Assembly: GCA_025594325.1 (NCBI GenBank)
Contig: JANHCV010000004.1
Location: forward strand, 2,294,001 to 2,358,000
Source of the DNA: Blastocladiella emersonii ATCC 22665
Lineage: Eukaryota > Fungi > Blastocladiomycota
Direction of reading: 5' to 3'
DNA: 64,000 nt
Part shown: one piece after another, positions 1 through 64,000 of the stretch
Layout: every line of letters begins with the position of its first letter
How positions within the stretch are numbered: the stretch's first letter is position 1
The notes under the pieces: generated by a model
The model's input: the letters and a program-made list of their open reading frames with translations, nothing else
Told to the model about the DNA's origin: nothing
The model's database searches: none
Translations under genes and position numbers: made by a program

Positions 1-403
1 TGCATGATGAGTTTACGGGCCTCGGTCAGTCCCATGGCGTGTGATTATGTCTGATGATCATGAGAGAAGAACGGAAGAACTGAGTGCTTGACGCAGGACA
101 ACGGGAGTGCAGCAGGCGGGAGACGGCCGTTGCGTGCAGTGGGATACAGTCTCGCCTTCCGGTTCTCGGTCGCAATCCGCGGGCAGCGACGCAGCACGCG
201 ATCTAATCGTGGGCTCGATAGAACAACGCCCCTCGGACCACTGATTGATTGTAACTTGTTGCTTCATCTTGGAACGCGCTGCGCCACTCACGTGCGACCA
301 AACGCGTCGAGACGCGTCCAGTTTGGGAACGCCGTCGAGCGAGCGATATGCCTAGGTGATCGGAAACAAAAAACTTAATCACATGTATGAATACGGGAAT
401 ATC

Positions 404-1577
404 CTACGACGCGACCACCGTCTTCGCGACAGCTCGGGGTTGCGCGATTGAGGCGTTGGTCTTGTTGGCCTCGCTGGCCGTGCTCGACGAGGTTGTTCCC
501 GTGGAACTGGTAGTTGCGCGACCCGGCTTGCCGCCGCTGGACCCGTTCTGCTTGCGCATCACCCTGTTGAGCCCGGCCAGGAAACTACGAGCGACGGTCA
601 TGGTGAGCGAAGCGCGGAACTGCAGTGGATGCTGCTGGACGTACGAAGAGAAGACGCGAAGTCGGAAGGCGTCGGCGAACAAGATGCTAGTCAAGAGCGT
701 AGTGCTGCATGAGTCCTTCTCGCTTGAAGCGAACGCATAGGGTCGGGTACCTTAGCCACATCGGGTCAATGGTCGGATCGATCAGGCGCATGATGGAGGT
801 GGCCAAGATCAGGACGGCTTCGGCAAGTAGCATGACCTGGATGTGTCGAATCAGTCCGACCATGTCCTCGCGCATGGACATGCCGCCTGCAGGAGCGACG
901 GTCAGGTCGCGGAGGAAGATAACAAAGGTGAGCGAGATGGCCGAGTTGACACACGCGTCAACCAAGCTCCAGGCTACGAGCACCAAGCGCGTCAGTAGTG
1001 CTGTTGCCGATGATGAGAGGGAGGCCGTCAACGTACTGAGGTAGATTTTCTCCGCGACCGCAGTATCGGCGCCATAGTAGCCGTTCCACGCGACGACGAG
1101 GTACCATCCCGAGCTGAGGGTCTGGAGCAACGCGGCGACAACGGCGCCGACTACGAGCACCTGGACGAGACGTCGGTACCGCGAGTAACAGGTCATGTAG
1201 AGCCGGCGCGCGTTCAGAGTGACGAACGTCACGCCGCACGCCCACTCGACAATGACCATGAGGCGGCCGACCTCGATGGCGAACGCATCGCCGACAGATG
1301 CGGCGTTGGCTGCCACGAGCGAGGAAATAAAGACGAACAGGCGGCCCACGGCCACGGCGCCAAGGATCGCGTAGTAGGTCGATCGCTTCTTGAGAAACAG
1401 CTCGACGCTCGTATAGAGCGCGAGCACGTAGATGAGCCCCACGATGCCCGAAAGAAAGCTGCCTGGGCTCCAGTGAAATTCTGGCTACTCGCGAGTGACC
1501 CATCCATCGAAGCGATCAGCGGAATTCCGTTCATTTGCATTAAGTAATTCATGGCTGCGGACCTCAGTAAGTCCCAT
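404..1577 (-). CDS. Orphan 7TM receptor-like membrane protein, paralog 1 (4 exons: 1563-1577, 751-1484, 645-686, 404-584)
   Basis: Joining ORFs 687-1442 and 404-694 through GT-AG introns 687-750 and 585-644, plus a mini exon MGLTE (intron 1485-1562), gives about 7 hydrophobic segments. Motifs D-x-x-VN-x-x-IS-x-x-F, LL-x-E and DPMW...RLRVF are shared with the genes at 41368-42418 and 42543-43610. The first exon is the least certain part. Confidence 0.7.
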
Positions 1578-1802
1578 TATGGAAGATCGGATTTTAGTTA
1601 CAATACGGCGGGACAGGAGATGGGGAGCGCGACGAGGGAGACGGCCCTCGACTCAGGCCGACCACCAAAACTTGTCTGTCTCCCAAGGTCCAGGGTCGCG
1701 ACATCACCGCGTCCACGCGTGCGCGACGCGACTGAGCGCAAATTTCACGCAACAATAGACAATAGTCGTTGAAAAACAAAGCAAAGTATGATTAACGTCA
1801 GC

Positions 1803-4742
1803 TCAACCAATGATGACCACGGCCATGGCCATGGCCAAGGCCATCACTTGTGGCCGTAGCAATGCTCGAGGAGTCTTGATGCTTTCGATCGCTTTGTGGC
1901 AGTTGACGGGCAGCTCCTGGTCGCACGGGATGTGCATGAGCGTCGAAATCTGCGAATCGAGCATTGGGACGGGGTCCTTGAAGGGAACCACGTTGAACGA
2001 CCACCGAGCGATGGCGTCCGCGGTCACGTTGTAGTTCAGGTACGATAAACCAAGTCCGGGAGACGACAGCGCCATGGCGGGCACGCCTTTCTTGGCGGCC
2101 ACGATTTGCGCGATACCGCCGCCGAGACTGTGGCCGGCCATGACCACGGTGCGGTTCCGCGCGACCAGATCAGCGACGAGATCCGTCACGGGCTCGTAGT
2201 ACAGGATCCCCGTGAACGCGACGTTGTCAGTGATAAACTTGACAAACCACGCCGTAAGACGCGCAGGCCACACGGAAGCAAGAGAACCAAGCGAGGACGA
2301 CATTTTGATGAGCGAGGGCGTTGCCCAAATGTACGCATCCTGCAAGGCATCACCGATGCTGGCTGTCCCACGCACGGCAACGACCGAAGTCTCGGGCGCG
2401 GCAGCAAACCGGAACTCGTAGTACCGTACGCCGTTGTCAGACTTGGGCGCGCCGCCCGCACCAGAGACCGCAAGACTCGAGTTGTGCACGCGCACGCCGG
2501 CCTCGCGCAAAACCGGATTCGCGCGGGCGCGAGCGTTCACGTCGGTTTCGTTGGCGCCGTAAGCAGCGAACGCGAGCGTGGACATGGAAAGCGGCGTCAA
2601 GGCCACCGTCGCGTTGCCGTTGCCAAATGAAGCACGGCCGAAATGCGCGTTGCAAGCTGGAATCAAGGACGTGCGCAAGGTCGCACTGCTCGACGGGAAC
2701 ACATTCGCGATCGTGGCCTCGGTGATCGGACCGTTGATGCGTTTGTCGCGAATGAAGTCGACAGCGAGCCCGCCAATAACCGACAGGACGATGGTGAACA
2801 CGATGATCGTCACCGTGATGGCGCTGTTGATCGAGTTGCGTCGGTTCGTGCCGTTGGCGTGCGAAGAGGGAGCCGTCCAGTGAGCCTTCGAGTCGCGAAG
2901 ATCAAAGGAGAGGTATGTGAGCAGCAGGATGCAAGTCGAAGCGTAGCCCGTGAGGTCGAGAGCAAGCATTACAACTAATTGACGGCGTGGGTGAGTGAGT
3001 GGCGGACAAGCTGAGAACATGGGTCGAATCAAACGTACCGTAAATGCCGACGCGCAAAAGGTAGCCGATCGCGAGAAGCTTGGCCAACATCCGTGGGGAA
3101 TTCACGAGACGCGTCCCGAGGAACACGGCATCGGCAGCAATGTGCACGAAAAGAAACGATGCAGCAAGTCCAACGACGACGTACGGTCCGACGCGCACCC
3201 GCTCGTTTGGAGAGTCGGCGCCCAGTCGATCGAGCAAAGCAGTAGAGCCCGTGGTGGCATCAACGGTCGAGAGGTCGAGGACAACGAGGCAGCCCAAGCC
3301 TGCCGCAGTCGCAATCGAACGGACGGCGAAGATGATCGCAGGCTCAAAGAAGCGGTTGCCGTCGTAGTACCCGTTGGACGACGCTGCGCGAGTGGTTAGG
3401 TCGTCGCCCTTGCGCAAAGCACGCCGGAAACAGCCCAAGAGAAGACCACGGATGCGGAAGAGGATGAGAGCCGCGATGAAACCACCAAGACCAGCGATCA
3501 GTTGAACGTTTTCCTACATCATGCGTGCCGGTTCGAATCAGCAACTGTTGCCATCACGGAAGATCATGGCGGCCGTACTCCTTTGGTCGTGATTGCACCG
3601 ATGACCAGCAAACCAGTAAACACGGCGAGCGCCTGATTGGCAAGGTGATCGAGGATGTTGAGCGTCGTTTCCTGGCCCATCGACGCGACGTACATGGCGA
3701 GGCGACGCTCCACGGTGACGCCTCGGCCAAGCACACGGAGAAGGCGAACAGTTCGATGAACACGGTTCGAAAAGTTGACGGCGACGATCAGAAGCATGGA
3801 ACCTAAAAGCGACAGCTTGAGTCAGTCTTGGTCAACCTTCGATCCGCGGGTAGAAACGAACGCACCAATTACGAGAGAAAAGGAGAGAATCGAGATCACC
3901 TCCTCGTAGCCAAAGAACAAGGCGCAGGTCGAGAGCGGGACCGCGAAAGAAACGACGAGCAGAAGCAGGAGCAAGGATCGGCGGATCGTATCGCCAAGTT
4001 CGGCACGCTCAGCTGCGTCCGCTTGCTCGCGAACCAGGTCATCGTCGACGCTAGGCGGCTTCGTCGTGTCGTTCGGATCCACCGCGGACTCCGTAGTCGG
4101 TGTGGCCGCAAATCCCCCGTTCCGACGGCCAACTGGGCCGCCCACGCGGCGTGAAAGGGTTCGCGCGAGCGATCGGATCATGCCCCGCGGCGGACCTTGA
4201 TCGTCGGGTGAGCTGTATGTGTACGTGACTTTGACGATCCAAGCGACGAGCCGGTCCAAGGAACGACTCGCAGCCCGAGCGGGAACCCAGAGGAACGACC
4301 CGTGCAACGAGCCAAGCAGCGGGCCGAGCTCGGACACCAAGTGGGACTCGTGCGAGGACCAGATCCAGACAATCATGCGCAGCGCCGTGCGAAGGACGGT
4401 GCGGCTGAAGGCGAGAAACACGACCGCGTACGCGGCGAGACCAAGAAGCTTGATTATGGCGCCTTCCTTGGCCTTGAACGCCGGGTACGCGACAGCGACA
4501 GCAACAGCGAAGGCCACCGTCGTAAACATGACGGAGCCCGCGTACAGGATGTAGGTCGCAAGAAGATGCAAGCACCGGCGCCAAGCTGGGCCGCGATGAA
4601 ACCGAGTGTGCGGGCGGGGACCTGTGTACTCGAGAGAGTCGCGCAGGGCTGCGCCTGAGGCCGCCCCCTCTGCCCCCACATCGGTGCGGGCAAGAAGAGT
4701 CGAATCACTCGCAGCGCCGCGATCTAGTTCCATTGGTTCCAT
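1803..4742 (-). CDS. Multi-pass membrane protein with C-terminal class 3 lipase domain (4 exons, ~920 aa), copy A
   Basis: ORFs 3822-4742, 3564-3797, 2902-3438 and 1803-3032 join in frame via three GT-AG introns. Lipase_3 motifs present: VVAVRGT, GHSLGG nucleophile, KDPVP (Asp), NCH (His). Many hydrophobic helices lie upstream. Confidence 0.85.
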
Positions 4743-5155
4743 AGCTTAGTTCCTAACTGAGGAGGGGGAGGAACGAGTCTCTGCCCGTCGTGCTATAAAC
4801 CTCGATCGCCCTCGCGCGGTGGCAACTTCTGAACACCGCAAGCCAGTAAGACGCCGACTTTCACCGTGCGGTGCTTGACCTTGGCGGAGTCCTGTCCCAG
4901 TCCGTCATTTCACGCCGTGTGACAAGCAAGCGCGTGCTGCAAACAAACAGGAGCTCCGACCTGTGCCGCTCGATCGCACAGCGCGGCCGCAAGAGTTGTT
5001 CGGAAAGCCGAGAACGCTCGAAGGAACATCACAAGGAGGGTTAAAACAAAAGGTGCGCTGCGTCTAATGTATTCACGTTCAGAGAACTGAGATGGCGAGA
5101 TTCGGCAGCGAGAGTATTGAGGGACACAAAGATGGGGGAGCCCGCCGAACTTGCG

Positions 5156-7854
5156 TTAGACGGTGATGGCGCACCAGTCGCCGCGGCCGCACGGCTCGGT
5201 CGAGTCGGTGCAGTTGAGCAGCCAGGCGGGGAACTCGATGTGGCGGTCCTCGAAGGCGAGCGTGATGAAGATGGTCGAGAGCGCGCTGCCGACGTCGAGC
5301 GCCGTGGCCAGCACGTAGTTGTACTTTTTCCACCACGTCGACCGGTACCGGTAGATGAAGAACTGGAAGATGAACGAGACGACGAAGCCCGTGAAGTGGT
5401 GCGCCTGGTTGCCCGAGGGACCCTGCGGCGAGAGGAGAATGGGCGCGTAGATGAGCTGCCACGGGATCGGGCCGCCGACGAACAGGTAGCACAAGCGCAG
5501 CACGATGGGCAGCGAGATGCCGAGGGCGAGGCCGACGTAGATGACGGGCGCGTACGACGACTCAAAGAAGAAGCGCTTGGGACCGACGGCGCCCCAGATG
5601 AGCGAGGCGCTAGACGGGGTGAGCGGAAGTGGAGGTGGTGGTGATCAGTCCGTGATCTCGAAGCACGTGAGTGGCGCGGCGCGTCCCGTCCTACTCGACT
5701 CCGCCAGTGCGAGCACCGAAACGGGGGAACGCCGAAGCGAACGAGCGAACCGAGAAAGGAGAGTGAGCAACGTACGAGTAGTAGGTGTTGAGCGTCTGCG
5801 AGGTCCACAGGTTGCCGGCGGCCTTCTTGGAGCCAAAGTAGGTGACCCACTCGCGGTGCTCGGGCGTCGCCATCCACCAGCGGTACGAAATGTAGCAGAA
5901 AAATACGGCCATGATCTGCGACAGCATCTGCGAGAGGAACACGTGGCGCGGCGGGACCTATTCACGAGATCGCGGTCAGTGTATCTGTCTGGCTTTGTCG
6001 CTGCGCAAGCTGCGCAAGCTGCGCAAGCCGCCCATACCTTCATGTAGTGACCCAGCTTCAAATCGCCGAGGAGCGTCAGGCACTGCAGCGAGACGGTCAC
6101 GCCGAGGCACTTGAACGCCATCATGACAATGGGCTGGCCGGGCAGGATGAGGCCGATCAGGAACTGCGACACCACGTTCATGTACAGCGACACGCCCGAG
6201 GTGGCCAGCACGATGGCGATCGGGATCGTGCCGCACGTCGACAGCGCGATCGCAAAGAAGGTGGCCCACCACGGCATGTTGAGGCCCGAGAACTCGGCGA
6301 CGATCGTCGTCAGGATCGCCGTGAACACGAAGAAGCCGTAGTACCACGTGTTGGGCACCTCGTCGTACTTGTCGATCAGCGTGCAGTGGATGTCGTTCTT
6401 GTCCGACTTGCCGTTGGCGCGCCACTGGCGGGCAATGTCCTTGCCGTGCCACACGATCGTGTTGGTGATGGACGAGGTGAGCGACGCGAAATGGCCCATG
6501 TACGCGAACGCGAAGATGGTGGTCATGTGGATCGGCTTGACCTTGTTGTACAGCGAGTCGACGACCGTCTTGGTGTTCTTGTCGATGATCATGGCGCCCT
6601 TGAACGGCGCGCCGTCCTTTTTGAACAGGGACGTGGTGTTGAGCTGCACGCTCGTCTCGGGCTGGTTGAACCAGTTGCCCTGCCACGCGAGCGGCGACAG
6701 GACCCACAGGAAGATGATGGTCGAGGCGAGCTGGTTGACGGCGACCCAGAACGGGATCGACATGGGCGTGCTGCCCGCGACGGTCCAGTCGAGCGACAGC
6801 GAGAAGATGCCGGGCCCCCACACGGGCGAGCCGAGCTTCTGGCCGAGCGAGCCCGCGGGCGTGATCCAGCACAGCGGCGCGATGGTGCGCAGCGTGCTGG
6901 CCATGAACCCGGGCACAAACGTCCACACGCCCATGGCGAGCGTGCCGACGCCAAACATCTTGAGCTGCGACCACTCCTTTTTCCCAGAAGCCGCGGCGCT
7001 GGCCGCGTTCTCGTCCTCGACCTGCGAGTGCAGCTCGCCCTGGTGGAACGCCATGAACATGGCGACCGACGGCAGGATCGACGGCCAGATCATGGCCTTG
7101 GGCCGGATCAGGAACGAGCGGCACATGCCCGCGATCCCGAACCCGAGCGTGGCCGAGCAGAACAGGAACGCGATGCCCCACCAGTGGCCAATGTCGAGGT
7201 CGTAGAAGATCTCCTGGACGCCGAGGTTGTCGATGCCGTAGATGGACGAGGCACCGGTGCCCGCAAAGATCGAGCTACGGTTTGGGGGCGGTGGTTGGGT
7301 CAGCGTTTGGTCGATTGGGGCAGTGGATGCGAGCGAGGGAGATGCACGTACATGAGGACGTGCTCCTTGATCGAGAACGGGCCCGGGTTCGTGTCGACCT
7401 CGATGCCGAAAAAGTTGAACTTGACCGAGGGCATGACCTTGGCCAAAAAGTTGCCCATCGGGTAGGCGAGCAGGATGGCCACGTAGCTCGACACGCCAAA
7501 GCTGTTGGAGCGGAACAGGAACACGGTGTTGATGGCTAGACACACGAGTTGTGGCGCGAGTGAGTGAGTGATGCTTGTCAAGCATCGCGGGCGGGCGAGC
7601 GCGTCCGTGATGCGGTCGCGTCCCAGGGGCGAGAGCGAGAAGCGAGAAGAAGGGTGATCCGTACCGCCGAGCACAAAGCAGAAGAAGGTGCCGATGATCC
7701 AGACGCGCAGCGTGAACGACGGCAGCGTCGTGTCGTCGGTCGTCGGCACGACCTTGGAGATCATCTCCTCAAAGTCGGCGTCCATGACGAGGCTCGAGTC
7801 GCCGCCCTCGACCTCGGCGGCCTTCTCGGCGAGGTGCTTGTCGTCGGCGGCCAT
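5156..7854 (-). CDS. OPT: OPT family oligopeptide/glutathione transporter, copy A (5 exons)
   Basis: OPT motifs TDDTTLPSFTLRVW, NPGPFSIKEHVL, LIRPKAMIWPS, DLKLGHYMKVPPR, IWGAVGPKRFF, WWKKYNYVLATALD. Four GT-AG introns restore the frame. Confidence 0.95.
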
Positions 7855-8165
7855 GATCGGCGGTCGTTGGTGGGTGCGTGCGGGTTGGTCTAGGAGCACG
7901 AGGGTCGGGTGGGACGGGTCGGCCTTGCGCTGCACACTTGGACAGCTGGAGAGAACAGGGGGCACCATTCCTTTTGTACTCGTCCTGGGCGTCGCCAGCT
8001 CGGAGCACCGTCTCCGCTCCTTGGGCAGGCTGATGCCTGGTTGAGCCTCGAGCGCAGGCGCGGTGGCCGAGGGTGCCTGGCGCCATATTGCAGTATGGTA
8101 CGCGCACGAACCCGCCAGCGCCCGCCGCGCGGATCACATTCACACATCACGACGGCGACGCCAGC

Positions 8166-8647
8166 GACGCCAGCTGGCGTAACGGGCTCAGATGACCGTT
8201 GCTTGTGGACACCAGGCAACGTGAATTGCGACCCGGAACAACTCGTGCACACGCCGCGGCGACGTGTTGCCCACCCGGAGCTCCAATTTGGGTGCGCACT
8301 CCTCGCGCAGGCGCCAGGAGGTTTCCTCGGATAGCGCGCAAGTGGCGGCGCAGTGGCGGCGGGCGGGCGGCGGCGCCGTGGCGGTCGGCGCTGGTGGCGA
8401 ATCAGGGTGCTTGGAGCAGGCAGTTTCTGATCTCGAACCACGACCGGATCACACACCACATCACCCACCCATCAGCACGTCGCCGCCGGCCGGCCGCCAT
8501 TTGGCCGACATTCGCACGCGCGCTGCTCCCGCGCGTGCGCACGCGACCACGAGAGTCGCCGAAGTGGACATCTCCACGGAGCCGACCGATGCGCTGCGTG
8601 CTCGGCGCCTTCGCGGCCCAGCGTCGCACGTTACGCCAGCTGGCGTC
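8166..8647. repeat. Pair of 19-bp perfect inverted repeats, each containing the palindrome ACGCCAGCTGGCGT, upstream of OPT
   Basis: GACGCCAGCTGGCGTAACG at 8166-8184 and its reverse complement CGTTACGCCAGCTGGCGTC at 8629-8647. Mirrored in the right arm at 33001-33482. Confidence 0.8.
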
Positions 8648-9856
8648 CGGCAACGTAGCTGGCGCTACGCCAGGTGTTTGTGCTTCCGCGTCATGCGGTG
8701 CGACGGGGAGCGGAACGCACGGACGACGTGGTGCGGCAAGGTGGATGCGCCCATATCCAGCTTCGGGACACTCCACAGCCCCGACTACGCACAGATCTGG
8801 TGTCGCTCGACGCTCGAGGTCGGGAATCGAATCCTTCCGAAGGGTTCCGCAGTCCTGATGGCAGCTGAACAGTCTTTATGCGTTCTCTCCGCTGGCGAAT
8901 TTACACAAAGACGAAGCTCATGGCGAAGCCGAGACGTTGTCCGTGTTTGAACAACCCGTCAGAACGACCCGTCAGCCGCTCGGGCTCACTGACGGCGGCC
9001 ATGTCAAGGCTCGGCTGCAGTCGAGCCCGGCAGAATGATGCACACGCATGCTTTTTCTCAAGCGCCGGTAACTTCATGTGAGGGAGCTGAGCTGTCCTCT
9101 TCACCGCCCGGCTCAAATGGTATCGCAAGCTCTTTGAGCGCGCTTTGGCACGCGTTGCGGGGTGCAGGAAGCATCATCTGATCCGCCTTCGACCGTGGCG
9201 GCGTCGAGGAGGTACGTTGACGCGGTGGAAACCGCAAGTGGGCTTTTTCCGCAACAACTTCGGCCGGGAGCCAGATCGGCCATGTTGTCCTTGGGATCGC
9301 GCCGGCCTCGAGGCATCCACGGTGCAAGCGTTCGCGGAAGACGAGCGCCGCTTTCAATCTTGATGCGTAGAGCAGCCGTTAACTGCTCCCTTTCGCCGGA
9401 TACAAGACCATCATCACGCCGCGAGCGGCGCAGTCTTTCGTTTTAGGGCTGCCTTCCGCGCTGAAGAGACGGAGGACTCGGGCCGCGCCCCGCAGTCTAA
9501 GCAAAAGTCGTACTTGTTCTGCACCTTGTCGTTTCCTTGCTCTTCTATTCAAAATTGGGAGAAGCGAAAGTAGAACTCATGAGGTGAGGCCGCGTGGCGC
9601 GAGCTTCACAAGCGGCGGGGGCTGGAACGCTACGCGCCGTGGACGCGTTGCTCATCGCGCGTGACTAGGGCCTCGACGCGTTTCAGGTCCCTTCCAGCAC
9701 TTGCTCGGACGATACATGCACGGTTGGGGTTCAATGTTCGTTTATCGGGGAGAGAAGCGAGACGAGTAGTCTCCGCGCATTACCCGCGGAGGTTGCGAGT
9801 GGGGGTTGGTGGGGTGGGGTAATGGAGGAGCGGACTGGTCGACAACGACGATGAGG

Positions 9857-10217
9857 CTACACGCGCGACTGCCACGCGTTCTCGGGCTCGCGGCCCTCGT
9901 TCTGGCGGACGCGGAGGTGCGGGTCCGTGGCCGTCTTCTGGATCATCTTGTAGATCCCGTCTACACGCGCGAAGGCGGACGAGTGCGTGAGTGAGCGTGC
10001 TCGTACATGAACACGGTGCGAGTCGATGGCGTACAGGCGCAGCCGAACGAGACGGCTGAGAGGAGCGGGATGAGCTCCGGCGTCGAACGGAGCACCGACG
10101 TGGGGGAGGGGCTACACGAGTTCGCTTGCCGATGAGCGGCTGGACCGGGCGACGAAGCGTGCGGCCGGCGGCGGCATACCGGGTCTTGCCGCGGATCAGG
10201 TTGGCGAGGAGCGACAT
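9857..10217 (-). CDS. NDUFA4: NDUFA4/B12D-like small mitochondrial membrane protein (3 exons, 72 aa)
   Basis: Exons 10180-10217, 10035-10111 and 9857-9960 total 219 nt and give MSLLANLIRGKTRPSPTSVLRSTPELIPLLSAVSFGCAYGIYKMIQKTATDPHLRVRQNEGREPENAWQSRV. The PELIPL-TM-DP...E-x-x-W pattern resembles the NDUFA4/B12D family. Not visible as a single ORF in the track. Confidence 0.7.
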
Positions 10218-10310
10218 GATGAGGGTGGGTTGGTTGTGTTACGTGGTGGACGGCTATTCGAGAGCGGTCTGCAATGGGAGCGAGGTCGGGGCGCGGGGGA
10301 CCGGGCGCGC

Positions 10311-10316
10311 TTTATA
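10311..10316 (-). promoter_or_regulatory. Candidate TATA box (TATAAA) for the NDUFA4-like gene
   Basis: TTTATA on the + strand about 95 bp upstream of the ATG at 10217, in otherwise very GC-rich sequence. Confidence 0.35.
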
Positions 10317-10642
10317 CGGCCGGCCGGCTGGCCGTTCGCGCAGTAGCAACGGTGGCGGCGGCATGGGGCCTCGCCGAGCGAAAAGCGACGCGTGGGCACC
10401 GGACGAGCGAACGGGCGAACGAGCGAAGAAAAAACGCGCGCGACGACGCGTGGCCAACGCGACCCCGCTTCTCACGCGACCGCTCAAGGCAGGCGCTGCG
10501 CCACGTCACGCTGACTCGTCCAGTTCCCACGATGCAAAGTGTCTCCCGGATTTGTGCGCGGCGAGGAGAGACAAAACAGGCGAAGCAAAATGTGTGTGTA
10601 TATAGCCTATGGTAACAGTTGTTGTTTTCGGTCGAGTGCGGG

Positions 10643-11203
10643 TTACGCCTTGGGCGGCGGCGTCTGCTGCTGCTGCTGGGACGCGGCGCCTGGCGCGGAT
10701 GGCTCGGCGGCGGCAGGCGCCTCGGGCTCCTCGCCGATCTTGAGCTCGTGGTCGATGCGCTCCTTTGCGCGGAACACCTTGGACTGCAGGTAGAAGGAGC
10801 CGCCCTTGGCGGGGTCGTTCTGCGCGAACATGGACTCGTACCGGGACAGGATCTCATCCTTGGTCGGCAGCGGCGCCTTCTTGACGTTGAGGATCAGGGC
10901 GGCCTCGTCGAGGGTGATGCCGAGCTTCTTGTTGAGCGCCTCGGACGGGTTCACGGGCGCGCCGTCGAGCCCGGCGTCGGCGCCGACTTCGCCGCTCGCG
11001 GCACGCTGCCGCGCGGCGTTCGCGGCGGCCGTCTTGTACGCGTCGGCGAAGGCGCGGCCAAAGATCTGCACGCCCGTCAGGACGACCTGGGCAATGATTT
11101 TTGGTGCCTGGACGAGTGCGGGTGCGGGGGAGGGGGCGGCGTGAGTGCCTGCGGGGCGGGTCGGAGCCGAGAGGCCGAGAAGCGGCACATGGGCGCTAGC
11201 CAT
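10643..11203 (-). CDS. PAM16: Mitochondrial import motor J-like subunit Pam16/Tim16 (2 exons)
   Basis: [59 protein letters not shown] at 11203 followed by a short GT-AG intron. Confidence 0.93.
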
Positions 11204-11611
11204 GCGTGTCAACTTACGGACATGGTCGCGTCGAGGGGGCTGGGTTGTCGGGTTTGCGGGAGGGCGAGAAATCGGCGTTTAGGGTGCCACGAACGTCGCA
11301 AGAGCGGGGCACGGTCGGCGTGGGTGCGTTGCGGGGAGTGTCGATGCGTGGTGTGTCGCGGGTTGCGCGCTAATACATGGGCAGTCGGCGGTCAGGGAGA
11401 GTGTTGACGGTTGGGGCGGTGCAAGGGCGATGGCAGCCGCTCCGAGGCCGTGATGGGGGTGGCAGGCGTGCGGCTTTGACATCACGGCGGCGCCGATCTC
11501 GCGTGTGGCGCGTCCGGCGCCGACCTTGCCCGTTGAAAACGCTCACTGTCCCTCTCTTCTCCCCTCGTAAACCAACGTAGCGCAACGTAATCAACAAAAA
11601 CACGCACTCCC

Positions 11612-13059
11612 ATGACAAGCGCAGCGACCGACTCGCCGCCGTCGTCGGCGTCGGCCGCCATCCCCGTCGTCCGGTCGCGCAAGCCGGTGCCCATGGCCAA
11701 GTGCGCGTGCGACAACTGCGGCCAGCTCATGGAGTTTGAGCCGCCGGGGCCCGACCACCCGGACATTGCATCGGCCTGGGCCGCCGTCAAGGAGCGCGGC
11801 ACGCTCGGCGTCGAGTGCTGGAGCTGCAAGGCCATCTCGGACGTGGACCTGTCGGGCAACAGCAAGCGTGGCGCGTCTGCCTCGGCCAACGGCGGTTCGA
11901 AGTCGCGCTCAGCCGGCGGCTCGGGCCCGTCGTGGGGCAAGCGCGGCAGCGGTACGGCCCCATTCGCTCGCTCGTGCGCACATCCCGCGAGTCTGACCCC
12001 GACCCGCGTCCAGACGAGAACCCCGTGTCGACCGAGTACTACGACATTCTCGGGGTGCCACCCAACGCGTCGGCGGGGCAGATCAAGAAGGCGTACTACG
12101 CGCTGGCCATGAAGTTCCACCCCGACAAGAACGACGGCGACTCGGCGGCCGAGGAGCGGTTCAAGGGCATCTCCGAGGCGTACCAGGTGCTGTCGGACCC
12201 GGCGCTGCGCAAGCAGTACAACGAGTACGGCAAGCAGCAGGGCCCCGAGGGCGGCTTCGTCGACCCGTCCGAGTTCTTCAAGCAGCAGTTTGGCGGCGAC
12301 CGCTTCGTCGACATCATTGGCGAGATCTCGATCGCGTCCGAGTTTGCCCAGGCCATGTCGACCGAGGACGACCCGAACCTGACCCCCGAGGAGCGCGAGA
12401 AAAAGGACCGGGCCGCGTCCGAGGAGCGCGCGCGCGCCCGCGAGGCGCGCATCACCAAGCTCGTCAACAACCTCGTCAACAAGCTCAGCATCCTGACCGA
12501 GACGGACATGGACGACCGCGCGACCAAGGCGTTTGCCCAGATCATCCGCGAGGAGGCCGAGGAGCTCAAGATGGAGAACTACGGCGTCGAGCTCCTGCAC
12601 GCCGCGGGCTACACGTACACGCTCAAGGCCAAGCAGTACCTCGGGTCGTCGATCGGGTCGTACTGGCACTCGGTCGTCGAAAAGTCGTACGTCGTGTCCG
12701 AGACCGTGTCCACGTTCAAGTCGGCCATCGAGCTGCAGAAATCCTTTTCGCAGCTGTCCGAGGCCGACAAGAAGGGCAAGCTCACGGACGAGGAGCGCGC
12801 CAAGCTCGAGGAGGCGGCCGCGATGCGCGGGCTCGAGGCGCTGTGGAAGGGGTCCAAGCTCGAGGTGCAGTCGGTCCTCCGCGAGGTGTGCGACCGCGTC
12901 CTCGGCGACAAGTCGCTCCCCAAGGAGAAGACGCGCCGCCGCGCCGTCGCCCTCAAGATCGTCGGCCAGGCGTACATGGACGTCAAGGCCGAGCCCACGT
13001 CGCCCCTCCACGCCGCCGCCGCCGCGGCCGCCGCTGCCTCGGGCGGCGCCAAGGCGTAA
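11612..13059 (+). CDS. DJP1: DnaJ / DnaJ-X co-chaperone (Djp1/Caj1 type) with N-terminal CxxC...CxxC extension (2 exons)
   Basis: J domain (EYYDILGV...KFHPDKN...[13 protein letters not shown]) followed by a DnaJ-X region ([15 protein letters not shown]; [14 protein letters not shown]). Intron 11952-12013 joins the N-terminal exon in frame. Assignment to Djp1 rather than Caj1 is uncertain. Confidence 0.85.
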
Positions 13060-13476
13060 CTGCCTCGCTTGTTTTTGACCTTCTTGTACCCTCTCCTAGC
13101 TGCCGTGATACACTGTAAATGACTCTTCCTCGTGGCCACTGTCCGAGATCGGCCTGCTGCGGCGCGGTGGGGGACACGCGCCGTTGCTTGTTCACGGCGA
13201 CGTCTACGCCGGCCACGACCCCTCTCTCCAGGAAGAAGCAGACGGCGCGCTTGATCCTCGATCCGGCATCCCTGCCGACGACGACGGGTCCCTTGTGTCG
13301 TTTCACGGGCCGGATGCCGGTGGAGGTGGCGTAGTGGCTGAGGCGGGTCGCAGAGGAACAGAGGAACCCCTCGTTGGTTCATCGCCGGCGTCGCCTTCTC
13401 CCCTCCCCTCTCGCCTTCAGTCAACGCCCTCTCTTCCATGAATCTCTTTGAGTGAGTGTGATCAAACTACTGCAAG

Positions 13477-15351
13477 ATGGTCGCCCTGCCCTACCCTCCA
13501 TGGCCGGCGCCACCGTCCGCCGCCGAGGTCCCTGCGCGGCGGCGGCGACTCGGCAAGCGGCAGCTCGCGATCGACATTCCCGGCAACGGGGACGCCGAGC
13601 CCGCGGCCGAGCTACAGCCCGCCGCCGGCGCCGTGCAGGACGTTCCGCGGCCGCCGACCCCGACGTCGTCTACGTCGACAGCTACGAGCCGGCGCCCGCA
13701 GCCGACCCCATCGTCGCCCGTGTCCTCTCGACCTGGCTCGCCGACCGCGACGACTGCTCGCCCGCCCATCGCCGCCACGACCGTGACCAAAGCCGTCGCC
13801 GCGACCGGCACCCCCGTCCCGCCCGTCCCCATCGACGCGATGCCAACGCCAACCCCCGCGCTCGCGTCGCGCCCCGAGCCGACGAACCCGTTCGCGTTCC
13901 GCCTCGACGACGCCGGCGTCATCCTGGCGCTCGCGCTCGCTGCCGCGATCCTCGGCACCGTCGCTGCGATCGCCGGGTACCACCACTACCGCAGCACGAA
14001 GCGGCGTGCCGCTGCCGGCAGCAAGCCGGCGACGCCCGGGTTCCCGCTCGCGCCCGCGCACACGTGGTCGGGACCGCGAGCTGACAGCGCGCCGCGGTCG
14101 CCGATTGACGACGAGGATGGTGATGACGGGGACGACGTAAGCGGGATCTGGGAGCGCGACGTCAAGCGCGCAGTGGGCGGCCCGCCGCCGCCGAGTCTGA
14201 CGAGCGAAAAGGCCGTGGCAGCGGCGGCTGGGACGCTGGCGTTCCGCCCGCCGCTACCCCCACCGCCGTCCCTCGCGCCCGCGCCCGCGGCGTCGCGATG
14301 GCACTCGGCCACGACCAAGCTGAGGCACCTGCTCCGCGCCGCGCCACCGCCGCCTTCCCCGCCCGGTCTCACGCCGACCGTTCCCCGTGGAGGCGGGATG
14401 GCCACGCACAAGCGCGCAGGCACCCTCCCGCCGCCCCTCCGCCTCGCCGCACTCCACGCGTCGTCGTCGACGCGCGCGCGGCCAGACTCGCTCGGCTCGG
14501 ACACGAGCATCGCCGCGGGCGGCGCTGGTGGTGACCACCGCCGCGACACCATCGAGTCGGTGCAGTGGGCGCCCGCGCCCGCGAGTCCCGGCGCGCGCGG
14601 GTACTCGATTTTCTCGTCCGTCTCGTCGGGGCTCGGCATGCACGCAGCGCCCGGCCCGCTCACCGTGCGCAACGCGTCGTCGTGGATCACGGATACCACG
14701 GGGTCGGAGCCCGGGTCGCCTACCACCGAGACGCCCGGTGGGATGCCGCCGTGGGCCGCCGGGCGCGCGTCGTGGCGGTCAAGCTCGGCGAGCAGTGGCG
14801 ACGGCGAGGTTCCGCAGCCGGGGGCGGCGATTGGCGGTAGCAGGCTCGCGTGGTCCGTCATGGTCCCGCACACAGACGAGTCGGAGCTCACGGACGGCGA
14901 GGACGACGGCGACGATGATCGGGCGCCGCCCGCGTACTCGCCCACGGAAATGAGCGACGGTGACAGCGAGATCCCCGTCATCGACGCGCTCGTCGCCGAC
15001 CACCGGTCCACGTCCGTGGTTTCGGATCTCGAGGACGGGTTCGTGGACATCGGCGCGTCCGACGCCGCCGGCGTGCTACCGAGCGCCGCCGAGGCCGAAC
15101 TCGCTTCGTTGGACGACGACGGCAGCGAGTTTGAGCAGGTCAACGCGCCCACGCCGTCGCCGCCGCCGCTATCCGCGCGCGGCCGGTGGGACCTCGTCCC
15201 GCGCTCGCCGTCTGCGCCGCGGCGCGGGGACTCGGATTCGGACGACGATGGCGACGCGTCCGTGGTCGCGGAACCGCGCCGGTCGATCGCGCAGAGCACG
15301 CTGGACATGTACGGCGGCGGCGTGTTCCAGCGCCAGCACCAGAGCAAGTAG
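13477..15351 (+). CDS. Hypothetical single-pass membrane protein, Pro/Ser/Thr-rich ectodomain and acidic disordered tail
   Basis: 624-aa ORF with one clear TM helix (GVILALALAAAILGTVAAIAGY) followed by a basic stop-transfer motif (RSTKRR). The true start may be upstream. Confidence 0.7.
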   Translation: MVALPYPPWPAPPSAAEVPARRRRLGKRQLAIDIPGNGDAEPAAELQPAAGAVQDVPRPPTPTSSTSTATSRRPQPTPSSPVSSRPGSPTATTARPPIAATTVTKAVAATGTPVPPVPIDAMPTPTPALASRPEPTNPFAFRLDDAGVILALALAAAILGTVAAIAGYHHYRSTKRRAAAGSKPATPGFPLAPAHTWSGPRADSAPRSPIDDEDGDDGDDVSGIWERDVKRAVGGPPPPSLTSEKAVAAAAGTLAFRPPLPPPPSLAPAPAASRWHSATTKLRHLLRAAPPPPSPPGLTPTVPRGGGMATHKRAGTLPPPLRLAALHASSSTRARPDSLGSDTSIAAGGAGGDHRRDTIESVQWAPAPASPGARGYSIFSSVSSGLGMHAAPGPLTVRNASSWITDTTGSEPGSPTTETPGGMPPWAAGRASWRSSSASSGDGEVPQPGAAIGGSRLAWSVMVPHTDESELTDGEDDGDDDRAPPAYSPTEMSDGDSEIPVIDALVADHRSTSVVSDLEDGFVDIGASDAAGVLPSAAEAELASLDDDGSEFEQVNAPTPSPPPLSARGRWDLVPRSPSAPRRGDSDSDDDGDASVVAEPRRSIAQSTLDMYGGGVFQRQHQSK

Positions 15352-15420
15352 TAAAGAAGTAGATCAAGAGCCACATGTCCATATCACCAACCAACATATA
15401 TCCATCCATTCATTCACACG

Positions 15421-18400
15421 CTACGCGGGACTCGGCACCTTGCGCCGCACGAGGGCCTCGACGGTACACCACCACAGCGACGAGGCAGCGCGCTTCTCGA
15501 CGACGATCAGGAGCCGCTTCGCGAGCTCGGCGTACTCTGCGCGTGAGACGCGGGTAACGGGAATCCGCGCCGTGACCATGGCGTGCCACGCCGTGTGCAC
15601 GTCGTTGGAGACGACGAGGACCGACGCGAGCAGGGCCACGAGCACGGGGAACTTGAGCGCGGCGCCGTCGACCGCGTCGTCCTCGCCCGGCACCATGGCG
15701 TACAGCGCCGTGTACGCGCGGTCCATGATCTCCTGCGGCACGTTGCGCGCCTGCGCCAGCAGCTCCGCCAGGGAGTCGCCGAACGTCAGGTAGAACGCCG
15801 GGCCCGCACCCACTTCCGCCAGGACCTGCAGCAGGTACGGGTTCGGGAAGTCGTACTTGGTCGCGACGGCCGGCGCGTCGCCGCCACCATGCGCGTGTCC
15901 GTGGCCCGCCGCGGGCGCCGTCGAGACGCCGTGCAGCCGCAGCCGGTCAAACACGCACTGCATGAGGGCCGGGTCCTCGGTGAGGTCGAGCCGCATGGCG
16001 CGCGCGACCGCGGGGAGCGCCTGCGCGAGGTGCTCGAGCCGGAGGTGCGCCTTGGTGAGCGCGGTGCGCAGCGTGTTCTGCGCTGCGGGCAGCTTCGACG
16101 CCGCCGCGGACGCCGACCCGGACTTGGTCGGGCTCTCGAGCACCTGGTGCAGCGGGATCGGCGGGTACAGCGCGGCGTGCGTGAACTGGGCCGGGTCGAG
16201 GCCGAGCGCCGTGACCTGCGGCGCCAGCTCGTGCTCGGGCCGCCGCAGCGCAATCGCCGCCGCCAGGGTCTCGGTCGCCTCGCGCTTCTTGGTCAGCCGA
16301 TCGATTTCGCGGAAGAAGGTCGGAACCAGGGTGCCGAGCAGGCCCGCCGAGTGCGCCGGGTCGAGCGCGGGGAACCCGCTTGCGCCGCCGAACGACATGC
16401 GCTCGCCCGCGGTGCGCCGCGCGGCGGCGGCGGGCGCCGACCCGAACGCGACGAGCAGCTGGACCATGCCGTGCGCGAACCCCGCGTCCGGGTGCGCGCA
16501 CAGGACCAGCATGTCGCCGACGCTCTTGGGCGACGGGCTCAGGGGCACGCCGAGGGTCACGGGCGCCGCGGACACGAGCCGCTGGTACCAGTCGAGGAAC
16601 GCGGCCGCGACCGGTGGGTGCACCACGTGGAACAGCTTGTTGAGCAGTGCCTCCTTGACGGCGTCGCTCGTCAGCAGCAGCGCGGCGCCGCGCGCTACGG
16701 GGTCCACGGCCGGCGAGGATGGCGCGGTCGGCGCTGCCGGGTCCCCGCGCGTCCACGCGAGCCAGTCTTCGGCGAGGTACCACGCCGCGGGCTCGACGGT
16801 TGCCGCGGACGCCGCAGCCACGTGCGACGCACTGACCTTGTCGGCACCGCTCCGCCCGAACAGCCCGAGCGTCACGGGCGCCGCAGCCACGGCGGGGAAC
16901 TCGAGCGGCAGCCCCATGAGCGTATTGCACAGCTGGGTGACCTGGACCGCGTCAAAGTGGACGATCGTGAGCGCCGCGGCCGGCGCGCGCAGCGTGTCGC
17001 CAAACACGGAGAGGACCACGGCCATGAGCTCCGACGCGCGATACGGCGCCGACAGGACCGCGCTCAGGATCGTGTCGGCGGCGAGCTCCGAGGTCGGGAC
17101 CCCGGCGCGCATCGCGCGGAGCGCCATGGCGACCTGCGCCGCGGCAACGCGCGCCTGCAGCTGCGCGAGCGCGGGCGTCTGCGTCAGGTCAATCGCGAGC
17201 AGCGCCGCGACGACGCGCGGGTCCACGGGCTGGTGCGTCCACCGGTACGTCCACTCGTCGATGAGCGGCGAGACTGTCGCGGGCGGCAGCGCGGCGTCGG
17301 CGGCGTCAGCGGATGGAGCGGCGTTGGCGGCGACGGCCGAGAGTAGCGCCTGGCGGACCAGGTTGTTCGGGTCGCGCAGCTCGGCGACGAACTGCATCGA
17401 CAGCTCCCAGTTCTCGAGAAAGTGGCGGAACAGCACCGCGACGCGCTCGCGGTGGTCGGCCGCAGCCGGGTCTGGGCGCGAGCGCTTCTTGCTCCCCGGC
17501 TCCCCGGCTCCTGCTGCTGCGGCGGGGCACGAGAGAAGATCAAAGATCGGGATCAGGAAGTGGTGCAGCCACGTCTTGGACGACGACAGCGACACGGCGC
17601 CCTGCGCGGCGGGTCCCTCGGCGGTGCCCGCGAGCGCCAGCATCAGGCTGATCACGTCGCCCGACGTGTGGAGCGGCAGCAAGACCTCCTCGAACAGCGG
17701 GCGCGGCGGCGCCTGCGACACGGGCAGGGCAAAGTAGCGCGCGAGGACGGTCAGGATGCGCTTGTGCCCGGTCATGGCCGCGACGGTGAGCCGGCGGAAC
17801 AGGATGCGGACCGTCGGGACGAGCAGCGGCGGGTGCGACAGCCGCGGGCACGCCGAGAGCACCGTGATTACGTCCCCGGCGCGGGCCGGGACCGCCGTGG
17901 TCCACGCGACGAGCGCGTCGAAGAAGAGCGCGGCGAGCGACGGCGCGGCGCGCGAGAGCATCTGGTCGCGGAGCCGCCGCAGGACCGGGTGCCGCAGGAC
18001 GTGCCGGAACACGCACACGAGCGCGGCGGCGGTTTCGCCGCGGTACGCGTGGCCGAGGACCGGGTCGGCGAGGTCCGGGACGGGCCCGATCTCGGCATTC
18101 TCGTTGCGCCCGCCGCGCCGCTGCCGCTTCGCCTCGGGCTGACGCACCACCGCGTCGTCCATGTTCATGCGCTGCTGGACGGCCACGAGCTCGTCGGCGA
18201 ACAGGCTGCGCAGCCGCGAGTTGACCTGCGGGTTGACGACGTCGACGAGCCCGCGCAGCGGCCACACATCCGGGTCGGCGTACGCCAGGTGCGCGGCGAC
18301 GAGCTCGGCGAGCGTGCGGACCACGACCGCCGCGCCCGTGTGCTCGTGCACAATGTCCAGGTCGGTCGCTCGGTACCGCAGCATCGCCGACGGCGCGATC

Positions 18401-18861
18401 CGCGAGATGGGCGGGTCGGTGCCGCGGCTGAGCGCCCAGGTGACGCAGATCAGGTCGAACGCCTTGACCCCGTGCCGGAGGTCCCCCAGCGCGTTGCCGG
18501 CGACGCTGCGCATCACGGTGGCATCGGGCGCTGCCGCTGCCACAGGGGCGCGGCCGGCGGCGGGCAGCGGGTGCAGCGTCCGCCACATGTCGGCGAGCCA
18601 CGCGCGGAACCCGGCCTGGTACGTGTCGGTGTTGGGGGCCCCGGACCCGTTCAGGTACGTGCTGCGCAGCAGGCGCGCCTCGTTGGTGCCGTACTGCAGA
18701 AGCACCGGCGTCATGAGGTTGTCGAGCGGGCTCGCCCACTCGCCGACGTGGCTCTGCGTCAGCAGCGCGAAGGTCATCACCATGGAGTCGAGCGTTGGCT
18801 CGGCCGACGTTGCACTGGGTTCGGCCGGTGGCGGTTCATTCTTTGCATCGGGTTGGTTCAT
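15421..18861 (-). CDS. Large hypothetical alpha-helical protein (~1146 aa), probably nuclear
   Basis: Long uninterrupted ORF with typical codon usage. Likely start MNQPDAK at 18861. NLS-like motifs PEAKRQRR and SKKRSRP. No family recognised. Confidence 0.75.
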   Translation of the reverse strand: MNQPDAKNEPPPAEPSATSAEPTLDSMVMTFALLTQSHVGEWASPLDNLMTPVLLQYGTNEARLLRSTYLNGSGAPNTDTYQAGFRAWLADMWRTLHPLPAAGRAPVAAAAPDATVMRSVAGNALGDLRHGVKAFDLICVTWALSRGTDPPISRIAPSAMLRYRATDLDIVHEHTGAAVVVRTLAELVAAHLAYADPDVWPLRGLVDVVNPQVNSRLRSLFADELVAVQQRMNMDDAVVRQPEAKRQRRGGRNENAEIGPVPDLADPVLGHAYRGETAAALVCVFRHVLRHPVLRRLRDQMLSRAAPSLAALFFDALVAWTTAVPARAGDVITVLSACPRLSHPPLLVPTVRILFRRLTVAAMTGHKRILTVLARYFALPVSQAPPRPLFEEVLLPLHTSGDVISLMLALAGTAEGPAAQGAVSLSSSKTWLHHFLIPIFDLLSCPAAAAGAGEPGSKKRSRPDPAAADHRERVAVLFRHFLENWELSMQFVAELRDPNNLVRQALLSAVAANAAPSADAADAALPPATVSPLIDEWTYRWTHQPVDPRVVAALLAIDLTQTPALAQLQARVAAAQVAMALRAMRAGVPTSELAADTILSAVLSAPYRASELMAVVLSVFGDTLRAPAAALTIVHFDAVQVTQLCNTLMGLPLEFPAVAAAPVTLGLFGRSGADKVSASHVAAASAATVEPAAWYLAEDWLAWTRGDPAAPTAPSSPAVDPVARGAALLLTSDAVKEALLNKLFHVVHPPVAAAFLDWYQRLVSAAPVTLGVPLSPSPKSVGDMLVLCAHPDAGFAHGMVQLLVAFGSAPAAAARRTAGERMSFGGASGFPALDPAHSAGLLGTLVPTFFREIDRLTKKREATETLAAAIALRRPEHELAPQVTALGLDPAQFTHAALYPPIPLHQVLESPTKSGSASAAASKLPAAQNTLRTALTKAHLRLEHLAQALPAVARAMRLDLTEDPALMQCVFDRLRLHGVSTAPAAGHGHAHGGGDAPAVATKYDFPNPYLLQVLAEVGAGPAFYLTFGDSLAELLAQARNVPQEIMDRAYTALYAMVPGEDDAVDGAALKFPVLVALLASVLVVSNDVHTAWHAMVTARIPVTRVSRAEYAELAKRLLIVVEKRAASSLWWCTVEALVRRKVPSPA

Positions 18862-18980
18862 GGTTCGCGGTCGAGTGTGGGAGCGCGGTCGCTGATCAGG
18901 TCGGCGCGACCATCTGGTCTCCGCTTCCCCGCCTTTGTCAGTGCAAGTGTGACTATGTATCAATAGGAAAGGCTAACAAG

Positions 18981-20299
18981 CTAGTAGACGAGAGCAGCAA
19001 GGGGCTGGACCCACGGCTGCGCCATGGCGGCGACCTCGGGCAGCATCACGGCGAGCGGGCGGGCGGCGAGGGCGAGGTACGAGACGACCTCGATGATCTG
19101 GTTGGTTGCGCCGAGCGCGTCGCCGACGACGCCGCCGAGGATGTCGACAATGTAACGGCCGGCGTACATGGTGGCGACGGACGCGAGGACCCACACGAGC
19201 GCGAGGTGGTACACGGACGCGCGCAGGACGACCCAGGTGAAGACGAACGCCGACGCCGACCCGGCCAGCAGCCGCGCGCGCGACACGGAGAGCACAAAGT
19301 GCTTGCCGGGCGCCGACTCGGTCGGGTCCTCGAGGTACTTGTGCGCGAACAGCAGGTACACGCACGCCCACCGACCCATGACGTGCCCGACGACCAGCAC
19401 CAGCGGCGACCACGCCGCCGACTCGCCGATCAGGTGCGCCCAGCCCTGCGCTGCCGCGGCACCGGGCACCAGCAGCATGAGCAGGCCCGACAGCTTGGAC
19501 AGGACCACGAGCAGCAGGCCGATGCACCCGTACGTCCCGATGCGCGAGTCGCGCATGATCCGCAGGATCTCGCTGCGGCCCCAGCCGCCACCAAACGCTA
19601 CGAGGAATCAGGATGGTGTTAGTGTCGCGTCGTTGAAGCTTGGCCGTGGACGCGCACGGGTCTGTTGTGCCTCGCACTCCGCAGTTGGTGGTACATACCG
19701 TCAAAGCAGTCGGCCACGCCGTCCTCGTGGAACGCCCCCGTGAGCCACACCGTGGCAAGTGTCGAGAAGAGAACGCCGAGCGCGGGGTGCCAGATGAAGC
19801 TGGTGACGGCGAAGGTCGCGGCTCCAAACAGCCCGACGATGACGCCGATGAACGGGAAGTACACGGTGCTCTGCGAGATCCAGTACAGATTGTGGTCGAC
19901 CTACGAGGAGACGCGAACGCGGTGTCAGTTGAGGAAGCGAGGTCAACGGACCGCAACGTTGGGGACGACGCGGATCGCCGTGTGACGCCGCCGCAGCCCA
20001 TCGAGCAAGAGCAGAAGTGTGCGTACCCAGTGCGGGCACGGCAGCCGGGTGAAGAACATGAGGCCCGTGAGGAACGCCTGGTACTCGTTCATGAGGAACG
20101 ACTGCTTGGCGACCACGTCGGGGATGTCGCGCGGCAGGAACCGATTGAGGTCGCCACGGCCGCTCGCAGCCACAGCAGCGGGCTGGTACTCGGACTCGAT
20201 GGCGGCGGGCGCAACCTGAGGCACGTCGTTGACGGGCGACAGCTCCCGCGTCGCGGCGGCGGCGGCAGCGCGCTTGCTCGCCTTGGTCTTGCGCGCCAT
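18981..20299 (-). CDS. cobS: Cobalamin (5'-phosphate) synthase, adenosylcobinamide-GDP ribazoletransferase (3 exons, 363 aa)
   Basis: Exons 20027-20299, 19699-19900 and 18981-19597 (1092 nt, in frame) give the CobS motifs LMFFTRLP, YFPFIG, TGAFHEDGVADCFD, FGGGW...IMRDSRIGTYG and LGGVVGDALGATNQIIE. Introns are canonical GT-AG (19901-20026, 19598-19698). Confidence 0.93.
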
Positions 20300-20497
20300 C
20301 GTTTCTATAGTATGCAAGAAGTTGCGCGCCTCACCGGGTCGCGCGGATCTAAAATGCTACGTTGCAGTTTGGGTTCTCGGGAGAGTGAGCCGAGCGCGAG
20401 CGGTCGCGTCGTTTACGCCTGCGCCTCGCGCCCACCCGGTCGGCCGGAAGAACTCGGCGAGCTCTCTCACGTCATGCATGCAGAAACGGGTTTTGGA

Positions 20498-21576
20498 TTA
20501 CATTCGAGAGTAGGTGCCGCGGACGAAAAAGTCGTCGCTCTTGCCCGGCTGCGTCGGGTCGCGGGGCTCGGTCTTGGTCTTGGCGTAGATGGACGCGATG
20601 GCCTCGGACTTGCGCGTGGACCCGGCCGCGGGCAGTGCGGGCATCGACACGTTGATGGTGGGCGCGGCGCGGTGCTGGCGTTTCGGAGCGGACTCGTCGG
20701 CTCCGTCGAGTGCTTCGTCGGCCTTGCGCTTGGACCGCTTCTCCTTGTCCTTGCCACCACTGCTGCTGCCCTTCTTCTTCGATTTGCTCTTTTTCTCGGC
20801 AGCCGCCGCGGCGGCGCGGGCGGCGAGGCGCTCCTTGAGCGCGGGCAGCTCGTTGGCGGTCGGGTTGAGCGGGATCACGTCGGCGACTGGGTCGTACGCG
20901 GTCGCGCACATGAGGCACTCGGCCGTCGCCGAGCTCGCGGCCGCGCCGTCGGTGCTGCTGGCCTTGTCCTCGGACGACGCCTTGGACCCGGCCTCGCGCA
21001 GCGCCTTCTCGGAGAGCACGTGCCCGCACGGCCACAGCGCGACGAACCGGGTGCGGCCGTTCATGGGGCGGCCCGAGATCGGGCACGCGAACATGGGCTG
21101 CGCCGACTCCATCATGCTGAGCTTGGCGCCCGCCGACGCGGCACTGCTGCCGTCCTTGTCGATGGGCTCGAGCTTGAGCGCCACCACGTCCTTGAGCGAG
21201 CGGATGTGCGCACACACGTGGGCAGCGTCGCCAAACGAGGACGCGTCGAGCAGGTAGTGCAGGACGGCCTCGCGGTTGTACAGCTTGCCGAGGCCGCACG
21301 TCACGACGGGCTCCTGCAGCGGTTCCTGTAATGGGACGAGCTCGCGTCAGTTGGGCTTGAAGCGGCGACGAGGGTCTAAACAATGGTACTTTGGACACGG
21401 CGCAGAAGAACCAGCACACGGTCGCGAGAATGGACGGATCCATGCGGGTCTCGCGGCCCTTGGTCTTGACCATCTCATCGCGGCGCGGGATGCTGCCTCC
21501 GTCGGCTCCCTGTGCGTTCGGAATCAGTCCATGGGTCGGTTGCATCAAGTCATTGCAGATTCATGAGACTCACCAT
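20498..21576 (-). CDS. RTF2: Replication termination factor 2 (Rtf2 RING-like; 3 exons, first exon is the ATG only)
   Basis: M|GADGGSIPRRDEMVK, CGLGKLYNREAVL, HIRSLKDVV, FACPISGRPMNG, CGHV...CLMC. ATG at 21574-21576 followed by a GTGAGT intron (21510-21573). Confidence 0.92.
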
Positions 21577-21790
21577 GGTGATAATCGGGCTGTGACGGAG
21601 AGCGGACCGGCGAGCTGCGACGCGGCGGAAAAGGGCGACCTGCGTCATCTGATGCGACGTGGCCCGCCGCGAGACGTGAAACGCGACGCGTCGCGCAATC
21701 GAGGGCGCGCCGAACATGCATCGGGAGGGCACCGGCTCTCTCCGAGGTTCGCCTTTGATACCCCGTGCAGAGGAGCACACGCAGTCAGTC

Positions 21791-23973
21791 ATGATGAATC
21801 GCGTCGACACGAGCGTCGGCCAGCGGCCCGTGCGCATCCAGGTCGGGTGCTCGTTTCCCGGTACGCTTGACCGCCACCTCGGAGCACGGAGAGCCCACCG
21901 CTGATCGGCAATCCACGTCTAGACTGCGTCGCGTGCTCCATCGCCGATGCCGCGCACGAGCCGCTCAGCGAGCGGGCCGGCTTCCTCGCCAAGCGGCTGT
22001 TCGCGCTCGTGCACCAGAAGCGCGACCCGGCCTTCCTCGAGCTGTGCCTGCACCAGGTCCGCGGCCTCGCCAAGTCCATCATGCTGTCGCCGTCGTCCAT
22101 GGCGTCGAGCATCACGTCGCCGGCGCACATGCTGCCGAGCGAGGACGGCGCCGACTCGCTGCACCCGAGCACCGACATCCTGAACCTGCGCGACCCTTCG
22201 CGCGACCCGCGCTCGCCCGGGGTTCCCGCGACGCCCGTCACGCCGCTGGGCGAGAAGGCGCCCGAGACGCCGCTCGCCATCCAGGCCGCGGGGCTACCTG
22301 CACCCGAGGGCATCCTGTCGCCGTCGACGCGCGAAAAGCAACGCGAGGTCGACTTCTTCATCGACGCCGGTATCGGCGAGTTCCTCGTTTCCGTCCTCGC
22401 CAAGCACGCGCCGGCGCCCGTCATCACCGAGACGGCGCTCAACGCGCTGCGTGACCTCGTCCTGAGCAACACGCGCGACGAGATTGGCGCGCGCTGGCTG
22501 CTCGACTCGCCCACACCACCCGCTGCTGCTGCTCAGCTCGCCGATGGCGCGTCAGCGGCGGCAAGCAACTACCAGAGCTTCTTCGAGATGTTCCCCGCCC
22601 TGCTGCGCGCGCCGTCGACGGTCGTGTCATCGGCGCTCGACCTGCTCATCGCCACCATCGGCACCACGTCGGCCGCGCACACGCTCGACGAGGACCAGAT
22701 CGGCGACCTGGTCGTTGGCGCGCTGTGGGTGTACAACGAGTCGACGCCCGAGAACGTGCTCGCGTCGCTGGCCGCCGACGAGTACCAGGTCAGCCTGCTT
22801 GGCGTGCAGGTGACGCAGGTGTCCAAGTACGCCCCGCGGTGGGCGCTGATCCTGCAGGACAAGGCTATCCTCGCGCTGTGCACCATCGTCAAGGCGTGCT
22901 TTGACCGCCCGCGCGCCGTCCTCGAGCGCATCGCGTCGCTCGCGCTGTCGCAAATCCTCGACCTCGTCCGCGACATTGAGCGGATCCCCGCCCAGTACCC
23001 CGAGACGGACGTGTTCGCCAACGCGCTCATCTCGCTCGCGATCCTCGCCCCGCACCTCACCGGGGACCAGGTGGCCGAGACCAGCGGCGTCCTGATCAAG
23101 ACCGTCGACGTGCTCCTCGCCGAGTCGCCCGACCGCGTCATCGACGCGTTCGGCGACCTCGACGCGTACCTCCCGCGCCAGCTGCTCCCGGCCCCGGCGC
23201 GCATCCAGGAGACGCTCGAGAAGTGCATGTCGCTGCGCAGCCAGTGCCAGTGTCTCGCCGTGCACACGCTCGCGGGCCTCACGGACCGCGCCACCAGCGG
23301 CAAGCGGCCCAAGGCCATCTTCGACACGCTGTACAAGGTGACGGACGCCGCGCTGCCCGCCGACCTGCTGAAATCGGACTCCGATGCGCCCGCGAGCAAG
23401 CCGGCGGCGCGCGGCACGGCGAGCTCGGTCGCCGCCGGGTCGCGTTACTTCGAGAAGACCAAGGAGCTCCGCGCGCGCTCGCTCCTGTCGGCGTCGTGCA
23501 CCAAGACGCTGCGGCGCGGGCGGGCCCTCGTGACGGTGCTCGTGGCGGTCCCGGCGCTCGACTCGGCCATGCTCGCGTGCCTCAACTCGGACGCGATCCC
23601 GCGCGCATTCCCGCGGCACGCGCTCAAGTACCGGCTCGACGAGACGCGCGCGCTCGCCAAGGCTGCGTTCGGCGCCTGCGCTATGGCCGACGCCGCCGCC
23701 TACTTTGGCGCCGCCGTCCGGTACGCCGGCGGGTGTGGCCATGAGACGTGCGGGCTCGCGTCGTCGCTGGCCGAATGTCTCCTCGCCCTCGGCAAGCCGA
23801 GCGAGGCTATCGTCGCGGCCACGCAGGCGCTCACCCACTGCAGCAAGGAGCACGCGCACTACGCGGCGACGCAGAGCCGCGTGACCCGTGCCCGCAAGGC
23901 GCTCGAGAAGTTGGGGTCAGCGCTGTCGACGGACGCGCCCGAGGCTCCCGCGGAGGCGCCCGTTAGCTCGTGA
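21791..23973 (+). CDS. Hypothetical helical-repeat protein with C-terminal TPR-like motifs (2 exons)
   Basis: ORF 22009-23973 extended upstream through an intron (GTACGC...TCTAG) to MMNRVDTS. The C-terminal segment LAECLLALGKPSEAIVAATQAL...RVTRARKAL is TPR-like. Confidence 0.7.
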
Positions 23974-24472
23974 ATGAAGCGCGAACTCGTAGTTTTTTTG
24001 TGAATCGATCGAATGACTCTAAGAACGGAAAGTGGCGAAGGCTTGCGGCTGCCCAGACAAAGAAAGAGGCGCGACGCGTCGCAAGCGCACGTGGCCGGCG
24101 GGAGACGCGTCGCGCGGCCGTGTCTCCTCGGCGCGGCCGCCGCCACAGTGTGCCCCGCCGGCCGTCTCCAGCGATAGACGGTGCCTGATCACGAGAGGCT
24201 GTTTGACGCGTCCCGTCCAGGGCCGCGAACGCGGAAGCTCGCGTCTGGCGGAGCGCGCGCGCGGCAGCAACTCGCAAGCTGCATGTTAAGCCTTGACCGC
24301 TATCTTTGGCATGTAACGCGCGAGCGCAACTTGGAGGAGACGCTCTGAAATCGGTGGCCGCCAACCACTGCGCCGACTCTCCCGTCCACGTTGCACGCGG
24401 TCGCTCTCCCGCCTCCCCGCGCGCGTTCCGCCACAGCCGACGCCCTCCTCCACGCGGAGCTGCGCCACGGCC

Positions 24473-27400
24473 ATGGCCCAGCCACGCAATGCTATCGACC
24501 ACGGCAGCCTCGGCCGCCAGCGCAACAACTCGCTCGGGAAACACCCGTCGCCCATCCACCTGGGCGCGTCCGACGGCGAGGTCACCAAGCTCGGCGCCGC
24601 CGGCACCGGCCCGTCCGGCACCATCACGTCCGTGTCGACGGGCTCGAACAGCAGCGGCGTCGACGCGGGCGCGTCGTCGACCTCGCCCGTCGCCGATAGC
24701 CGGCGGTCCATCGAGTCCAACCGGTCGTCGCTCGGCCGCCAGGACCCGACTAGCGCGCACTCGACCATGACCTCTAGCTCGACGGGGTCCCCGAGTAGCG
24801 GCGGCTACAGCGCCGTCGGCACCTCGACGTCTAATCCGCGACCTCACTACGGCGGGTCGCGGCACCGGTCCGTGTCGACGCTCCCGATCGGCGGCGCTGC
24901 GGGCGCCGGCAGCACGCCGCGGTCCGACGCCGCCATCTCGTCGCAGCAGTCCATCTCGCTCGTCGGCGCGCCGAAGCGCCTTAGTCTGCCGATGCAGGCG
25001 GGCGCCGGCGCCGCCGGCCCACCGCTCGGGCAGGGCTCGCTCACCGGCCTCGCCGAGGCGCAGGCCCACATTCCGGTCCGCTCGTCGCCGCTCGCGTCCA
25101 ACGCGATCCTGACGCGCAGCTCGACGGCGCAGGAGTCCTCGCCACCCGAGACGACTGCCGCGTCCGACGACCCCACCGCGCCCGGACTTCCAGCCAGCCA
25201 GACGGCGCAGACGGCGCAGAGCGAGCAGCCACCACGACCGTGGCCGCTCAATCTCGTCATGGACCTGTTCGGCAATGTGCTCGCGCTGTGGCGGTCGACG
25301 CGGCTCGGCCGCGGCATCGTTGACTACTGGACCGTTCACGCCCTGTACCTCGGCGCCCTCGCGCTCGCCGGGTCCATCATCATCTACGTGATCGAGATCC
25401 CCAACGCCAACTCGCCGCTGCGGAACTTTATGAACTGTCTCTTCCTCGCCGCATCTTCGGTACGCGCTGGATCGCGCGGCTGTGGCCCGCGGCGATGGCT
25501 GACTCCCGCGTTCGCTTGTGTAGGTCACGGTGACGGGTCTCACGACCTTCGACTTTGCCCAGTCGAGCACGGGCTCGGTCGTCGTTTGTTACGTGCTCAT
25601 GACGCTCGGCTCGACGATCGTGCTCTCGATTCCGCCCGTGATGCTGCGGCGGTATCTGTACCGCCAGCAGAACGTGGACCCAATGCACGTCTCGCAGGCG
25701 CTCACCAGCGCCGCGACACATGCGCCGGATCGCTCGACGTTCCTGCGCAGCCGCCGCATGTCCGAGACGGCGTCGCGCGTCTTCTCGTCGCTCAACGTGT
25801 CGCGGATCATCGGCAGCGCCGCGTCGCTGCACCAGGACGTGGACGGCGATATCAAGAGCAAGACCGAGTACGGTGCGTGGCCACTGTGGTGCTCGGCCCG
25901 GTTCATGCTTACCCCTCGACTGGCGAACGTGTAGACGCGGCGGGCATGCTGCTCAAGCTGTATTTCATCCTCATCTTCGGCGCGCAGCTGATCGGGTTCC
26001 TGCTGCTCGGCTGCTTTGCGCGGTGGGACCCAGCTACTGCGAGTATCTTAGAGCAGCAGAAGCTCAACCCGTGGGCGTGGGCGCTATTCCACACGTCGTC
26101 GTGCTTCTACAACGTCGGGCTCTCGCTCCTGCCGGGCAGCCTGAGCGTGTTCGCCGAGCGCCAGTTCATCCTGATCATCAGCTGCGTGCTCCTCGCCGTC
26201 GGCAACTCCATGTTCCCCGTGCTCCTGCGCTACATCATCATCGCGCTGTACAAGTACGGCCACCTCAACTCCAAGACCCGCAAGGCGCTCCGGTTCCTCA
26301 TCCGCAACCCGCGCCGCGCGTCCATCCACCTGTTCCAGAGCAAGGAGACGTGGTTCCTGGTCTTGGTACGCACCGCCGCTCGCGCAGTTTCTCGGCATTC
26401 CTCGCTGACCGACCGGCGAGTAGACGTGGACCGCGGTGATTACGCTGCAGGTCATCTGCTCGCTCATCTTCGACTACCGGTCCAAACCTTTCGAGCTTCT
26501 CCCGCCGCTGAAGCGCATCGGCATCTTCGTGTTCCAGTCCGTGTCGAATCGGACCGGCGGCTTCTACATCTACAGCATGGAGAACTACTCGACGGGTACG
26601 CTCCGGTCGATTACGCGTACCATCACCGCGGCTACCGATCTCACTCGCCCGCCACCGATCGTAGTGACCCTGCTCGTCTTTCTCGGGTTCATGTTTGCCG
26701 ACAGGTACGCTTTCACTGATCGGCTCTATACCATCGCGTCGAGCGAGACTGACCGCGAGAGCGACGTAGCTATCCGCTTCTCGCCGTCATCGGCCAGAGT
26801 GGGTCCACGGGCCAGGTCGAGCAGGTCGTCAAGGAGGTTGCGCAGAACGAGCGCGCCGCGTCGCTCCTGGGCAGCGCCGCCGTCGGCGGCGGCTCGACGT
26901 ACGGTCTCCCCGGGCGCGGCGTCATGTCCACGAGTGAAGCTGCGCTTCCCAACTTCGAGCAGGACGCAGCGGTCTTCATCTCGCACGCGCACCGGTCCCG
27001 CACCGACTCGGAGCGATCCGCGCGAACCATTGCCCGTCTCGCCGCCGTCAACGCGGGCAGCGGCATCCTCAGCCCCGCACGGCCTCCGATGGCCGCGTCT
27101 CCCGAGCGCATCGCCCTATACAACCGGATCCGCGCCGACTCGGCGCGCGGCAACGGCAGTGGCGGAGCCACGTACGCGCCGCCTGCATCCCGGGCGGGCA
27201 GCACGCAGAACGTGTCGACCATGGGCTCGACGCAGCTGTTCAGCAGTCCACCCGCGCAGCAGCAACAACAGCAACATGCGCCCGTGGGGATCTCAACCGC
27301 GGTCGCGAACCCCGCACTTCGGATACCCGGTGGCGGCAACTACCGGATCGGGTCCATTGGCCGGTCCACGGCGTCGATGCGCATGAGCGGGATGCTGATG

Positions 27401-29531
27401 CAGCCCGACGAGCCCATGGGGTCGGTCCAGCACCTCGCCGCTTCCGACACGCCGCCCAACTGGATGCACGGCGCCGCGACGCCCGCGAGCGCTATGGGCG
27501 CGTCGAACCAGGCGCTTACCCCGTACGCCGCCGCGGCTGCCGTGGCCGCGGCCACGGGCAGCCCGGTCCTTCCGCCGCGTGAGGGGCTGACCAACTGGAT
27601 CGTCCACGACATGACGTGCATCTACTGCTCGCTGGTCGTCGTGCTCATGTGCGAGGTCTCGGGCGCCTTCTCGGCCGTTGAGGCGACCACAGACGTGTTC
27701 GTCACGCTTTTCGAGTGCGTCTCGGCGTACAGCACCGTCGGCCTGACCGTTGGGTACGTCGCAGTCTACGATCTCAGATTTGCGCGCCACGATTGCTCAC
27801 CACGCGCGCACTCATAGCTCGCTGAACGACGCGTCCTCGCTCACGTCCACGTTCGAGGACTTCTCCAAGCTCGTGATCGCGGTCCTGATGCTCTTCGGCC
27901 GGACCCGCTCGGTCCCGAGCACCATCGACTACTCGTTCGCGTCGCTCGAGACCAGCGAGGGCATGTCCGCGTCCGACGTGCTGCGCAACAAGAGCTCCGT
28001 CATGAACCACACGCTGCCGCCAAAACCTACGGCGACCTCGGTGCTCGGCAACGACGGCCCAACCAGTCCGGGCGGCGGTGCGGGCGGCGGTAGCGGCGGA
28101 GGAGGAAAACCCAAGTCGCCGTCGTTCCTCAACCTCAGCGGTCTCGTGCCGTTCGGGCTCGGCCACTCGCATCCGCATCCGCCCAAGAACGATTCGCAGG
28201 AGGCGCCGGCGATCACTGTCAGTCCGACCAGCAGTTCCGCCGCGGTCCACGGGCCAACATCCCACAGCCCCGGCCATCTGCACCAGGGATCGCCGAACGT
28301 GGGCGGGTACTCGGGCGGCTCGCTCCAGACCAGCTTCTCTCCGTCGCTGCCGCCCATCACGTCCGCCGTGACCTCGGCCATGACTTTGCCCTCGCGACAG
28401 CAGAGCTCCAACGTGCTCCACACGACGGGCAGCCAGGACAGCCATAAGGGCCTGTCCGTGTCGCACCCGCCATCCGCATCTTCCGCGACCGGTTCTTCGG
28501 TGGTGTCCTCGCTCGTCGCCCCTGTACCACTCGCCGTGCCCTCGCTGACGACTGTGCCCGGCTCGACCGTGCACCTGTCGCCGAGCATGGCCTCGCCCGC
28601 GTCCTCGCACCAGAGCTCGCTCTCGGCGTCGCACTTTCTCGGCTCGAGCGTGTCCATGGTCGTCCCCAACATCTCGGGCGGCCCGTCGTCGCTTGGCCTC
28701 AACACGCCCGTGTACCGGCCGCGGTCCGGGTCGCTGCAGAGCCAGGCGTCAGTGACGACGACGCGGCGGCCCGGGTCCGCGTTCATCTCGACGCTCATCA
28801 CGGCGACGCCCGGCGTCGGCAACTCGATGCTCGGGCTGCAGATTTCGCGCTCGCAGCTGTCGGGGTCGCGCATGCTCGCGGTGCGCCAGGGCTCGCACAT
28901 GCGCGTCAACGCCGGCGGCGGGAGCAACGCGCGGCTCGGGCCCGGCGGCGGCGGCGACGTGTCGGGAAGCCGTCGGTCGAGTCTCAACGTGGGCGGCGGG
29001 GGCGGCGGAGGTGGTGGCGGCGGCGGGCTCGGTCCCGGCAGCATGATGCCGTCGACGTCGACCATGTACGTCAACCAGTCGCCGCCGATCCCGATCCCGA
29101 CCGTCGTCATCCACAACGCCGACACGGACTCGCTGGGCCGCCGGCGGTCCCTGTCGCTGCCCGCGTCGCTGTTCGACATCGAGATCATCGCGTCCGAGGA
29201 CATGGGCGAGTCGTCGGGCGAGTCGCAGAGCAGCGGGACCCAGACACCAACGTCGGGTGGCGGGGCCGGCGCTGGCGCTGGATACCACGGGTTCCATCAC
29301 CTGTACGGCCGGACTGCGACCGTCGACGAGGAAGAAGAGCCGCCGACCGCCGCGTCGAGCGGGATCATGATCCGCGTGCCGAACAGCAGCCAGTCGGACA
29401 CGGTACCAAGGATCGCCGTAGACGCGTCCGACGGGACGCCGCTGCCGTCGTTCACCGTGTCCGAATCAGCGACTATCGGCGCTGGTGCGGGCGGTGGCGG
29501 CGGCGCGTTGCGGCGGCACTCGCACGCTTGA
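24473..29531 (+). CDS. TRK: Trk/Ktr/HKT family potassium transporter, multi-exon, with long disordered termini
   Basis: Four MPM pore motifs recovered across exons: SSVTVTGLTT, CFYNVGLSL, SNRTGGFY, FECVSAYSTVGLTVG, followed by KLVIAVLMLFGRTRSVP. Internal exon boundaries only partly resolved. Confidence 0.9.
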
Positions 29532-29650
29532 GCTCCCTACGCCCACACGCAGTTTTCAATATAGATGCTTGCCTTCAAATCGACGGTGGTCCAGGGATAA
29601 ACACTCCATTTTGACGACGACATCTCGGCTTCATCATACCATCGTGGCTG

Positions 29651-32519
29651 TCAGGTCTTGGTGCCCGCGGCCGCGCCGCCGTCCGCGCCCGGTTGGCCCT
29701 CGCGCCACGTCTTGGTCATGGCGTCGTACAGCAGCGCGTACGTCTTGCGGTTGTGGTCCGTGAGCTGCTTGATCTTCTTGCCGAGGTCCTCGAGTTCCTC
29801 GCGCAGCTCGCCGAGCCCAACGCGCGCGAGCTGGTCGGGCGGCGGCATAGTTCCGCCAGCGTCCAGGTAGCCGACGAGCGTCGACCCGACGCGCCGCTGC
29901 AGGAGGACGAACAGCGGGTGGTCAAACGTGAGCGTCGTGTCGACGAGCCGATGTAGGCTGGCGGTCTCGGCCGCCGTCATGGTGCGGTTGCGCACGGCGC
30001 CCGCGTCCTTGGCGAGCTGTAGCGCCACGTGCTCCATGGTCGTGTCCGGGTGGTTGAGCAGGATCCAGAGTGTCTGTTTGGTCGCAGCAAGTGTCGTGGC
30101 CGACGCGGCGCCCGCGGCGCCGGGCTTGCCGCACGCCTGCTTGAACAGCATCAGCAGCGCGGCCATGATGCTAATGTCCTGGTACTCGTTGTGGTGCGAC
30201 GTGATCCGCGACACGTCCATGCGGAATGTCTCGGGGAGGCCCGGGTGCGACGGGTTGTTGATCAGGTCGTGGTCGGCGATGAGGTCGACGAAGGCTACGT
30301 TCGATCGCGAACGTCAGTCAGCACAGCGGCGGGTGAGCATGAAAGGCAGAACCGGCGTACCCGCGTTGTACACGTTGGCTGGCGGCTTGGCCGAGTACTT
30401 GTTGAGGGCGCCCTCGAACCACCGCTGCGTGTCGTCGACCGTGACGAGCTTGGCGTCGAACCGCTCCTTGAAGTACTTCCACTCGAACTCGGCCGCGTTC
30501 TCGACAATCCACGGCCGGAGCTTCTTGAGGTGGTGGTTGGCGAAATCCTACTCGAACGCGACGGATGCGTGAGTCGCCGAGCAAGACGCGACCAATTGTG
30601 GAGCATCGTACCAGCTTCATGAACTCGAGGACCTCGAAGCACGTCTGGAACCCGGTCGAGAACTCGCCGCGCTTGAACTGCTCCGTCATGGTATCGATGA
30701 GCGGGTCGCGGCACGGCGCGCAGTACTGGTGGAGCTGGTCGGCGAGGAACGCGACGATCGGCTCGACAGCGAGCGTGCGGGTGCGCGACAGCTGCTGCGT
30801 GATGAGCTCGATATCCATGGCGTCGTTGAGAGCCGTGGTGAAGGCGGTGCTGGGCGGGATCAGCTCGCGCACAATCTCCTTAATTTCGAGCAGGAGCAGC
30901 GGCACGCGGAACCATGACCGCTTGCCCGTGCTCGCGTCGCGCAGCTCCTCGTCGATCTCGGCCCAGTACGCCTCGTTCTTGGCCATGCGCTGCACCCCGC
31001 GCTCGCCGTCCACGTTCGGCCGGAACTGCATGTCCGGGTCGAACAGCAGGTCGTGCCGCAGCTGCACGTTGGCCAGGATCTCGGTCACGTCCAGCTCGCG
31101 CAGCGTGTACCGCGTCACGGGCGGGAGGAACGCCTCGAGGTCGGTGCTCGCGGCCGAGGTCGGGAGCGGCGACGCTGCGGTGCCCGCCACCGAGGTGGAA
31201 CTCGCGTCCACGGCGAGCGGCTGGGTCGAGGTAGTCACGGACGGCGAGAGCAGCGGCATCGACGCCGAGCGCGTCATTCCGCCACCCCAGGAGGCACCGG
31301 CGGTGGTGACGAGCCCGCCGGGACCCTGGCGCGTTGGCGTCGAACCATCCGACGAGGTCCGCGACGACGCGGGCGAGGTCGGCGAGACACCCGACGCACT
31401 GGTCTGCGGGACTTGCCACATGGTGCGCGTCGTCGCGACCCGCGGCGACATGGTCGACGAGCTGGTACTCGATCCGCCAGGCGAAGTCGCGGCCGGCCCG
31501 CGGTTGACGAGGTGGCCCGCGTGGGACGGCGAGATGGGTGACGTGGGCGAGACGTACGCGGTTGAGCGGTCCTCGACACTTGCGCGATCCACCGCGACGG
31601 ACTCGGCTGCGGCGCGCTGCTCGTCGACGTCGAGGTAGTCGTCGAGCGAGACGTTGGGCGAGAGCAGGTCGGCGAACGTCATGGAGAAGCTCTTGCGCAT
31701 GCGGACGCACGCCTCGAGGCGCTTCATGATGGCCACGTTCTGCGCACGCTCGACAAGGGCGCCAAAGAACTCGGCGCGCTCGTGCAGGTAGACCTGGCGC
31801 TTGATGGCGGCGGCCGACTGCGCAAAGTCGATCTTGGCTCGTCGCTTCAGCGCCGTGAGCCGCTCGCGGTGGCGCTGCAGCAGTACCTTGCGCTTGATGT
31901 ACTCGCTGCGCGCGCGCAGCTTGAACCGGCGCTCGTGCAGCAGCGACGCCCGGTTCAGCGACGCCTGGATCAGCCGCTGTGACAGCTGGTGGTGCATGGT
32001 ATCGGGCGAGAGAGCTTCGAGTAGCGCGGCCGACGGCGGTGGCGCCGCGTACCCGCCCGTGACGCCGCGCGGCGGAAGGACCAGGGACAGCGGCTTGAGC
32101 GAGACGGGCGACGTGAGGTCGACGAAGAAGGCGATGCCCTTGGGGCACCGCGAGGCGTGCGAGGAGGAGGAGGAAGGGAGCGTGCTGGTGGCGGAACTCG
32201 GGTGCGGGCTCAGCTGCGTCGGGAGGCCGAAGGGGCGCGACGAGGTGGCGATCGAATTGGCGCGACGCTTCACGTCGACCGAGTACGAGGTCGAGCTGCC
32301 GGACACCGCGGCGGCACCATGGCCAGCCCCACCGCTCGGGGTGGCTCCCGACATGCCATTGGAAGTCGCCGATGAATCGAGGGGCAGGATCGAGCTCACG
32401 GGAGGCGACTCGGGCTGCGGCGGGGGCGACGACGGCGCACTGTGGGCCGCCGTGGCTGCTCCGGGTGCGGCCGCTGTGGAGGTCGGGTGCGGTCGCTCGC
32501 GGCCGTGTTCATAGTCCAT
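29651..32519 (-). CDS. SOK1: Tcp11/Sok1 family protein (3 exons)
   Basis: LRELDVTEILANVQLRHDLLFDPDMQFRPN, LHQYCAPCRD, CFEVLEFMKL|DFANHHL, EWKYF and LTDHNRKTYALLY are characteristic of the Tcp11 domain. Confidence 0.9.
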
Positions 32520-33793
32520 GATCGTGAAGGCTCATGCAGAGTGTTGCTTTTCGAGGAGCAGAGGAGAGCCTCCATGGCTCAATCCTCGAATGGACCAGTG
32601 GATAGTGCAGGTCAAGACATTGGGAGACAGTTGCGCCAAGTGTGAGACATGATTCATTGTGGCCGGAGGCGGGTGGTGAGACAAATCGCGCTGCGGCGCC
32701 GAAAACAAATGTCTCACGCGGTCACCTGATTCCCGAACGCGTCGTTTCGCCTCGTGCGTTCGAGCGGGTCGTCACGGCGCTCTGTCCCGAACGAATTGCC
32801 CGCCCAGACGCCATCAGGGAGAGCTCGAGGCTCGACCTCGAGCGACACCAGATCTGTGCGTAGTCGGGGCTGTGGAGTGTCCCGAAGCTGGATATGGGCG
32901 CATCCACCTTGCCGCACCACGTCGTCCGTGCGTTCCGCTCCCCGTCGCACCGCATGACGCGGAAGCACAAACACCTGGCGTAGCGCCAGCTACGTTGCCG
33001 GACGCCAGCTGGCGTAACGTGCGACGCTGGGCCGCGAAGGCGCCGAGCACGCAGCGCATCGGTCGGCTCCGTGGAGATGTCCACTTCGGCGACTCTCGTG
33101 GTCGCGTGCGCACGCGCGGGAGCAGCGCGCGTGCGAATGTCGGCCAAATGGCGGCCGGCCGGCGGCGACGTGCTGATGGGTGGGTGATGTGGTGTGTGAT
33201 CCGGTCGTGGTTCGAGATCAGAAACTGCCTGCTCCAAGCACCCTGATTCGCCACCAGCGCCGACCGCCACGGCGCCGCCGCCCGCCCGCCGCCACTGCGC
33301 CGCCACTTGCGCGCTATCCGAGGAAACCTCCTGGCGCCTGCGCGAGGAGTGCGCACCCAAATTGGAGCTCCGGGTGGGCAACACGTCGCCGCGGCGTGTG
33401 CACGAGTTGTTCCGGGTCGCAATTCACGTTGCCTGGTGTCCACAAGCAACGGTCATCTGAGCCCGTTACGCCAGCTGGCGTCGCTGGCGTCGCCGTCGTG
33501 ATGTGTGAATGTGATCCGCGCGGCGGGCGCTGGCGGGTTCGTGCGCGTACCATACTGCAATATGGCGCCAGGCACCCTCGGCCACCGCGCCTGCGCTCGA
33601 GGCTCAACCAGGCATCAGCCTGCCCAAGGAGCGGAGACGGTGCTCCGAGCTGGCGACGCCCAGGACGAGTACAAAAGGAATGGTGCCCCCTGTTCTCTCC
33701 AGCTGTCCAAGTGTGCAGCGCAAGGCCGACCCGTCCCACCCGACCCTCGTGCTCCTAGACCAACCCGCACGCACCCACCAACGACCGCCGATC

Positions 33794-36492
33794 ATGGCCG
33801 CCGACGACAAGCACCTCGCCGAGAAGGCCGCCGAGGTCGAGGGCGGCGACTCGAGCCTCGTCATGGACGCCGACTTTGAGGAGATGATCTCCAAGGTCGT
33901 GCCGACGACCGACGACACGACGCTGCCGTCGTTCACGCTGCGCGTCTGGATCATCGGCACCTTCTTCTGCTTTGTGCTCGGCGGTACGGATCACCCTTCT
34001 TCTCGCTTCTCGCTCTCGCCCCTGGGACGCGACCGCATCACGGACGCGCTCGCCCGCCCGCGATGCTTGACAAGCATCACTCACTCACTCGCGCCACAAC
34101 TCGTGTGTCTAGCCATCAACACCGTGTTCCTGTTCCGCTCCAACAGCTTTGGCGTGTCGAGCTACGTGGCCATCCTGCTCGCCTACCCGATGGGCAACTT
34201 TTTGGCCAAGGTCATGCCCTCGGTCAAGTTCAACTTTTTCGGCATCGAGGTCGACACGAACCCGGGCCCGTTCTCGATCAAGGAGCACGTCCTCATGTAC
34301 GTGCATCTCCCTCGCTCGCATCCACTGCCCCAATCGACCAAACGCTGACCCAACCACCGCCCCCAAACCGTAGCTCGATCTTTGCGGGCACCGGTGCCTC
34401 GTCCATCTACGGCATCGACAACCTCGGCGTCCAGGAGATCTTCTACGACCTCGACATTGGCCACTGGTGGGGCATCGCGTTCCTGTTCTGCTCGGCCACG
34501 CTCGGGTTCGGGATCGCGGGCATGTGCCGCTCGTTCCTGATCCGGCCCAAGGCCATGATCTGGCCGTCGATCCTGCCGTCGGTCGCCATGTTCATGGCGT
34601 TCCACCAGGGCGAGCTGCACTCGCAGGTCGAGGACGAGAACGCGGCCAGCGCCGCGGCTTCTGGGAAAAAGGAGTGGTCGCAGCTCAAGATGTTTGGCGT
34701 CGGCACGCTCGCCATGGGCGTGTGGACGTTTGTGCCCGGGTTCATGGCCAGCACGCTGCGCACCATCGCGCCGCTGTGCTGGATCACGCCCGCGGGCTCG
34801 CTCGGCCAGAAGCTCGGCTCGCCCGTGTGGGGGCCCGGCATCTTCTCGCTGTCGCTCGACTGGACCGTCGCGGGCAGCACGCCCATGTCGATCCCGTTCT
34901 GGGTCGCCGTCAACCAGCTCGCCTCGACCATCATCTTCCTGTGGGTCCTGTCGCCGCTCGCGTGGCAGGGCAACTGGTTCAACCAGCCCGAGACGAGCGT
35001 GCAGCTCAACACCACGTCCCTGTTCAAAAAGGACGGCGCGCCGTTCAAGGGCGCCATGATCATCGACAAGAACACCAAGACGGTCGTCGACTCGCTGTAC
35101 AACAAGGTCAAGCCGATCCACATGACCACCATCTTCGCGTTCGCGTACATGGGCCATTTCGCGTCGCTCACCTCGTCCATCACCAACACGATCGTGTGGC
35201 ACGGCAAGGACATTGCCCGCCAGTGGCGCGCCAACGGCAAGTCGGACAAGAACGACATCCACTGCACGCTGATCGACAAGTACGACGAGGTGCCCAACAC
35301 GTGGTACTACGGCTTCTTCGTGTTCACGGCGATCCTGACGACGATCGTCGCCGAGTTCTCGGGCCTCAACATGCCGTGGTGGGCCACCTTCTTTGCGATC
35401 GCGCTGTCGACGTGCGGCACGATCCCGATCGCCATCGTGCTGGCCACCTCGGGCGTGTCGCTGTACATGAACGTGGTGTCGCAGTTCCTGATCGGCCTCA
35501 TCCTGCCCGGCCAGCCCATTGTCATGATGGCGTTCAAGTGCCTCGGCGTGACCGTCTCGCTGCAGTGCCTGACGCTCCTCGGCGATTTGAAGCTGGGTCA
35601 CTACATGAAGGTATGGGCGGCTTGCGCAGCTTGCGCAGCTTGCGCAGCGACAAAGCCAGACAGATACACTGACCGCGATCTCGTGAATAGGTCCCGCCGC
35701 GCCACGTGTTCCTCTCGCAGATGCTGTCGCAGATCATGGCCGTATTTTTCTGCTACATTTCGTACCGCTGGTGGATGGCGACGCCCGAGCACCGCGAGTG
35801 GGTCACCTACTTTGGCTCCAAGAAGGCCGCCGGCAACCTGTGGACCTCGCAGACGCTCAACACCTACTACTCGTACGTTGCTCACTCTCCTTTCTCGGTT
35901 CGCTCGTTCGCTTCGGCGTTCCCCCGTTTCGGTGCTCGCACTGGCGGAGTCGAGTAGGACGGGACGCGCCGCGCCACTCACGTGCTTCGAGATCACGGAC
36001 TGATCACCACCACCTCCACTTCCGCTCACCCCGTCTAGCGCCTCGCTCATCTGGGGCGCCGTCGGTCCCAAGCGCTTCTTCTTTGAGTCGTCGTACGCGC
36101 CCGTCATCTACGTCGGCCTCGCCCTCGGCATCTCGCTGCCCATCGTGCTGCGCTTGTGCTACCTGTTCGTCGGCGGCCCGATCCCGTGGCAGCTCATCTA
36201 CGCGCCCATTCTCCTCTCGCCGCAGGGTCCCTCGGGCAACCAGGCGCACCACTTCACGGGCTTCGTCGTCTCGTTCATCTTCCAGTTCTTCATCTACCGG
36301 TACCGGTCGACGTGGTGGAAAAAGTACAACTACGTGCTGGCCACGGCGCTCGACGTCGGCAGCGCGCTCTCGACCATCTTCATCACGCTCGCCTTCGAGG
36401 ACCGCCACATCGAGTTCCCCGCCTGGCTGCTCAACTGCACCGACTCGACCGAGCCGTGCGGCCGCGGCGACTGGTGCGCCATCACCGTCTAA
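33794..36492 (+). CDS. OPT: OPT family transporter, duplicated copy (5 exons)
   Basis: Mirror of 5156-7854 with identical ORF translations. Last intron 35873-36038. Confidence 0.95.
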
Positions 36493-36905
36493 CGCAAGTT
36501 CGGCGGGCTCCCCCATCTTTGTGTCCCTCAATACTCTCGCTGCCGAATCTCGCCATCTCAGTTCTCTGAACGTGAATACATTAGACGCAGCGCACCTTTT
36601 GTTTTAACCCTCCTTGTGATGTTCCTTCGAGCGTTCTCGGCTTTCCGAACAACTCTTGCGGCCGCGCTGTGCGATCGAGCGGCACAGGTCGGAGCTCCTG
36701 TTTGTTTGCAGCACGCGCTTGCTTGTCACACGGCGTGAAATGACGGACTGGGACAGGACTCCGCCAAGGTCAAGCACCGCACGGTGAAAGTCGGCGTCTT
36801 ACTGGCTTGCGGTGTTCAGAAGTTGCCACCGCGCGAGGGCGATCGAGGTTTATAGCACGACGGGCAGAGACTCGTTCCTCCCCCTCCTCAGTTAGGAACT
36901 AAGCT

Positions 36906-39845
36906 ATGGAACCAATGGAACTAGATCGCGGCGCTGCGAGTGATTCGACTCTTCTTGCCCGCACCGATGTGGGGGCAGAGGGGGCGGCCTCAGGCGCAGC
37001 CCTGCGCGACTCTCTCGAGTACACAGGTCCCCGCCCGCACACTCGGTTTCATCGCGGCCCAGCTTGGCGCCGGTGCTTGCATCTTCTTGCGACCTACATC
37101 CTGTACGCGGGCTCCGTCATGTTTACGACGGTGGCCTTCGCTGTTGCTGTCGCTGTCGCGTACCCGGCGTTCAAGGCCAAGGAAGGCGCCATAATCAAGC
37201 TTCTTGGTCTCGCCGCGTACGCGGTCGTGTTTCTCGCCTTCAGCCGCACCGTCCTTCGCACGGCGCTGCGCATGATTGTCTGGATCTGGTCCTCGCACGA
37301 GTCCCACTTGGTGTCCGAGCTCGGCCCGCTGCTTGGCTCGTTGCACGGGTCGTTCCTCTGGGTTCCCGCTCGGGCTGCGAGTCGTTCCTTGGACCGGCTC
37401 GTCGCTTGGATCGTCAAAGTCACGTACACATACAGCTCACCCGACGATCAAGGTCCGCCGCGGGGCATGATCCGATCGCTCGCGCGAACCCTTTCACGCC
37501 GCGTGGGCGGCCCAGTTGGCCGTCGGAACGGGGGATTTGCGGCCACACCGACTACGGAGTCCGCGGTGGATCCGAACGACACGACGAAGCCGCCTAGCGT
37601 CGACGATGACCTGGTTCGCGAGCAAGCGGACGCAGCTGAGCGTGCCGAACTTGGCGATACGATCCGCCGATCCTTGCTCCTGCTTCTGCTCGTCGTTTCT
37701 TTCGCGGTCCCGCTCTCGACCTGCGCCTTGTTCTTTGGCTACGAGGAGGTGATCTCGATTCTCTCCTTTTCTCTCGTAATTGGTGCGTTCGTTTCTACCC
37801 GCGGATCGAAGGTTGACCAAGACTGACTCAAGCTGTCGCTTTTAGGTTCCATGCTTCTGATCGTCGCCGTCAACTTTTCGAACCGTGTTCATCGAACTGT
37901 TCGCCTTCTCCGTGTGCTTGGCCGAGGCGTCACCGTGGAGCGTCGCCTCGCCATGTACGTCGCGTCGATGGGCCAGGAAACGACGCTCAACATCCTCGAT
38001 CACCTTGCCAATCAGGCGCTCGCCGTGTTTACTGGTTTGCTGGTCATCGGTGCAATCACGACCAAAGGAGTACGGCCGCCATGATCTTCCGTGATGGCAA
38101 CAGTTGCTGATTCGAACCGGCACGCATGATGTAGGAAAACGTTCAACTGATCGCTGGTCTTGGTGGTTTCATCGCGGCTCTCATCCTCTTCCGCATCCGT
38201 GGTCTTCTCTTGGGCTGTTTCCGGCGTGCTTTGCGCAAGGGCGACGACCTAACCACTCGCGCAGCGTCGTCCAACGGGTACTACGACGGCAACCGCTTCT
38301 TTGAGCCTGCGATCATCTTCGCCGTCCGTTCGATTGCGACTGCGGCAGGCTTGGGCTGCCTCGTTGTCCTCGACCTCTCGACCGTTGATGCCACCACGGG
38401 CTCTACTGCTTTGCTCGATCGACTGGGCGCCGACTCTCCAAACGAGCGGGTGCGCGTCGGACCGTACGTCGTCGTTGGACTTGCTGCATCGTTTCTTTTC
38501 GTGCACATTGCTGCCGATGCCGTGTTCCTCGGGACGCGTCTCGTGAATTCCCCACGGATGTTGGCCAAGCTTCTCGCGATCGGCTACCTTTTGCGCGTCG
38601 GCATTTACGGTACGTTTGATTCGACCCATGTTCTCAGCTTGTCCGCCACTCACTCACCCACGCCGTCAATTAGTTGTAATGCTTGCTCTCGACCTCACGG
38701 GCTACGCTTCGACTTGCATCCTGCTGCTCACATACCTCTCCTTTGATCTTCGCGACTCGAAGGCTCACTGGACGGCTCCCTCTTCGCACGCCAACGGCAC
38801 GAACCGACGCAACTCGATCAACAGCGCCATCACGGTGACGATCATCGTGTTCACCATCGTCCTGTCGGTTATTGGCGGGCTCGCTGTCGACTTCATTCGC
38901 GACAAACGCATCAACGGTCCGATCACCGAGGCCACGATCGCGAATGTGTTCCCGTCGAGCAGTGCGACCTTGCGCACGTCCTTGATTCCAGCTTGCAACG
39001 CGCATTTCGGCCGTGCTTCATTTGGCAACGGCAACGCGACGGTGGCCTTGACGCCGCTTTCCATGTCCACGCTCGCGTTCGCTGCTTACGGCGCCAACGA
39101 AACCGACGTGAACGCTCGCGCCCGCGCGAATCCGGTTTTGCGCGAGGCCGGCGTGCGCGTGCACAACTCGAGTCTTGCGGTCTCTGGTGCGGGCGGCGCG
39201 CCCAAGTCTGACAACGGCGTACGGTACTACGAGTTCCGGTTTGCTGCCGCGCCCGAGACTTCGGTCGTTGCCGTGCGTGGGACAGCCAGCATCGGTGATG
39301 CCTTGCAGGATGCGTACATTTGGGCAACGCCCTCGCTCATCAAAATGTCGTCCTCGCTTGGTTCTCTTGCTTCCGTGTGGCCTGCGCGTCTTACGGCGTG
39401 GTTTGTCAAGTTTATCACTGACAACGTCGCGTTCACGGGGATCCTGTACTACGAGCCCGTGACGGATCTCGTCGCTGATCTGGTCGCGCGGAACCGCACC
39501 GTGGTCATGGCCGGCCACAGTCTCGGCGGCGGTATCGCGCAAATCGTGGCCGCCAAGAAAGGCGTGCCCGCCATGGCGCTGTCGTCTCCCGGACTTGGTT
39601 TATCGTACCTGAACTACAACGTGACCGCGGACGCCATCGCTCGGTGGTCGTTCAACGTGGTTCCCTTCAAGGACCCCGTCCCAATGCTCGATTCGCAGAT
39701 TTCGACGCTCATGCACATCCCGTGCGACCAGGAGCTGCCCGTCAACTGCCACAAAGCGATCGAAAGCATCAAGACTCCTCGAGCATTGCTACGGCCACAA
39801 GTGATGGCCTTGGCCATGGCCATGGCCGTGGTCATCATTGGTTGA
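36906..39845 (+). CDS. Multi-pass membrane class 3 lipase, duplicated copy (4 exons)
   Basis: Mirror of 1803-4742; GHSLGG motif. Confidence 0.85.
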
Positions 39846-40070
39846 GCTGACGTTAATCATACTTTGCTTTGTTTTTCAACGACTATTGTCTATTGTTGCG
39901 TGAAATTTGCGCTCAGTCGCGTCGCGCACGCGTGGACGCGGTGATGTCGCGACCCTGGACCTTGGGAGACAGACAAGTTTTGGTGGTCGGCCTGAGTCGA
40001 GGGCCGTCTCCCTCGTCGCGCTCCCCATCTCCTGTCCCGCCGTATTGTAACTAAAATCCGATCTTCCATA

Positions 40071-40589
40071 ATGGGACTTACTGAGGTCCGCAGCCATGAA
40101 TTACTTAATGCAAATGAACGGAATTCCGCTGATCGCTTCGATGGATGGGTCACTCGCGAGTAGCCAGAATTTCACTGGAGCCCAGGCAGCTTTCTTTCGG
40201 GCATCGTGGGGCTCATCTACGTGCTCGCGCTCTATACGAGCGTCGAGCTGTTTCTCAAGAAGCGATCGACCTACTACGCGATCCTTGGCGCCGTGGCCGT
40301 GGGCCGCCTGTTCGTCTTTATTTCCTCGCTCGTGGCAGCCAACGCCGCATCTGTCGGCGATGCGTTCGCCATCGAGGTCGGCCGCCTCATGGTCATTGTC
40401 GAGTGGGCGTGCGGCGTGACGTTCGTCACTCTGAACGCGCGCCGGCTCTACATGACCTGTTACTCGCGGTACCGACGTCTCGTCCAGGTGCTCGTAGTCG
40501 GCGCCGTTGTCGCCGCGTCGCTCCAGTCCTCTCTCGGTGCTCTCGCTCGTTCCCTCGTTTCGGTTCTCGCACTGGCGTACTCGACTTGA
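40071..40589 (+). pseudogene. 5' half of the 7TM gene truncated at the duplication breakpoint and reading into OPT intron sequence
   Basis: Identical to paralog 1 up to ...VVGAVVAA (40518), then switches to SLQSSLGALARSLVSVLALAYST-stop, encoded by OPT-intron-like DNA. Confidence 0.8.
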
Positions 40590-41130
40590 CGACGGGGCGG
40601 GACGCGCCGCGCCACTCACGTGCTTCGAGATCACGGACTGATCACCACCACCTCCACTTCCGCTCACCCCGTCTAGCGCCTCGCTCATCTGGGGCGCCGT
40701 CGGTCCCAAGCGCTTCTTCTTTGAGTCGTCGTACGCGCCCGTCATCTACGTCGGCCTCGCCCTCGGCATCTCGCTGCCCATCGTGCTGCGCCTGTGCTAC
40801 CTGTTCGTCGGCGGCCCGATCCCGTGGCAGCTCATCTACGCGCCCATCCTGCTCTCGCCGCAGGGCCCCTCAGGCAACCAGGCGCACCACTTCACGGGCT
40901 TTGTTGTCTCGTTCATCTTCCAGTTCTTCATCTACCGGTACCGGTCGACGTGGTGGAAAAAGTACAACTACGTGCTGGCCACGGCGCTCGACGTCGGCAG
41001 CGCGCTCTCGACCATCTTCATCACGCTCGCCTTCGAGGGCCGCCACATCGAGTTCCCCGCCTGGCTCCTCAACTGCACCGACTCGTCCGAGCCGTGCGGC
41101 CGCGGCGACTGGTGCGCCATCACCGTCTAA
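40519..41130 (+). pseudogene. 3' remnant (part of last intron and last exon) of a diverged OPT paralog
   Basis: Direct repeat of 35880-36492 (exon offset 4638). About 10 substitutions counted by eye in the 454-nt exon, 8 synonymous plus D>G and T>S. 3' UTR similarity continues to about 41245. No upstream exons of its own. Confidence 0.88.
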
Positions 41131-41367
41131 CGCAAGTTCGGCGGGCTCCCCCATCTTTGTGTCCCTCGATTCTCTTGCTGCCGAATCCTCCCCTCTTTCT
41201 GCTCTCTTTCCGAGCGTGAATACAATAGACGCAGCGTTCTTTTGCTCATCATGGCACTTGACTATGGACTTTCTTCAGTTTCTCGCCTCATCGTTTCCCA
41301 TGGTTCTTTGAGACCCGTATGCGCCGGAAGCTTTATGAAGGATATATCTCTGTGAACTGAATCCACT

Positions 41368-42418
41368 CTATCGCGCTGGTCCGCTCACACTGTGCCCGCT
41401 TGCCTCGAGCTGGGACACGTCGCCGACCGCGCTGTTGATGGTCGCGCTCTGCATGATCTTGCGAAACCCAGTGCTCGGTCCCTCGGTCAGCTTGACTTGG
41501 TGTCCGGCTCCGCTGCTGCCGCTCGAAACTGAAGGCCGCGTGTGACGGCGGCTCATGATCTCGTTCAGTGAGACGAGGAACCTGCGATAACGACCTGTTA
41601 GTTCACGCCGCATCAAGGTACGCATCAGACGTACGAGCAGAACAACCGAAGCCGCATCGCTTCCGCGAACAACACGAGTGACCACATCGGGTCGGCCTTG
41701 GGCTGCAGGACCTTCCAAAAGTTTGCTGTAATCATGAGCACACACTCGGTACCGAGCAGAACGTTCACGCGGCGAAGTAGCGCCGACATGCCGCGCCGAA
41801 GCCCCTGGTCGCGCGACGACGACGTGCCGTGTGCGAGCTGGTGAAGGTGCCGGACAAATGCGAGCGAGATGAGCGTGTTCAGGACCGCGTCGTAGATGCT
41901 CATGGCGGCGAACAGCGCGTCGGGCCCGCTCAGGTACGCGAACAGCTGCGTGCCGCACCAGATATACCAACCGTTGTCGACGGTCGAGACGACAATAAGC
42001 AGGCCGACGAGCGCCGTGAGCACCTGGACGTGTCGCGGGACGGCGCTCCGCAGGTACATGCGGCGCAGCCGCGTGATGTTGAGCGCGGCGTAGCCGACCT
42101 GGCACGCCCACTCGACGGCAAACTGCGTGATGCCCGTCGCGATGATGACCTCGTCGACCATGCTCGTTTGCACAACGACGTTGAAGGCGATATCGAACAG
42201 CCGGAGCACGGCGATGGCCAGAATGACCGCATAGTAGCGTGACTTGGTCTCGAGAAGCAGGTCCGCGCTCAGCAGCACCGTCGATGCGTGGATGGCCGAG
42301 TTGACGCCCGTGAAGTACGCCTCGACGCTGAAGACGTAAAAGTCCTAGCACGCGGCCGGCATGAGTCCAGCGTGGTCGCATTATGCATGGAGTTTCTTAC
42401 ATTGGTTATTAGTCCCAT
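41368..42418 (-). CDS. Orphan 7TM receptor-like protein, paralog 2 (3 exons)
   Basis: Mini exon MGLITN (42401-42418), intron 42345-42400, then FYVFSVEAYFTG...YDAVLNTLISLAF...LLGTECVL...DPMWSLVLFAEAMRLRLFCS|FLVSLNEIM. Same intron positions as paralog 1. Confidence 0.78.
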
Positions 42419-42542
42419 CGTTCAACACATTTGCAAGTGAGGAGAAGACATGGGTAAGCTGCGTGCGCCTTGGTGGATGGCCAGCCGCCGTCTCCCGTGT
42501 CTCCCGTGTCTCCCTCCTCGGCTCTTTCATTCGAGAATGGAA

Positions 42543-43610
42543 CTAAATCGGTCTCTGCAATTCTTCCGGCCTGCTCATATCGATCGCCTCTCGCCGCTCC
42601 GCCTCGTGGTCTGGCGGGCGTTCAAACTGTCGGAGCAGGGCGAAGAGTCTACGATCACCGTTCGCGTCAGTTGCTGGTATGAACGACGCGAGGTCACGCA
42701 CATTCCGAACACGCGCAACCGGACCGCCTCGGAGAAGTAGACGAGCGAGAACTGAGGGTCGTAATCGGGCGCGGCGACGCGGCTCAAGTTGACGGCCACG
42801 ACCAGAATGCACTCGGCAGCGAGCTGGACGCGGACGCGCCGGATCGATCGCTGGACCTCCTGCCGCTCCTTGCGCTTCAACCCGCCCGGCGCCGGCTTGC
42901 CCTTCATTGAAGGCGCCCGTTGGAGGACCGAGAAGGCGACGCGCGGAAGCAGCCGGATGAAGGCCACGCTGATGGCCGTGTTGACGAGCGAGTCCACGAT
43001 CGCGTAAACTACACGGTTGGGCCGCGGTCAGCTGCACGTTCCATGGCCATGGCCATCGACCGCACGACGTACTCGAGAAGAACAGATCCGGCCCAGCGAC
43101 ATCCGGCGCCGCGTTGCCCCAGAACAGGATTATGTACCAGATTGACACGGCCGATCCGCACACACACGAGACGATGGCCGCGAGCGTGAGCGGCGCGACG
43201 CTGGCCGCGTACTGGCCCGCGGGGTTATCGCTGAGGTACTTGCGCAGCCGCGCGAGGTTCATGCCCGTGAGGAGGTTCTGGCACACGAGCTCGATGGCGC
43301 ACTGGATCACGTCGATCCCGGACCAGACGCCCGCGGTCTCGTTCGCCGCGGCCATGATCGAGCTGTCCACGATGCCGCCGAGTGCGAGGACGGCCAGGGC
43401 CACGCAGAACCAGTCGCGGCGCGCGCCGCCCGCGTATAGGCGCACGCTGGCTGCGATTGTCAGGACGTGGAGCGCCGTGGTCATGCCGAGGACGAAGGCC
43501 TCGAGGCTGAAGCGGAACGGCGGGTCTTCCTGCCACGCCGGCCACGCGTTAGCGTTCGGGTCGCTGTGAATCGATACTGCAGGACGTACTTCCATCATGA
43601 TGGCGCCCAT
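42543..43610 (-). CDS. Orphan 7TM receptor-like protein, paralog 3 (4 exons)
   Basis: Mini exon MGAIMME, then FRFSLEAFVLG...VDSLVNTAISVAF...LAAECILV...DPQFSLVYFSEAVRLRVFG. GTACGT/GTGCGT introns restore the frame. Confidence 0.75.
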   Translation of the reverse strand: MGAIMMEVRPAVSIHSDPNANAWPAWQEDPPFRFSLEAFVLGMTTALHVLTIAASVRLYAGGARRDWFCVALAVLALGGIVDSSIMAAANETAGVWSGIDVIQCAIELVCQNLLTGMNLARLRKYLSDNPAGQYAASVAPLTLAAIVSCVCGSAVSIWYIILFWGNAAPDVAGPDLFFSSTSCGRWPWPWNVQLTAAQPCSLRDRGLARQHGHQRGLHPAASARRLLGPPTGAFNEGQAGAGRVEAQGAAGGPAIDPARPRPARCRVHSGRGRQLEPRRRARLRPSVLARLLLRGGPVARVRNVRDLASFIPATDANGDRRLFALLRQFERPPDHEAERREAIDMSRPEELQRPI

Positions 43611-43797
43611 TACACGCCGATCACGCTCGTCATTGCATCAAGTTTCATGAATCGTCCGGCACGCTAAGGTGCGTTTCAGGCGAGCTACTCGCATATCTGC
43701 CTGCCCGCACACGCGTCGCTCGCTCAGCGGGAGACAAGGATGGACGAAGGCCAGCTTGCGACGAGTTGGATCAACACGTCATGTATTCTATGTGCGT

Positions 43798-44625
43798 TCA
43801 CTTCTCGTCCAGGCTCTTGACAATCACCCACGAGTCGGTCTCGCCCTGATCCTCGGAGGCGCGCGAAATGTCAACGGACGCGTACACCGAGTACCCGTGG
43901 TTGCGCAGCTTAGCGAGGATCATGGCGACCATCAGGCGGCTTGACATGGCGTCGTTGGTGTCGCTCGACATCCACGGGTTGCCGTTGAGCTTGAACTCGA
44001 TGGCGCCGCAGTAATCGGACACCTTGGCGACGCCGCGCCGCCAGTACGTGTCGATCGCGGACCGGACGACGGCAGCCATCTCGGGTCGCGCGCCGATGAT
44101 GCGCAGTCGGTCCCAGCGGTTGAACGAGATGGACCACACGTCGCGGTCGTCGTCGAACGTGACGGGGGCCGCGCGCAGCAGGATCCACGTGTCCTTGTCG
44201 TACAACCGCTTGGTCGTGTCGGCGGCGATGGCGAGCCGCCACCCGAGCCGGAGCAGCGTGCGGAACAGCGCGGCGACGAGCACACGCGCGGGGACGGCTT
44301 CTTCGCCCTGGCCCCACCACGGGTTGCCGTTCAGCTGATACTTGGCCATGGTGGACGGGCGGCCGTCCTTGGTCCGCGGCACGCCCGCGTCGTCGGCGGG
44401 GTACTTTTTGTGCTTCTGAATCCCGCGCGGCCACGCCGACCGGATCGTCTCGGTGATGGCCTCGAGCTCGCGGTCCGAGTCGATGCCGCAGACGCGAAGC
44501 GTGTCGCTGCTGTGGAGCGACACGATGGCAACGGCCTCGTCGTAGCTGTACGCCGGCGGCGGCTGCATCGGCAGCGACTTCTCGTCGAGCGACGTGCCCG
44601 AGGAGCTCTTGCCGAAGAAGGTCAT
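43798..44625 (-). CDS. Uncharacterised 275-aa protein made of two tandem copies of one domain
   Basis: Two internal repeats: ...YQLNGNPWWGQGEEAVPARVLVAALFRTLLRLGWRLAIAADTT... and ...FKLNGNPWMSSDTNDAMSSRLMVAMILAKLRNHGYSVYASVDIS... Confidence 0.8.
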   Translation of the reverse strand: MTFFGKSSSGTSLDEKSLPMQPPPAYSYDEAVAIVSLHSSDTLRVCGIDSDRELEAITETIRSAWPRGIQKHKKYPADDAGVPRTKDGRPSTMAKYQLNGNPWWGQGEEAVPARVLVAALFRTLLRLGWRLAIAADTTKRLYDKDTWILLRAAPVTFDDDRDVWSISFNRWDRLRIIGARPEMAAVVRSAIDTYWRRGVAKVSDYCGAIEFKLNGNPWMSSDTNDAMSSRLMVAMILAKLRNHGYSVYASVDISRASEDQGETDSWVIVKSLDEK

Positions 44626-44694
44626 GGTGCGTGAGGTCGATACGTTGCAGGAACTGTGGGGGGAGCGAGAGCGGGTCTGCAGGCGAGGCCGGCC

Positions 44695-44700
44695 TTTATA
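44695..44700 (-). promoter_or_regulatory. Candidate TATA box for the 275-aa gene
   Basis: TATAAA on the minus strand 70 bp upstream of the ATG at 44625. Confidence 0.4.
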
Positions 44701-44889
44701 GGAGGGACAGGGGTTCTGAGGAGGGAGAAGCGTACGGGGGAGGGTGCGAACTTTGGGTGACCGTCGCGGTCGCGCCCCACGACCTGGCTGGCTGCTCTTC
44801 TCGAACGCGCGATTTACGACCGCGGAGGGTCCCTGATCTCACGCACAGTCGTAGAAGGGAGTATCAAAACTGTATCTCTTTAGTCTCTG

Positions 44890-45286
44890 TCAGTTCAGTA
44901 GGCGGTGGATCGACATGGACATGGGGTCGGTCCCAGCACCCGCGCCGGCGCGCGGCGAGACCGTGAACCCGCCGCCGCCGTGGTACGCCGCCGAGTCCGC
45001 CGGCGCCATGGACATGGGCATGGACGGCGCGGTCCCCGCAGCGGGGGACGTGAGCCCCGTCAGGCTGATGGCGCGGTTCGGGGTCGTCGTCGACCCGACG
45101 CGCCGGCTGCCGGGCAGCGGGAGCACGAACAGCGAGTTATTGCCCGACGCCGAGGACGACGAGGAGGACGGGCCCGTGAGGAAGTGCAGCGGGACGCCAG
45201 CGGTACCGTTCTGCGCTGCGCCCATCGAGTTGCCGGTGTTGTGCGACCCGACAACCGGGCTCGTGTGCGCGAACTGCGGCGACGCG

Positions 45287-45322
<36 letters not shown>

Positions 45323-45802
45323 GACGACGACACGTCGCGCATCGCGGCCATGTGCGCGAGGAGCGACGCGCTGATCAGCCCGCTGCCCGCCGCGCCGTTG
45401 CCGTTGCCGTTGCCATCCACGACCCCGTCTCGTCCGAGTTTGGGCGACGCCCCGGGATACCCGGAGCCCACGCCCAGGAGGTTCGAGGCGGGCGGCAGGA
45501 CCGACGGGAGCAGCTTGCTGGCGCCGATCTCGGTGTGCGCGGGCGCGAGCCGGTTCGACGAGCCCGTGAGCTGCTGGTGCACGTACGCCGCGTTCGCGCT
45601 CGCGGCGGGCGCCGACGCCGTCGTCAGGAAGTGCGGCGGGGTGCTCGAGTCGGTGGCGCGGTCCGACGGGAGGTGGTGCAGCGGGAGCGGGCCGGTCGAG
45701 TGCACCGTGACGAGGTGCTGCGGTTGCTGCTGGTAGTGGTGCTGCTGGCTCGGAGCCGGCGACGACTGGTGCGTCACCATCGACGACGTGAACGACCCGT
45801 TG

Positions 45803-45838
<36 letters not shown>

Positions 45839-48295
45839 GCGACCGAGGCCGCGCGCACAAAGTTGACGGGCGTGCTGTGGCGGACCTGCTGTTGCTGCTG
45901 CATCGGCTGCTGGTGCTGGTATGAGTACTGTTGCGGCTGCTGCTGCGACTGAACCTGCTGCACCTGCGGCTGCTGCGACCCGATCACGATCCCGTTGGCC
46001 GTCGGTCCCGAGAACGCGTACGTGGCCGCGGTAGTGCCGGGCTGGAGGTGGTACATGCCGTTGGCCGACATCGTCAGCATAGTCGGCTGCTGCTGCTGCT
46101 GTTGGGCCTGCTGTTGCTGTTGCTGGTACGGGTGATCTCGGCCTTGCGCGTCGGGCCCGAACGCGGGGCGGATCGCCGGGTACGAGTATCCAAGCACCGC
46201 GGTTGTGTGGGACGGGCGGATCGCTGCAAAGTTCGATGCGCCCGAAGACGACGAGGAGGAGGCAGGAGGAGGGTGTTGCGGCTGCTCGTGAGGCATGTAG
46301 CCCGTGTAGACCGGCCGCTGCTCGGGCGCGGCGTGGTACCCGTGGTGCTGGTTCTGCTGCGGCTGCTGCTGCTGATGCGCGGGGTATGTCTGGTACACGA
46401 TCTGCGCGGGCGTCTGGTTGGGCTGGATGTAAACATGCGTCTGCTGCTGCTGCTGCTGCTGCTGGGCGGGCGCGGAGGCCGCGTACATGGCCGACGACGA
46501 GGGCGGAGCGAGAATGTAGTGGTGGTGCTGGCTCGACTGCTGCTGGTGGTGGTACTGCTGCTGCTGGTGCTGCGGCGGCGGATGCGCGTACGCCATGGCG
46601 GGCGTCGCACTCCCACTGACCGCGGCGTGGTGTCCAGGGAACACGGCGTGCGACGCCGACGCGGCCGACGACATGGGCGGCGTGTGCGAGGCGACCGGGT
46701 TCGCGATCGTCGAGTACGAGGGCTGCTGGTGGTACAGCGGCGGGGTCGGGTGGGTCGTCACGACACGCAGCGGGTGCTCCAGCGGCGCGGATCCCGCCGA
46801 GTGCAGCAGCGGCGTTGCGCGTAGCGGGATACGGTCCTGCGGCCCGGACCGCCGCCGCTTGGCCTTGCGGCCGCCCGACTCGCCGAGTGGGGCAGAAGTG
46901 ATCGGATGCGGGCCCGTGTTCGCGGTCGGGGTTGCCGCCGGTGCAGCGGGGACGGCGCGGCGGGTGCGGACCTTGAGCCCCTGCGCGGCGAACAGCTTGG
47001 ACAGCGGGGTGGACTCGTCGAGGCCGGGGAACTTTTTGGGCGCGTAGATGACGAAGGGCGAGGACACGAGGGACGCGATACGGCGGGTGCGGCCGTTGGC
47101 GAGCTCGAGCAGCGTGAAGCGGAGGCGGTAGGTGCCCTCGGTGCGGACCGAGATGTCGGGGAAGACGAAGAAGCCGCCCTCGGACCCGTCCACGTCGCGC
47201 AGGCGGAACAGCGACGACACGACGCAGCCCGACGTGATGCGCGAGTGCTGCGCGGCGACCGACGGCGATTCCGCGCGGGCACGGGCCGGAGCGGGCTCGG
47301 GCGCCTCAACCGGTGCCGAATCGGGCGCGTCGGAGACCGAATTCGCGGTGCCGGGCTCGCGCGGGGTCGGGAGCTCGCCGCTGCCCGTCGACGAGCGCGC
47401 GGGCGACGCGGCGTCAGCGGTCGCACGCGAGGGCGCGTTCTCGGGCGGGATCAGGGTGGCGTGCATGAAGAGGAACGGGTTGTGGAGGTACGCGGTCCTG
47501 GAAACGCGGTACGGTTAGGGTTTCGGGCGAGAATCGGGTTGGGGCGTGAGAACGTACGAGGTTGGCGCGTTCGGGTCGTCGACCTTGACCTGGATGATGG
47601 GTGGCGGGTCTGATTGCGCTGAATCGTTAGCGAGGAGCCAGCGTGGAGGTCGAATCAAGGCGAGGGGAGGGCGTACCGATCGGGCGGCGGTCCGAGCGCT
47701 CGCCGTAGCCGCACATGCGCGCCTTTTCGGGATTCTGGCGGATGACCATGGTGTACGTGCTAGTACGCGGGCGTTTGGTGAGTTTTGGGTGTTCGAGGGC
47801 ACGAGGGGGTCGAGTTGGGAAGGGATCGTACACTCCGCGCTTGGTCACGGTGAGCGGCGTCGTCGAGCTGTCCACGCCGCGCGCAGCTGCCGCCGCCGGG
47901 CCGGGCGTGCTGGAGCTTGACGAGGCAGCGCGAGCAGGCTCGGCGCGCGAGGCGGACGCAGCGGATGGGTCCGAGACCGGGGTCGACGCCACGGTCGGCG
48001 GGTAGAGGTGGGCGGGTGCGTTGGCGGGCGTGTGAGGCGGCGACGACATGGCGCCGAGCGGCGGGTCCGTGGCGAGCGGGTGGCGGTACGCGTGCGGCGG
48101 CAAGGCCGAGGCCGTGTGCATGTACGGGTGCTGGAACCCGCCGCCTTGTGCGGGGTACGCGCCGCTCACGGACGGTGCCGCGGGGGCTGATGCTGCAGAG
48201 ACGGGCGTGGCGGCGTGCGGCGCGGCGCCGTGGGCGTGCGAATCATGTTGCATGGTGTTCGGCTCGCGCTCGAGCGCTAGATGCATGAGATTCAT
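44890..48295 (-). CDS. Velvet-domain transcription factor with long polyQ-rich C-terminus (3 exons)
   Basis: YTMVIRQNPEKARMCGYGERSDRRPI|DPPPIIQ, GGFFVFPDISVRTEGTYRLRFTL and PFVIYAPKKFPGLDESTPLSKLFAAQGLKVRTR. Velvet subfamily not assignable by eye. Confidence 0.93.
45292..45837. repeat. CTG/CAG trinucleotide tracts encoding polyglutamine in the velvet protein
   Basis: Runs of about 10-11 CTG units near 45292-45320 and 45803-45837. Shorter runs continue to about 46570. Confidence 0.9.
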
Positions 48296-50857
48296 GGAGG
48301 GCGGGCGGGGTCAGCGAGAGTGCGGGGGAGGAGAACGTAACACGGTCGGCCATGGCGCATCGGGTGGGCGGGCGGCACGAGGGCCGCCGCGGGCCGCTCG
48401 GCCGCCGCGACGCCGCGGTCCGAGCACCGCCAGCGGCAGGCAGGCGGAGACGGGGACACCACAGACGGCCGCGCGTCGCGCACAGCGGACATCGGTCGCC
48501 GCCTGCCATCGGCGGGAGCTTGCGCGCACGCACGCCCACACGTCTCCCGCGCCCGCCCGCGGACACGGAGCCAGGAGACGCGCCGCTCGGCAAGCAGGCA
48601 AGCAGGCGATCTGCTCCAGCAGCCGACGCGCCGCCGTGGAGCGCCCCTGAGCCGCACCATCACGGGCCTCCTCGCCGATCGAAACGAGGGCGATGCAGAG
48701 CACGTACCGACAGTTCTCGAGCCGCGTGGCGCTGGGGGCGAGCTGCAGGCCTGGCCGAGCCTTGGACGCCAGGGCCTCGGTGCGGGCGGGTGTCGGAACC
48801 TTGTTCCTACGCGCAGCAATCGAATCGCGGCCGCGAGAGTGAGTGAGTGACGTTCCGGGCTTGCCCGATGGACGGAGGATTGGGGCGCCCCGCGGCCGCC
48901 GCCGCTCTGCTGCTTCACCATGCACCGCCGCCACAACGGTCGGCCAACCGCCGCGAACGCGAACGCGCAACCATCGCGTCATCGGCGGTCCGCGCGCTCG
49001 CGTTCTCTGGTCGGCCTGATCGGGGACCGTGGTGGCGCAGGCGGCGCGGCAGCGTCGGCGCCCATGCGGAGCGCGAGATCGCGCGCAATCAGCCCCGCTC
49101 CTCTGCTGCTCGCGCACGAGTCGCGTAGGGTGACGGCAAGGACGTACGAGAAGCGGCTGCCGGGGTACTGCAGCAGCTGGTCAAGAGGGAGAGCCGGCCG
49201 TCGACGCGGTTCGTGGTTCTGCACGAAGATCAACACGGGTAGGAGGGTCAGTCAGCCGTTATCAGTCCCCGGCGGCAGCAGCAGCAACAGCAGCAGCAGA
49301 ACGGGTGCGGTGTTGCCAAGGTCAGCCCGCACGCTCCTCGACCGCCCTTGTCTGCACCCTCCCTCGCCGCCAGGGTACGCGACGCCACCAGTCCGTGCCT
49401 CCCACGTCGCGCGACGACGCGGTTTCGCGCCGAGCACCCCCTTTTGGGCGATGATGACCACGCTCGCGGACATCGCCATCGGACCAAGTCCACGGGACGG
49501 AAAGGAGCGGCGGGAGGCGCGCAGCGGCCGGAACCGCACGGGCGCGGCGTGCGCACGGTGGCCATGGCCGCGACGAACTGCGCAGCCGACGAGAGACGAC
49601 ACCGCAGGACGACACCGCAGGACGACGACGCGGGATGACGACGCGGAACCAGAAACCAGGGAGTGCCGTACCTTTCTTCCACAGGAGGGTTGAGGGGCGA
49701 ACGATGGTCAAGCAGGCGATGACGGCTATGCGTGGGCCGCGGGCCTGGGTCGGGAGTGGGTGGTGGGAAACGAGAGCGCGGAGGGAGAGAGCCGGCGACG
49801 CGGCCAAGTTCGGGCCGAGATCGGTGATGGTGGTCAGCCGGGAGGGACGCGTGGTGCGTGGTGCGTGGTGCGCAGGCAGGTACTTGTCCGTCCGCGAGGG
49901 AGGGCAGCAAGTTGAAAAATAAAACGCGGCATGTGGTGCTGTGCTTGTCCTCGGCTCGGCTCGTGGGCGTGTAAACCAAACCACACGCAGACGCGCCTCG
50001 CCGCTGCTCCTCCACCTCACCTCGCACTCGCACACTCTCCTACCGCACGCACGATGAGCGCATCCAGCAGCACGCCATCGTCGCCGTTGTTGCTGACCAC
50101 CTCCAGGAAAGGCTCGTTCAAGTGGCTCCGCTTGTTGACGACGGCGGCCACGGCCACGGCCACGGTGGCCACGGCGGCCAGCCATCGCACAAGCGCTCGG
50201 CCACGGGAGGCTTTTACGCGCTATCTCACGCGGGCAAAGGTGAAGCACGGCCCGCTCACGCGCACGAGTTTGCCCGTGATGGATGTTCGAGATCGCGGGC
50301 TTGGCACCGAGTGCCGACGGCACTGGGTCCACTGTGAATCCGCGGGCCCGGTGCGCTGCGCAAGGGAGGCGTTTGAGAACCTTCTTCTCCTTCATCATGT
50401 GTTCCGCGGCAGTATCAGGTTCAGCGGCGGTCCGCGGGCTCGGGGCGGGGCGGGGCGGCCGCTGCGCGCGCGGCTGGAGTGGGGCGCGGTCACGCGGTGG
50501 CGGTGCGAGACAACACGCGGCTGCGAGACATGGCAACGGTCACCTGAGATCACGCGGACGAGACTCGCACCCCCCTGCTGCCGCGACTGCGCGCCTCGAG
50601 CTGCTTTGCGGGCGCGGATTCGGGCGCCCCCCGCAGCCACCCTGTACCGGCCCGCACGTTGACCTGCGCGCCTCGTAACCCACTGCATTGCACCCGCGCG
50701 GCAACCTACACACTCTCCAACCGTCCCGCGGCCTCGATCGGCCCCGACTCTACCCGCAGCGACCCCCCGAATCCGCGCCGCCGACTGCCGACCGCCCCGT
50801 GATCGGCCCTGCCCTCCCGACCTCCGATCGACCCCAAGCGCACCGATACCAGCAACC

Positions 50858-53800
50858 ATGCCCGCCGATCGGAGCCGTCCGTCGGCCGCGGCGCGCCGCG
50901 AGTCGTTCCCGTACCGCCTGATCGCGGCCCCGCTGCGCATCATGCGCGACCTGGTCCGCGGCAGCTCGGCCCACGAAGCCGACCTCGAGGCGTCCACGGC
51001 CGACCACATCAGCGCGTCCGCCGAGCCGGCCAGCAGCGACTACGGATCGCAGCCGCAGTCGCACGACTTTGACCTCCTCGCCTCGCCCATGCGCCCGACC
51101 ATGCGCTTCTCGCTTTCGGGCGCCGACGACGGCCGCGCCCGCGACCTCGACCGCCCGCCAAAGCGCTCGCGCAACAGCGGCCCGCACTCGAGCGCCGCCC
51201 GCCGCGCCGTCGGCCTCGAGTCCACCCCGCAGCGCGCCGCCGCCGTGCCCCTCCGCCAGAGCCGCAACTCGGCGCCCGGGTCGGCTTCGGCCTCGGCCTC
51301 CGACCGCTATGCCGAGTCCGATCGTGCCGCTGCCTCGCGCTACTCGCCTGCCGGCCACGCTGCGCGCTTCCACCTGGCCTCGCCGGGCTCGATGCCCCCG
51401 GTCTCGTCGTCCTCGTCGCGCACGCTGCTCGCGCCCGAGCGCACCCCGCGCCCCGCTACGGATGCGGCTGCGGCTACGTCGCGCCCCTCGAGCAACGTAC
51501 GTTTTGTTTCGTGTGGTATATGGATTCGAGACACGTCGCTGACCAGCAGTCCGCACAGAACCCGAGCCCGCGCGTCTCGTCGCAGTTCCGCATGTCGCCG
51601 CACATCACCAACTCGGGCGCGCGCCGCGACCGCGACTTCTGTGCCGCCCTGACCTTTGCCTACGGCGAGTCGAACCCCGTCGCGGCCGCGCACCCGGGCC
51701 AGGTCGGCGGCACCTCGACCTCGTACCACCTGTACCGCCGCCTGCCCGACGGGTCCGTCGAGCCCGCCGAGTCGCTCAGCACCCTGATGCGCGCCGTCCC
51801 GCAGCCTGTCGCGCGCAACCCGAACATCCGCCTCCCGCCCCTGTCCAAGAAGCTCAAGCGCCACGCCGACGGCACCATGGCCGCCGCCGCCGCCCAGGAA
51901 CCGCCCGCCTCCTCGCAGGACCAGGAGGAGCCGCTGCCCGAGTCGTCGCAGATGTCCGTCGACACGGCCGACCTCGACGACGACGACCGCGCTGCCCGCG
52001 ACGTGACCATGTCGCGCGAGGCCTCGCCAACGCTCGAGCCCGCGACCAAGCGCCGCAACACCATCTCGAACTCGGCCATGGTCGACGCCGAGATCCAGAC
52101 CTCATTCATCTCCCCGCGCCCCGATCCCGCTGCGGCTCGCCCCGGCCCCATCTCGCCCGCTGTCACCGCGCTGCGCCAGGACGTCGGCACCGCCATGACG
52201 CCCAACCGCGTCGCCTTCACCACGGGCGCCACGCCGCTCCGCGTCGCTGCCGCGTCCGGGCTCGACGCGCCCGCGCCCTTTGCTGCCCTGACAGCCGCGT
52301 CGGTGGCGGCGCCGGCTCCGACTGCGCCGCCCCGGCTCAAGTTTGGCGCCGCGTCGACGTCGACGTCTACTTCTACGAGCACGGGCACCGACGCTCCACC
52401 CGCGGCTAGCGAGACTGCCGCCGCCAAGGAGAAGGCGGAGGAGGAGACTCCCGCGGCTGCGCCGGCCATGCCCAAGTTCGGCGGGTTCGGGTCGCTTGCC
52501 ACCGCTGCGCCGACCACGTCGTCGACCGCCGAGTCTTCGGCTGCCCCGGCCCTCTCCACGTTCAGCTTCGGTGCTCGCGCTCCCACTTCCGCCCCCGCCT
52601 CCACCACGGCCGCTCCGGCTCTCCCGGCGTTCCAGTTTGGTGCTCCGCCGGCCTCGGAGCCCGCTGCTCCGGCGGCCCCGAAGCCCTTCGCCGGGTTCAC
52701 GTTCAACACCGCCACGACGTCGTCCTCGGCTCCCGAGTCAGCTGCTACTACTCCTGCACCGGCTGCCGATGCCGCGAAGCCGGCCAAGCTCGCCGTCTCA
52801 TTTGCGCCCGGCACCGCGTTCGGCTCGATCGGGTCCGATACCTCTTCCTCCTCGGCCGCGGCCCCGGCCCCGGCCTCGACGGAGCCTCCTGCGACGACGT
52901 CGGCGCCCGCGGCCTCGTCCACTCTCTCGTTCAACTTCTCCACTCTCGCCCCGGCTGCCCCGTCGCGCTCGCTCTCGTTTGGCGGCGAGTCGTCGTCTGC
53001 CCCCGCGGCTGCGCCGACGCCGGTGCGGTCCAACTCGTTCGGCGCCCCGACTCCCGCTGCGACGAGTGGCGCTGCCGCGCCCGCGACGAGCTTCTCGTTC
53101 GGTATCCCGCCCGCGGGCGAGCCGGGCGCCACGACCCCGCCCACGACCTCGGCGGGTGGGCTGCGCAACAGCATGTTCGCGTCGTCCGGGTTCGGCAACT
53201 CGATCCTCGGTCAGTCGGTGATCGGCCCGCCAACCTCGACCATCTCCGACTCGCCGTTCGTCACGGTGCCCGGCGGCAACACCGCGGGGAACCTGTCGCC
53301 GACCATGACGCCCGTCGCGCCGCCCTCGTTCAGCACCATGTTCGGCGGGCCCGGCGCCGCGGGGGCGGGAGCGGCGACGGCGCCGCCCGCGTTCGCCGGG
53401 TTCGGCGGCGCCGCGACCGCCACGTCGTTGGCGGCCCAGCCGGCGTCGGTGTTCTCGTTCGGCAACGCCAACGCCAACGCTGCGCCCGCGGCGGGCGGCC
53501 AGCAGCAGCCCGCCCCGCTCGTGTTTGGCGCGCGCGCCGCGGCCACGTCGCCCGACACGGCGTCTGGGCCTGGCTCGAGTGGCGGAAGTATGTTCAGCTT
53601 CAATGCGCCCGTGCCCGCCGCGCCCACGCCGGCCCCGGTCCCGTTCGGTGCAGCGGCCGCAGCGCCCGCCGGGTTCACCGCGCCCACGTCGTTCGGGTTC
53701 GGGACCGCCGCCAACGGGGCGCCCGCGGCGACCGGGTTCGGCGCGGCGGCGCCGCCCGCCCCGATCAACACCAACATGTTCGGTGGCGGCAGCAGCAACG

Positions 53801-54261
53801 CGTTCGGCGGCGGCGCGCCCGGGTCCAACGCGACGTCGCCGTTTGGCGCGGCCGGGTCGAACGCCACGTCGCCGTTCGGCAACAACCAGCAGCAGCCGGG
53901 TCCGTTTGGCCAGCCGCAGGGCGCGACCGGCGGCGGGTTCGGGTCCGGGTTCGGTGCCCCGGGCGGCTTTGGTAACGGCGGATTCGGCGCCCCGCAACAG
54001 CAGCAGCAGCAGCCGAGCGCGGCCGGGTTCAACTTCTCGATGCAGCCGCCCTCGGCCGGGCCCGCCGCGGGTATGTTCGGCAACGGTGCGCCGCCCGGCG
54101 GCATGTTCGGCGGCGGTGGCAGCGGTGCGCCAGGCGGCGGCCCCGGCATGTTTGGTGGACCTGGCGGCGCCGCCGCGCCCGGCGCGCCGCAGTTCTCGAT
54201 CCCGCCGCCGGTCGAGGGCGAGCAGCGGCGCAAGCTGGTGCCGCGCAAGCGCAACAAGTAG
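50858..54261 (+). CDS. FG-repeat nucleoporin, Nup1/Nup124/Nup153-like nuclear basket type (2 exons)
   Basis: Many FxF/FG repeats (FSFG, FTFN, PFG, MFGG) and a basic C-terminus RRKLVPRKRNK like Nup1/Nup124. A GTACGT...CAG intron near 51497 joins ORFs 50858 and 51511. Confidence 0.82.
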
Positions 54262-54706
54262 TTGGTTGCGCGGCGCGGCGCGGCGCGGTGTGTGATGTGT
54301 GAAGGATGAGGGATGGGATAAAAATCGACTGGCTCGCGTAACCTCAAACCATTTATCTCGCACGCGAGCGCGGGAGAAGTGAGACGCGAGACGCGCCGCG
54401 CCACTCTCGCGCACGTGGGAAACAAGCAACGCGTGGGCGTGTCTCGCGCGTCCCGTCTCGCACCGCGGCAGCTGGCTCCAGGGAGACGCCGCCCGCGAGC
54501 GCTAATGAACAAGCACGCGGCCGTGACCGCACACTTGGCGCAGCAGCACGCTTGGATGCATCCACCCCCGTCCTTGTTACTCGCGTCGCGGCCATGGCGG
54601 CGTGATTGTTGCACCGACGGCGCTTGGTTCAAGGCGACGACCTCCTTCGTGTCCGGCAGGCCCCACCTCGCGCTCTCCAGCTGAGACACGAACGACGAAG
54701 CAAACC

Positions 54707-55585
54707 ATGGACTCGCTGCCCGCCGAACTGTGCCACCGCATCCTGCACGCCGTCAAGTCGCTGGCCGACCGCGCCGCGCTCGCCGCCGCCTCGCGCGCGT
54801 GGCGCCGGCACGCCGCGGGGATGGGCGCGATGCGCGCCAACGTCAACGATCGCGCCGTTGCGCGGCTCGCTTCATCACTGCCAAGCTGGATCGCCGACGC
54901 CGCGCACACCCTGGCCATCGCCCCGGCGCCGGTCGCCGCGCTGCACCGCCAGGATAGCGGACTCGACCTGCCCACCACCTCCGCGGTGCCGCCGTTCGAC
55001 CCGGCCCCGCTCATCGCGCGGCTGCCGCACCTCGCGTCACTGGTCCTCGACGGCACGCCCGTGCTCTCGCTCACCCTGACCGCGGCGCTCGCGGCCGCGC
55101 CACAACTCTCGCGCCTCTCGGTCGCGCGGTGCGTTGGGATCACGCCGCGCGCCGCGCCCGCCCTCGCGGGGCACCCGACGTCGTGGCTCGCGCTCGACGT
55201 GTCGTGGACGCGGCTCGACGGTGCCGCGGTGCGCTTGGTCGCGGACGCGGGGGCCCTGCGCCGCGTGCGTACCCTAAAAATCGCGGGGATCGTGGCGCCT
55301 GACCTCGCGGCGTACCTCCCCGCTGCGACGCCAAGGGCGAGGGTCGTGGACGTTCGGTACACGGGGATCCGGCGGGTGCCCGCGGGGTGGCCGGCGGGGG
55401 TCAGGGTCGTCACGGACCGCGACACCGTGGGCGGGGAGGGCGGCGCGGCGGCCGACGTGGGCAAGTCTGTCGCGCGCCTCGGCGGGGTTTGGGCGCGGCT
55501 GTGGCCGGACCTCGCGGCGGCCGCCGCGGGAAGCCCGCCGCCGCACGCCGAGCGCCGGCGCGAGCGGCGGATTGCTGCAGTGTAA
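54707..55585 (+). CDS. F-box / leucine-rich repeat protein
   Basis: N-terminal F-box motif MDSLPAELCHRILHAV...ALAAASRAWR, followed by LRR-like units (LASLVLDGT, LSRLSVARC, LALDVSWT). Confidence 0.8.
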   Translation: MDSLPAELCHRILHAVKSLADRAALAAASRAWRRHAAGMGAMRANVNDRAVARLASSLPSWIADAAHTLAIAPAPVAALHRQDSGLDLPTTSAVPPFDPAPLIARLPHLASLVLDGTPVLSLTLTAALAAAPQLSRLSVARCVGITPRAAPALAGHPTSWLALDVSWTRLDGAAVRLVADAGALRRVRTLKIAGIVAPDLAAYLPAATPRARVVDVRYTGIRRVPAGWPAGVRVVTDRDTVGGEGGAAADVGKSVARLGGVWARLWPDLAAAAAGSPPPHAERRRERRIAAV

Positions 55586-55611
55586 CGTAACCATTTTGTG
55601 ATATATCATAC

Positions 55612-56886
55612 TCATGCGATCCCCTTCATCGCCGTTGCGCGCGCCGCCGCGAGCCGCGCGTGGCTGCGGAACTGGTACGTGACGAGGGCCGCGCACGCGG
55701 CCGCGAGGAGCAGGCGGCGCAGCGCGGCGCCCCAGTGGCGCGCGTACGTCCGCGCGACGCGGCGCCACCGCGCGCGCATGCCCAGGGCGGTTTGGTATGC
55801 GGCGAGGAGCGTGCGGAGCGAGGCGAGGTACCGCGCGAGGAACGTCTGGCGGCGGGGTTGCGGTTGGGGTTTCGGTTTCCCGTTGTTGAGGTTGAGCGGC
55901 GTGCGGCACGTCGGACACCGCAGCCGGCCGCCCGCCGAGCTGCGCACCGCCGTCGCGAGGTACATGCGCAGGCACAGCGGGTGGCACGCGTGCATGCCCG
56001 TCGGGCAGAAGACGCGCATCTCGCGGTCGAGCGGGTCAGTGTCTCCGAGATCGTCGTCGTCGTCGTCGGTTTCGTCGGAGTCGGAGGCGGGCGGAAGAGG
56101 CGGCGCCGTGTCCTCGTCCTCGACGTGGATCGGGTCCGCGACCATCGAGTCGCCGTCATCAGCGACGGGCATCATCGGCGCAGGTAGCCGCTGCGGGACC
56201 GGCGCGACGGCCGCGACGACGCGGCTCAACCACGACCCCGCACCCGTAGCCGCTTCGACGCCGGCACTACTCCCTGCGCCGCCCGTGTGCGTCGAGAACG
56301 TGCGCGCCGACTCGCCGACGCGCCCGCGCGCGGCCCGTGGCAGCAGCCGGTTCGGCACGCCGACGGTGCCAAGACAGATGGCGCACTCCTCGTCGGGCAC
56401 GTCGCACGGGACGCCCGGTAAGATATCCATGAGCACGGCGGACCGGCCGAGCGTCGACCTGAGCGACGGGTCGAGGACGAGCGCGGCGACGAGGCCCGCG
56501 ATGTGGGCGGCTTCGAGGTGCGCCCACGACAGAAGCGCGGCGCGGACGGCGGCGGACCACGGGGCGGGTGGGAGGACGAACAGGCCTTTGGCGTGTGCGA
56601 GGCGGATGTGGCGGCGGCGCTACGTTGTGCGTGGAGAGTCAGACCTCGATCATGATTGTAGTCTAGCGTGGCGACGCACCGACCACCGGCCGAGCTGGAG
56701 AAACGCCCACGCGAGCAGCAGGTGGATGACGGCCATGCGGCGGCGGTGCGGACCGCCCGCCGTGACGAGAGCGCCCGTCGAGCGCGACAGCGACGGCGAG
56801 TGCAGCAGGATCGTCGACATGACGTAGTGCGCGCACGCTGAGGTCGCCGCCGCGAGCCCGGCGCGCCCGCTTACGGCAGAGTCCAT
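55612..56886 (-). CDS. Membrane-associated RING-H2 E3 ligase-like protein (2 exons)
   Basis: CAIC ... CPTGMHACHPLC ... CPTC, with hydrophobic segments before and after. A GTGCGT...GTAG intron links the upstream exon starting MDSAVSG. Confidence 0.72.
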
Positions 56887-57101
56887 GTGCGTGCGTGTGC
56901 GTTGCAGTGTGTCGCGACGGCGGTCACGGTTGGGATGCATCCACGGCATGATGGCGCCCTGTGATGGTTCCGGCCTTGGCGAACGGCCGCGGGCACGCCA
57001 CGCCACCTCGCCAACGCGTCGCTCATCCGCCCTCACCCCTCCCTCTCCCTCTCCCGCTCCCCAACACGCTCGTCGATGCAACGCTAACCAGTACCCGCAA
57101 C

Positions 57102-58536
57102 ATGTCGCCCAACCTCCCCGGCATGTTCAGCGCGAACCGGCTCAAGGTGCAGCTGCGGCTGGCCGTCAACCGGCTCAAGCTGCTGCAGCAGAAGAAGGCA
57201 TCGCTCAACGCGTCGCAGCGCAAGGAGCTGTCCCTCCTCCTCGACGCGGGCAAGGTCGACAGCGCGCGCGTGCGCGTCGAGCACGTCATCCGCGAGGACC
57301 TGACCATGGAGGCCCTCGAGGTCCTCGAGCTGTACTGCGAGCTGCTCCTCGCCCGCTTCGGACTCATCGAGGGCATGGCCGCGTGCGACGCGGGGATCCA
57401 GGAGGCCGTCCACACCCTCATCTACGCCGCGCCCCGCGTCGACGTCAAGGAGCTCCACGTCGTCCGCGACCTGCTCGCCGCAAAGTACGGCAAGGACTTT
57501 GCCCAGTCGGCGCTCGAGAACCGCGCCGACGTCGTCAACCGCCGCGTCATCCAGAAGCTCAAGGTCCAGACCCCGGACCGCGCCCTCGTCAACCTCTACC
57601 TCGTCGAGATCGCCAAGGCCTACAAGGTCAAGTGGGAGCCCGAGCCCGAACCTGACGACGCGGCCGCCGCGTACGGCGCTGGCGCCGCGGACGTGCGCAC
57701 CGACTCGACGGGCTCGTACCCGATCTACGACGCCAGCGACGTCGGGTTCACCCCGTCCCGCGACTACCCCGTCAACCCGAACGTGCGCATTCCCGCTGGG
57801 TCGGCGCCCGCGGGCCCGCCGGGTACCGTCCACCCGCCCCACTACATCATGGGCCCCGCTGCCTCACCGCCCCCGCAGCAGCAGCAGCAGCAGCAGCAGC
57901 AGGTCATTGTCCCGACCCACTACATGGACGGCACCCCGATCCCCGCCAACCACGCCGTCCAGTACGTCTCGCACCCGCACCACCCGCACCAGTACTACCA
58001 GCCGCCGCCGGTTCAGCAGCAGCAGCAGTTTGTCCCGATGCCGATGCCCATGCCGCCGCCTCAGCCGATGGGCGCGCCGCCCGGGTACCTGGCCGACGGC
58101 GCCGCGAGTCTCGGTGTCCCGCAACCCCGCGGCGGCGGCGGGCCCGTCAACCCGGCCGCGCTCCCGCTCCCGCCGTCGCCCGCTATGAGCATCCTCCCCG
58201 GCGGCAGCGGTGCGCCCGACATGCCGTCGGCGCCCAGCGCGAGCGCGACGTTGCAGGGCGGCACGCTCACGTCCGACGCTCTGGTACACCTTTTCCCGCT
58301 CAGTTCTCGTCCCGCAGTACGCTCACTCACGCGTCCGACTGTAGGCTGCCGCCAAGGGCGACGAGCCGAGCCTCGACTTCCCGAGCATCCCGACGGGTTC
58401 TCCGTCCAAGGGCAAGAAGGCCGCCGATGCCGACTCGCCCGACGCCGCGGGCGTCGGCGGCATGACCAGCGGCGACGGCGTGCCCGATTTCGACGAGCTC
58501 GCGCGCCGGTTCGAGGCGCTCAAGCGGAGAAAGTGA
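57102..58536 (+). CDS. IST1: ESCRT-III-associated protein Ist1 (2 exons)
   Basis: RLKVQLRLAVNRLKLLQQKK, ARVRVEHVIRED, LELYCELLLARFGL. The C-terminal MIM1 motif PDFDELARRFEALKRRK is reached after an intron near 58285. Confidence 0.95.
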
Positions 58537-58724
58537 GCTGACACTGGATGATTCTGTGCCTGTTAATTGATCGCTATGCACTCGCAACCTTGGCCGCGAC
58601 AGGTTGAGCACGGAGAAGCGAGCGAGCGGGACGGGGTGGCGCGACGCGTCCCGGTTCCCACCACACGCGCGACTCGAGCCCGCCGGCCTTCCTCGCTCCC
58701 TCACCACCGCCACCGATCCCTGCC

Positions 58725-60107
58725 ATGAAACCACTCGCAGTCACGAAACTCGAAGTCCCCGGGTCCGACCCGGATGGCCACGTCTCGCCGCGCACCGGCG
58801 CCTCCGCCACGCCGCTCCCCGACGGCCGCGTCTTCGTGTTTGGCGGCGCGAGTCCCGAGGAGGGGCTCGCGAACGCCGTGTTTGAGCTCCGCATCGGTAG
58901 GAACATCTCGCGCGCGTGAGAAGACGCAACGTACGCTGATATTCCGGTGAGAGTAGACGGGGCATCGAGCACGGCCAAGTGGAAGTCCCTCGACCCGCTC
59001 AACTCCGCGCCCCCGCCGCCGCCGCGGTACGACCACGCTGCGGTCTTGGTCCATGCGCCCGAGGCGACGGATACGACGGGCGCGCTCGTGCACCAGGACA
59101 GCGCGGTGGGAGACTCGAGCGAGGGCGGGCTCGACCAGGGCCCGTGGTACGCGCGCCCGACCCTCGTCGTCGTCGGCGGCGCCGGGCCCGACGGCAAGTG
59201 TCTCAATGACGTGTGGTCCTACGATATCGGTACGCTCAGCTTTCGCACTCTCGTGGACTTGTGCTGAATGATATTTGGCGGATAGATCGGCACCAGTGGA
59301 CGCCGCGCGCGACCAAGGGCACCCCGCCGTCCCCACGGAACACCCGCGGCGCCGCGGTGCTGCACCCGCGCGACCCGCTCACTCTGATCATGTGGGCCGG
59401 CGGCGCGGACGGCGCGAGCGCGGTCAAGGACGCGGGCGTGTACTCGCTCAACCTGCGTACGTCGGGCGCGTCTGTTTCTCAACATGTTTCTAACCCGTGT
59501 TCGTGTGCAGGCACCATGGAGTGGACTCGCCGCGAGTGCGAGAACGGACCGGCGCCGCGGCTCGGGCACACCATGGCGGCTGTGGCCGACCAGGAGGTCC
59601 TGGTGCTCGGCGGGATCGACGGCGACCAGTTGTTTGCTGACGCGTGGATCCTCGACATTGGTACTGTCTCTCACTCGGTATCGAGACTACGTGGACTGAC
59701 TCTGACGACGGCGACGAACAGACGCGTGGTCCTGGCGCAAGGTCGGCGACGGCCCCGCTTTCGCCGTGACGGGCCACTGCGCGATCGCGCTCCCGCGTGC
59801 CCCGCGGTCCACCTCAATCGCGCCCGCTTCCTCAGGCGACGACAACCATCACGCGGCCACCGAGACCGCCGTCGTGTGGAACGGCGGGCTGTCGCAGTCC
59901 CTGGAAACGTCGCGCGAGTGGTGGTGGGCGTCGGCCGCGACCGGGTGGGAGCCCGCGCCGCTCGGCGAGGGCGTCGAGCGGCTCGATCATTGCACGTTCC
60001 AGGTCTCAGCGGGACACGGGGAGGAGGAGGGCGCGATCAAGGTCGCTGTGTTCGGCGGGATGACGCACGAGGGCATCTTCAACGACGTGCATCTCGTTGA
60101 GCTGTGA
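58725..60107 (+). CDS. Kelch-repeat beta-propeller protein, Rab9 effector p40 (RABEPK)-like, multi-exon
   Basis: Repeated PR-x-x-H...GG...ND kelch motifs: PRTGASA...VFVFGGA, PPRYDHAA, PRLGHTM...VLGG, VFGGMTHEGIFND. Confidence 0.82.
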
Positions 60108-60208
60108 TCGATCGAATGCAGACTTCTTTTACAGTCCGGCCTTTCATGAGCACGGTGGCGAGGATCGAGCCAGGACCCGAGGAGCGAAAGGCCGAAGCTC
60201 GGACGAGC

Positions 60209-60326
60209 GGCTCTCGCAGTCCCTCGAGACGTCGCGCGAGTGGTGGTGGGCGTCGGCCGCGACCGTCCGGGAGCCCGATCAAACGAATGCAGAGACTTTG
60301 TTCGCAGACTGGCCTTCCATGAGTCC
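60209..60326 (+). repeat. Internally deleted duplicate of the kelch gene 3' end
   Basis: 60209-60277 matches 59887-59955 (coding LSQSLETSREWWWASAAT). It is fused directly to 60277-60326, which resembles the stop/3' UTR sequence 60105-60150. Confidence 0.8.
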
Positions 60327-60642
60327 AAACGCGGCGACCAGAGGAGACCATGGGCGCGAAAGAGAGAGAAACGCAGCACCAACTAACTCAGCTGGAAGGA
60401 CGAGCGAAAGCCACAGATACGCCACCCATGTGACCGCGAAAAACGCCACCGCGCCACACGCTCGCCGCCCGGCTCGTCGAGGCGCCGGGGGGACTTGGTG
60501 TGAGATTCTCCCCCTGCAGCCTGTGTCCCAATCGGTTGGGTGCGTTAGTGCCGTCGCCACGCACGCGCACTACGACGACGCACACCGCCCCGGGCCCACC
60601 GCACACAAACCATGTATCTCGCAGCGCACACGATGAATCTAT

Positions 60643-60880
60643 GCACCAACGCCGCCGCCGTGATGCCGCCACGCCACGCCGCCGCTACGCCGTCCGAGCG
60701 GGGTGGTCACGCCCGGCCATCCACCGCCTCCCCGCACGCGCCACGCCGTTTCGCCCGCCTACTCGCGCCCTCGACCTCGCAAAGGGCACCATGCATCAAC
60801 ACCCCCGAAATTCTGCGCGGCGGTGGAACGGTTGTCACGGCGGACGGCTGATCTCGTCTTCGCGGCGGCGGCGTTGGTGC
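60643..60880. repeat. 18-bp perfect inverted repeat upstream of RPL9
   Basis: GCACCAACGCCGCCGCCG (60643-60660) and CGGCGGCGGCGTTGGTGC (60863-60880). Confidence 0.7.
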
Positions 60881-61048
60881 TTTGACGCTACGCGGCATGC
60901 CGAATCGCTGCGCTGCGGATTTTTGGTCCCGTGTGTGCCCGGGGGAGCTGCTGCTGCCGCCGTCGTGCCGTGCTCGTTTTCCGCCGGAACACCGTCCCTA
61001 ACCTCTGCTCCTCCCCCGGCGGTCCTGCAGACTGGTAACCTCGAAAAA

Positions 61049-61866
61049 ATGAAGGACATTCTCAAGTCGCACGACGTCACCATCCCCGAGGGCGGTTCGT
61101 GTCTTCTCGCCATTTTTCTGCGTGTGCGGTGCTCGTCCGAGGGGTGTCCGCCGAAACTGCGCTGTTTTCTCGGCCCAGCGAAGCGCTGCTCCGTGATTTT
61201 CGCTGCGCCAGCCGATTTCGCGGAGTAGGGCCGATCTGCGTTGAATTTGACTGTGGCGCAGTCGGCACCTTCACGACGAGCTCGCACGCACCCCCGAACG
61301 TCCCAGAGCAGCCCATCTGACCCGAAACCTCGCGCACCCCGCTAGTGACCGTCTCCTTCAAGTCCCGCGACGTCACCGTCAACGGTCCCCGCGGCACCCT
61401 CAAGAAGTCGTTCAAGCACGTCGACTGCGAGATTGTCCGCGTGTCCAAGACCAAGATCCGCGTCCAGGTGTACCACGGCTCGCGCAAGCACGTCGCGTGC
61501 ATCCGCACCGTCGCCTCGCACATCCAGAACATGATCAAGGGTGTCACCAAGGGTTTCCTGTACAAGCTCCGCCTCGTCTACGCCCATTTCCCCATCAACA
61601 CCAACGTGACCGATGGCGGCAAGGTGATCGAGATCCGCAACTTCCTCGGCGAGAAGGTTGTCCGCCGCGTCCCCATGCGCGCCGACACCGTCATCTCGGC
61701 GTCCAAGGACCAGAAGGACGAGCTCATTGTCCAGGGCAACGACATCGAGGCTGTCTCCCAGTCGGCCGCCGACATCCAGCAGTCGGTCCTCGTCAAGAAC
61801 AAGGATATCCGTAAGTTCCTCGACGGTATCTACGTCTCCGAGAAGTCCACCGTCGAGCTCGAGTAA
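61049..61866 (+). CDS. RPL9: 60S ribosomal protein L9 (uL6), 2 coding exons
   Basis: [15 protein letters not shown]|[23 protein letters not shown]...[12 protein letters not shown]...IRNFLGEK...[15 protein letters not shown]; intron 61095-61345. Confidence 0.98.
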
Positions 61867-62121
61867 GGTCGCTCTGGGTACCCTCTCCCACTGTGCTCCC
61901 CCTAACTCGTGTGCGACCTCGTCCCTGTTCGCGCACTTGATCCTCGGACATGTGCGGGCAGCGAATACAAAGTTTGACCCGATTGATGAACCCGTTTATC
62001 CCACTTGACTGCTGCGAGTCTTCTACCTTGAGCGTGTGTCGCTGAGCGCCAGTGATCGACTAAGCGTCTTCGTGATGCAGCCGTTCGTCGTCGACCATCG
62101 TGTCTGCGAGTTTGAAGGTCA

Positions 62122-62835
62122 CGAACCGGTTCTTGTGCCTGGGTTCGACGCGGGGGCAAGCTTAACAGAATGGCAGTAGGCTCGCGTCCGTGGCCATGGT
62201 CATGGTCATGGTCGCAGCTGGCCATGAACAACGCAGTCTCGCTCCCACCTCGCATCCTCAACAGACGCAACTGCGCTCCGTCCCGCTCTCAAACTGGACG
62301 TTGTACACTACTACAGCTGATGAGGACCATGCGATGCCTGATCCCGTTAAGTGGCGACAATATTCGTCAGCACTCGCTGGTCGCGACTCTTCCGGTCGTG
62401 GTCGACATGCGCAGTCCCGAGTTGATTAGCGCGAACCGGTTCTTGTGCCACAGTTCGACGCGGCGGCAAGCTGAGGAAAGGCAGGCTACGGTGGTCGAGG
62501 GACCCTGGTCCGCGACCAAGATCGCTGCTGGCCACGGCCATGAACAGCGCGCTCTTCGCCCAACTCGCGCCCTTGACACCTGCCCTTCCTTCCACTCAAA
62601 AGAAGCATGCGCTCACTGCTCTGATCTCAAACTGGACGGTGCACGTTAAAGCTCAAGAGGACCGTGCGATGGCGGTCAAGGGACTCGATATCCGTGGCCA
62701 TGGTCGCCGCCGTGGCCACGAGCAGCGCGTTGACGCTCTCGACTCGCGTCGTCCGGGACAACTCTTCCACTGAGCGAACGAGGCGGTCACCGTTGTCGTG
62801 ATCAACTGGACCGTTCACGTCACAGCTTTTCAAGC
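62122..62835. repeat. Degenerate tandem repeat (two units of ~310-340 bp plus a partial third)
   Basis: CGAACCGGTTCTTGTGCC at 62122 and 62432. CTCAAACTGGACG at 62288 and 62626, with a variant at 62802. TCCGTGGCCATGGTC at 62187 and 62691. Confidence 0.8.
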
Positions 62836-64000
62836 CCATGAGCTTCCCTGATATCTTGAGCGCAGTTGTCGCGGGTGCTCACTAGTCGCGTTGAACGCAC
62901 CACCGTGCGGGCGGTCTCCATCCTTTTCTGTTCAGGTTTGCACTTCAGCTCGAGAGTACAGAAACGCGTGCTTGAGCACGAGACTGTGCGCTGGACGCCC
63001 GGTGGAAATGCTGGGACGCGAGGATTCGCACGACTGCTGACCATCCGTCGTTGAAGGCCAAGTCGCGATCATGACCTGTCGCGTCTAGTTGAAGGTGCTT
63101 CATGTCGTCCCACGCCTCGTTTTCCCTCGACAAGCGCTAAGCACACAAGCACGTCACGAAACGCGTCGGGGCGGCGAGATCAGGCGTTCGATCACCTCAC
63201 ACTCGATGTGCTTGGCGATGGTCAGATGCGGTCAGCGCAGCGCACTCAACCGCCCCGCCCACTGCGAACCTCGCAAGTTTCTGAACCACTAAATGACTGC
63301 TTGTCGTGTCGTAAGCAGCGCGTTCACGCTCCCAACTTATGTCCTCAAGGACTAGCCTTGCACTAGCGACGGGAACCGTGATGCTCGTCAGTCGCGGCAA
63401 GCCATCCGAGATGCGTGTGATCTTCCCACTTCTTGGGCCATAATACAGTGTAGCGAGAGCGTGCAGGGCTGCGTGTCTAAGTGTGAGACTGTGTTCTGGT
63501 CGCCCGGATGTAACCATGGAACTTGAGGACTCAAAGGACCGGTGGATCTCTGTACAGGTGAACGAAGCCACGACCCTCACCTGTCGCGGAGCACTGACGA
63601 CGCGTCATGCCGCATCGTGCGTCGGATCCCCTCGAAGAGCATGCCCTCCACGCGAACAACGTCAGGAAACGCGCCGGGGTTGCGAGATCACACGTCCGAT
63701 TACGTCACGCGCGACACGACGCGTTTGACCATGGTCGGACGCGCTCTGCACGGTGCACTTGGTCGCCCCGCTCACCGCAGACATGCTCGGCCTCCGCTGA
63801 CTTCTTCCTGAGCGGATCAAGCCGGCCGGCGACGCGCTCGCAACCCGCCGCCACAATGTTCTTGCGCTTGAACGCACGAGCTCGCCCTTCCGCGCCGACG
63901 TCGCGGCGGCCATCCCATTCTTCGTCGCGAGGGGAGCGAGCACCCTTCCTCCCCTGCCCTTCGCGCGCGGGACGGGTCCTCTGCAGCCCTAGCGCTCGGC

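What the first reader, a model, noticed from the sequence alone, without database searches (positions are those of the whole stretch)
18981..20299. Intron-containing cobalamin synthase (cobS) in a fungal genome: candidate eukaryotic cobamide remodelling/salvage system
Seen: a 363-aa spliced gene with all the CobS motifs, two canonical spliceosomal introns and fungal housekeeping neighbours (RTF2, DJP1, PAM16), so it is not a bacterial contaminant contig. It has a ~65-aa basic/Ala-rich N-terminal extension before the CobS domain. Established: CobS joins alpha-ribazole(-P) to adenosylcobinamide-GDP, the lower-ligand attachment step. Fungi do not make the corrin ring. Early-diverging fungi keep B12-dependent MetH and methylmalonyl-CoA mutase. 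Some algae (Chlamydomonas, Pavlova) use COBT/COBS/COBC to remodel pseudocobalamin. Inference: this fungus may convert scavenged cobinamide or pseudo-B12 into usable cobalamin with a bacteria-like, possibly horizontally acquired enzyme. I cannot check whether this is already reported for the lineage.
Basis: partly seen in the sequence, partly recalled or inferred. Interest (0 to 1): 0.85.

Follow-up and report, generated by a model that had tools for sequence, protein, structure and literature searches.

The report
Fungal cobS gene for B12 assembly
The water fungus Blastocladiella emersonii carries an intact, intron-containing gene for CobS, the enzyme that attaches the lower part of vitamin B12; related swimming fungi and many algae and protists share this gene, so these fungi may finish or rebuild scavenged B12-like molecules, which no paper I could find reports.

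Summary
On the minus strand, exons 20299-20027, 19900-19699 and 19597-18981 encode a 363-aa CobS (PF02654). It has two GT-AG introns, a ~69-aa N-terminal extension and both motifs that are essential in Salmonella CobS.

The window is Blastocladiella emersonii ATCC 22665. GenBank holds this gene only inside a 1483-aa "hypothetical protein" that merges cobS with the next gene, probably an annotation artefact.

The gene is not a contaminant and not a recent bacterial transfer:
- Its GC3 equals that of its neighbours.
- Intron 1 sits at the same codon and phase in Catenaria and Allomyces.
- At least 13 zoosporic fungi have orthologues that form one clade (100/99).
- That clade is sister to a clade of oomycete, thraustochytrid, euglenid, algal, Paulinella and Sphaeroforma CobS; all eukaryotes together score 100/99.

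Links to CobT: head-to-head with cobS in the chytrid Polychytrium, and fused to it in Sphaeroforma and several unnamed database proteins.

The function, lower-ligand attachment for cobamide salvage or remodelling as proposed for algae, is inferred. I found no RNA data and could not confirm B. emersonii's own cobT. No paper I could search mentions fungal CobS or CobT. Verdict: new member of a known kind, moderately interesting.

The parts
20027..20299 (-). cobS exon 1 (codons 1-91): start codon, N-terminal extension and the first CobS motif FFTRLPCP
   Evidence: gene model. The start MARK... matches the orthologue N-termini MARK/MARE/MPRK. NF001277 positions 2-23 match residues 70-91.
20093..20299 (-). 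Coding region of the ~69-aa N-terminal extension. Residues 1-45 are basic and Ala-rich. Residues 47-69 are the blastoclad-conserved stretch GRGDLNRFLPRDIPDVVAKQSFL.
   Evidence: In the AlphaFold2 model residues 1-55 have mean pLDDT below 50 (disordered), and confidence is high from about residue 61.
19901..20026 (-). Intron 1, 126 nt, GT..AG, phase 0, between ...LPCPHW and VDHNLYW
   Evidence: The same position and phase are used in Catenaria anguillulae and Allomyces arbusculus. It contains in-frame stops.
19699..19900 (-). cobS exon 2 (codons 92-158 plus 1 nt)
   Evidence: PF02654 profile positions 13-70, E=3.8e-12.
19700..19729 (-). Loop-2 motif HxDxxxDxxD (HEDGVADCFD, residues 149-158)
   Evidence: The residues are invariant across 50 homologues. 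D82, D86 and D89 of this motif are essential in Salmonella CobS (PMC8092220).
19598..19698 (-). Intron 2, 101 nt, GT..AG, phase 1, with a CTAAC branch-point-like site. Its position is unique among the sampled orthologues.
   Evidence: Pfam profile positions 70 and 72 abut across it.
18981..19597 (-). cobS exon 3 (codons 159-363 plus stop TAG at 18981-18983)
   Evidence: PF02654 profile positions 72-207, E=8.8e-22.
19110..19133 (-). Loop-6 motif GxxGDxxG (GVVGDALG, residues 314-321)
   Evidence: D229 of this motif is essential in Salmonella CobS (PMC8092220).
18815..19014 (-). 200-nt 'intron' (GT..AG) used by the GenBank model KAI9183661.1 to fuse cobS to the downstream gene. It removes the last 10 cobS codons, the stop, the 119-nt spacer and the first 16 codons of the next ORF. 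Probably an annotation artefact.
   Evidence: The orthologues are stand-alone genes of 337-346 aa.
15421..18861 (-). Downstream neighbour: 1146-aa ORF with no Pfam domain and only weak Atlas look-alikes of Integrator/Mediator-type helical scaffolds. Not part of cobS.
20498..21304 (-). Upstream neighbour: Rtf2 RING-finger gene (last exon or ORF), 198 nt from the cobS start
   Evidence: PF04641, E=1.1e-46.

Best explanation
This is the native nuclear cobS gene of Blastocladiella emersonii. It encodes a polytopic membrane enzyme of the adenosylcobinamide-GDP ribazoletransferase (cobamide 5'-phosphate synthase) family.

Shown here: an intact three-exon gene with host-like codon usage, both catalytic loop motifs present, and membership of a clade of zoosporic-fungal CobS that shares intron positions. 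That clade lies within one eukaryote-wide CobS clade whose nearest sampled bacterial relatives are Bacteroidota and Gemmatimonadaceae MAG proteins.

Inferred: the enzyme joins alpha-ribazole-5'-phosphate, made by a CobT phosphoribosyltransferase from DMB, to a corrinoid. The corrinoid would be either activated cobinamide or, as reported for Vibrio cholerae CobS and proposed for algae, a complete but unsuitable cobamide such as pseudocobalamin. The fungus would thereby turn scavenged corrinoids into cobalamin for its B12-dependent enzymes.

By analogy with the bacterial topology, the active-site loops should face the cytosol. The first ~55 residues are a disordered basic tail of unknown role (targeting or regulation).

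The gene was inherited vertically at least since the common ancestor of Blastocladiomycota and Chytridiomycota. It is not a recent bacterial transfer.
For: Gene and family:
- Gene model and profile colinearity.
- PF02654 E=1.3e-42; NF001277 matched end to end, E=3e-57.
- HEDGVADCFD and GVVGDALG are intact. Their essentiality in Salmonella CobS comes from PMC8092220.
- Hydropathy gives at least five hydrophobic spans. The confident all-helical AF2 core has pLDDT 85 and pTM 0.84.

Native to the genome:
- GC3 is 0.926 for cobS against 0.926 and 0.935 for its neighbours.
- The first 353 aa are identical to a B. emersonii GenBank protein on a 2.5-Mb contig.
- The upstream neighbour is Rtf2.

Vertical inheritance:
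- Orthologues occur in Allomyces, B. britannica, Catenaria, Paraphysoderma, Polychytrium, two Phlyctochytrium species, Quaeritorhiza, Cladochytrium, Obelidium, Podochytrium and Rhizoclosmatium.
- In the IQ-TREE analysis the fungal clade scores 100/99, blastoclads 95/81, the other-eukaryote clade 99/92 and all eukaryotes 100/99.
- Intron 1 is shared with Catenaria and Allomyces. A second intron position (YFPLI|GV, phase 1) is shared by blastoclads and the chytrid Polychytrium.

Functional link to CobT:
- Head-to-head CobT-CobS pair in Polychytrium.
- CobT-CobS fusion in Sphaeroforma, and CobS-CobT or CobT-CobS fusions in five unnamed database proteins.

Precedent:
- Algal COBT/COBS/COBC correlate with pseudocobalamin remodelling (PMC4850488).
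- A COBT knockout study in Chlamydomonas (bioRxiv 10.64898/2026.08.07.738727).
- V. cholerae CobS is involved in remodelling (cited in PMC7733943).
- Blastocladiomycota have the whole set of B12-dependent enzyme families analysed by Orlowska et al. (PMC8085122).
Against: - There is no expression or splicing evidence for this gene: no RNA run was listed, and the reads laid were DNA only.
- Scores fall below NCBI's curated equivalog cut-offs (194 against 273 for NF001277; 90.7 against 110 for TIGR00317). Identity of function with bacterial CobS is therefore a family-level inference.
- B. emersonii's own cobT, metH and MCM are known to me only from unchecked first-stage notes. My CobT search did not list a B. 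emersonii protein among its best 120 hits.
- No note in the scan mentions cobU/cobP, cbiZ, cbiB or bluB, so the source of an activated corrinoid substrate and of DMB is unknown.
- A COBS knockout phenotype could not be obtained in Chlamydomonas, so even in algae the role of COBS is unproven.
- GenBank models the gene as a fusion, which I could not exclude with RNA.
Confidence: 0.75

Rival explanations
1. The CobS-family protein has been repurposed in eukaryotes. It would be a membrane phosphotransferase acting on a substrate other than a corrinoid, or a corrinoid-handling protein without synthase activity.
For: Scores are below the NCBIfam equivalog cut-offs. A eukaryote-specific N-terminal extension is present. 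No cobU, cbiZ or cbiB was noted in the genome. No COBS knockout phenotype was obtained in Chlamydomonas.
Against: Both catalytic loop motifs and 13 invariant plus 24 nearly invariant alignment columns are kept across bacteria and eukaryotes. Physical linkage or fusion with CobT has arisen repeatedly in eukaryotes. The gene is found in lineages reported to have B12-dependent enzymes (PMC8085122).
Confidence: 0.12
2. The GenBank model is right. CobS would be the N-terminal domain of a 1483-aa protein, joined through a 200-nt intron (19014-18815) to the downstream helical protein.
For: The deposited model KAI9183661.1 uses a canonical GT..AG pair. The two ORFs lie on the same strand only 119 nt apart.
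Against: All seven orthologous loci inspected carry stand-alone cobS genes with unrelated downstream neighbours. An in-frame stop ends a protein that runs only about 10 residues past the orthologues' ends after the shared RP. The downstream ORF has its own ATG and resembles nuclear scaffold proteins only weakly. Gene mergers by predictors are common in compact genomes (my general knowledge).
Confidence: 0.12
3. The gene was acquired recently from bacteria by Blastocladiella, or it is bacterial contamination of the assembly.
For: CobS is overwhelmingly a prokaryotic family: 12,346 representative hits, mostly of bacterial length. The closest named non-eukaryotic hits are Bacteroidota and Gemmatimonadaceae MAG proteins.
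Against: The gene has two spliceosomal introns, one shared with Catenaria and Allomyces. Its GC3 is identical to its neighbours'. It lies on a 2.5-Mb fungal contig between eukaryotic genes. The fungal clade is monophyletic inside a eukaryotic clade, each with 100/99 support.
Confidence: 0.02
4. The gene is a decaying, unexpressed relic of an ancestral pathway.
For: No RNA evidence was available. B. emersonii is noted to have the B12-independent MetE as well (unchecked note).
Against: The reading frame is open, the splice sites are canonical, all invariant residues are kept, and the branch length is similar to those of the orthologues (0.2).
Confidence: 0.05

Closest known systems
Bacterial/archaeal CobS (adenosylcobinamide-GDP ribazoletransferase, cobamide synthase; Salmonella enterica CobS; Pfam PF02654)
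   Same: The match covers the whole profile. Both proteins are polytopic helical membrane proteins. The HxDxxxDxxD and GxxGDxxG loop motifs shown to be essential in Salmonella are present.
   Different: Identity to the nearest bacterial proteins is about 37-44%. Scores are below the NCBIfam equivalog cut-offs. The fungal protein has a ~69-aa N-terminal extension and spliceosomal introns, is a solitary nuclear gene rather than part of a cob operon, and has no noted CobU partner.
Algal COBS of the COBT/COBS/COBC set linked to pseudocobalamin remodelling (Chlamydomonas reinhardtii, Pavlova lutheri; Helliwell et al. 2016, PMC4850488)
   Same: It belongs to the same eukaryote-wide CobS clade as a green-algal (Raphidocelis), a brown-algal, a euglenid and other protist COBS. 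N-terminal extensions are also present there. The proposed role, attaching a DMB-derived nucleotide to a scavenged corrinoid, is the same.
   Different: The fungal sequences form their own clade, sister to all the other eukaryotes. The host is a heterotrophic zoosporic fungus. No remodelling phenotype has been tested. Chlamydomonas itself was not among the sequences I sampled.
Vibrio cholerae CobS-dependent cobamide remodelling (Ma et al. 2020, as cited in PMC7733943)
   Same: It offers a mechanism by which CobS (with CobT) could remodel a complete cobamide without CbiZ or CbiR. This would explain a genome with cobS and cobT but no noted cbiZ or cobU.
   Different: It is known only for a bacterial enzyme. 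No residue signature for this activity is known to me, so it cannot be tested by sequence.
CobT-CobS fusion of Sphaeroforma arctica (XP_014153767.1) and unnamed CobS-CobT fusions in the protein databases
   Same: The CobS domains are homologous and fall in the same eukaryotic clade. They support a CobT-CobS functional unit.
   Different: B. emersonii CobS is not fused to CobT. An AU test rejects a fungi+Sphaeroforma clade (p=0.009).

Membership tests
CobS / cobamide synthase family (Pfam PF02654) | Significant full-length match to the family profile, above Pfam's gathering score | tested here: met
   146.8 bits against a cut-off of 23.2, profile positions 2-207 of 207. The exon pieces are colinear with the profile.
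CobS / cobamide synthase family (Pfam PF02654) | Loop-2 motif HxDxxxDxxD | tested here: met
   HEDGVADCFD at residues 149-158. Motif definition from PMC8092220.
CobS / cobamide synthase family (Pfam PF02654) | Loop-6 motif GxxGDxxG | tested here: met
   GVVGDALG at residues 314-321. Motif definition from PMC8092220.
CobS / cobamide synthase family (Pfam PF02654) | Polytopic integral membrane protein | tested here: met
   Kyte-Doolittle hydropathy gives at least five hydrophobic spans. The AF2 model is an all-helical bundle with pTM 0.84.
Bacterial CobS equivalogs (NCBIfam NF001277, TIGR00317) | Score above the curated equivalog cut-off | tested here: not met
   194.1 against 273 (NF001277) and 90.7 against 110 (TIGR00317), although aligned end to end. 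Allomyces and Sphaeroforma behave the same way.
CobS / cobamide synthase family (Pfam PF02654) | Catalyses AdoCbi-GDP + alpha-ribazole-5'-P -> AdoCbl-5'-P + GMP | not testable with these tools
   Needs complementation or an enzyme assay.
Eukaryotic COBT/COBS(/COBC) remodelling set (algal type) | CobS groups with the other eukaryotic COBS rather than with a particular bacterial lineage | tested here: met
   The eukaryotic clade scores 100/99 and includes Raphidocelis, Discosporangium, Euglena, Hondaea, Aphanomyces, Paulinella and Sphaeroforma.
Eukaryotic COBT/COBS(/COBC) remodelling set (algal type) | A COBT (PF02277) gene in the same genome | tested here: inconclusive
   Two unchecked first-stage notes report an intron-containing cobT elsewhere in this genome. 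My CobT profile search listed Polychytrium CobT but no B. emersonii protein among its best 120 hits.
Eukaryotic COBT/COBS(/COBC) remodelling set (algal type) | B12-dependent enzymes (METH, MCM) in the same genome | not tested
   Only unchecked notes and the statement that Blastocladiomycota have the whole set of the analysed B12-dependent enzyme families (PMC8085122).
Eukaryotic COBT/COBS(/COBC) remodelling set (algal type) | Growth or LC-MS evidence of pseudocobalamin + DMB -> cobalamin | not testable with these tools
   Needs an experiment.

The most novel reading that the evidence does not exclude
Zoosporic fungi (Blastocladiomycota and Chytridiomycota) inherited a working CobT/CobS lower-ligand pathway from their common ancestor. 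They use it to convert cobinamide or pseudocobalamin from their bacterial and cyanobacterial surroundings into true cobalamin. This would be the first cobamide salvage or remodelling capacity in Fungi. It would partly answer the open question of where B12-using fungi get usable cofactor. It would also mean that eukaryotic COBS as a whole descends from a single ancient bacterial acquisition.
Probability: 0.5. Interest if true: 0.65.

Novelty: new member of a known kind. Interest (0 to 1): 0.5.

Why it matters
Fungi were long regarded as B12-free. Since 2021, early-diverging fungi have been known to carry B12-dependent enzymes, and that paper states that the source of their cobalamin is still an open question (PMC8085122). 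A conserved, vertically inherited CobS, with CobT beside it in one chytrid, suggests these fungi do more than import finished B12. They may complete or re-tailor corrinoids, as proposed for some algae. That would matter for vitamin cycling in freshwater and soil food webs, where chytrids and blastoclads live among cyanobacteria and algae.

The idea is directly testable in a culturable model, B. emersonii: feed cobinamide or pseudocobalamin with DMB, or complement a bacterial cobS mutant.

On the practical side, the GenBank entry for this gene is a merged "hypothetical protein", which hides it from annotation-based surveys.

Tried and rejected
- RNA evidence. The RNA search then listed no run. 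A search of any kind gave three runs of the source sample, all genomic contigs that run through the introns with no joints. Splicing is therefore supported only by homology and shared intron positions.
- B. emersonii CobT. I searched with a eukaryotic plus Polychytrium CobT profile. The best 120 hits were algal, oomycete, Polychytrium and bacterial proteins, with no B. emersonii entry.
- Solved structures. The sequence search and the Foldseek search of the AF2 model found nothing meaningful (best E=0.4, TM below 0.2). No CobS structure was available for comparison.
- Synteny. The cobS neighbours differ in every fungal locus inspected. Only Polychytrium has CobT adjacent.
- Opisthokont vertical descent. 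A fungi+Sphaeroforma clade is rejected (AU p=0.009). The group was named after I had seen the tree, so treat this with caution.
- Mitochondrial presequence reading of the N-terminus. The first 18 residues are basic with no acidic residue, but orthologues have Lys/Ser/Pro-rich tails and AF2 predicts disorder. No targeting predictor was available, so I make no localisation claim.
- Literature. Seven full-text searches and targeted reads found no paper that mentions CobS or CobT in fungi. This covers only the held library.
Full report
**Observation**

The region 18981-20299 carries a minus-strand gene. I enumerated all GT..AG boundary combinations within a few bases of the apparent junctions. Only one model gives an open frame:
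- Exons 20299-20027, 19900-19699 and 19597-18981, encoding 363 aa.
- Intron 1 of 126 nt (phase 0) and intron 2 of 101 nt (phase 1).

Both introns contain in-frame stops and are less GC-rich than the exons. Intron 2 has a CTAAC branch-point-like site.

The three exon translations match the CobS profiles one after the other, without overlap or gap. Pfam PF02654 positions 13-70 fall in exon 2 and 72-207 in exon 3. NCBIfam NF001277 positions 2-23, 31-90 and 92-251 fall in exons 1, 2 and 3. So the splice junctions are supported by homology.

The spliced protein scores E=1.3e-42 on PF02654. It aligns end to end to NF001277 with E=3e-57. The upstream neighbour is an Rtf2 gene.

**Whose genome**

A profile search of 1.8 billion representative proteins returned a 1483-aa protein, KAI9183661.1, [quoted passage not shown], on a 2.5-Mb contig. 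Its first 353 residues are identical to my model. It then continues exactly with residue 17 onward of the ORF downstream of cobS.

So the window is B. emersonii. This agrees with the published 21-contig, 34.27-Mb assembly (PMC9730499) and with the scan's count of 21 pieces.

The deposited model confirms introns 1 and 2. It adds a third, 200-nt GT..AG "intron" (19014-18815). This removes the last 10 codons, the stop, the 119-nt spacer and the first 16 codons of the next gene.

I think this merger is an artefact, for four reasons:
- Orthologues in Allomyces, Catenaria and B. britannica are stand-alone genes of 337-346 aa.
- Downstream neighbours differ in all seven fungal loci inspected.
- The downstream 1146-aa ORF has its own ATG and no Pfam domain.
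- That ORF only weakly resembles Integrator/Mediator-type scaffolds, an odd partner for a membrane enzyme.

Without RNA I cannot exclude the fusion. I give it about 0.12.

**Is the protein a competent CobS?**

Work on Salmonella CobS defined two cytoplasmic-loop motifs. These are HxDxxxDxxD, with three essential aspartates, and GxxGDxxG, with an essential aspartate (PMC8092220).

Both are present: HEDGVADCFD at residues 149-158 and GVVGDALG at 314-321. They lie in columns that are invariant or nearly so across 50 fungal, protist and bacterial homologues.

Hydropathy shows at least five hydrophobic spans. An AlphaFold2 model built on that alignment is a confident helical bundle (pLDDT 85, pTM 0.84). 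Residues 1-55 are disordered.

No solved structure resembles the model, by sequence or by fold.

One caveat applies. Scores are below NCBI's strict equivalog cut-offs (194 against 273; 90.7 against 110). The same holds for Allomyces and for the CobS domain of Sphaeroforma. Family membership is firm, but identity of reaction is an inference.

**Origin**

The best hits to exon 3 are Allomyces arbusculus (63%), Catenaria anguillulae (61%), Blastocladiella britannica (57%) and Polychytrium aggregatum (47%). Bacterial proteins follow at 39% or less.

Further searches added these zoosporic fungi:
- Paraphysoderma
- two Phlyctochytrium species
- Quaeritorhiza
- Cladochytrium
- Obelidium
- Podochytrium
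- Rhizoclosmatium

Several of these are already labelled CobS or "cobalamin-5-phosphate synthase domain" in NCBI.

Among the best 150 representatives, the longer proteins that could be named were all eukaryotic:
- Aphanomyces astaci
- Hondaea fermentalgiana
- Euglena gracilis
- Paulinella micropora
- Discosporangium
- Sphaeroforma arctica

The green alga Raphidocelis came from the earlier word-based search.

I built an IQ-TREE (LG+C20+F+G4, PMSF) of 72 CobS domains. It gives:
- A fungal clade with support 100/99, holding 12 named fungi, Rhizoclosmatium and two unnamed sequences.
- Within it, a blastoclad subclade (95/81) and a clade of 9 sequences holding six of the seven named chytrids (99/83). 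Quaeritorhiza groups with the blastoclads (99/83).
- A clade of all the other eukaryotic sequences (99/92).
- The two joined at 100/99.
- Bacteroidota and Gemmatimonadaceae MAG proteins as the nearest bacterial rows.

A FastTree of all 150 domains agrees.

Intron positions tell the same story:
- The window's intron 1 (…LPCPxW|VDHNLYW, phase 0) is at the same codon and phase in Catenaria and Allomyces.
- A second position (YFPL[IL]|GV, phase 1) is shared by Allomyces, B. britannica, Paraphysoderma and the chytrid Polychytrium, but has been lost in B. emersonii.
- The window's intron 2 is unique among the genes sampled.

GC3 of cobS (0.926) equals that of its neighbours (0.926 and 0.935).

Contamination and recent transfer are therefore excluded. 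The gene has been in fungal nuclei at least since the blastoclad-chytrid ancestor.

The eukaryotic tree does not simply follow the species tree. Fungi plus Sphaeroforma as one clade is rejected (AU p=0.009; the group was named after I had seen the tree). The deeper history could be one ancient acquisition with later eukaryote-to-eukaryote transfers, or something more complex. It remains open.

Two limits apply. Only the 150 representatives closest to a fungal profile were sampled, and most metagenomic rows in the "eukaryotic" clade are unnamed.

**Function**

The evidence for a cobamide role is contextual:
- In Polychytrium aggregatum a CobT gene (PF02277, annotated as nicotinate-nucleotide-DMB phosphoribosyltransferase) lies head to head with cobS, about 340 bp away.
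- Sphaeroforma arctica encodes an intronless CobT-CobS fusion. Five other database proteins, four of them without an organism name, are CobT-CobS or CobS-CobT fusions. The Aphanomyces protein carries a CobT fragment before CobS.
- A 2026 preprint reports that COBT is necessary for this in Chlamydomonas, but could not obtain a COBS mutant.
- In Vibrio cholerae, remodelling involves CobS without CbiZ (as cited in PMC7733943).
- Blastocladiomycota are reported to hold the whole set of the B12-dependent enzyme families analysed. The same paper calls the source of fungal cobalamin an open question (PMC8085122).
- First-stage notes on other windows of this genome list MetH plus MetE, two cobT observations, MCM, its epimerase, methionine synthase reductase, a class II RNR, an EutB-EutC fusion and CBA1-like proteins. 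I could not check any of these. None mentions cobU, cbiZ, cbiB or bluB.

My reading is that B. emersonii CobS attaches a CobT-made alpha-ribazole phosphate to a scavenged corrinoid. The absence of a noted CobU favours direct exchange on a complete cobamide over classical cobinamide salvage, but this is inference.

**N-terminal extension**

Residues 1-45 are basic and Ala-rich (6 K/R, 15 Ala) and are predicted to be disordered. Residues 47-69 (GRGDLNRFLPRDIPDVVAKQSFL) are conserved among the four core blastoclads and begin to pack on the core. Other eukaryotic CobS also have extensions, while the short, bacterial-length representatives start at about the FLTRLP motif. I make no localisation claim.

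**Novelty**

Orlowska et al. 2021 do not mention CobS, CobT, ribazole or remodelling. Amses et al. 2022 and Merenyi et al. 2023 refer only to cobalamin-associated enzymes, and neither mentions CobS. No paper in the held library combines dimethylbenzimidazole with Chytridiomycota, or cobalamin synthase with Blastocladiomycota. None combines COBS or COBT with chytrid or blastoclad genera.

Helliwell et al. 2016 did note that the best non-algal hit to Chlamydomonas COBS was Sphaeroforma, and called for a broader phylogeny.

So the enzyme family and its presence in eukaryotes are known, and the fungal orthologues are partly annotated in databases. As far as I could search, their existence and implication have not been discussed. 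I class this as a new member of a known kind, with moderate interest (0.5). It offers a clear, cheap experimental test in a culturable fungus.

Noticed in passing
window 15421-20299 (-): GenBank protein KAI9183661.1 (1483 aa, 'hypothetical protein') merges cobS with the unrelated downstream 1146-aa gene through a predicted 200-nt intron (19014-18815). This hides the CobS gene from name-based surveys.
   Followed up: partly
L005:730-4180 (Polychytrium aggregatum JAHLKK010000005.1): CobT (PF02277, 363 aa, minus strand, multi-exon) and CobS (290 aa, plus strand) are divergently transcribed from a shared spacer of about 340 bp. This is the only fungal locus of seven with this pairing.
   Followed up: partly
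P0236, P0183 (CobT-CobS); P0205, P0207, P0208, P0256 (CobS-CobT); P0161 (CobT fragment-CobS): CobS and CobT are fused in both domain orders. Examples are Sphaeroforma arctica (intronless, L006:3001-5247), Aphanomyces astaci and several unnamed metagenomic or Logan proteins, some on contigs of about 110 kb. All fall in the eukaryotic CobS clade.
   Followed up: partly
window 15424-18861 (-): A 1146-aa Ala-rich ORF with no Pfam hit. Its Atlas feature look-alikes are Integrator subunits 1, 2 and 5 and Mediator 23 and 24 (scores about 0.9, few shared features), so these are only weak leads. A first-stage note reports an Integrator subunit 7-like gene just beyond the window's end.
   Followed up: partly
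L001:6274-6347 (Allomyces arbusculus cobS intron 1): The intron at the position shared with B. emersonii and Catenaria starts with GC (GCACGT...CAG) in the deposited Allomyces model. This is either a GC-AG intron or a small model error.
   Followed up: no
L001:2299-3178: In Allomyces arbusculus a riboflavin-synthase-type Lum_binding gene lies about 3 kb upstream of cobS. This is probably coincidence, though DMB derives from flavin.
   Followed up: no
window 1-64000: GC content swings between 0.59 and 0.74 along the window (4-kb bins). The lower-GC stretches at 1-8 kb, 36-44 kb and 60-64 kb coincide with regions where first-stage notes describe a duplicated or rearranged OPT/7TM block.
   Followed up: no
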